IMG/VR virus record: IMGVR_UViG_2671180921_000033
Location: 1 to 19,746 of that record
Direction: 5' to 3' (one strand)
DNA length: 19,746 nucleotides
Source of the DNA: a virus
Lineage: Duplodnaviria; Heunggongvirae; Uroviricota; Caudoviricetes
Positions 1 to 19,746 of this stretch are shown here, in pieces. How positions within the stretch are numbered: the first letter of the stretch is position 1; every line of letters begins with the position of its first letter. The notes beneath the pieces are model-generated. The model was not told the DNA's origin. It searched no databases and worked only from the letters and a program-made list of their open reading frames with translations. A program made the position numbers and the translations under genes.

Positions 1-312
1 CAGCTCAATTTCATCCATATCGGGAAACTCTGTTTCATCCGGATGAAACTCAAAATCATGCATGAGCTCACGGTATCTTGCGGCCTGAGATTCACACAGC
101 AGCGCATTTCTTGCGGGACGAAGTGTGAGCGCGGTGAAAGCAACAATGATGACCACCAGCCCCTGTAACGCGGTATTACCCACATCTGCCAGAGCAAGCC
201 CACCAGCCAGCGTCAGAATAAAATAAAGCAGATATTCCAGCCTTCGGTACAGGGTCGCCATCATCGTTTCAAGATGAAAGGAATAGCGAACGTCAAACGA
301 CACATTACGCAT
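1..312 (-). CDS. Hypothetical protein, N-terminal 104 codons only (runs off the left edge); hydrophobic stretch suggests a membrane protein
   Basis: ATG at 312 on the minus strand with no stop through position 1. Translation begins MRNVSFDVRYSFHLETMMATLYRRLEYLLYFILTLAGGLALADV. Not in the ORF track because it is truncated. No family recognised. Confidence 0.4.
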   Translation of the reverse strand, partial: MRNVSFDVRYSFHLETMMATLYRRLEYLLYFILTLAGGLALADVGNTALQGLVVIIVAFTALTLRPARNALLCESQAARYRELMHDFEFHPDETEFPDMDEIEL

Positions 313-345
313 TGCGAATAACCTACATAAACGGTAATTGCGGAA

Positions 346-371
346 ACAAAAAAGGCCCGCCGAAGCGAGCC
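346..371 (-). terminator. Rho-independent terminator closing the tRNA operon
   Basis: Minus strand reads GGCTCGC-TTCG-GCGGGCC followed by TTTTTTGTTT, directly downstream of the tRNA-Gly 3' end. Confidence 0.5.
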
Positions 372-383
372 TGATGATAAATC

Positions 384-458
<75 letters not shown>

Positions 459-461
459 ATA

Positions 462-537
<76 letters not shown>

Positions 538-603
538 GTTGGTTCCTCGGGTGTGAGTGAGATGCCCGGACGCGTAATTTGCCCTTCCCTCGGAACCGCA
601 GAG

Positions 604-631
604 ATAATACAAATAAATAACAAGAATTCAA
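604..631 (-). promoter_or_regulatory. Candidate sigma70 promoter for the tRNA-Thr/tRNA-Gly operon
   Basis: Minus strand TTGAAT - 16 nt - TATTAT with an AT-rich upstream tract, about 60 nt upstream of the tRNA-Thr 5' end. Confidence 0.4.
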
Positions 632-727
632 TATTTGCTTATTCGTCTGTCGAAAAAGCCAGCAAGCTGAAAGACCGGTATTCGCAACCACCAGCGCGTT
701 TAATGTTCTGTGCTGTTTTTCGGGCAC

Positions 728-748
728 AAAAAACCCGCCAGTGGCGGG
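728..748 (-). terminator. Rho-independent terminator downstream of the MazF-like gene
   Basis: Minus strand hairpin CCCGCCACTGGCGGG followed by TTTTTT. Confidence 0.45.
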
Positions 749-771
749 GATCTTTTGATAAAAACGACAAA

Positions 772-793
772 GGCACCATCAAGGTGCCTTTTA
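772..793. terminator. Second hairpin terminator, bidirectional-looking
   Basis: GGCACC-ATCAA-GGTGCC followed by TTTTAC on plus; on minus the same hairpin is followed by TTTGTCGTTTTT. Confidence 0.35.
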
Positions 794-931
794 CACAGGG
801 GCAGCAGGCTTGTCATCACCTTATTGCTACTCCTGGCTTCCTGTTCGGAAGTCTCACAAGTCCCATCAGGGTACAGCGACAGTATCAGTCAACACACTAT
901 GTGTGTCAATATAAATTCATATCGAATTCGA

Positions 932-1333
932 TTATCGATACAGATAAGCCATCCCTATCCCGTGCAATACCGCCCGTTTAATATTCTCAAACTCATCTTC
1001 CGCGATCATAGGAACAATATAATTTCGCCCTTCCCAGGTTCTGGTTTTTATGCGATCCAGTCGGCTCAATGAAACCGTCATCAACATGTCACATTTTACC
1101 CAACAAGTAATATGCTCATTACCAGGAATGGGGTTTTCTGATAACTCATGATGGCAATCTCTGCGAGGGATCGGTTCAGTAGTGCTTATTGGTACCACTG
1201 TTACCAATTGATTGTTGTGTCTGTTTCTGGACACGACTACCACTGGCCTGACCTTGACTATTTCAGGAACAACCATTCCCCGAAAATCACACATTAAAAC
1301 AGAACGAACAGACGGCTGATACTTTAACACCAT
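932..1333 (-). CDS. MazF/PemK-like toxin (putative endoribonuclease), apparently without an adjacent antitoxin gene
   Basis: Translation from ATG at 1333: MVLKYQPSVRSVLMCDFRGMVVPEIVKVRPVVVVSRNRHNNQLVTVVPISTTEP... The pattern (RP-hydrophobic-VVS, NN, VVPITT) is typical of the MazF/PemK/Kid fold. The ORF-track version starts 26 codons upstream at a GTG. Confidence 0.5.
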   Translation of the reverse strand: MVLKYQPSVRSVLMCDFRGMVVPEIVKVRPVVVVSRNRHNNQLVTVVPISTTEPIPRRDCHHELSENPIPGNEHITCWVKCDMLMTVSLSRLDRIKTRTWEGRNYIVPMIAEDEFENIKRAVLHGIGMAYLYR

Positions 1334-1436
1334 AAATCTCTTTGCCTGATAATGACGACTTGTGAACTCCACTACAAACAAAATGATTCTGCTGAACAGG
1401 CAGTTCCGCACTGTGCATTATAACCTGTTAAGCCAA

Positions 1437-1460
1437 CAAAAAAACCCGCTCGGCGGCGGG
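1437..1460 (-). terminator. Rho-independent terminator after the ORF6N antirepressor-like gene
   Basis: Minus strand CCCGC-CGCCGA-GCGGG followed by TTTTTTTG. Confidence 0.55.
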
Positions 1461-1538
1461 TTTAAGCTGTGTGGCGTAGTAACCACTCTTAACAGGATAT
1501 TCAACTTTTTACGATCGTAAAGCGTTCAGGAAAAATTT

Positions 1539-2099
1539 TTAAAGCCGCATCAGTCGTTCCACCAGCTGATCTTTACGGGCAACGATCCAGCCGCGTTGTT
1601 CCAGATAAAATTTGAACCGTTCCAGAGTGCATACCATCGCATCGGCGGGCACTTTTTCCGCGAAGTCGACCTGACCGTGTTTATCGAAGTGGATCAGTAA
1701 TGCGCATCCATCATTTTCGGTGGGGGAGCTTTGTTTTGCTGGTGGCTGTTTCTGGCTGAAATAACAGTCTTCCAGTTTTTCGAACACTTCCCATGCCTGA
1801 TCGGTTTCGAGCATTTTGGCGTGGCGTGCTGCGCCTCGTTCTGTCCAGAGGACGAGGGAGCGGGCGCGTTTTGCAACTGACTTACTATCTGTAAGCCTGT
1901 TCTTGAATTCTCTTAGCTCCGTACCTTCGATTTTAAAAAAATGCTTACCTTCAATAAACCGCTCCCGATTCCGGGTATGGTTCACCTGAATATTTATAGC
2001 CTCAGTACCATATAGCTGAGCAAGTAGTTCGGTAGTGATAACGGGGATCTGGTTGTGGGTGATTGCAGGAAGAGTGTTGACAGAAATTTGAACAGTCAT
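1539..2099 (-). CDS. Phage antirepressor-like protein, ORF6N/KilA-N-type N-terminal domain plus a C-terminal domain shared with the Rha protein at 14908..15462
   Basis: N-terminus PVITTELLAQLYGTEAINIQVNHTRNRERFIEGKHFFKIEGTELREFKN matches the ORF6N-domain pattern. C-terminus LLIHFDKHGQVDFAEKVPADAMVCTLERFKFYLEQRGWIV parallels LVVHFDEHGNIRFTETVPDGALVCTLDTFRFYLEKQGWTLV in the Rha ORF. SD GAGGTCG precedes the ATG. Confidence 0.75.
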   Translation of the reverse strand: MTVQISVNTLPAITHNQIPVITTELLAQLYGTEAINIQVNHTRNRERFIEGKHFFKIEGTELREFKNRLTDSKSVAKRARSLVLWTERGAARHAKMLETDQAWEVFEKLEDCYFSQKQPPAKQSSPTENDGCALLIHFDKHGQVDFAEKVPADAMVCTLERFKFYLEQRGWIVARKDQLVERLMRL

Positions 2100-2260
2100 A
2101 ACGACCTCGCGTTTCGATAATTTTTACCTCACCACCGTCAGGTTCCAATCATCGGGTGGCGAACTGTGCAGGGTTGGAACTACCGGTCGAAACATCCGGC
2201 GCACCTTTCGGTGCCCCCACACAGTCCACCATAAATCGCGAATGTGACTGTGCTTAGCGC

Positions 2261-2283
2261 ATAAAAAAACCGCCAGCGCGGTT
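2261..2283 (-). terminator. tR'-like intrinsic terminator downstream of the late promoter
   Basis: Minus strand AACCGC-GCTG-GCGGTT followed by TTTTTTTA, about 75 nt downstream of the candidate PR' start. Confidence 0.6.
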
Positions 2284-2343
2284 ATGCACCGTTTCGATAT
2301 CCGGGGTTCCAATCCCGACGCCAGATTTTGCTGACGCGTGAGG

Positions 2344-2373
2344 AATATAGCCCCGGACAATGTGTCTGGTCAA
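2344..2373 (-). promoter_or_regulatory. PR'-like late promoter (candidate Q-utilisation region) immediately downstream of the Q gene
   Basis: Minus strand TTGACC - 17 nt - CTATAT starts 5 nt after the Q stop codon. The position is as in lambdoid PR'/qut/tR' modules. Confidence 0.45.
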
Positions 2374-2377
2374 GCAC

Positions 2378-2764
2378 CTACATAATTCGTTCTACGTATC
2401 TGTCCATCTCCAGCCGGATATCAAGCATCATCAACATGCCATCGATAACCCCTTCCGCTTTCTGCAGGCGCTTGCCAATACAGGTATCCGAACACCCATG
2501 CTTTCGTGCCAGTCCCATAAAAGTCATTCCACCTACGTAATAATCCACCAACAAATCGTGCAAATCCTGATTTTTCTTGTTCAACCGGGCCATACAGCCA
2601 CAAATTATCATTGCATCATTATCAGAACACTGAGGACGTGATTTCACTTTCGGCGGGATTAATCCTTTAAAACCAGCAGCGATTGACGCCCATGACACAT
2701 CTTCGTGGTTGTTTGCAGCCCATGCCCCCCACCGCTCCATCACCTGCTGAATATCACGCACCAT
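2378..2764 (-). CDS. Late-gene antiterminator Q (phage antitermination protein Q family)
   Basis: Translation [61 protein letters not shown]...DIRLEMD closely resembles, from memory, the Q homologues of E. coli cryptic prophages (QuuD-type). ATG at 2764; the ORF-track version starts at the GTG at 2773. Confidence 0.75.
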
Positions 2765-3131
2765 CGTTATCACCTGTAATTTCGTAAACCTTCACACCCA
2801 GCCGACCACCAGGAACGACCTGACCGCGCACTATATTGATTTCATCAAACTGCTCGTCGTCTATGAGTAGTCCTGCATGGGTCAGTGCATCCAGTGGTGC
2901 TTTCAACAGATTGTCCAGGTCACGACGGCGCTTATCCGGTGGCTCCACAATCATCTTTATCGCCAGCCTTCCGGACAGGTTTAATTTCAGCCACTGCTGG
3001 CGAACAATTAGCGCCACATCACGGCGATAACGCTTTCCTGCTTCCGAGATGAAATACGTATTGCCATGACGTCGCCAGTAGGTATTCACCGTCGGCGGGT
3101 AAGGCAAAACAAATTCTATGCGTTCAGTCAT
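2754..3131 (-). CDS. rusA: RusA Holliday-junction resolvase
   Basis: Translation [43 protein letters not shown]...[29 protein letters not shown] carries the RusA hallmark motifs (PP-NxYx[11 protein letters not shown]). Its start abuts the DUF968 stop. Confidence 0.8.
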
Positions 3132-4187
3132 TCATGCTTTCCACTTCAGGACACCCGAATTTCTCGCGTGCATTAAAAAACGAATCAGCAACAACAGCTG
3201 GCTGCCGTGTTTTTCTTCAAAATCTTTTACCCCGGCGTGCAGTTCGTTATGACATTTACGGCACAGCGGAATAACAAACAAATCATCAGCCTTTGTTCCC
3301 ATCCCTCCCAGTCCATGACCAATGATGTGATGCGGATCATCTGCCTGATTACCGCACGTCATGCATTTCTGCGTTTTTACCCAGCGCGTGTATACAGGCA
3401 TCTCTTCCCGTTGTGGTTTCTGGCGCTGGAGATACTGAGCCGGAGAATCCGGATCAACGGCAATGCTGACCACCGTCTTTTCCTGTGGCGGGTTTTGCTG
3501 GTGGGCGTGAGGCAGCGGCGCAAGATTTTTTGTGCGCTGCTTCAGTATGCTGGTGGCTGTCTGTTCTCCCGGTATGATGTCGCTTTCGCGGTACACCGAG
3601 CGGATTTTTTCCGCACGCAATCCCAGCGAACGACGCAATACCGCTTCCGGTAGCGCGTCCGCCACCTGATTGCGGACCGCCCACCAGGATAATTCAGCCA
3701 GAGATAATTCACGCTCCTGCGTACCGCTTATTGCGTGACCGATGACGTCAATCATCCATGCTGACAGGTTTTGATGAGCAAGTTGCTCGAGTGATTCGGC
3801 TGTCTGGTCACGCAACTGGTTGTCGCAGTGCCAGCACAACACCATCGCGCCGGTACCGTAACGATGTATGACGGTTTCGCTGTGGTGATAATCGCCGTGT
3901 GGCCACTGGCAGGATTTAATATGGCGCAACAGCCAGTCAGACAATGCGCCAGCGCCGCCAGCAGCACGAATCACCCGTGCGTTACTGAAAAACGGCAGCA
4001 ATGTTTTGTCTTCCACCAGTGGCTGGCGAACGGCGGGAACGACCCCGGACGGCAGATTACGCATGCTTTTCGGTTCAGGCTCCACCAGCACACGCCCCTG
4101 CATAAACAAAGGCATCGCATCAGGACCGGGCCTGAAAAGTACAATCCCCAGGCGGTGAGCAATTTCAGGAGTCACTAATACCCTCAC
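3132..4187 (-). CDS. DUF968-like prophage protein with a C-terminal HNH-like Cys/His motif
   Basis: 351 codons with a GTG start preceded by SD GGAGG. C-terminal CMTCGNQADDPHHIIGHGLGGMGTKADDLFVIPLCRKCHNELH. Size and position next to Q resemble YdfU-type prophage genes, as far as I recall. Confidence 0.55.
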   Translation of the reverse strand: MRVLVTPEIAHRLGIVLFRPGPDAMPLFMQGRVLVEPEPKSMRNLPSGVVPAVRQPLVEDKTLLPFFSNARVIRAAGGAGALSDWLLRHIKSCQWPHGDYHHSETVIHRYGTGAMVLCWHCDNQLRDQTAESLEQLAHQNLSAWMIDVIGHAISGTQERELSLAELSWWAVRNQVADALPEAVLRRSLGLRAEKIRSVYRESDIIPGEQTATSILKQRTKNLAPLPHAHQQNPPQEKTVVSIAVDPDSPAQYLQRQKPQREEMPVYTRWVKTQKCMTCGNQADDPHHIIGHGLGGMGTKADDLFVIPLCRKCHNELHAGVKDFEEKHGSQLLLLIRFLMHARNSGVLKWKA

Positions 4188-4188
4188 G

Positions 4189-4467
4189 TTACCTCCAGAT
4201 CCGTTGCTGGAATGTGCGGGACGGACGCGGTGGGCGCTCGGAGTACGGCAGCCTGACGGAGATTATCCAGTGTCGGAAGTCAAGACTGAGGTCTTTCCTG
4301 ACCTCGCGTCCGCGCCTGCGATAACACTGAATCAGCCACTCGGCCTGTTCTTCAGTGCATGGTGGGTGTTGGTACCAGTCGGTTTTAAATGCGTGAAAAC
4401 GCCGTCCGTGCATGCTGGCAAAGACGGCTGAATTATCAGGATTGTGTAGTCTGGAATTTTGCGCCAT
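4189..4467 (-). CDS. Hypothetical nin-region protein (92 aa)
   Basis: Intact ORF, co-oriented with and separated by 1 nt from the DUF968 gene. No family recognised. Confidence 0.4.
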   Translation of the reverse strand: MAQNSRLHNPDNSAVFASMHGRRFHAFKTDWYQHPPCTEEQAEWLIQCYRRRGREVRKDLSLDFRHWIISVRLPYSERPPRPSRTFQQRIWR

Positions 4468-4587
4468 CGGTTGTCTCTGCTGGCGCAGCAGGTGCCAGTT
4501 GTTCAGACTGGCGTGACAGATTATAACTCATAAAGAATAAAAATGACAAAATCTGCCAAAAAATAAAAATACGAAAAACAAGTTCTG

Positions 4588-4920
4588 TTACGACACCTTC
4601 CTGAAAATTGCCAGCGGTGTCATACCATAGGAAGTTCCTCTCCTCCCAATCATTTCCCGAATACCTTCAAGCATATAATCTATTGCAGATCTGATTTCGT
4701 TAGAAGGAATTTCTGGCTCTGAAACAGTCTCGTCACTTATATCCGGGAGCGCATCTATAACACCGATGACATACCATTCACCACGTATTCTTGAACCATA
4801 CTTTAATGCAAGATTTCCCACATCCAAAGCTAAATCATCAGCCTTGACCGACATCCAGAATATATTTTCTTGATCATCAAGAAGCTCTATCTGTGTAGAG
4901 AACGGGAGTAAAGAAAACAT
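4588..4920 (-). CDS. Hypothetical protein (110 aa), third gene of an AT-rich 3-gene cassette
   Basis: ORF starts 13 nt after the stop of the upstream gene. Acidic protein (MFSLLPFSTQIELLDDQENIFWMSVKADDLALDVGNL...). No family recognised. Confidence 0.5.
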   Translation of the reverse strand: MFSLLPFSTQIELLDDQENIFWMSVKADDLALDVGNLALKYGSRIRGEWYVIGVIDALPDISDETVSEPEIPSNEIRSAIDYMLEGIREMIGRRGTSYGMTPLAIFRKVS

Positions 4921-4933
4921 GTTAGCAGCAATT

Positions 4934-5416
4934 TTAGTATGATAAATTTCTTCTTGAATGTTTTTTTTTCTGATTTGGTGATTTAGTCTGCTTTAGCTCT
5001 TTTCGTTTTGCATCTTTATACATAGGAAAAACATCATGAGCCATTTTCACATCAAATAATTTGATATGCCCTTTTACCATCACCAGACTTCCAATTTCTG
5101 CATTTTCTAAGCTCGTTGCCACCAAGCCTTGTTCGTGCAACTTATCAAAAAAATTTAATGGTAAAGACCATGATGAGTCAAAATGCCGCTCTTGCGTTCT
5201 TGCAAAAGAATCACCCGCATTTTTCCTGGCATTAAATAATGAAACGCCACCTTTAAGTTCATTTAATGAATGCTCAGAACTGGACGAGATTTGTTTTACA
5301 GCATTCAATACTCCCGATGGAAATAATTGCGCAGTGAAGTAACCTACGCGCTCTTTGTCAAGATAAAGGTAATCAAATAGTGAATCTACAGCTTGACAAT
5401 CTTGATCCATTGGCAT
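4934..5416 (-). CDS. Hypothetical protein (about 160 aa), second gene of the AT-rich 3-gene cassette
   Basis: Start ATGCCAATGG preceded by SD AAAGAGGTG, overlapping the upstream small ORF by 44 nt. Lys-rich C-terminal tail. No family recognised. Confidence 0.5.
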   Translation of the reverse strand: MPMDQDCQAVDSLFDYLYLDKERVGYFTAQLFPSGVLNAVKQISSSSEHSLNELKGGVSLFNARKNAGDSFARTQERHFDSSWSLPLNFFDKLHEQGLVATSLENAEIGSLVMVKGHIKLFDVKMAHDVFPMYKDAKRKELKQTKSPNQKKKHSRRNLSY

Positions 5417-5552
5417 GCACCTCTTTGATCCTTGCTTTTTCCTCAGCAATTTTTCTTTGCTTTTCTTCGATTTCATCATACATCAATTGCATTTCAGCGA
5501 TGTCGAACGGCTTTGAACCACTTTTAAGCGATCTCACCAGTTTGCGGATCAT
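5373..5552 (-). CDS. Small hypothetical protein (59 aa), first gene of the AT-rich 3-gene cassette
   Basis: ATG at 5552 preceded by SD AGAGGGGA. Translation MIRKLVRSLKSGSKPFDIAEMQLMYDEIEEKQRKIAEEKARIKEV. Below the ORF-track length cutoff. Confidence 0.35.
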   Translation of the reverse strand: MIRKLVRSLKSGSKPFDIAEMQLMYDEIEEKQRKIAEEKARIKEVHANGSRLSSCRFTI

Positions 5553-5692
5553 TGCGTATCCCCTCTTAAATATCGTTCAAATTATGTTCAAACAAATTCT
5601 CAAACACAACAATGTGATACATCAATGTTTGGGTGCGTTGAGGATGCCTGACACATCAGAGGTGGCGAGGGATTTCTCCCCCGCCAGGTCTC

Positions 5693-5848
5693 TTACTCCT
5701 CAGGTTCGTAAGCTGTGAAGACAGCGACCTCCGTCTGGCCGGTTCGGATTCGTACCTCGCAGAGGTCTTTCCTCGTTACCAGTGCCGTCACAATGACGGT
5801 TAAACAGATGACGATCAGGGCGATTAACATCGCCTTTTGCTGCTTCAT
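5693..5848 (-). CDS. hok: Hok/Gef-family type I toxin
   Basis: Translation MKQQKAMLIALIVICLTVIVTALVTRKDLCEVRIRTGQTEVAVFTAYEPEE (51 aa) has the Hok signature: TM helix then RK-LCE-R-G-EVAAF. SD AAGGAGAAG precedes the ATG. Confidence 0.8.
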   Translation of the reverse strand: MKQQKAMLIALIVICLTVIVTALVTRKDLCEVRIRTGQTEVAVFTAYEPEE

Positions 5849-5894
5849 AGCCTGCTTCTCCTTGCCTTTCGGCACGTAAGAGGCTAACATCCAT
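5700..5894 (-). CDS. mok-like overlapping reading frame (translational coupler for hok)
   Basis: 64-codon frame starting at ATG 5894 and overlapping hok almost entirely, as in hok/mok/sok loci. Start choice within the 107-codon ORF-track frame is uncertain. Confidence 0.35.
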   Translation of the reverse strand: MDVSLLRAERQGEAGYEAAKGDVNRPDRHLFNRHCDGTGNEERPLRGTNPNRPDGGRCLHSLRT

Positions 5895-5965
5895 ATGTCT
5901 AGCATGAAATTGGCCTAAGTTTAATATTAAACGTCTTGCGGGACGCGTAATGTTAACTGGGCTTT
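5895..5965 (+). ncRNA. Possible Sok-like antisense RNA (approximate coordinates)
   Basis: Candidate plus-strand promoter TTGCCT - 17 nt - TAACAT (5862..5890) facing into the hok/mok leader. Ends not defined; inferred from hok/sok architecture. Confidence 0.2.
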
Positions 5966-6245
5966 TCTCTATCTGCCGTTGGTGTTCATGCCCGAGGCAG
6001 ATAGCCTCAAGCACACGCAGCAATTTTACTTAACTATTTTTCCGAAAAATTAATTATTACTAATGCATAGTTTATAAATCACACGATGATATTATAAATC
6101 TAGTGTAAGGGAACATTTAAGTTAAGAATCACATTTTACTAGCCAAAAACATAAAACAGATCTCTTAATAATAAGCAGCTTTTATATAAAAACCACGATG
6201 TGTTTTCATAATAATATGCAGTACCAGCTACTCAGCAATATGAGG

Positions 6246-6764
6246 TTATTCAGTCAAGCTTTTGCGCCCGTACGCACTTCTCAAACTTGCACATGTTTCT
6301 CTAATCCTAACAATTTGCATACAATCAGGTCTTAGAGGTCGGTTGTGAACATCACTATCATATGTCATGGCTTGGCGTAATTCCTTAAACAATTTTGCCT
6401 TATATTTTTCACCACCGGCCCTTTCAATTTCTTTAGCGATAGTAGTTAAACTCTTAACCTCCCTACTCATTTTTGCTAACGCCAGTGTAGGTTCTTTATT
6501 ATTATCTTCAGCCCAGAACTCTAAGGCAAAATCCTCAAGCAACTCCAGTTTTTGTCTAAACTCACCGATCCATTCATTATGAGCATCTTTAATAGCATCT
6601 CCTCTACTTTTTGTGGTTTGGAGATAAGCAATATATGCCGTAATCCCCCATCCAACTAAAACTAAAAACCAAGTTACATACTGATTTTCATCTTTAAACA
6701 AAGAAAAAAACTTACACCAAAAGTCTGCACTCCAAGTACAGACCTGGATACTTGAATTAGCCAT
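6246..6764 (-). CDS. Single-pass membrane protein (172 aa), fourth gene of the STAS/GHKL cassette
   Basis: Hydrophobic helix WFLVLVGWGITAYIAYL near the N-terminus, followed by a charged helical region. Its start overlaps the upstream gene stop as ATGGCTAA. Confidence 0.55.
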   Translation of the reverse strand: MANSSIQVCTWSADFWCKFFSLFKDENQYVTWFLVLVGWGITAYIAYLQTTKSRGDAIKDAHNEWIGEFRQKLELLEDFALEFWAEDNNKEPTLALAKMSREVKSLTTIAKEIERAGGEKYKAKLFKELRQAMTYDSDVHNRPLRPDCMQIVRIRETCASLRSAYGRKSLTE

Positions 6765-7071
6765 GAGATACCTTTATAGCGTCCTCGATATATTCATTTA
6801 TCTCGTCAATTAACTCAGGTTCTTCTTCTGAGATAAATTTAATCCCTTTAACCTTATCAGGACTCACGCCACGCCTAATCAATCCGCCAAAGCACTCCTC
6901 CAAGAAAGAAGAACCATACCCCTCCGTTCCATCAAGGTCTATTGTTAGATCTGGTGAATGTTTAAGCTCTCTTTCTACCCACTCACGAAACTCCTCACCA
7001 GAAGCGGGCCCCAATCTTTTAAAACGAGGTCCTGGGCAAGGATAACGACTGGCTACTTTTATAATTTTCAT
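6757..7071 (-). CDS. Small STAS-like (DUF4325-like) protein, 104 aa
   Basis: ATG at 7071, 1 nt after the GHKL gene stop. Segment DLTIDLDGTEGYGSSFLEECFGGLIRRG resembles the STAS-like core of anti-sigma-antagonist-type proteins. The domain call is by eye. Confidence 0.45.
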   Translation of the reverse strand: MKIIKVASRYPCPGPRFKRLGPASGEEFREWVERELKHSPDLTIDLDGTEGYGSSFLEECFGGLIRRGVSPDKVKGIKFISEEEPELIDEINEYIEDAIKVSHG

Positions 7072-7072
7072 A

Positions 7073-7552
7073 CTACTCAGTTTCCACCTCACAAGGAATT
7101 GTCCATTCAATTATAGTACCATTAACAGAGCTTTTGTAATCTCTAAGCACTTCGTTAATAATGCCAGTTTTCCCTTTGTAAATATAGCGCCCTTTTGATG
7201 AAAAAATCCCCATAAAACCATCACCTATTGAATCGATTACCGATTTGATATCATTCAAGCCTTTACCTCGGTTCAGCTCCCCAGTCCTCGTTTCCTGAAG
7301 TAACGTGGAAGCCTTTATATAAGTAGAATCCTTTACATTTGCTAATGGAACTCTAAGTTTTTTGAAGATGTTCATTAGCACACTTACACCTTGTGTTTTA
7401 GGCAATGTTGAAGGTATTCCCACTCCTTTATCACATATTACCACTGTAAGATTTTTGTCATGTATGCCAGCAAAGGTCCACCACTTAGCTGTTTCGTCAT
7501 CTTCCGTATGCATTAAATCATCAACATAAGCATGCTCGACAGAATTAGACAT
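7073..7552 (-). CDS. GHKL-family ATPase, anti-sigma-factor/serine-kinase-like (159 aa)
   Basis: Bergerat-fold motifs in order: N-box NSVEHAY, G1 VVICDKGVGIP, G2 RGKGLNDI, G3 NGTIIEW. Size similar to RsbW/SpoIIAB-type kinases. Confidence 0.65.
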   Translation of the reverse strand: MSNSVEHAYVDDLMHTEDDETAKWWTFAGIHDKNLTVVICDKGVGIPSTLPKTQGVSVLMNIFKKLRVPLANVKDSTYIKASTLLQETRTGELNRGKGLNDIKSVIDSIGDGFMGIFSSKGRYIYKGKTGIINEVLRDYKSSVNGTIIEWTIPCEVETE

Positions 7553-7556
7553 GGCC

Positions 7557-8240
7557 TCAGTAAAGCCACGGTATAATTTTTTTTGATGATTTTCTTTCTA
7601 ACTCTTTTTTTATTTCCACCATCATTTCTTTTGCTAAAAGAGGCTCAGAACAAGAACCTGATGTATATTTCCAAAAAGTCACATCATCATAACTTTCAGT
7701 TTCTCTTTTAGGTTTCCTTAATAGATCATAGAAACCGACTTGATTCAAAATGCTTTCAATTTTCTTGTCTTTCGGATGTGAAAACCCTATGGCATTTACT
7801 CCAAATTCACTTTTCTTAATAAGCACATCAACTTCAGCGAGAAAAGATAACATAGCAGCTGCACTTATATATTTAGTTGAAGAAAAATCTATATAAACAC
7901 GATTATTCTTCAACACGCAATCGCGTAAATTATTTAAAAATTTATTCATGATTTCAAAATCACGATCGTTGTAATAATTAATAGATATCGGAGCAGAAAA
8001 AACCACCCTTTTATTACTTGTTGTCAACTTTTTCTTCGAGACTCGTAGCTTACGAGTGCGTTTGTAATATTCCAGTTTTCTCTTCGCATTTTCTACTCCT
8101 TCCCAATCCGTGCTTTTCAGAGAATTAAATATCCCCCTCTTCAGTTTCGAAACTTGCCCGCGATAGTTTAGTTTTTGAACTTTTCTTCTTTTTTGCAGAT
8201 TCATAAATATTTTCACATTTGATAACATCGCAGATATCAT
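7557..8240 (-). CDS. Protein with a basic N-terminal region and a STAS-like domain (227 aa), first gene of the cassette
   Basis: Lys/Arg-rich N-terminus (KRRKVQKLNYRGQVSKLKRG...KRTRKLRVSKKKL), then RVYIDFSSTKYISAAAMLSFLAEVDVL...NAIGFSHPKDKKIESILNQVGFYDLL, which resembles a STAS/anti-sigma-antagonist fold. No clear SD, so the start is uncertain. Confidence 0.5.
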   Translation of the reverse strand: MISAMLSNVKIFMNLQKRRKVQKLNYRGQVSKLKRGIFNSLKSTDWEGVENAKRKLEYYKRTRKLRVSKKKLTTSNKRVVFSAPISINYYNDRDFEIMNKFLNNLRDCVLKNNRVYIDFSSTKYISAAAMLSFLAEVDVLIKKSEFGVNAIGFSHPKDKKIESILNQVGFYDLLRKPKRETESYDDVTFWKYTSGSCSEPLLAKEMMVEIKKELERKSSKKIIPWLY

Positions 8241-8476
8241 ATTTCACATGAAAAATTTTTTGTAGCCCCTCCATCAAAGAAAATCGCTGCCTTTATCAAA
8301 AACATTTCGAAATTGTCAGCAACTTAACGTTCCCCCACCCCAACAGTAAAATTGATCCCACTAGCTCAAGTGAAAGTCACCCCGTAACATCCTGTTGATA
8401 CCCAGCGCCTGCGCTTTCGCTCTTACAGCATAACAAGAACGATCGATCCCCCATATGCTTTCTACCGTCAACGTGC

Positions 8477-8938
8477 CTACACACTGACCTGAGTGCCATG
8501 ATTTCCCTCATGCATAACCTGTTCACCGAATACCTCTCGAAAACCATTCTGGTAAAACGCCAGTACGCGCTGCATAGCTTCGCTCCTCCGACACTCGCGA
8601 CAGATTATGTTCAGACGCCTGTCATAGCGGCGTATTTCTCCGTCTGGTAATGAATAAACCAGGTCCGGGTCGCTCTTTTTTTTCACTGCTGCTTTCGACA
8701 TCTTTTTGCGGGCCTTTATCCAGTCCTTACGTGCCTGTTCAGACGGAAATAACCCGTAGCCGGAGTTGTATAAATCGCCACTGGCAACCAGCTCTCTGGC
8801 AAGAACACTCATCAGATACCTTGTCGCACCTGTCTTAGCTTCCAGTTGTCGTAACGTCTCGCGCCCACTCTGGCGCACGAGCTCAACAACCTTCCCCTTA
8901 ATTTTTTCCCGCTCTTCTTGTGTAAATACTTTTGCCAT
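8477..8938 (-). CDS. Hypothetical nin-region phage protein (154 aa)
   Basis: ATG at 8938 preceded by SD GGAGG. Co-oriented with the replication genes. No family recognised. Confidence 0.5.
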   Translation of the reverse strand: MAKVFTQEEREKIKGKVVELVRQSGRETLRQLEAKTGATRYLMSVLARELVASGDLYNSGYGLFPSEQARKDWIKARKKMSKAAVKKKSDPDLVYSLPDGEIRRYDRRLNIICRECRRSEAMQRVLAFYQNGFREVFGEQVMHEGNHGTQVSV

Positions 8939-8953
8939 AAGCGCCTCCGGCAA

Positions 8954-9715
8954 TCACTTTTCCGATGCAACATGGCGGGAAGAATCAGTAATCTGTCGTA
9001 CAATATCCCTGTGCTTGTTCAACTCACGCAGCGCGGCGCAGACACGCTCCCACTTCTGGACATGATTTTTCGCCCGACGCAGTTCGCGGTTTGCCATATG
9101 CAGTGATGGTAAAACCAGGTCATCCGCTCGCGTTTCAGTAAACGATGGCAGCGACTGCACAATGTCCGCCACAGTTTCTGTTTTAATATCTTCCTGTGTT
9201 GCAGCCTCCTGTACTGGTAACGCAACACCTGCGGGCTGAGGAAAGGCCTTACCATCAGTTTCCGCTACCGATGCTGCTTTCGGCTCTGCTGGTAAATTAT
9301 CGCCCGGTATGCAGTAACGAAATTTACCGCCCTGATTTACGCGAATCAGACGACCTTTGCTGATTGCCATTGCCAACGTTGAAGCCACTTTGCGTGATGT
9401 GGTACCAAAAAATGTAGCCAGCTCATCCGCCGTTTGTGGTCCACGTTGTTCAATCGTCGCAGTTAAATCGCTCTCTGAAATTTTCGCGACTGTTGCCGTG
9501 GTAGTTTCTTCCGGCAGTTCTGCCGGCGCTGGCTGTTCCTGCTGAACGTTGTTATCAGCCACACGCCAGGTGTACGCGCTTTTATCAACGAAACCAGCCT
9601 TTTTCAGTTCCCATAGTTCGTTCAGCACTTCTTCACGACTGATATCAAGTCGCGCAGCAAGTTCTATGGATGTGGCTTTTCCCATCGCTTTCAGTGCGTC
9701 AAAAACAGTCTCCAT
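8954..9715 (-). CDS. Hypothetical phage protein, possibly a winged-helix DNA-binding protein (253 aa)
   Basis: ATG at 9715 preceded by SD GGGAGG. Two segments ([26 protein letters not shown] and [29 protein letters not shown]) look like HTH/winged-helix units. Confidence 0.5.
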
Positions 9716-9737
9716 TAAAATTTCCTCCCGGTAAAAA

Positions 9738-10484
9738 TCACTTCGCAATTCCTGGCTGGACGACATTCGGACGCCAGCTCTCCCAGTTAAAATTCACCCA
9801 TCGCCCGCCGTTCATGGTCATGCGGTCCATCACTCGCTCTCCCAGAAGGGTGCTCATCGCGGTATGGTTCAGGTTCGTCAGCATCCCGACACTGCGCATC
9901 GAAGCCGTTCTGCGGTCGACTATCTGGTTCAGAGTGACCTGTTCATTGCGTGTATCACGCTGCATGCCAATCTCATCCAGAACCAGCAGGTCAACGTTGC
10001 ACAATCCCTGCAAAAACTTTTCACCCGAGTTTTTGTTGTCGTAGCTGCCGTGCAACGCCAGCATCACATCAGCCACAGTGATCACAATCACACTCCGCCC
10101 CTTCGCCAGAAGATGGTTGCCGATGGCTGCCGCAAGGTGATTTTTTCCGGTACCCGGCTTACCGCTGAACACGAAATTTGTGCACCTGGTCATAAGTTCG
10201 TCCGCGATGGATTTTGCATGACTCAGCGCGTGGCGTTGCCCGTCGTTCTGCACCCGGTAATTCGCAAACGAACACTTCTGGTGCAACGGCTGGATACCCG
10301 AACGGTTCAGAATTTTTTCCGCATGAATCTTGTTATTCAGGCGATTAATCTCCTCACTACGTTTTCGCCCTTCAGCAAGCCACCACTCGTACCACTCTTC
10401 CCGTGTCCGGTACGGCGCGGTTACATGCTGTGGGGCCAGTCTGCGGATACGTTCAAGAACACCGCTTGCCGCAATATTTTTCAT
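9738..10484 (-). CDS. DnaC-like helicase loader (IstB-like AAA+ ATPase), lambda P equivalent
   Basis: Walker [18 protein letters not shown] and Walker [10 protein letters not shown]. Position immediately downstream of the O-like initiator. Confidence 0.85.
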
Positions 10485-10490
10485 GGTCAG

Positions 10491-11456
10491 TTACCCCCTG
10501 AAGCCTGGCGGAATTTCGGTATCCGGTTCAGAAATGTGATTCACACAACGCTGTGCCGGACCACGTCCCAGACGAATCACCAGCTCATCCCATTTTTCGC
10601 GGAGCTTTGACGGACTCATGATGTTTTTTACCCAGAATGAATCCCGCTGTACCCGACCAAACATTTCGCAAATTTGCCTGTGCGTTCTGCCATCCAGCAT
10701 CCGCATTGTGCGCACGTCATTGGCCCACGCGGTCCAGTTGGGTTCTTTCGGACGCGCGATCTCACCATCATCGCTGGCGGCCTGCTCGTAAAGACTCACG
10801 ATTCGTCCCCAGATCCACTGCGCACACGCCAAATCTTCCTGGCTGCCCCACTGGCGTTTTTTCGCACTGAACACAACCGCGTCAGGGTGTCGGGTTAAAA
10901 AATCCTGTTCAGCCGTCTGCGGGTCCGGTTGCGAAGCGTCCGGACGAGAAGTGTTTTTATTCTCTGTAGTAATCTCTGTTGTATTCTCTGTAAGATCATC
11001 GGGCCATTTTGACCCGATGACATTGGGTCGTTTTGAACCAATGGAGCGTGTCATTTTGGCCTCTTCCATCGTGTCATTTTGACCTGATGGAGCGGCGCAT
11101 TTTGACCTGATGGATTCGCTCGCTTTGCCACCATCTAAAAGCTCGCTCTCGTAATTAATCGTGTAAAAATTAGTCATGTCACGCTTTGATTTATTGAGCT
11201 TTTCGCAACGCAAAAGCCCCAGCGTTTTCAGACTTGCAAATGCGCGTTTTAACGTTGACTCTGACCAGAACGGGAACTGTTCCAGCCATTGTTCCGTTGT
11301 GTTATAAATCCAGCGAACACCGTCACACTCCATGCCGGAATTGGTATCTCTCAACCAGTAATGCAGCTGCTGCAACACGATGGCTTCGTTCAGACCTATT
11401 TTCATCGCCAGCTGCGTGTTTATAACCAGCGGGCGTTCAGCAAAAAGGAGCTTCAT
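10491..11456 (-). CDS. Replication initiator / replisome organiser (lambda O equivalent)
   Basis: N-terminal winged-helix-like segment LNEAIVLQQLHYWLRDTNSG, strong SD GGGGGAAGGG, and an internal iteron array (11001..11115) as in lambda O/ori. Confidence 0.7.
   Translation of the reverse strand: MKLLFAERPLVINTQLAMKIGLNEAIVLQQLHYWLRDTNSGMECDGVRWIYNTTEQWLEQFPFWSESTLKRAFASLKTLGLLRCEKLNKSKRDMTNFYTINYESELLDGGKASESIRSKCAAPSGQNDTMEEAKMTRSIGSKRPNVIGSKWPDDLTENTTEITTENKNTSRPDASQPDPQTAEQDFLTRHPDAVVFSAKKRQWGSQEDLACAQWIWGRIVSLYEQAASDDGEIARPKEPNWTAWANDVRTMRMLDGRTHRQICEMFGRVQRDSFWVKNIMSPSKLREKWDELVIRLGRGPAQRCVNHISEPDTEIPPGFRG
11001..11115. repeat. Iteron array (candidate phage origin) inside the O-like gene
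   Basis: Five copies of CATTTTGACC(C/T)GATGG-like repeats (two degenerate) spaced about 23-24 bp apart from 11005 to 11112, with shorter CTCTGT direct repeats just left of them. Confidence 0.55.
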
Positions 11457-11477
11457 CCCTTCCCCCGGAACACGTTA

Positions 11478-11903
11478 TCAATGCACCACCACGGCATTTC
11501 CTGCCGGACCACCGCGATTCATCTGGTCGAACAGAACGATCGCTGATGCAACGAACTCATCGATATCTTTCACCAGCCGATCCCGTCGCTCGACAATCTC
11601 CCGGTGATACTCCGAACTGTGACTGCGCATTCGGGCCACCAGCGGTGGCGGCATTGCCTTTTCGATCGCTGGTAACAACGCCTGAATTTTTTTAACCGCA
11701 TCAGGGGTGTCTTTCTCCACCCAGCGGAAAATCTTCTGAGTATTGCGAGCCAGGGCTTCTGGGTGTGAATCGTCGTACAGTTCCGGAAACGTCATTCCCA
11801 GCTCAAAATACGCTTTGGTAATCTCTGCAGCCGGAACTTTCTCGCCGTCCGGATGCGCCCAGGCATTCATCGCCATGCGGATGTGTTCATGCTTGATTTT
11901 CAT
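11478..11903 (-). CDS. YdaT-like prophage protein (CII-position gene)
   Basis: Begins MKIKHEHI and ends VVVH, as I recall for Rac YdaT. Start overlaps the upstream gene stop as ATGA. SD GGGAG. Confidence 0.5.
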   Translation of the reverse strand: MKIKHEHIRMAMNAWAHPDGEKVPAAEITKAYFELGMTFPELYDDSHPEALARNTQKIFRWVEKDTPDAVKKIQALLPAIEKAMPPPLVARMRSHSSEYHREIVERRDRLVKDIDEFVASAIVLFDQMNRGGPAGNAVVVH

Positions 11904-12160
11904 GAATCAACTCCCGCAGCTGGTTGTGTGTTAGCCTTAAACTCAGAAGGCAAGCCGTCGGTTGGGTTAGGATAAATATCTGGGCGGATTTCATGCGGGG
12001 TAACTTCCCACTTCATTAGTTGGCATAACGGAATTACCTGCTTTGGGGGAACGCCAAAGCTAAACCATTGCCAAACAGTCTGTTGAGCGACCCCCATATA
12101 ACGACCTATTTCAGCCTGAGTGTATTTCTGCCTAATTTTTTCGCGAGTGCTATCTAGCAT
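11900..12160 (-). CDS. Cro-like / YdaS-like HTH regulator
   Basis: HTH-like segment YTQAEIGRYMGVAQQTVWQWF. Divergent from the repressor gene across the operator region. SD GAGGAGGG. Confidence 0.6.
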   Translation of the reverse strand: MLDSTREKIRQKYTQAEIGRYMGVAQQTVWQWFSFGVPPKQVIPLCQLMKWEVTPHEIRPDIYPNPTDGLPSEFKANTQPAAGVDS

Positions 12161-12196
12161 TTTGCCCTCCTCTAAAAACTATAAGCAAAGCCTACA

Positions 12197-12229
12197 ATAA
12201 AAAACTGTATACGATCAACAGTTTTTTAT
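12197..12229. promoter_or_regulatory. Operator-like inverted repeat in the divergent promoter region
   Basis: Perfect 12-bp arms ATAAAAAACTGT - 9 bp - ACAGTTTTTTAT between the Cro-like and repressor genes. Confidence 0.5.
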
Positions 12230-12268
12230 TGTGATGCTTTTAACAGTATTTACCTGTAAAATTGAATA

Positions 12269-12670
12269 ATGATGAGCGCCCTAGAAGTATCTATGTACAG
12301 AATCAGCAAGCTTCTTCAGGAAACTGGATGGAGCCAGGCTGAGCTTGCCCGTAGAATTGGTGTGACACAACAAACTGTTCAACAATGGGTCAGCGGTAAG
12401 GCTACACCTAAAGCCTCAAGTTTGGATAAACTGGTTGAGGTTTCAGGGCATCCATTGCATTGGTTTTTATTGCCTCCTGAAGAGGGTGAGCAAATTTTCA
12501 CCCCTGACACGATGAAAATTGGTCCTCGCCAACGCGAACTGCTCCAAGCTTTTAGTGCGTTTCCTGAGGAAGACCAAGAAAAAATGCTTCAAGAAATCAA
12601 AGACAAGAAAAAATCAATGGAAGAAACCATTGCTCGGTGGCTGGCTGCACAAAAAAGCCGCCGGGCGTGA
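12269..12670 (+). CDS. XRE-family HTH repressor (PaaR-like; candidate prophage repressor)
   Basis: HTH segment WSQAELARRIGVTQQTVQQWVSGK. First gene of an operon with the antitoxin and toxin below. Start could be the ATG at 12269 or at 12293. Confidence 0.7.
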   Translation: MMSALEVSMYRISKLLQETGWSQAELARRIGVTQQTVQQWVSGKATPKASSLDKLVEVSGHPLHWFLLPPEEGEQIFTPDTMKIGPRQRELLQAFSAFPEEDQEKMLQEIKDKKKSMEETIARWLAAQKSRRA

Positions 12671-12697
12671 CCACAGTACAAGAAGAGGAGTTATGCC

Positions 12698-12889
12698 ATG
12701 GGTACAGCCCTTTCTCCGATAGTTTCAGAATTCGAAACTACCGAACAAGAAAACAGTTACAACGAATGGTTGCGCACTAAAGTAACGTCAAGCCTTGCAG
12801 GCACTCGCCCCGCAATTCCACATGACGAGGTAATGGCTGAAATGGAAAATCTTATTGCTCAAATTGCTGTAACTAACAGGAGCGAGTAA
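12698..12889 (+). CDS. PaaA2-like antitoxin
   Basis: 63 aa, MGTALSPIVSEFETTEQENSYNEWLRTKVTSSLAGTRPAIPHDEV; strong SD AAGAGGAG. Resembles, from memory, the PaaA2 antitoxin of E. coli three-component ParE systems. Confidence 0.65.
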   Translation: MGTALSPIVSEFETTEQENSYNEWLRTKVTSSLAGTRPAIPHDEVMAEMENLIAQIAVTNRSE

Positions 12890-13176
12890 TGTTACCCATT
12901 TTATGGCTACCGTCTGCTCGCGATGATTTGCGTCAGATCATAACTTACATCGCCAAGGAGAACCCACCGGCAGCACGTAGACTAAAAATACGCATTGAAA
13001 CATCGGTATTACCTCTATCTGAGCATCCGTACTTATATCCACCAAGCGAACGGGTTTCTGGATTGAGAGAGATCGTGACCCACCCTAACTACATAATCCT
13101 GTACAGAGTAGCTGCTTCAAGCATTGAGATTGTAAGCGTGACACATTCTCGGCGACAATTTCCCTTCTCTATCTGA
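12889..13176 (+). CDS. ParE/RelE-family toxin
   Basis: 95 aa, MLPILWLPSARDDLRQIITYIAKENPPAARRL...REIVTHPNYIILYRV. Its start overlaps the antitoxin stop by 1 nt (TAATG). Confidence 0.8.
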   Translation: MLPILWLPSARDDLRQIITYIAKENPPAARRLKIRIETSVLPLSEHPYLYPPSERVSGLREIVTHPNYIILYRVAASSIEIVSVTHSRRQFPFSI

Positions 13177-13194
13177 GTTGAACAATTTTCATAC

Positions 13195-13219
13195 TCCCTC
13201 TTTCGAGGGATTTTTTTTT
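13195..13219 (+). terminator. Rho-independent terminator of the repressor-antitoxin-toxin operon
   Basis: TCCCTC-TTTC-GAGGGA followed by nine T residues. Confidence 0.65.
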
Positions 13220-13233
13220 GCCCAAAACAACAA

Positions 13234-13272
13234 TTAAAAACTGTTGACATAAAACAGTTTTTAATTGTAGAT
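13234..13272 (+). promoter_or_regulatory. Second operator-like inverted repeat overlapping a candidate PL-like promoter
   Basis: Perfect 11-bp arms TTAAAAACTGT - 9 bp - ACAGTTTTTAA. TTGACA at 13244..13249 lies inside the repeat, with a weak -10 (GTAGAT/TAGATT) 17-18 nt downstream. Confidence 0.5.
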
Positions 13273-13455
13273 TACATACACCAACCACCCACCCCGCCCC
13301 ACAGAATGTCGGGCAATACTTCGAGTTACCCGGCAGTGGTCAGGGGTTAAGTAGCCAGCCCGAGGCGTAAGAACATGACGGCAGGGTTCAACTTTAATAA
13401 CTATGCAGCAGGTTTTTGTTCCGCTACCCCGGCGTTAAGGGGAAATGAGGTCAGC

Positions 13456-13611
13456 ATGGATACTATCGATCTTGGCAACAGCGAATCTCTGGTATGTGGC
13501 GTGTTCCCCAACCAAGACGGTACGTTCACCGCGATGACGTATACCAAAAGCAAAACGTTTAAAACCGAAGCTGGCGCGCGTCGTTGGGTGGCAAGACATT
13601 CAGGTGAATAA
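13456..13611 (+). CDS. Small early-left protein (51 aa)
   Basis: ATG at 13456 preceded by SD-like AGGGGAAATGAGG. Translation MDTIDLGNSESLVCGVFPNQDGTFTAMTYTKSKTFKTEAGARRWVARHSGE. The ORF-track version is a 78-codon extension. Confidence 0.4.
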   Translation: MDTIDLGNSESLVCGVFPNQDGTFTAMTYTKSKTFKTEAGARRWVARHSGE

Positions 13612-13612
13612 A

Positions 13613-13759
13613 ATGAACGAAACAGAATTAAAACACGTTATCGCTCTACTTCTGGAGGATACAAAACGCCTCCAGCAACTGGAACCAAATGCAGGCACTG
13701 AAGCCCGCATCTTGCTGGCATTGCGCGCTATTGAGTCAGGTCGTGATGATGAAGGTTAA
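13613..13759 (+). CDS. Small early-left protein (48 aa)
   Basis: ATG 2 nt after the previous stop. Translation MNETELKHVIALLLEDTKRLQQLEPNAGTEARILLALRAIESGRDDEG. Below the ORF-track cutoff. Confidence 0.3.
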   Translation: MNETELKHVIALLLEDTKRLQQLEPNAGTEARILLALRAIESGRDDEG

Positions 13760-14040
13760 GCATCATCTAAGTTTTTTACATAGCGCCCATTAGATTCGGT
13801 AACAAGAACTCCGGGATTTTTCTTAACTTTTGAGGCCACTGATTCAGCAAGGTTAGCAACAGATTCTTTGTCTTCATTCTTGCTTGAATATGTATATTCG
13901 GCATTAGGAAGTCGGTAGGTGTTCCCTGAAGAGGTTGTAATCGTTCTGGAGAATCCCTTTGCTTCCATTCGTTCATGAAGCTTATCGTAATCAGCGGAAC
14001 TGGAATCGCGAAGTTCGATCCTGACTGTAAATTTTGCCAT
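13756..14040 (-). CDS. Hypothetical protein (94 aa), oppositely oriented moron inside the early-left arm
   Basis: ATG at 14040 preceded by SD GGAGGA. Translation MAKFTVRIELRDSSSADYDKLHERMEAKGFSRTITTSSGNTYRLP... Its 3' end overlaps the convergent plus-strand ORF by 4 nt. Confidence 0.5.
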   Translation of the reverse strand: MAKFTVRIELRDSSSADYDKLHERMEAKGFSRTITTSSGNTYRLPNAEYTYSSKNEDKESVANLAESVASKVKKNPGVLVTESNGRYVKNLDDA

Positions 14041-14626
14041 TTTATCCTCCATTAAGGTTCTGGGTTAGAAATGGAGACCAACACGCTGCTACGTGTGGTC
14101 GTGCGCCGGACACGGATAAGAATCCGGCACTGACAGTTTACTGAAAAGATATATCCCTGAAAAATCAGGGCATAACACGAAAGCGCACGGCGAAGTCCTT
14201 CTCCCTTAGAGCTGTCGTTAAATTTAATTCGACCGTGCGCTTCCGGTTGTGGCAATCCGCGAAATGGCGCGGCGGTAAGTATGGCAGGGGTTATTTCTTT
14301 CTCCTGGTTAGGACGCCGGGTTGTCAGGTTGACCATACGCCTGAGTGACAACCCCGTCACAACATCTCCATGTTTGTTGGTTGGCACCGGGAACTTTGGC
14401 GGAATCAGTTTTTGCTTCGCTACTGCTCTTCCGCCCTTTTTTAAAGTGAATTTTGTGATGCGGTGAATGCGGCTCAGCGCACGCGGAACAGTTAAAAACA
14501 CAAGTGTTATGGGTGAATCATCCGGCGTTAATTGTTAACTGGTTAACGTCACCTGGAGGCACCAGGCACCGCATCAACAAAGTTCACTTCGGTGATGAAA
14601 GGTAGAGAAAATGTTGAATGTAGCTA

Positions 14627-14655
14627 TTGAAAACCTGAACGGGTGGAATTATAGT
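14627..14655 (+). promoter_or_regulatory. Second PR'-like promoter (homologous to the region downstream of Q)
   Basis: TTGAAA - 17 nt - TATAGT. The following roughly 250 bp align in patches with the reverse complement of 2100..2370. Confidence 0.4.
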
Positions 14656-14715
14656 GCATCCGCACCTCATAAAACGGGTGTCGGGCGTGGAAACCCGATG
14701 TTCACTAACGCGCAT

Positions 14716-14739
14716 AACCGCGCTCAGGCGGTTTTTTTA
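14716..14739 (+). terminator. tR'-like intrinsic terminator, second copy
   Basis: AACCGC-GCTCAG-GCGGTT followed by TTTTTTTA; near-identical to the minus-strand terminator at 2261..2283. Confidence 0.6.
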
Positions 14740-14907
14740 TGCGTAATGCACAGCCACATTCAGATTATGGTGGGACGTGCAGGGCAGCCGCAAGGCTGGC
14801 CGGGTTCGTTAGTGACCGGTATTTCCACCCCTGTACGTCTCACCACCCTTATGGTCGTGGAAAACCTTGGTGGTGAGTTAATCAAATTCACTAACGAGGC
14901 TGCTATC

Positions 14908-15462
14908 ATGGCTACTATCCCTACCCTTTCTCACCCTGACGTAACCATCAAAAATGGTCGCGCTGTCACTACGTCTGTTGCGGTTGCAGAGTTCTTCCGC
15001 AAAATGCACAAGGACGTTTTGCGCAAAATTGAAACGCTAGAATGCTCTGAAGATTTTAACGAGCGCAATTTTACGCCCGTTACCTACACCGACGCCAAAG
15101 GCGAAAAACGACCAATGTACCAAATCACCAAAAACGGCTTCGTTTTCCTGGTGATGGGTTTCACCGGCAAAAAAGCCGCCGCATTCAAAGAAGCCTACAT
15201 CGCTGAGTTCGACCGCATGGAGGCAGAGCTGCGTCAGAATAACACCCCGCCCGCTGACAAAATTATTCCGGGTGATGGTCGCACTCTCGTTGTTCACTTC
15301 GACGAACACGGCAACATCAGATTCACCGAAACCGTTCCTGACGGCGCTCTCGTCTGTACCCTGGATACCTTCCGCTTTTATCTGGAGAAACAGGGCTGGA
15401 CTCTTGTTAACCGTAGCGCAATTAAAAATATGACCGTCGAACAGTTGCTGGGTATTAAATAG
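14908..15462 (+). CDS. Rha-family phage regulatory protein (antirepressor)
   Basis: ATG at 14908 with SD GAGG. Translation MATIPTLSHPDVTIKNGRAVTTSVAVAEFFRKMHKDVLRKIETL...FNERNFTPVTY...ITKNGFVFLVMGFTGKKAAAFKEAYIAEF matches the Rha pattern. The ORF-track 5' extension to 14611 runs through a promoter and terminator and is rejected. Confidence 0.85.
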   Translation: MATIPTLSHPDVTIKNGRAVTTSVAVAEFFRKMHKDVLRKIETLECSEDFNERNFTPVTYTDAKGEKRPMYQITKNGFVFLVMGFTGKKAAAFKEAYIAEFDRMEAELRQNNTPPADKIIPGDGRTLVVHFDEHGNIRFTETVPDGALVCTLDTFRFYLEKQGWTLVNRSAIKNMTVEQLLGIK

Positions 15463-15508
15463 TTTTCCGGGATTTTCTTAATACGACAAATTCATTAAGG
15501 AGATAATT

Positions 15509-15730
15509 ATGATTGCTCATCACTTCGGAACCGATGAAATACCGCGTCAGTGTGTAACGCCCGGTGATTACGTTATGTATCAGGGAAGAACGTATGTTGC
15601 ATCTGTCAATGAAATCAAAAAACACCGGCTTTATATCCGGGGATTCTGCACTCAGCATTGCATTAAGGACACCATGATTAAGGTCTTCCTCGGTCGTGAC
15701 GGATTGCCCGCAAAAGCGGAATCATGGTGA
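15509..15730 (+). CDS. Small protein (73 aa) at the position and size of Rac KilR
   Basis: Strong SD AAGGAG 6 nt upstream of the ATG. Translation [32 protein letters not shown]... The KilR-like call rests on size and synteny, not on a verified alignment. Confidence 0.45.
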
Positions 15731-15871
15731 CGGGCAATTAAATGCGGAATCAGATTATATTTCCGTTATGACCGGATAAAACACAAAATTTATAAAACAC
15801 ACATTAACCATGAATTTATGCCAGCAATGGCAGGGATTTGTTCACCCTGAAAATGGTAATGAGGTTTATCA

Positions 15872-18325
15872 ATGAACGCTGATAATAAAGAAATTGCACT
15901 ATATTACGAAGCCAAAAATGACAAAGTCAGAAAACGCCTTGGAATTAAAGGCGGTTTTTGCTGGCGCACAGCAAAAAAATTATCGGTTGCAATATCACAC
16001 GGTATTGTCGCAATGGACGATGCCGGATTTGACGAAGAGGATTTTAAAAAACCCGTCCGCGTCCATTTACCCGTTGTGAATGACCTTCCTCCGGAAGGCG
16101 TGTTTGATACCGAATTCTGCAACCGATACGAAAAAGGCGGGGAAGATGGTATCACAATGGTACTTATCGCACCCTCGCCCTCTGTTCAGGACAAACCAGC
16201 CAGCACTGACAATACCAACGTCAACGGCGAAGACATGACTGAGATTGAGGACAATATGCTTCTGCCGGTTTCAGGTCAGATTCTGCCTGTTCGATGGCTG
16301 GCACAGCACGGCAGCGAAAAACCGGTCACGCACGTTTCACGGGACGAGCTGCGCGCATTACATAACGCACAGGAAGAAAAACTTCCCACTGTTACCGTGC
16401 TGGCCATCTCAAATAAAGCAGTGCAACTCGAACCGCTGGAGATTCGGGATTTGTACAAACTGGTGCGGGACACTGACAAGGTTTTTCCCGCCCCCGTAAA
16501 TTCAGACCTGGGGTTTATGACCGCCTTCATCGAAGCATACCTGGACGCTGACTACACCGATCGCGGTCTGCTTACAAAAGAGTGGATGAAGGGAAATCGT
16601 GTTTCGCGCATCAGCCGCACACCATCCGGCGCTAACGCTGGCGGCGGTATTCTTACCGATCGCGGCGAAGGTTTTGTACACGATAGTGCATCACTGGCGC
16701 GCGACGTAGCCACTGGCGTGCTGACCCGCTCAATGGACGTGGACATTTACAATCTTCATCCCGCGCACGCTAAACGCATTGAGGAAATTGTCGCTGAAAA
16801 TAAACCTCCCTTTTCTGTGTTTTTCAGCAAATTCATCACCATGCCTGGCGGGATGGACTATTCCCGCGCCATCGTGGTTGCCTCCGTGAAAGAAGCACCG
16901 GTTGGTATAGAGGCTATGCCCCACCGCGTCACCGAATATCTGAATAAAGTGCTGACCGAAACCGATCATGCCAACCCTGATCCGGAAATCGTGGATATTG
17001 CCTGCGGTCGCTCCTCCGCCCCGATGCCGCAGCGTGTAACAGAAGAAGAAAAACAGGATGATGAAGAAAAACCGCAACCATCTGGTGCAATGGCAGATGA
17101 ACAGGCAACGGCTGAAGCAATGGAGCCGGATACAACTGAACATCGCCAGAACACGCAATCGCTTGATGCTCAGGCACAGGTAAATTCTGTTGATGCGAAA
17201 TATCAGGAACTGCGGGCAGAACTCCATGAAGCCCGGAAAAACATTCCATCAAAAAATCCTGTCGATGCCGATAAATTGCTTGCTGCATCACGTGGTGAAT
17301 TTGTTGAGGGGATTAGCGACCCGAACGATCCGAAATGGGTGAAGGGGATTGCAACACACGATACTGTGAACCAGTGCCAGCAAGAATCGGAACAGAACGA
17401 CCAGAAAGCGGGACAAAACAGCCCGGATGCGCAACAAAACGAGCCAGAAGCGATACATCCGGAGCCGGAAGCGCAACACGTGCAGGAAAAACCATGTAAT
17501 GCTTGCGGGAAACATGGCGGCGGCAACTGCCCTGACTGTGGCACAGTGATGGGTGACGCAACACACCAGGAAATGTTCAATGAAGAGAATCAGCCTGAAG
17601 TTCAGGAAAATAATCCGGAGGAAATGGAAGGCTCTGCGCATCAGCACAAGGAGAACTCTGGTGGCAATCAGCATCATGCCAGCGATAGTGAAACTGGCGA
17701 GACGGCAAATCCCTTAATTAAGGTGACTGGTCATCATAAATATAAGTCCACCAGCAAAACGTGGTATCACCTGATGATCGACCTTGAGACGATGGGAACC
17801 AACACCAATGCGCCCATCGTGGTTATTGGGGCGGTTTTCTTCGACCCGCAGACAGGGAAAATCGGGCCGGTATTTTATATCGTTATCAGTCTGACTGACG
17901 CAATGAATACAGGAGCTGTTCCTGACGGTGGAACCATCGAATGGTGGCTGAAGCAGTCCAGTGAAGCCAGAGCTGCCATTTTAACAGACCAGGTGAAACT
18001 GAAAGATGCCCTTTTGCGCTTTCGGGAATTCGTCAATGAACACTCTGATGAAAAATTCGTTCAGGTGTGGGGGAATGGTGCAACGTTCGATAACTCAATT
18101 TTGCGCACCTCATACGAACGCCTGGGCATCCCCTGCCCGTGGCATTACAGCAACGATCGTGATGTACGCACGATCGTTGAGCTGGGGAAAACCATAGACT
18201 TCAATGCCAGAAGCGTAATTCCATTCGAAGGCGTACCCCACAATGCGCTGGATGACGCCCTTCACCAGGCAAAATACGTTACAGCCACTATTCAAAAACT
18301 GATCCCGAGTCAGGCTGATTTTTAA
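15872..18325 (+). CDS. RecE-like large protein whose C-terminal domain is a DEDDh 3'-5' exonuclease (817 aa)
   Basis: N-terminal two-thirds resemble, from memory, the Rac RecE N-terminal region (for example [50 protein letters not shown]). The last roughly 190 aa carry DEDDh motifs [20 protein letters not shown] and [12 protein letters not shown]. Confidence 0.7.
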
Positions 18326-18389
18326 TGTTCAACCCCGGTCGTCGCCCACCAGCTATAGTGGCGGCGACCATGATTAACAAACAACGCTC

Positions 18390-18638
18390 ATGGCAAGACT
18401 TATTCTGCTCACTGAGTGGGCAAAAGAGGAATTCGGCGATCCGATCCCTGCTCCGGGCACGTTAAGTAAATACGCTAAAGCCGGAATGATATTTCCTCTT
18501 CCCAAAAAAGTTGGAAGACGCTGGCGAGTGGATCCGCGAGCTCGCTTTGTCGGAATGGTAAACAAGCCGGAGGTGATCGCCACAGATCACCCAGCATTGA
18601 AGAGGATACTGGAAGATGGCGCGCCCGCGAAAATATAA
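18390..18638 (+). CDS. xis: Excisionase (lambda Xis-like)
   Basis: 82 aa, LLTEWAKEEFG...GMIFPLPKKVGRRWRVDPRARF parallels the lambda Xis core. 3' end overlaps the integrase start. Confidence 0.75.
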   Translation: MARLILLTEWAKEEFGDPIPAPGTLSKYAKAGMIFPLPKKVGRRWRVDPRARFVGMVNKPEVIATDHPALKRILEDGAPAKI

Positions 18639-19746
18639 AACTGATGTTCCGGGATTATCTCCGTATTTTGACAAAAGAAATAACAAAGTTTACTGGCGTT
18701 ACAAGCATCCCATAACAGGCAAAAATCACGGTCTCGGCAGTATTGAGCAGAAACTGGCAGAAACTATTGCAGCAGAAGCGAACAGCCGTCTTGCCAGGCA
18801 GCAAATGGAACAAATGCTCAGTCTGCAGGAGAAAATTATTAGAGATACCGGCGGTTCATCAACCGTTTCCATTTTTCTGAATAATTACAGAAAAATTCAA
18901 CAGGAAAGATATGAAAACGGAGAGATCAAACTCAACACGCTGAAACAAAAAGCGGCCCCTCTCAGGGTATTTGATGAACATTTTGGCACCAGACCGTTAG
19001 ATGCCATAACCGTAAAAGATGTGGTATCGGTGCTGGAAGAGTACAAGGCCAGAGGACATAACAGAATGGGACAAATTTTCAGGAAGGTATTGATCGATGT
19101 TTTCCGGGAGGCTCAACAAACGGGTGATGTCCCGCCAGGCTTTAACCCGGCTGAATCGGCAAAAAAACCGCAAGTGCGGATATCAAGACAGCGACTGACT
19201 TTTGATGAGTGGATGATGATTTATAACGCAGCGGAAAAGGATGGTTACTTTTTACAGCGCGGCATGCTGCTGGCACTGATGACGGGCCAGCGTCTTTCGG
19301 ATATTTGCAAAATGCAGTTTTCGGATATCCGGGATGGTTATCTTCATGTCGAACAGCAAAAAACAGGAGCCCGGATAGCCATTCCTCTGGCTCTGCGTTG
19401 CGACAAATTAAATCTTACCCTGGGTGACGTGGTGTCATCCTGTCGTGATTACATCCTTAGTCCGTGGTTATTGCACCATCATCACGCTAAGGGGATGGGT
19501 AAGCGCGGCGGGATGGTTAAACCAGCAACATTAACAGTCGCATTTAAAAAAGCCCGGGATTCTGTGGATTACAACTGGCGTGCTAATGGCACGCCACCCT
19601 CTTTCCATGAGCAAAGATCTTTATCAGAACGATTGTTCAGAGAACAGGGAATTGATACCAAAATTTTGCTGGGCCATTCGAATCAAAAAATGACCGATAT
19701 TTACAACGACGCACGCGGTAAAGAATGGAAAAAACTGGTTATTTGA
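18616..19746 (+). CDS. int: Tyrosine integrase (lambda Int family)
   Basis: 376 aa with catalytic-region motifs TGQRLSDI, FHEQRSLS and LLGHSNQKMTDIY. Stop codon at the window edge. Confidence 0.9.
   Translation: MARPRKYKTDVPGLSPYFDKRNNKVYWRYKHPITGKNHGLGSIEQKLAETIAAEANSRLARQQMEQMLSLQEKIIRDTGGSSTVSIFLNNYRKIQQERYENGEIKLNTLKQKAAPLRVFDEHFGTRPLDAITVKDVVSVLEEYKARGHNRMGQIFRKVLIDVFREAQQTGDVPPGFNPAESAKKPQVRISRQRLTFDEWMMIYNAAEKDGYFLQRGMLLALMTGQRLSDICKMQFSDIRDGYLHVEQQKTGARIAIPLALRCDKLNLTLGDVVSSCRDYILSPWLLHHHHAKGMGKRGGMVKPATLTVAFKKARDSVDYNWRANGTPPSFHEQRSLSERLFREQGIDTKILLGHSNQKMTDIYNDARGKEWKKLVI

Follow-up and report, generated by a model that had tools for sequence, protein, structure and literature searches.

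What is the element that stands before two antirepressor-like genes of this prophage, one on each strand? In the window (by which we mean the whole 19,746-nt stretch of DNA that was analysed) a module at 14611-14907 on the plus strand, here called copy A, belongs to the leftward early region, where it stands upstream of rha and at a great distance from the antiterminator gene Q. It resembles the reverse complement of 2100-2377, copy B, which starts 5 nt past the Q stop codon (2378) and lies between Q (2773-2378) and ant (2099-1539), the position that isrK holds in Gifsy-1; this is not so for copy A. A first-pass annotation took both copies for late modules of the PR'/tR' type, in which a promoter and terminator yield a 6S-like short RNA and Q reads through a conserved leader into the antirepressor genes. 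We find that each copy consists of an IsrK/c4-a1b1 short RNA with its terminator, followed by a C4 RNA and then by an antirepressor-type gene.

Two copies of one RNA module

When 14611-14907(+) is aligned globally with the reverse complement of 2100-2377, the two agree in 216 of 313 columns (69%), 51 columns contain gaps, and the score is 82, compared with -33 +/- 7 for 300 dinucleotide shuffles (z = 16); a MAFFT alignment of the two copies was also viewed. Identity varies from part to part, being 52% in the promoter, 65% in the IsrK body, 91% in the terminator, 75% in C4 and 63% in the stretch that carries a2, b2 and the ribosome-binding site. The first-pass annotation was right that this is patchy homology at the nucleotide level, following no reading frame (the indels have lengths that are not multiples of three), that each copy has a promoter, with sigma-70-like hexamers, and that the terminator, GCATAACCGCGCT..GGCGGTTTTTTTATGCG in both, is near-identical.

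The features of the two copies are collected in Table 1. Both C4 matches (RF01695) are full-length and exceed the gathering score of 45 bits, and both isrK matches (RF01394) exceed that of 50. For the third family, c4-a1b1 (RF03163, gathering score 46.7), copy B is above the threshold, with 47.8 bits at 2350-2298(-), and copy A below it, with 23.3 bits (E 9e-4) at 14649-14701(+), the hairpins of c4-a1b1 type and the a1/b1 positions of copy A being the same as in copy B. The transcription start predicted for copy A, at about 14662, coincides with the first position of its Rfam isrK match. Both C4 leaders fold stably, with minimum free energies of -48.4 kcal/mol for copy A (z -5.1) and -44.6 kcal/mol for copy B (z -4.5); these folds are the Rfam consensus, with GNRA hairpin loops GCAA in A and GAAA in B, and compensatory changes occur at nine C4 stem pairs among 27 diverse relatives. 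The IsrK parts fold no better than their shuffles (z -0.9). We identify the conserved leader as a C4 antisense RNA, and the short transcript as an IsrK/c4-a1b1 RNA, with the RNAs themselves, their ends and their ratio being predictions. The duplicated short terminated transcript proposed earlier is thus predicted in each copy, and it is its identity that changes, from 6S-like to IsrK/c4-a1b1.

Table 1. Features of the two cassettes and of the Q-late promoter region (window coordinates)
Feature	Position	Strand	Description
Copy A promoter	14627..14655	+	TTGAAA 14627-14632, 17-nt spacer, TATAGT 14650-14655
Copy A IsrK-like short RNA (c4-a1b1 equivalent)	14662..14738	+	Two hairpins; Rfam isrK 63.6 bits
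Copy A a1	14687-14693	+	GTGGAAA; in loop of IsrK hairpin 2
Copy A b1	14702-14710	+	TCACTAACG; between IsrK hairpin 2 and terminator
Copy A intrinsic terminator	14716-14738	+	AACCGC/GCGGTT, then seven T
Copy A C4 antisense RNA	14763..14850	+	Rfam C4 80.3 bits
Copy A C4 closing stem	14768-14845	+	Long; holds GCAA-capped hairpin and second hairpin
Copy A b'	14807-14815	+	CGUUAGUGA; loop of second C4 hairpin
Copy A b', longer form	14806-14815	+	UCGUUAGUGA; pairs with b2
Copy A a'	14822-14828	+	UUUCCAC; 3' junction of C4
Copy A a2	14857-14863	+	GTGGAAA; exact complement of a'
Copy A b2	14888-14897	+	TCACTAACGA; exact complement of b'; overlaps rha Shine-Dalgarno
rha Shine-Dalgarno	14896-14899	+	GAGG; overlapped by b2
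rha	14908..15462	+	Rha-family regulator/antirepressor candidate, 184 aa; Pfam Phage_pRha (PF09669)
Copy B promoter	2344..2373	-	TTGACC 2373-2368, 18-nt spacer, TATATT 2349-2344; 10/12 matches (promoter scan)
Copy B IsrK-like short RNA	2263..2337	-	Rfam isrK 74.9 bits, match from 2337
Copy B a1	2312-2306	-	TTGGAAC; in IsrK-like RNA
Copy B b1	2297-2291	-	TCGAAAC; in IsrK-like RNA
Copy B terminator	2283-2263	-	Terminator scan
Copy B C4 antisense RNA	2152..2236	-	Rfam C4 73.9 bits; hairpin 1 with GAAA loop
Copy B b'	2193-2187	-	GUUUCGA; C4 segment
Copy B a'	2180-2174	-	GUUCCAA; C4 segment
Copy B a2	2148-2142	-	TTGGAAC; exact complement of copy B a'
Copy B b2	2117-2111	-	TCGAAAC; exact complement of copy B b'; abuts Shine-Dalgarno
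Copy B Shine-Dalgarno	2108-2105	-	GAGG; 3' of b2
ant	1539..2099	-	ORF6N-domain antirepressor candidate, 186 aa; Pfam ORF6N
Q antiterminator gene (Q21/933W family)	2378..2773	-	Pfam PF06530 6e-52
Late promoter region, 933W pR'-qut-tR' homologue	1436..1521	-	82.6% over 86 nt to 933W 20666-20750
Late promoter terminator hairpin	1463-1442	-	Terminator scan

Complementarity of C4 loops with their targets

Exact-complement scans show that within each copy the b' and a' segments of C4 have exact complements of 7-10 nt at exactly two places each, a1 and b1 upstream and a2 and b2 downstream, with b2 overlapping the GAGG in copy A and abutting it in copy B. Between the copies, the same scans found no complement of at least 6 nt to the other copy's loops at any target site. 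We propose from these different a' and b' sequences that each RNA addresses mainly its own gene; in view of the UUCCA core common to the a' segments of both copies, some degree of cross-talk may occur at the a sites. Duplexes computed between whole RNAs with RNAduplex were uninformative, as this unfolds the structures, and were replaced by the exact-complement scans and by loop-only duplexes, in which the a' comparison is blurred by flanking stem bases.

The same arrangement recurs in relatives. A set of 91 unique related modules, taken from viral contigs, contains 17 a' loops and 37 b' loops in 50 combinations, and these co-vary with their targets: cognate complements of at least 7 nt stand at the expected positions in 84% (a1), 71% (b1), 100% (a2) and 89% (b2), compared with 1-5% for non-cognate loop/target pairs. 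The a2 site lies at +6..9 after C4 and the b2 site at +34..40. Promoter hexamers with a 17/18-nt spacer occur at a fixed offset in 90 of the 91 modules and a T-run terminator in 88, and the genes downstream are of the Rha, ORF6N-Ant or Bro-N types.

The downstream genes and the leader as a reading frame

Both genes were described earlier as antirepressor-like, and homology is in keeping with this. Rha matches Phage_pRha (2e-31, residues 21-105) and PHROG families of transcriptional regulators and anti-repressors; Ant matches ORF6N (3e-21) and the anti-repressor family phrog_2379 (3e-89), has 55-60% identity to the protein encoded after isrK in Gifsy-like loci, and is a homologue of Gifsy-1 AnrP. 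The two differ in their N-terminal domains (Rha and ORF6N) and have a common C-terminal domain, with 41% identity between the last 85 residues of Ant and the C-terminal end of Rha in the window. Both are therefore candidate antirepressors of the prophage's own repressor, a 133-aa protein encoded at 12269-12670, in which a helix-turn-helix domain is the only one found and no cleavage domain is matched. The gene that follows rha encodes a Kil-type protein, not DicB; PGAP annotates a 'DicB fragment' in a related genome.

Could the leader instead be protein, an 'Ash'-type N-terminal extension of Rha, with the nucleotide similarity of the copies reflecting a common domain? Position 14611 is the ATG of a 283-aa ORF (14611-15462) that runs unbroken and in frame into rha, and public annotation of rha often begins there, taking in the RNA leader; PGAP has a 284-aa version in a relative. 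Translated, 14611-14907 scores 56.4 bits against Phage_ASH (PF10554; cut-off 26), the first 99 residues matching at 5e-15, and positions 1-99 of phrog_995 match at 2e-44. In 55 of 85 related modules no stop interrupts the frame that leads from the C4-stem AUG into the downstream gene, and in Gifsy-1 a small ORF at this place is translated and needed for anrP expression (PMC4825925).

Nevertheless we consider it improbable that the leader is conserved as protein. The ATG of the long ORF (14611) precedes even the -35 hexamer of the cassette, and an intrinsic terminator falls within the ORF. Differences among 21 distinct leaders show no excess at third codon positions (1995/1852/2131), although the control set, taken from codons 1-47 of the downstream genes, shows only a weak bias too, since these genes have diverged strongly. 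In copy B, where the indels break the frame, the ORF from the equivalent AUG has 27 codons and stops 49 nt before ant, and the longest leader ORF matches no Pfam family. The leader varies at precisely the loops and target sites, which co-vary as RNA pairs. The conservation is at the level of RNA, as first proposed, and PGAP, Pfam Phage_ASH and PHROG 995 make a systematic annotation error in treating an RNA leader as protein.

Q and the late promoter

The proposal that both copies are PR'/tR'-type late modules, with a 6S-like short RNA and terminators through which Q reads to express the antirepressors, draws on the setting of copy B. Immediately past the Q stop codon come a promoter and, about 75 nt on, an intrinsic terminator, much as in lambda PR'-6S-tR', and in Gifsy-1 an equal arrangement comes after antQ (PMC4825925). 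However, the late promoter of the prophage is not at the repeat. The window's Q is 79-82% identical in amino acid sequence to the Q of 933W and of Stx phages, and the homologue of the cognate 933W unit, where 20666-20750 is annotated as pR', qut and terminator, lies at 1521-1436(-), downstream of ant and outside the repeated module; the 933W unit gives no alignment with copy A or copy B. Copy B is thus an inserted cassette that separates Q from PR'. A search for direct repeats on either side of copy A, as scars of insertion, turned up nothing convincing.

Other evidence points the same way. Identity between the A and B promoter regions is only 52%, and copy A is remote from Q. The Q gene that the cassette follows is of the PF06530 family here but of the unrelated PF06323 family in Gifsy-like loci, and the majority of relatives have no Q as neighbour. 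C4 and its targets, moreover, account fully for the conserved leader. We therefore regard a PR'/tR' identity as very unlikely, a plausible misreading that is here corrected, and nothing points to Q-dependent readthrough; to judge from the sequence, it is antisense RNA, and not Q, that gates the antirepressors. The similarity extends well beyond the terminator, and although that is the best-matching segment, at 91%, the idea that the copies have in common a terminator hairpin and chance alone is practically untenable given the whole-region z of 16, the 75% identity of C4 and the separate Rfam matches of each copy (E<=1e-11).

SOS-type control is known for Gifsy antirepressors. A search for LexA boxes (CTGT-N8-ACAG, one mismatch) gave 5 matches where 5.7 are expected, none at either promoter, and the sequence thus gives no sign of such control at either cassette.

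Proposed regulation

Since the conserved leader is C4 and the short transcript IsrK/c4-a1b1, control would be by RNA-RNA pairing, as in P1 immI and Gifsy-1 isrK. Family membership, folds, promoter and terminator, exact loop-target complementarity and co-variation in relatives, all demonstrated here, lead us to put at about 85% the probability that the prophage holds two self-contained cassettes of this type, with different RNA addresses, that keep antirepressors silent.

Each cassette has its own sigma-70 promoter, followed in order by the IsrK-like RNA and terminator, C4, the a2/b2 sites at the ribosome-binding site, and the antirepressor-type gene. By analogy with experiments in P1 and Gifsy-1, on which the processing, the translational block, the decoy action and the target of the antirepressor are modelled, the majority of transcripts would end at the terminator to give an IsrK RNA of about 77 nt, and those that read through would carry C4. 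Pairing of the b' loop and a' junction of C4 with b2 and a2 would occlude the Shine-Dalgarno sequence and leave the antirepressor untranslated. The a1 and b1 sites of IsrK would serve as a decoy to which those C4 segments could bind, both in cis, within the long transcript, and in trans, on the short RNA, so that a rise in IsrK relative to C4 would free the ribosome-binding site; antirepressor would then be made and would inactivate the prophage repressor. In P1, C4 is excised from the primary transcript by RNase P.

The decoy idea was proposed earlier for a1/b1 of P1 (supplement of PMC2864571). In Gifsy-1, translation of anrP rises more than 100-fold when short IsrK is supplied in trans, and a helix is verified by the compensatory mutants G28A/C162U and G31A/C159U (PMC4825925). 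When a Gifsy-like locus is numbered from its start site, all 11 mutated residues are reproduced, G28 and G31 falling in a1 and C159 and C162 in a'; by this numbering, the experimentally verified Gifsy-1 helix is the a1:a' pairing. This joins the P1 c4 and Salmonella IsrK literatures, which a recent review still keeps as separate systems. The Gifsy-1 authors themselves attribute activation not to titration of free C4 but to a long mRNA that refolds and to translation of the small ORF orf45, which passes through the C4 region (PMC4825925). In copy A the ORF from the C4-stem AUG (14767) is open into rha, where it would yield a 231-aa isoform, and most Rha-type modules have such an open frame.

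These features allow a more speculative extension, on which the odds seem to us clearly adverse: that the two cassettes form parallel RNA-addressed switches, in which a combinatorial a'/b' code separates or partly couples co-resident prophages, and in which C4 folding and translation of an N-extended Rha are mutually exclusive. The address space comprises at least 17 x 37 variants of a' and b', with neighbouring modules often sharing one of the two loops. The literature searched yielded no systematic description of such a code or of the in-frame fusion, and a search for 'c4 antisense RNA' with 'prophage' gave nothing on lambdoid Rha cassettes. Cassettes of this kind are frequent in E. coli and Stx phages; antirepressor control there has a bearing on the induction of prophages and the release of toxin.

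Comparison with known systems

With the lambdoid PR'-qut-tR' units (lambda 6S RNA; 933W pR') the modules have in common a promoter, an intrinsic terminator within about 80 nt and a short RNA, and copy B lies just past Q. They differ in carrying C4 and its targets, which PR' units lack, and they show no similarity to the window's own unit at 1521-1436(-). Phage P4 immunity (CI RNA, with seqA and seqB-seqC) is alike in that a small RNA processed from the leader pairs with repeated sites on either side of it. In P4, CI terminates transcription of replication genes prematurely, and such genes or sites are not evident here. SeqA has been named a structural homologue of IsrK by the Gifsy-1 authors (PMC4825925).

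The modules closely resemble isrK-orf45/STnc1160-anrP of Gifsy-1 (Hershko-Shalev et al. 2016, PMC4825925), with the same order of promoter, IsrK and terminator, C4-type RNA (the STnc1160/orf45 region) and antirepressor gene. Hfq binding of isrK and trans-activation of antirepressor translation have been shown for Gifsy-1 only (PMC4825925). Copy B follows a Q gene directly, as there, and encodes the Gifsy-like AnrP relative described above. The addresses differ, b' and a' being UCGGUGAU and ACGCCAA in the Gifsy-like locus and GUUUCGA and GUUCCAA in copy B, as do the Q families, and the ORF from the C4 AUG has 45 codons in Gifsy-1 and 27 in copy B, whereas that of copy A is fused to rha. Unlike the Gifsy-1 locus, copy A is in the leftward early region, before a Rha gene.

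In immI of P1 and P7, as Citron and Schuster reportedly described in 1990, a c4 antisense RNA with a1 b1 and a2 b2 sites controls icd-ant. The present modules resemble it in the C4 fold, in the two single-stranded segments complementary to sites before and after c4, in the downstream site at the ribosome-binding site and, probably, in the control of an antirepressor gene, here a candidate by homology; loop sequence would set specificity, as is said of P1/P7 heteroimmunity. There are differences, however. The host element is a lambdoid prophage here and a plasmid prophage in P1, an intrinsic terminator between b1 and C4 gives a separate short a1b1 RNA, and no icd-like gene lies between C4 and the antirepressor, b2 standing directly before the Shine-Dalgarno sequence and ATG of rha or ant. 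We conclude that the module would operate as immI does without being an immI operon, and that it is no new kind of system, but an ordinary, widespread and poorly annotated element.

Identity of the repeated element

The first-pass annotation had described the region ahead of rha, 14611-14907(+) (here copy A), as a second copy of the reverse complement of 2100-2377 (copy B), which lies between Q and ant. Alignment of exactly these coordinates bears this out, with 69% identity over 313 columns and a score 16 standard deviations above dinucleotide shuffles; a MAFFT view was also made. Identity is 91% in the terminator, 75% in the structured leader (C4), 65% in the body of the first RNA (IsrK), 63% in the segment ahead of the start codon and 52% in the promoter segment. 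The quoted terminator and the sigma-70-like hexamers are present as described, as are the antirepressor-like genes downstream, which encode a Rha-family protein (copy A) and an ORF6N protein, Ant (copy B; PHROGs anti-repressor).

What kind of element is this? Scanning of the window against Rfam at the curated gathering thresholds (isrK 50, C4 45 and c4-a1b1 46.7 bits) identifies the same two elements in both copies, first an isrK RNA and then a C4 antisense RNA. The earlier reading of the leader as an RNA element was thus right, the gaps in the alignment also not being multiples of three. Both C4 sequences adopt the family structure, a long stem around a GNRA-capped hairpin plus a second hairpin, and folding gives z-scores of -5.1 and -4.5 for the two copies. 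Compensatory changes are found at nine C4 stem pairs among 27 diverse relatives. We conclude that the repeat is genuine and that the element belongs to a known, widespread kind.

Features of the two copies and of other regions of the window
Feature	Copy	Position	Strand	Remarks
isrK	A	14662-14738	+	63.6 bits
isrK	B	2337-2263	-	74.9 bits
C4	A	14763-14850	+	80.3 bits
C4	B	2236-2152	-	73.9 bits
c4-a1b1	A	14649-14701	+	23.3 bits, E 9e-4; below gathering threshold
c4-a1b1	B	2350-2298	-	47.8 bits
a1	A	14687-14693	+	
a1	B	2312-2306	-	
b1	A	14702-14710	+	
b1	B	2297-2291	-	
b' (hairpin-2 loop)	A			CGUUAGUGA
b' (hairpin-2 loop)	B			GUUUCGA
a' (3' junction)	A			UUUCCAC
a' (3' junction)	B			GUUCCAA
a2	A	14857-14863	+	
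a2	B	2148-2142	-	
b2	A	14888-14897	+	overlaps SD GAGG
b2	B	2117-2111	-	then SD GAGG at 2108-2105
Late promoter terminator hairpin		1463-1442	-	
CI/DicA-like repressor		12269-12670	+	133 aa, HTH domain only
sok antisense RNA		5843-6016	-	Rfam 95 bits; overlaps hok-type ORF (5693-5905)
RelB/RelE-like pair		12698-13176	+	named by position and a related genome's annotation
GhoS-like ORF		13756-14052	-	weak Pfam match, 2e-4

Predicted pairing between loops and targets

In the C4 RNA of phage P1, the single-stranded segments a' and b' pair with a1 and b1 upstream and with a2 and b2 downstream, the downstream site lying at a ribosome-binding site. Both copies have this same layout. Within each copy no target site carries a complement of at least 6 nt to the loops of the other copy. 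Since the address segments (the a' and b' loop sequences) differ between the copies and change with their own targets, the patches in which the copies had been seen to align represent a conserved scaffold broken by specificity segments. The b' segments discriminate well; the a' segments have a UUCCA core in common. We infer that the two circuits are independent. Two points of modest interest are the presence of two different addresses in one prophage and how large the address repertoire is.

The gene after rha encodes a Kil-type septation inhibitor (15509-15730). Its ribosome-binding region, at 15487-15517(+), is CAAATTCATTAAGGAG and resembles the b2 and SD stretch of rha, CAAATTCACTAACGAGG. 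It could form a weak duplex with the b' loop of the copy A C4 (one mismatch and one G-U pair, roughly -9.5 kcal/mol); no a2-like site was found near this region.

Related modules

A degenerate C4-scaffold pattern with the loops left free, run over viral contigs, yielded 91 unique complete modules. Among them 17 a' and 37 b' sequences occur, combined in 50 ways. Target positions are fixed, a1 and b1 lying ~78 and ~62 nt upstream of C4, and a2 and b2 at +6 to +9 and +34 to +40 downstream. Cognate complements of at least 7 nt occur for a1 in 84% of the modules, b1 in 71%, a2 in 100% and b2 in 89%, compared with 1-5% for non-cognate pairs, in which the loop is a different one. Promoter hexamers stand at a fixed offset in 90 of the 91, and a T-run terminator separates b1 from C4 in 88. 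Family membership, folds, signals, complementarity and co-variation are what the analysis shows. The downstream genes are mostly of Rha type, the rest encoding ORF6N-Ant, Bro-N or small proteins.

Five fetched loci (L015, L094, L098, L103 and L116) have two C4 modules each, 0.7-2.6 kb apart. The addresses always differ within a pair, with one loop in common in four of the five: b' is the same and a' different in L094 and L116, and the reverse holds in L098 and L103. This suggests a stepwise diversification of addresses, with one loop changing before the other. Related modules are also present in many Stx1 and Stx2 phages (for example PA11 17136-17389 and Stx2 II 49023-49276), in a region mostly unannotated or labelled 'hypothetical' or 'NinE', and many Stx2a phage records have two matching places. 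Of 5426 complete E. coli genomes, 4665 have sequences similar to a 1.1-kb query comprising the copy A leader and rha, and 394 of these 4665 contain most of the query.

Is the leader a protein-coding region?

Public annotation treats 14611-14907 as protein, the N-terminal part of a long Rha ORF. Position 14611 is the ATG of a 283-aa ORF that reaches the Rha start (14908) in the same frame; in a related genome (L001, 14219-15073) PGAP has the long ORF, leader included, as a 284-aa 'Rha family protein' CDS; and the translated leader matches Pfam Phage_ASH (PF10554) at 5e-15 and corresponds to positions 1-99 of phrog_995. However, this ATG lies upstream of the cassette's own promoter and an intrinsic terminator falls within the leader ORF. 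Differences among 21 distinct leaders are evenly spread over codon positions, with no codon-position bias found over the leader, and copy B is not collinear in frame, its leader ORF matching no family. Some entries of Phage_ASH and phrog_995 are probably RNA genes in translation. That public resources systematically annotate IsrK/C4 RNA as protein is itself of modest interest.

Within the 5' strand of the C4 stem lies an AUG (position 14767 in copy A). In 55 of 85 modules its frame continues uninterrupted into the gene that follows; copy A is among them (14767-15462(+), 231 aa altogether), and the copy B frame ends after 27 codons. In Gifsy-1, translation of the small ORF that corresponds to this frame is of importance (PMC4825925).

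Relation to Q and the late promoter

The Q encoded in the window is a member of the Q21/933W family (PF06530; family name from bioRxiv 10.1101/651190), with 79-82% identity to the Q proteins of 933W and related Stx phages. The 933W record has pR', qut and the first terminator annotated directly after Q, and this 86-nt pR'-qut-tR' stretch aligns at 82.6% identity with 1521-1436(-) of the window, just past the end of the Ant gene. Judged by this homology, 1521-1436(-) is the real late promoter region. Direct comparison found no similarity of copy B to the 933W stretch, and the earlier interpretation of the repeat as a PR'/tR' unit with Q-dependent readthrough is rejected; nothing suggests Q loading at the cassette promoters. 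Gifsy-like loci have the same cassette behind a Q from an unrelated family, PF06323. In other relatives the upstream neighbour is an integrase, a Dam methylase or a further Rha gene, or there is no recognisable one. With the pR' homologue elsewhere, and with differing Q families and neighbours, the cassette is a self-contained insert, which this prophage has at two places, between Q and PR' and in the leftward early region.

The late promoter region is followed by a PemK/MazF-like gene (1411-932), tRNA-Thr (537-462) and tRNA-Gly (458-384). Stx phages carry tRNAs and stx at the position after the late promoter unit. Elsewhere, within the nin-like region, the sok RNA and the hok-type ORF together form a type I toxin-antitoxin system, and an unassigned 149-aa ORF (14052-14501) adjoins the GhoS-like ORF just upstream of copy A.

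A proposed switch

By analogy with P1 and Gifsy-1, from which processing, translational block and decoy action are carried over, each cassette promoter would give mostly the short IsrK RNA. Read-through RNA would carry C4, and a':a2 and b':b2 pairing would mask the ribosome-binding site of the antirepressor gene. IsrK would act as a decoy through a1 and b1, its excess freeing this site, and the antirepressor would then inactivate the prophage repressor. The repressor gave no match to a LexA-type cleavage domain or peptidase S24, and the search for LexA boxes found none at the promoters of the cassettes; an HTH-only protein of this size fits antirepressor-dependent, rather than RecA-cleavage, induction. 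The putative antirepressors, Rha (14908-15462(+)) and the ORF6N protein (1539-2099(-)), have unrelated N-terminal domains and a C-terminal region of about 85 aa in common (41% identity; phrog_25059), which may be where contact with the repressor is made.

Comparison with P1 and Gifsy-1

A passage in the supplement of PMC2864571 proposes P1 a1 b1 as competitors of a2 b2. In the Gifsy-1 antQ-isrK-orf45-anrP locus, the isrK promoter gives a short terminated RNA and a translationally silent read-through mRNA, and anrP translation rises more than 100-fold with short IsrK in trans (PMC4825925). The same study used compensatory mutants (G28A/C162U and G31A/C159U) to verify that IsrK forms a helix with the 'orf45' region, and described STnc1160, a stable RNA processed from that region. 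When a Gifsy-like locus of our viral set (L005) is numbered from its predicted start, all eleven residues named there are matched; G28 and G31 fall within the a1 loop (UUGGCGU), and a' (ACGCCAA) contains C159 and C162. The verified helix is thus the a1:a' pairing of the C4 scheme, which connects the P1 c4 and IsrK literatures, a modest point of interest. Between the ORF6N protein of the window and the one encoded downstream of Gifsy-like loci, identity is 55-60%. Copy B thus corresponds to the Gifsy-1 locus, differing in its RNA address. Copy A is the same cassette placed ahead of rha.

Follow-up and report, generated by a model that had tools for sequence, protein, structure and literature searches.

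The recombination slot of a Rac-like prophage

The Rac prophage of E. coli K-12 carries the gene order kilR-ydaE-racC-recE-recT-ralR-rcbA-xisR-intR, and its RecE/RecT pair is the workhorse of recombineering. A Rac-like prophage of E. coli, integrated at ompW, has instead the order kil, one long gene, xis and int, and the product of the long gene begins as RecE and ends as a DEDDh exonuclease. This arrangement raises the question of whether the protein is a RecE with a nuclease too divergent to recognise, a scar of illegitimate recombination, a nuclease acting in phage exclusion or on RNA, or a DNA-end processing enzyme without an annealing partner. The last reading is favoured here, tentatively and with a little less than an even chance: the fusion would be an intact, selected, modular protein of the early-left operon, acting as an annealase-independent 3′-end DNA-trimming enzyme. 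The architecture itself is known in databases, having already been catalogued by PGAP, Pfam and PHROGs. No functional study or description of it was found in the literature searched, whose coverage leaves out most subscription journals.

The window is the whole 19,746-nucleotide stretch of IMG/VR record IMGVR_UViG_2671180921_000033 (Caudoviricetes). The fusion gene occupies positions 15872..18325, on the plus strand like every feature within it, and the open reading frame list and domain matches give a protein of 817 aa that starts at an ATG and has no internal stop; a GAGG lies about 9 nt 5′ of the ATG. Upstream in the same operon is kil (15509..15730, plus strand), encoding a KilR-type FtsZ inhibitor (phrog_294, E 3.7e-32; PF27398 KilR at an identical locus). 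The first-pass annotation had placed xis and int directly after the fusion gene, and an excisionase (18390..18638, plus strand; PF07825, E 7.9e-7) and a lambda-type integrase (18616..19746, plus strand; PF09003 and PF00589) indeed follow, the prophage adjoining ompW. At an identical locus the ompW flank is 99.9% identical to E. coli. A crude consensus scan of the gap between kil and the fusion gene (15731-15871) detected no promoter-like site. Two other genes in the window are split.

An intact, widespread and selected gene

The exact 817-aa protein is present on 19 public contigs and is therefore not an assembly artefact. Related fusions, with identities as low as about 35%, extend beyond E. 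coli to Citrobacter, Salmonella, Atlantibacter and Phytobacter, and phages whose genomes were deposited as complete carry the gene. The ratio dN/dS is 0.10 for the DEDDh domain and 0.17-0.19 for the scaffold domains, both of which are under purifying selection; the tether that joins them has higher values than the folded domains (0.28-0.30). Of 5426 complete E. coli genomes, 4199 (~77%) carry DNA like that of the DEDDh domain, with a median of 2 copies per genome and up to 8, and 1743 (32%) carry DNA like the RecE nuclease domain. Within the family the DEDDh form is thus the most frequent one in E. coli, ahead of RecE itself, which shifts the picture of a family whose canonical member is RecE.

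These data bear directly on the possibility that the gene is a non-functional scar, in which a decaying recE remnant was joined to a neighbouring exonuclease gene by illegitimate recombination. Prophage early regions are mosaic, the window has its two split genes, and some E. coli copies of the fusion have an IS insertion or are split in two by their annotation. The intact frame and its identical occurrence on 19 contigs, the low dN/dS of the folded domains (0.10-0.19), the maintenance of fusions across four other genera, the conserved catalytic residues and the presence of the gene in phages deposited as complete have largely refuted this reading and leave it very improbable. An internal start at M635, which would yield a free DEDDh domain, was considered and rejected, there being no convincing Shine-Dalgarno sequence upstream of it; database proteins that begin at M635 probably derive from fragments.

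A RecE scaffold that ends at the nuclease boundary

The N-terminal two-thirds of the protein had been called RecE-like at first reading, and alignment bears this out: BLASTP gives 72% identity over 559 aligned residues between aa 58-616 and residues 50-591 of K-12 RecE, a stretch that includes the N-terminal PF06630 region and the RecE-type linker. Beyond aa 616 nothing significant is found against K-12 RecE by BLASTP, and RecE 592-866 stays unaligned. In a blastn comparison with the Rac locus the nucleotide homology to recE stops at window position 17718, and with the BLASTP end points this puts the swap junction at 17716..17720, where aa ~616 corresponds to RecE ~591. The nuclease domain of RecE has been placed at residues 564-866 (PMC11611040), and a later start, at about residue 606, was also allowed for in the comparison. 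The junction therefore sits at the N-terminal edge of the RecE PD-(D/E)XK nuclease domain, and the description of the gene as a domain swap on the RecE scaffold is accurate: RecE homology ends where that nuclease starts and the DEDDh domain takes over. The NCBIfam RecE equivalog NF007259 agrees: aa 1-617 match model positions 1-603 of 877, which leaves the nuclease third of the model without a counterpart, and the score of 1024 bits stays below the equivalog cutoff of 1269.

The scaffold itself consists of several parts. An N-terminal alpha/beta domain (15881..16171; aa 4-100) is overlapped by the PF06630 Exonuc_VIII match (16037..16438; aa 56-189, Pfam E 1e-26), which reaches into helical domain I (16253..16621; aa 128-250). 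A first full-length AF2 model was built on a shallow alignment and rendered aa 100-270 poorly. Remodelling of aa 1-400 with more diverse homologues raised the pLDDT to 79, with 84-93 in helical domain I and 86-96 in helical domain II (16649..17038; aa 260-389), a scaffold part common to Qin/Tritos-type proteins; the packing of the domains against one another is uncertain in this model (pTM 0.40). Across the boundary of the helical domains lies a glycine-rich motif that is invariant in the family (16559..16663), D230-R-G-L-L-x-K-E-W-x-x-G-N-R...R249-T..S-G-x-N-A-G-G-G..T-D-R264. Its columns are invariant or nearly so in two family alignments, and its loop at aa 251-259 is of low model confidence. 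Structure searches returned no informative match for the scaffold, and none at E <= 0.001 among the viral predicted structures of BFVD (Foldseek).

Downstream of the scaffold an acidic tether rich in Q, E and P (17039..17767; aa 390-632) is predicted to be disordered, with pLDDT < 50 at aa 389-448, 454-542 and 546-627 and with 48 D/E residues against 22 K/R. The K-12 protein, exonuclease VIII (866 aa, with RecT as its partner), is homologous over its N-terminal ~560 aa and has in common with the fusion the PF06630 region, the helical domains, the acidic linker, a conserved linker peptide and a CxxC..CxxC motif. Both genes occupy the same slot of the same prophage type, downstream of kil and upstream of xis-int. 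They differ in that the fusion has DEDDh in place of PD-(D/E)XK, that no recT, ralR or rcbA lies downstream of it, and that its first ~57 aa are a different allele. With the exchange of the nuclease the predicted polarity becomes 3′-5′ rather than the 5′-3′ of RecE. A 2023 review called the role of the large N-terminal region of RecE unknown (PMC11611040). The swap identifies that region as an independent conserved module. In nature at least two nucleases, predicted to act with opposite polarity, and further domains of DNA metabolism are joined to it, and the same invariant peptide accompanies each combination.

The C-terminal domain is a DexA-like DEDDh exonuclease

The C-terminal domain (17768..18307; aa 633-812), a predicted 3′-5′ exonuclease, carries the motifs proposed for it at the proposed sites. 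ExoI is D637-L-E639 within IDLET (17780..17788), the ExoII aspartate is D740 within GATFD (18089..18091), and ExoIII is H790-N-A-L-D-D795, an H-x-A-x-x-D motif (18239..18256). The domain search suggested by the first-pass annotation assigns aa 633-805 to PF16473 (Rv2179c-like) at E 1.2e-67, with 227.5 bits against a cutoff of 27 and with profile positions 2-175 of 177 covered. The AF2 model of aa 633-812 (block-mean pLDDT ~64-92) has a DnaQ-like fold whose best Foldseek match is phage T4 DexA (E 2.8e-8), followed by REXO2, oligoribonucleases (Orn) and RNase T, all at probability 1.00. A sequence search of the PDB returned solely the T4 DexA entries 8KEL (E 3.5e-8) and 8KEN and no match to the solved RecE nuclease.

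T4 DexA (exonuclease A), which degrades DNA in the 3′-5′ direction, is thus the closest solved relative by both sequence and fold. The catalytic pentad D637/E639/D740/H790/D795 aligns with DexA D7/E9/D119/H186/D191, and it is kept in nearly all of 92 family representatives (D637 in 91, E639 in 88, D740 in 90, H790 in 92 and D795 in 90). DexA is a stand-alone protein of 227 aa with extra loops from a virulent phage, whereas the domain described here is the C-terminal module of an 817-aa protein of a temperate phage. Since T4 DexA and its E. coli homologue EcD both have DNA exonuclease activity (Kang et al. 2025, PMC12153337), kinship with them suggests that the DEDDh domain is a 3′-5′ DNA exonuclease.

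An ordinary RecE of 5′-3′ polarity with a nuclease domain too divergent to recognise is refuted by these domain and fold assignments. Many homologues are named "exodeoxyribonuclease VIII" or "RecE family exodeoxyribonuclease", but the match to a DEDDh family at E 1e-67 with all DEDDh motifs in place, the DnaQ-like predicted fold, the sub-cutoff NF007259 score and the lack of similarity to RecE 592-866 leave this reading hardly any probability at all.

RNA or modified phage DNA as a possible substrate

Another candidate is a 3′-5′ exonuclease of RNA or oligonucleotides like Rv2179c, Orn or REXO2, which would trim RNA 3′ ends, nanoRNAs, or linear nucleotide or DNA immune signals (retron msDNA, oligo-dA) and so serve as a counter-defence or RNA-processing factor. 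The founder of PF16473, M. tuberculosis Rv2179c, shares Pfam family and DEDDh fold with the fusion domain and is a small stand-alone exoribonuclease according to the Pfam description. The Foldseek neighbours that follow DexA include RNA enzymes, and PGAP often labels homologues "3′-5′ exoribonuclease". The PDB sequence search, however, retrieved DexA and no Rv2179c or Orn chain at E <= 0.01, which places the fusion domain closer to DexA. The nearest two tested members, DexA and EcD, are DNases, and the other cargo of the scaffold consists of DNA enzymes. An RNA substrate is on balance improbable.

The main competing explanation starts from the same kinship. EcD, encoded in E. coli, cuts 5hmC-DNA and spares dsDNA that is unmodified, and when carried on a plasmid it confers protection from T4 (Kang et al. 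2025, PMC12153337, NAR gkaf501). The fusion could accordingly be a DexA/EcD-type ("HREX") nuclease that serves the prophage in exclusion or defence, its DEDDh domain degrading modified DNA (5hmC or other) of superinfecting T-even-like phages and its scaffold only positioning or regulating the enzyme. Besides this precedent, Escherichia and Citrobacter, where fusions abound, are the genera in which bacterial DexA homologues were reported most often (Kang et al. 2025, PMC12153337), and so prevalent a gene, with several copies per genome, is reminiscent of the accessory or defence cargo of prophages. EcD and the fusion domain share Pfam family, catalytic residues and residence on E. coli mobile DNA.

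Residue comparison points the other way. The fusion domain is merely 34% identical to an EcD-like stand-alone protein. Tryptophan W152 of DexA, needed for 5hmC recognition, is W132 in the EcD-like protein but S760 in the fusion, and the DexA "tetramer" residue D90 is retained in the fusion as D712 but is A78 in EcD; EcD thus keeps the tryptophan and has no D90 equivalent, and the fusion protein is the reverse. The position of DexA D169 is T774 in the fusion, in a gapped stretch where the EcD-like sequence is also mismatched and the alignment is unreliable. The gene lies within a repressed early-left operon and has no promoter-like site of its own. PADLOC gives just a weak, generic Cas-associated DEDDh match (E 7e-5) and thus no known defence system. 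Exclusion would also leave unexplained that RecE, RecT and further modules of the recombination type use the same scaffold. Taken together, a defence role is unlikely, although it keeps an appreciable share of the probability.

EcD was also considered as a possible fragment of the fusion, and this was ruled out: the primer sequence of Kang et al. retrieves from viral contigs an EcD-like ORF of 189 aa that carries A78 and stands alone, the open frame upstream of it comprising only 21 codons. Kang et al. 2025 (PMC12153337) mention neither prophages nor RecE nor fusions. The present data set their 2025 proposal that bacterial DexA homologues serve defence in context, many such homologues in E. 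coli and Citrobacter being C-terminal domains of prophage early-operon proteins.

Proposed DNA-end processing without an annealase

In lambda the Red genes lie in the early-left operon upstream of xis-int, and the fusion gene is their positional analogue. Lambda Red (Exo and Beta) and other two-component systems differ from it in nuclease fold, in predicted polarity, which is opposite, and in the presence of an annealase. The lack of an annealing-protein gene, remarked on at first reading, holds across the early region: neither Pfam nor PHROGs assigns RecT, Bet, Erf or Sak to any ORF from the Q antiterminator (2378..2773) to int, and no two-component module with RecT/Redbeta, Erf, Sak/Rad52-like, Sak4 or Gp2.5 was found in the early region of the window. 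The fusion is therefore not part of an exonuclease-annealase pair of the RecET/Red type. Where a true RecE nuclease domain is present, by comparison, recT lies under the match in 12 of 12 sampled E. coli loci. The annealase-free arrangement recurs in phages Evi, Tritos and vB_EcoM-606R7 (the gene annotated in two pieces there) and in Atlantibacter, and the annotations of the complete 46-kb phage Tritos include no annealase.

The favoured end-trimming enzyme would be built as a scaffold of one alpha/beta and two helical domains, an acidic disordered tether of ~240 aa bearing a 25-aa peptide, and a DexA-type DEDDh exonuclease. Gene order and the lack of its own promoter suggest that it would be expressed with kil, xis and int upon prophage induction or infection. 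The scaffold and linker peptide may direct the enzyme either to its substrate or to some conserved partner in the host, or keep it oligomeric, as their conservation would allow. The tethered domain would then trim free 3′ DNA ends, a step for which the full catalytic pentad argues, as do the biochemical data on T4 DexA and on EcD from E. coli. The least secure steps are the last: that the fusion may process DNA ends for the phage itself, from the slot that related phages fill with recE-recT, and that the exposed 5′ tails might be left to host functions or to spontaneous annealing. Should the fusion support annealase-free end joining or recombination, it could become a new tool.

Some observations count against the end-trimming reading. 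A 3′-5′ exonuclease leaves 5′ tails, an unusual substrate for RecA or phage annealases. PF16473 is named after an exoribonuclease, and the only tested E. coli homologue, EcD, is an anti-T4 defence nuclease, stand-alone and 34% identical, rather than a recombination enzyme.

A conserved linker peptide and the shuffling of modules

Within the tether, aa 468-492 (17273..17347) form a strictly conserved peptide of 25 aa that is a candidate docking motif. It occurs in 30 of ~57 long family representatives, together with every type of C-terminus, and is 96-100% identical to that of Evi and Tritos, whose N-termini are just 16-29% identical. Its dN/dS is 0.00-0.07 at a dS of 0.38-0.75, which argues for selection on the peptide and against recent DNA exchange. 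The same N-terminal scaffold and peptide are also found with the RecE nuclease (in many clusters), with RecT (in cluster P0123) and with two other C-termini. Its fusions to genuine recombination modules link the scaffold with the metabolism of DNA ends. By sequence comparison the fusion described here belongs to a broader pattern in which N-modules and C-modules are exchanged while the linker peptide between them is conserved. The peptide and the swappable C-modules offer a direct experimental handle on the N-terminal region.

A related case is the prophage "exonuclease" of the Qin/Tritos type (~823 aa), whose slot matches that of the fusion: dicB-ydfD, then exo, then xis-int. Its linker peptide is 96-100% and its DEDDh domain 70-90% identical to those of the fusion, and it has a related helical domain II, Tritos aa 242-353 matching at a probability of 96% and E 2.7e-9 (hhalign). 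Its first ~240 aa are unrelated in sequence and give no PF06630 match. From the Qin gene order, YdfE of K-12 is presumably a truncated remnant of this exonuclease.

A more general reading, doubtful but not far-fetched, is that the RecE/YdfE-type scaffold with the peptide LAAxRGE[F/Y]VxGISDPxDPKW may be a general delivery platform on which lambdoid phages carry exchangeable DNA-end enzymes to a single conserved target, probably of the host. The cargo may comprise the 5′-3′ PD-(D/E)XK nuclease, the 3′-5′ DEDDh nuclease, RecT, a possible Rad52-like annealase and a helical module. The DEDDh form would then be a polarity-reversed, annealase-independent system of end processing or recombination, the majority form in E. 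coli, overlooked because K-12 has only the RecE form and a truncated YdfE. For the Rad52-like cargo there is a lead in the Cronobacter-type C-terminus, a sub-threshold Pfam match to PF04098 at E 0.11.

The tether also holds a zinc-knuckle-like motif, C-x2-C-x8-C-x2-C (17495..17542; aa 542-557). K-12 RecE has one as well, and it is missing from Citrobacter, Atlantibacter and other fusions. Its confinement to E. coli-type linkers ruled it out as a core feature and makes it an accessory one.

Architecture of the fusion gene

The 817-codon ORF at 15872..18325 (+ strand) in the window's ORF list combines two Pfam domains, PF06630 (Enterobacterial exodeoxyribonuclease VIII) at aa 56-189 (E 1e-26) and PF16473 (Rv2179c-like 3′-5′ exonuclease) at aa 633-805 (E 1.2e-67). 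Positions 1-603 of the 877-position NCBIfam RecE equivalog model align to aa 1-617, and the score stays under the cutoff because the final third of the model is unmatched. By BLASTP against the RecE sequence of the K-12 Rac locus, aa 58-616 are 72% identical to RecE residues 50-591, and the protein has no similarity to K-12 RecE past aa 616 (RecE 591). At the DNA level, the last base with homology to K-12 recE is 17718. Given the bounds of the RecE nuclease domain (residues 564-866; PMC11611040), these end points place the break at the N-terminal edge of that domain. The RecE-like character of the N-terminal two-thirds, proposed in the first-pass annotation, is confirmed by this identity and by the PF06630 match; that the protein is a divergent true RecE is effectively excluded.

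The C-terminus carries, as had been read from the sequence, the three DEDDh motifs (D637-L-E639, D740 and H790-x4-D795) in a PF16473 domain and not a RecE nuclease. The motif residues align with the catalytic residues of the phage T4 3′-5′ DNA exonuclease DexA and are kept in at least 96% of 92 domain-family representatives. A DnaQ-like profile search of the C-terminus, proposed at the same time, returned PF16473, and the only solved structures matched by sequence search are those of T4 DexA (8KEL/8KEN). The AlphaFold model of the region is confident and Foldseek ranks DexA at the top; its next matches are REXO2/Orn, a Cas-associated DnaQ domain and RNase T. That the enzyme acts on RNA, oligonucleotides or immune signals seems improbable.

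Comparison with DexA and EcD

Experimental information on the DEDDh module comes from relatives only. The structure of T4 DexA has been solved, an E. coli homologue, EcD, digests 5hmC-DNA and not unmodified dsDNA, and plasmid-borne EcD is protective against T4 (Kang et al. 2025, NAR gkaf501); the paper makes no mention of prophages, RecE or fusions. The chief rival to the role proposed below is an exclusion nuclease of the DexA/EcD kind acting against modified phage DNA. In the family alignment, DexA W152, which recognizes 5hmC, corresponds to S760 of the window protein, D169 to T774 at a position where the alignment is unreliable, and D90, the 'tetramer' residue lost in EcD, to the retained D712. 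The window protein has its catalytic machinery in common with DexA and EcD but lacks the particular residue pattern put forward as the mark of 5hmC-selective defence. An exclusion nuclease is rather unlikely, although it is the strongest of the alternatives.

An EcD primer from the supplement of that paper led to a stand-alone 189-aa ORF on six viral contigs of IMG/VR (L018, L023, L033, L034, L036 and L039). It starts MIDTETLGNG, has the Ala78 reported for EcD and is only 34% identical to the window DEDDh domain. EcD itself appears to reside on viral or prophage DNA, a point absent from the discussion of the EcD paper.

Scaffold, linker peptide and selection

The scaffold (aa 1-400) was modeled with AlphaFold from 32 diverse homologues (mean pLDDT 79) and comprises a small alpha/beta domain (aa 4-100) and two helical domains, I (aa 128-250) and II (aa 260-389). 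Inside the disordered tether that follows lies a conserved 25-aa linker peptide, LAAxRGE[F/Y]VxGISDPxDPKW (aa 468-492, window 17273-17347). It is also present at aa ~459-483 of K-12 RecE and in the family representatives P0121-P0239, P0389 and P0441, being found in 30 of ~57 long representatives regardless of their C-terminus. The surrounding tether is otherwise fast-evolving, and the peptide is nearly invariant where the N- and C-modules differ: the peptides of phages Evi and Tritos are 96-100% identical to that of the window, the N-terminal 467 residues just 16-29%. Its dN/dS of 0.00-0.07, with a dS matching that of the flanks, indicates selection on the peptide, a candidate docking motif. 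A CxxC..CxxC motif at aa 542-557 occurs only in linkers of the E. coli type.

Nei-Gojobori dN/dS between the window gene and the closest allele from a complete E. coli genome is 0.19 in the alpha/beta domain, 0.17 in the helical region, 0.28-0.30 in the disordered linkers and 0.10 in the DEDDh domain. Such values throughout the gene point to a functional protein under selection and not a scar, so that a dead remnant can effectively be dismissed.

Module exchange across the family

Searched exhaustively with HMMER, 1.84 billion cluster representatives yielded 11,727 matches, and domains were mapped on the long ones by local phmmer. The RecE-type N-domain is joined to a DEDDh domain in many 50%-identity clusters, reaching down to ~35% identity, and is also found with the RecE PD-(D/E)XK nuclease. 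In P0123 (703 aa), the linker behind the RecE N-terminus leads straight into RecT (PF03837, E 1e-42) with no nuclease domain; this arrangement is a natural fusion or else the result of an in-frame deletion. Cronobacter-type proteins (P0137/P0168, 775/814 aa) end in ~260 aa of PHROG 2489/7838, labeled 'exonuclease' in PHROGs, whose only Pfam match is a sub-threshold one to Rad52_Rad22 (PF04098, E 0.11); this C-terminus may be an annealase attached to the scaffold. Its sequence (…KKSLTDATKKALSSLGFCADIFMGLYDN…) is of Rad52/Sak-like appearance. In Cedecea P0395 (736 aa; locus L013, 7001-9211), whose gene occupies the same kil..xis-int slot, and in P0203 the scaffold is followed by a helical C-terminus of ~370 aa (PHROG 26058) that matches nothing in Pfam or the PDB, a predicted further effector module. 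In the Tritos/Evi proteins a different N-terminus, without a PF06630 match, precedes the same linker peptide and DEDDh domain, and the detectable overlap of these proteins with the window scaffold is helical domain II only (hhalign probability 96%). Because one scaffold carries varied C-modules and the peptide and DEDDh domain are shared with another N-terminus, the domain swap suggested in the first-pass annotation stands as one case of what the alignments indicate is a modular system of N-module, peptide-bearing tether and C-module.

Prophage neighbourhood and proposed role

By gene content, the window covers the early region of a lambdoid prophage resembling Rac. The - strand encodes the Q antiterminator, RusA and DUF968, an accessory island followed by DUF977 and DUF1627, a DnaC-like loader and an O-like initiator, and YdaT-like and YdaS/Cro-like genes; the + strand encodes a CI-like repressor, a ParE toxin, an Ash/Rha protein, Kil, the fusion protein, excisionase and integrase. 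The protein is found unchanged on 19 public contigs, where int is adjoined by ompW and yciC, and the chromosomal flank on the ompW side is 99.9% identical to E. coli. Whereas K-12 Rac reads kilR-ydaE-racC-recE-recT-ralR-rcbA-xisR-intR over the same stretch, the window reads kil, fusion gene, xis, int. As first noted, no annealase gene follows the fusion gene, and Pfam and PHROGs give no match to annealase families among the ORFs from Q to int. A consensus scan of the 140-bp gap after kil finds no promoter-like site, which suggests co-transcription with the early-left operon; GAGG lies 9 nt upstream of the ATG.

We tentatively favour, at slightly less than even odds, an annealase-independent DNA 3′-end processing enzyme of the phage. 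The protein would be produced upon induction or infection, localized or oligomerized through scaffold and linker peptide, and would trim 3′ ends of DNA with its tethered DEDDh domain, processing DNA ends in the recE-recT position of its relatives without a dedicated annealase. This proposal draws on the observed architecture, junction, intact catalytic residues, purifying selection, operon position, absence of an annealase and recurrence of the scaffold with recombination modules.

Prevalence

With the whole gene as query, megablast (at least 80% coverage) finds matches in 1168 of 5426 complete E. coli genomes, under the RefSeq labels '3′-5′ exonuclease' or 'exonuclease'; the best of them is 88.8% identical. 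DNA of the DEDDh domain matches 4199 of these genomes (median 2 copies, maximum 8) and that of the canonical RecE nuclease domain 1743 (median one copy), with recT lying under the match in 12/12 rows sampled across the ranking. An exonuclease gene of ~820 aa is found in the phages Evi and Tritos and in PPompW prophages; in Evi and Tritos its immediate neighbours are kil or dicB-ydfD on one side and xis or int on the other, without recT, and no annealase is annotated across the complete 46-kb Tritos genome. The corresponding gene of vB_EcoM-606R7 is annotated as two pieces. PF06630 + PF16473 fusions from Citrobacter, Salmonella, Atlantibacter and Phytobacter are 33-38% identical to the window protein, the Atlantibacter locus having the same slot without an annealase. 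Copies in H38, H41 (E. coli genome matches) and locus L005 (6001-8444) are annotated in two pieces or broken by an element of the IS3 family. Judging from PF27432 (YdfE_C) matches in P0131, K-12 YdfE is apparently a truncated remnant of this kind.

The architecture is already in databases (the Pfam pair, PHROGs 607/2082 and PGAP names) and the fusion is not new as a sequence object. Our literature search, incomplete in coverage, found no paper on the fusion, the annealase absence, the predominance over canonical RecE or the linker peptide. The fusion is real, widespread and testable, its function is predicted only, and it has a bearing on what the RecE N-terminus does, a question of long standing.

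Other genes of the prophage

Adjacent ORF pairs at 4588-5479 (-) and 7073-8240 (-), each matching the two halves of one PHROG (phrog_9699/DUF6414 and phrog_3364), probably represent genes that have been split and pseudogenised. They lie on either side of a DUF4325 STAS-like ORF (6757-7110). The accessory island that holds them, located between DUF977 and DUF968, is perhaps what is left of a defence or accessory cassette. A ParE-family toxin ORF (12889-13176, +) directly follows the CI-like repressor gene. In the identical public locus a 63-aa PaaA2-type antitoxin gene lies just upstream of ParE (window counterpart expected at ~12698-12889), which indicates that the immunity region holds a toxin-antitoxin pair of PaaA2/ParE type. 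With a MazF/PemK-like toxin ORF beyond Q (932-1411, -; E 8e-14) and a 98-aa ORF with a weak GhoS-like match (13756-14052, -; E 2e-4), several toxin-antitoxin-type genes occur within a single prophage. The 283-aa ORF at 14611-15462 (+) joins an Ash-family N-terminus (aa 14-109) to a Rha regulatory domain (aa 120-204) and is likewise one gene in public annotations.

What the first reader, a model, noticed from the sequence alone, without database searches (positions are those of the whole stretch)
18326..18389. Hairpin without a U-tract between the recE-like gene and xis
GGTCGTCGCC...GGCGGCGACC can form a roughly 10-bp stem (one G-U pair) with a 13-nt loop just upstream of xis, with no following T-run. 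It could be an RNase processing or attenuation site controlling int/xis expression.
Basis: seen in the sequence. Interest (0 to 1): 0.2.

Follow-up and report, generated by a model that had tools for sequence, protein, structure and literature searches.

The report
Conserved RNA hairpin before prophage xis
The hairpin is real and is kept, through compensating mutations, in hundreds of related prophages just upstream of their excision genes, so it is probably a functional RNA signal for those genes, though what it does is untested.

Summary
The hairpin is confirmed: arms 18337-18346 and 18360-18369, 10 bp with one G-U, 13-nt loop, -20.9 kcal/mol (z = -3.7), no T-run. It is the most stable contiguous-stem hairpin on the + strand of the window.

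It is not a chance palindrome. In 268 related prophage loci (86 distinct sequences, 47 distinct hairpins) a GC-rich hairpin sits in the same short spacer before xis. It precedes three unrelated excisionase families and follows several different upstream genes.

Stem sequences differ widely but stay paired. Seven of 14 pairs show changes on both sides. Non-Watson-Crick pairs are almost all G-U on the + strand (39 cells against 1 A-C), which points to an RNA structure in the sense transcript.

It fails the tests for an intrinsic terminator, an RNase III site, REP and every Rfam family, and I found no published description.

Best guess (0.4): a leader stem-loop that insulates the xis-int segment or blocks mRNA decay.

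Main rival (0.25): every loop holds a TANNNT motif with a TTCA-type hexamer 19-20 nt upstream, whatever the hairpin's geometry. This suggests a combined hairpin-plus-weak-promoter cassette like the PeSLs of T4-type phages.

No transcript data were available, so the function is unproven.

The parts
15872..18325 (+). Upstream gene: 817-aa exonuclease (RecE N-terminal domain plus Rv2179c-like 3'-5' exonuclease domain); stop codon TAA at 18323-18325
   Evidence: ORF list. Pfam PF06630 at 1e-26 and PF16473 at 1e-67.
18326..18336 (+). Linker TGTTCAACCCC. It holds the conserved TTCAAC hexamer (18328-18333), which lies 20 nt upstream of the loop TATAGT. The mosaic breakpoint seen in E. coli genomes falls at about 18333-18335.
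   Evidence: Many E. coli matches end at query position 234-236. An xTCAxx hexamer lies 19-20 nt upstream of TANNNT in all 47 distinct hairpins.
18337..18346 (+). 5' arm of the hairpin, GGTCGTCGCC
   Evidence: covariation.
18347..18359 (+). Loop CACCAGCTATAGT. It contains the -10-like TATAGT (18354-18359). The complement of Chi (GCTGGTGG on the - strand) lies at 18346-18353. Inner pairs A18348-U18359 and C18349-G18358 are possible.
18360..18369 (+). 3' arm of the hairpin, GGCGGCGACC
   Evidence: (single copy in the window).
18368..18392 (+). Possible second small helix: CCAUGA (18368-18373) pairs with UCAUGG (18387-18392), covering the xis AUG and sharing 2 nt with the first hairpin. It is the positional counterpart of the covarying 'hairpin 2' of DUF4224-type xis leaders.
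   Evidence: Predicted in the closest relative L001. Hairpin 2 with covariation in F-like leaders. No covariation is available for the window's own type.
18390..18638 (+). xis (82 aa, Pfam Exc PF07825)
18616..19746 (+). int (376 aa, lambda-type arm-binding domain plus tyrosine recombinase); ends at the window edge
   Evidence: The E. coli homologue lies next to ompW.

Best explanation
The inverted repeat is a conserved stem-loop that forms in the sense (+ strand) RNA of the leftward early transcript, in the untranslated spacer between the exonuclease gene and xis. It is the first element of a structured leader of the xis-int cassette. In relatives it is followed directly by a second small hairpin that holds the xis ribosome-binding site or start codon.

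The most likely mechanism is inferred, not shown. The hairpin would act after transcription as a stable barrier and insulator. It would stop 3'-to-5' exonucleases, or define processed ends, so that the stability and yield of the xis-int segment are uncoupled from the upstream early genes. It would also keep the xis start region folding the same way whatever gene lies upstream. It is not an intrinsic terminator.
For: Shown:
- The hairpin is stable and unusual for its composition and is the strongest on the + strand of the window.
- A hairpin occupies the same place in 268 loci, giving 86 distinct sequences and 47 distinct hairpins.
- On a structural alignment of 25 distinct sequences, 88% of cells pair against 79% in shuffles (0 of 500 shuffles reach it). 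Seven of 14 pairs change on both sides. Sliding the partner by 1-3 columns drops pairing to 21-63%.
- Stepwise series are seen, such as G-C, G-U, A-U and C-G, U-G, U-A.
- Non-Watson-Crick pairs are G-U on the + strand in 39 cells at 9 positions, against 1 A-C cell. A stem finder that scores only Watson-Crick pairs gives 12 G-U against 1 A-C. This fits + strand RNA and does not fit a DNA operator or the - strand.
- An untouched MAFFT alignment of 20 leaders of a diverged group gives two hairpins by RNAalifold, with 7 of 12 pairs changed on both sides and the Shine-Dalgarno sequence in the second loop.
- The hairpin precedes xis genes of three unrelated Pfam families and follows at least five different upstream genes.
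- No variant has a U-tract.

Inferred: GC-rich intercistronic hairpins without U-tracts are the classical form of 3'-exonuclease barriers, for example REP in malE-malF. This is established knowledge, not tested here.
Against: No transcript ends, half-lives or expression data exist for this locus. A barrier model does not explain two things: why every loop keeps a TANNNT motif, and why a TTCA-type hexamer stays 19-20 nt upstream regardless of stem and loop length. Some xis genes of the same Pfam family have no such hairpin (e14, phage 21, Providencia PSTCR8lys, vB_EcoM-689R6), so it is not a general requirement of xis. The main structural alignment was built by hand to fit the structure, and the sequences are related, so the shuffle statistics overstate independence.
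Confidence: 0.4

Rival explanations
1. A composite regulatory cassette like the PeSLs of T4-type phages. The stem-loop attenuates or insulates transcription arriving from upstream. A weak or activator-dependent sigma-70-type promoter is embedded in it: -35-like TTCAAC at 18328-18333, a 20-bp spacer, and -10-like TATAGT at 18354-18359 in the loop. This promoter would start xis-int transcripts inside the 3' arm. The conserved cassette would also serve as a linker for module exchange.
For: All 47 distinct hairpins have TANNNT in or at the loop and an xTCAxx hexamer 19-20 nt upstream. This spacing holds although stems vary from 8 to 14 bp, loops from 4 to 19 nt, and the gap before the stem from 2 to 10 nt. 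In L360, for example, 2 + 8 + 9 = 19. TCA is the only invariant block upstream in the diverged group. Given loop composition, the chance of TANNNT is 0.11-0.75 per lineage. Types D and E read TGnTATTCT, an extended -10 form. Mosaic breakpoints and hybrid hairpins lie at or within the element. PeSLs are described as promoter plus stem-loop between a stop codon and the next Shine-Dalgarno sequence, often with the stem-loop over the -10 box, and at mosaic junctions (PMC2839356). Lambda has a terminator-like hairpin directly before the xis promoter region.
Against: A 19-20-bp spacer and a 3/6-4/6 match in the -35 region make a very poor sigma-70 promoter, and the promoter scan finds none here. The motif pair was defined after seeing the data. 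A promoter in front of xis would give Xis together with Int, unlike lambda pI. The element is present once per prophage, not repeated like PeSLs. A promoter alone does not explain the G-U bias, so an RNA hairpin is still needed.
Confidence: 0.25
2. A U-tract-less transcription attenuator or pause hairpin. It would slow or partly stop RNA polymerase, possibly with Rho acting once the ribosome leaves at the exo stop. Read-through from genes expressed in the lysogen would then not reach xis-int, while induced early transcription gets through.
For: The position fits: 11 nt after a stop codon and at the 5' boundary of genes whose leaky expression would cost the prophage. Lambda has a canonical hairpin plus T-run about 30 nt upstream of xis and another just after exo. 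An insulator terminator is known for Tn916 (PMC11658703, listed).
Against: None of the 47 variants has a U-tract, and loops of 8-13 nt are atypical for terminators. No antitermination system was identified in the window. There is no experimental support.
Confidence: 0.15
3. A DNA-level site: a palindromic operator or recombinase-type core (inverted repeats around an AT-rich spacer) bound by a dimeric protein such as a repressor, Int or Xis.
For: It is an inverted repeat of 9-14 bp around an 8-13-bp AT-rich centre. Symmetric change of both half-sites could mimic covariation. The loops of some relatives resemble lambda Xis-site sequences (recalled from memory, not tested).
Against: Mismatches are almost only G-T on the + strand (39:1 and 12:1), which a double-stranded DNA site would not favour. 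Arm sequences differ completely between lineages that have the same xis/int family, and are similar between lineages with different families.
Confidence: 0.05
4. An RNase III (or other double-strand-specific) processing site that separates the exo and xis-int messages.
For: It is a stable intercistronic hairpin in a phage early operon, and phage precedents exist (T7 intercistronic sites, lambda sib and N leader; established knowledge).
Against: The stems are 9-14 bp, about one helical turn, which is shorter than classical E. coli RNase III substrates. No internal-loop architecture is conserved.
Confidence: 0.05
5. No function of its own: a neutral leftover or merely a microhomology patch that survives because recombination between phage modules happens there.
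For: Breakpoints and hybrids occur at or within the hairpin. Some related xis genes lack it.
Against: Pairing is maintained through many independent substitutions with a strand-specific G-U bias. Unrelated stem sequences occupy the same position in diverged lineages.
Confidence: 0.05

Closest known systems
Intercistronic mRNA-stabilising stem-loops (e.g. REP/BIME hairpins in malE-malF, puf operon hairpins)
   Same: A GC-rich hairpin without a U-tract, in the untranslated spacer inside a polycistronic operon, on the sense strand.
   Different: There is no REP consensus and only one copy in the window. The loop carries a conserved TANNNT motif, and the barrier function is untested.
PeSL (promoter-early stem-loop) cassettes of T4-type phages RB49/phi1 (PMC2839356)
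   Same: It lies between a stop codon and the next gene's Shine-Dalgarno/ATG. The stem-loop (with G-T pairs) overlaps a -10-like box. It sits at mosaic junctions, and recombination occurs within the element.
   Different: This is a lambdoid prophage, not a T4-type phage. There is one copy per genome instead of about 50. The promoter-like motifs have a 19-20-bp spacer and a weak -35 region. No promoter or terminator activity has been shown.
Lambda leftward-operon terminators (the hairpin plus T-run about 30 nt upstream of xis next to pI, and tL3 after exo)
   Same: The position in the operon is the same: after the exonuclease gene and immediately before xis.
   Different: The lambda elements have canonical T-runs and short loops. 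This family never has a T-run. Identifying the lambda sites as named terminators rests on my memory plus the consensus scan.
Lambda sib retroregulator
   Same: An RNA hairpin that sets int/xis expression after transcription.
   Different: sib lies beyond attP, downstream of int, and is a long RNase III substrate. This hairpin is upstream of xis and only 10-14 bp.

Membership tests
Intrinsic (Rho-independent) terminator | GC-rich hairpin | tested here: met
   10-bp stem with 8 G-C pairs, -19 to -21 kcal/mol.
Intrinsic (Rho-independent) terminator | Run of U directly after the stem | tested here: not met
   The 3' flank is AUGAUUAACAAAC. The consensus scan finds no terminator here. None of the 47 variants has a T-run.
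Intrinsic (Rho-independent) terminator | Short loop (about 3-8 nt) | tested here: inconclusive
   The loop is 13 nt, or 8 nt if two inner pairs and a bulge form. Relatives have loops of 4-19 nt.
RNase III processing site | About two helical turns (around 20 bp) of double-stranded RNA, often with an internal loop | tested here: not met
   Stems are 9-14 bp in all variants.
REP/BIME | Repeated copies with the REP consensus in intergenic regions | tested here: not met
   The arm motif occurs once in the window. The sequence does not resemble REP (reading against the consensus as I recall it).
Any Rfam family | Covariance-model score at or near the gathering threshold | tested here: not met
   There is no gathering-level hit at 18326-18389. 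The best sub-threshold hits score 10-16 bits against thresholds of 33-82 bits, with E-values above 2.
PeSL-like promoter plus stem-loop cassette | Sigma-70-type -35 and -10 boxes | tested here: inconclusive
   TTCAAC-N20-TATAGT is conserved as xTCAxx-N19-20-TANNNT in all 47 hairpins. However, the spacer lies outside the 16-18 range and the promoter scan finds nothing.
PeSL-like promoter plus stem-loop cassette | Stem-loop overlapping the promoter, between a stop codon and the next Shine-Dalgarno/ATG, at mosaic junctions | tested here: met
   definition from PMC2839356.
PeSL-like promoter plus stem-loop cassette | Many copies per genome flanking variable genes | tested here: not met
   There is a single copy in the 19.7-kb window.
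PeSL-like promoter plus stem-loop cassette | Demonstrated promoter and terminator activity | not testable with these tools
   Needs reporter fusions.
Lambda-type nut site (boxA/boxB) | 5-bp stem with a GNRA-like pentaloop, preceded by boxA, near the early promoter | tested here: not met
   The stem is 10 bp, the loop 8-13 nt, and the site lies at the distal end of the operon.
Palindromic protein operator or recombinase core site | Symmetry required at the DNA level (both strands equivalent) | tested here: not met
   There is a strand-specific bias: G-T 39 cells against A-C 1, and 12 against 1 with a Watson-Crick-only finder.

The most novel reading that the evidence does not exclude
Lambdoid prophages of enterobacteria carry a portable boundary cassette in front of xis-int. 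In this reading, one short element combines a sense-strand RNA hairpin (insulator or attenuator for incoming transcripts) with a long-spacer promoter whose -10 sits in the hairpin loop. The same element would serve as the crossover point for swapping integration modules. It would be a lambdoid counterpart of the PeSL cassettes known only from T4-type phages.
Probability: 0.2. Interest if true: 0.6.

Novelty: new member of a known kind. Interest (0 to 1): 0.4.

Why it matters
Xis and Int decide whether a prophage stays in or leaves the chromosome, and these prophages are very common: 4,023 of 5,426 complete E. coli genomes match the region, including Stx-phage-bearing strains. Outside lambda's pI/tI/sib scheme, control of xis-int is poorly understood. 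A conserved, covarying leader structure shared by three unrelated excisionase families gives a concrete, mutable target. It could be used to test how excision genes are insulated from neighbouring transcription. If the promoter-like motifs are real, it could also show how integration modules are exchanged between phages. If it is only a decay barrier, it is an ordinary though well-conserved element.

Tried and rejected
1. Small ORF. The ATG at 18325 overlapping the exo stop (46 aa) and the ATG at 18370 are not conserved. In type D the frame stops after 7 codons and in type B after 2.

2. Translational switch. I compared the unpaired probability of the xis Shine-Dalgarno/AUG region for the full leader against RNAs starting at the 3' arm or after the hairpin, in 8 representatives. 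There was no consistent change.

3. Long-range helix between the upstream UUCAGA and the Shine-Dalgarno region. It is possible in one lineage but not conserved.

4. Known RNA families. Rfam gave nothing at gathering or at E-values up to 10.

5. K-12 relatives that would have public end-mapping data. e14 xisE has no hairpin. DLP12 exoD is a lambda-type Exo fragment with no hairpin.

6. EHEC Term-seq data. The paper holds no supplementary text here. A related preprint concerns a different sRNA.

7. Species-representative genomes. The scan returned a single distant locus.

8. A loose DNA pattern scan of viral contigs. It returned unrelated GC-rich phages and was not used.

9. More distant short exonuclease genes (mEp460, F1055, phiKp_30). 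They have only a tiny hairpin or none.

10. - strand function. The fold is weaker and the G-U pairs would become A-C mismatches.

11. The repeat finder did not list the hairpin, because the G-T pair breaks its exact seed.

Full report
**Observation**

The window's 3' end reads exonuclease gene (15872-18325), a 64-nt spacer, xis (18390-18638), then int (18616-19746), all on the + strand. In the spacer, GGTCGTCGCC (18337-18346) pairs with GGCGGCGACC (18360-18369) across a 13-nt loop. The 10 pairs include one G-U. Two further inner pairs are possible, which would leave an 8-nt loop.

As + strand RNA the 64-nt stretch folds at -20.9 kcal/mol. Shuffles give -12.5 +/- 2.3, z = -3.72, and none of 200 shuffles does as well. 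The - strand is unremarkable, with z = -1.9. No T-run follows on either strand, and the terminator scan finds nothing.

In my own scan for contiguous stems of at least 9 bp, this is the most stable and most GC-rich hairpin on the + strand of the window.

**Context**

The window is a lambdoid prophage. The region is 91-94% identical to prophages integrated next to ompW in E. coli, and 4,023 of 5,426 complete genomes have a match.

The upstream gene combines the RecE N-terminal Pfam domain with an Rv2179c-like DEDD 3'-5' exonuclease domain. The label 'recE-like' is therefore only half right. Xis belongs to Pfam Exc, and Int is lambda-type.

**Conservation**

I collected loci through the exonuclease C-terminal domain, through the window's Xis and through two DUF4224-type Xis queries. 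I added annotated E. coli and phage records.

Of these, 268 loci give 86 distinct xis-upstream sequences and 47 distinct hairpins. Right after the exonuclease stop and a shared TGTTCAACC, five homologous hairpin types occur:
- Type A is the window's own.
- Type B is TGATCGCCGYC...GGCGGCGGTCA.
- Type C has a 14-bp stem.
- Type D is CGCCGGTTG...CAACCGGCG.
- Type E is CGCCAGTTG...CAACTGGCG.

A diverged group (F-like), with an exonuclease only 52-57% identical, has unrelated stems such as CCAGCCGGT/ACCGGCTGG or CCTGCCTG/CAGGCAGG at the same place.

The downstream xis genes belong to three unrelated Pfam families: Exc for types A and E, DUF4224 for B, C and F, and DUF1233 for D. Hairpin similarity cuts across these families. 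Types A, B and C resemble one another, as do D and E.

The hairpin also precedes xis where the upstream gene is a Cys-rich 140-aa protein or one of two other, unrelated proteins.

It is not universal. e14, phage 21, a Providencia phage and vB_EcoM-689R6 have Exc-type xis genes without it.

**Is the pairing selected, and on which strand?**

I built a structural alignment of 25 distinct A-E sequences by padding with N, and MAFFT returned it without gaps. On this alignment:
- 88% of cells form standard pairs, against 79% in shuffles (0 of 500 shuffles reach this).
- Seven of 14 pairs show changes on both sides.
- Sliding the 3' partner by 1-3 columns drops pairing to 21-63%.
- RNAalifold keeps a 7-bp core with 4 covarying pairs.

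Intermediates of the classical kind are present. They include G-C, G-U, A-U at one pair and C-G, U-G, U-A at another.

The non-Watson-Crick pairs are G-U on the + strand in 39 cells at 9 pair positions, against a single A-C cell. A hairpin finder that scores only Watson-Crick pairs, and so has no bias towards G-U, still finds 12 G-U against 1 A-C among 36 distinct stems.

An untouched MAFFT alignment of 20 F-like leaders gives two adjacent hairpins by RNAalifold. Seven of the 12 pairs change on both sides. The second hairpin holds the Shine-Dalgarno sequence in its loop and ends at the ATG.

Three caveats apply. The A-E alignment was fitted by hand. The sequences are related. The number of truly independent events is perhaps 10-20. 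Even so, the evidence favours a structure in the sense-strand RNA over a double-stranded DNA site or a - strand RNA.

**What it is not**

- It is not an intrinsic terminator: no variant has a U-tract.
- It is not a classical RNase III site: the stems are 9-14 bp.
- It is not REP: there is a single copy and no consensus.
- It is not a nut site.
- It is not any Rfam family.
- The small ORFs that overlap it are not conserved.
- A simple switch controlling access to the xis start is not supported.
- I found no description in the literature.

**An unexpected second layer**

Every one of the 47 hairpins carries TANNNT in or at the loop. Examples are TATAGT, TATATT, TATTCT, TATCTT, TAAATT and TAACCT. 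Each also has an xTCAxx hexamer (TTCAAC, TTCAGA, TTCACA, ATCACC) 19-20 nt upstream of it.

This spacing holds although stems range from 8 to 14 bp, loops from 4 to 19 nt, and the gap before the stem from 2 to 10 nt. TCA is the only invariant upstream block in the F-like alignment. Given loop composition, TANNNT is expected by chance in 11-75% of cases per lineage. The joint pattern is therefore suggestive but was defined after seeing the data.

It looks like a sigma-70 promoter with an over-long spacer and a weak -35 region, with the -10 box in the loop. The standard scan does not call it.

Mosaic breakpoints fall at the 5' base of the hairpin. Hybrids with an A-type loop and B-type arms exist.

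This combination matches the published definition of PeSL cassettes of T4-type phages (PMC2839356). The shared features are a stem-loop over a -10 box, a position between a stop codon and the next ribosome-binding site, and a location at module junctions. PeSLs, however, are repeated about 50 times per genome and have proven activities.

Lambda itself has a hairpin plus T-run immediately before the xis promoter region, and another just after exo.

**Mechanism**

It is shown that the hairpin is a conserved, sense-strand, structure-selected element in the xis leader.

It is inferred that the hairpin most likely acts after transcription as a barrier and insulator between the early genes and the xis-int segment (confidence 0.4).

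The main rival is a hairpin-plus-promoter composite (0.25). A U-less attenuator or pause site follows (0.15). A DNA site, an RNase III site, and no function are each at about 0.05.

Only end mapping and compensatory mutagenesis can decide between these.

**Verdict**

It is a previously undescribed member of a familiar class, the intercistronic or leader stem-loops, so I score interest at 0.4. The upside is the PeSL-like reading (probability 0.2, interest 0.6 if true).

Noticed in passing
window, whole length; e.g. 153-160, 200-207, 688-695, 1559-1566, 4082-4089, 11636-11643, 17748-17755, 18346-18353 (- strand) and 1738-1745, 3497-3504, 3549-3556 (+ strand): Chi (GCTGGTGG) occurs 11 times against 0.55 expected from shuffles, 8 of them on the - strand. 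One copy overlaps the junction of the hairpin's 5' arm and loop. Related loci, including the F-like group, mEp460 and F1055, also have a - strand Chi at or near the 3' end of the exonuclease gene.
   Followed up: partly
window 12193-12233 and 13230-13268: Two near-identical AT-rich perfect palindromes (ACAATWAAAAACTGT, 9-nt centre, then the inverse). The first lies just upstream of the CI-like HTH gene (12269-12670) and the second just downstream of the ParE-like gene (12889-13176). There are 4 half-sites against 0.2 expected. They could be operators or a bidirectional structure.
   Followed up: partly
window 14662-14850 (+) and 2152-2350 (-): Two copies of the isrK plus C4-antisense RNA pair, with a c4-a1b1 target match in the - strand copy (Rfam). 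The + strand copy overlaps the 5' part of the ORF for a Rha/Ash-type antirepressor-like protein (14611-15462). This looks like a P1/P7-style immunity module present twice in opposite orientations.
   Followed up: no
window 5843-6016 (-): An Rfam sok antitoxin RNA match (95 bits), implying a hok/sok-type toxin-antitoxin locus inside the prophage.
   Followed up: no
window 384-537 (-): Two adjacent tRNA genes, tRNA-Gly(TCC) and tRNA-Thr(TGT), carried in the prophage region.
   Followed up: no
window 12889-13176 (+): A ParE-family toxin ORF (Pfam 3e-17) directly downstream of the CI-like repressor gene. I did not look for a partner antitoxin.
   Followed up: no
window 18151-18179: A perfect 11-bp inverted repeat (CAACGATCGTG ... 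CACGATCGTTG, 7-nt loop, about -15 kcal/mol) inside the exonuclease coding region, 150 nt before its stop.
   Followed up: no
window 15872-18325: The 'exonuclease VIII-like' gene is a fusion: a RecE N-terminal domain (PF06630, residues 56-189), a long acidic low-complexity middle, and a C-terminal Rv2179c-like 3'-5' exo(ribo)nuclease domain (PF16473, residues 633-805). The same C-terminal domain occurs as a stand-alone ~190-aa (549-573-nt) gene in mEp460, an ST64B-like Salmonella phage (F1055) and a Klebsiella phage.
   Followed up: partly
L313, L338, L340 and similar (viral contigs), hairpin region about 1440-1475: Hybrid hairpins combine the A-type loop (CACCAGCTATAGT) with B-type arms and a B-type xis. 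This indicates crossovers inside the hairpin itself.
   Followed up: partly
L160 (phage lambda) 1410-1429, - strand (record 29109-29128): Lambda has a canonical-looking hairpin plus T-run (AAGCCGCC TGAT GGCGGTTT TTTCTTGCG) about 30 nt upstream of xis. It abuts the TTGC-N6-TTGC repeat, which I take to be the CII site of pI (from memory). I could not confirm from the tools whether it is a named terminator.
   Followed up: no
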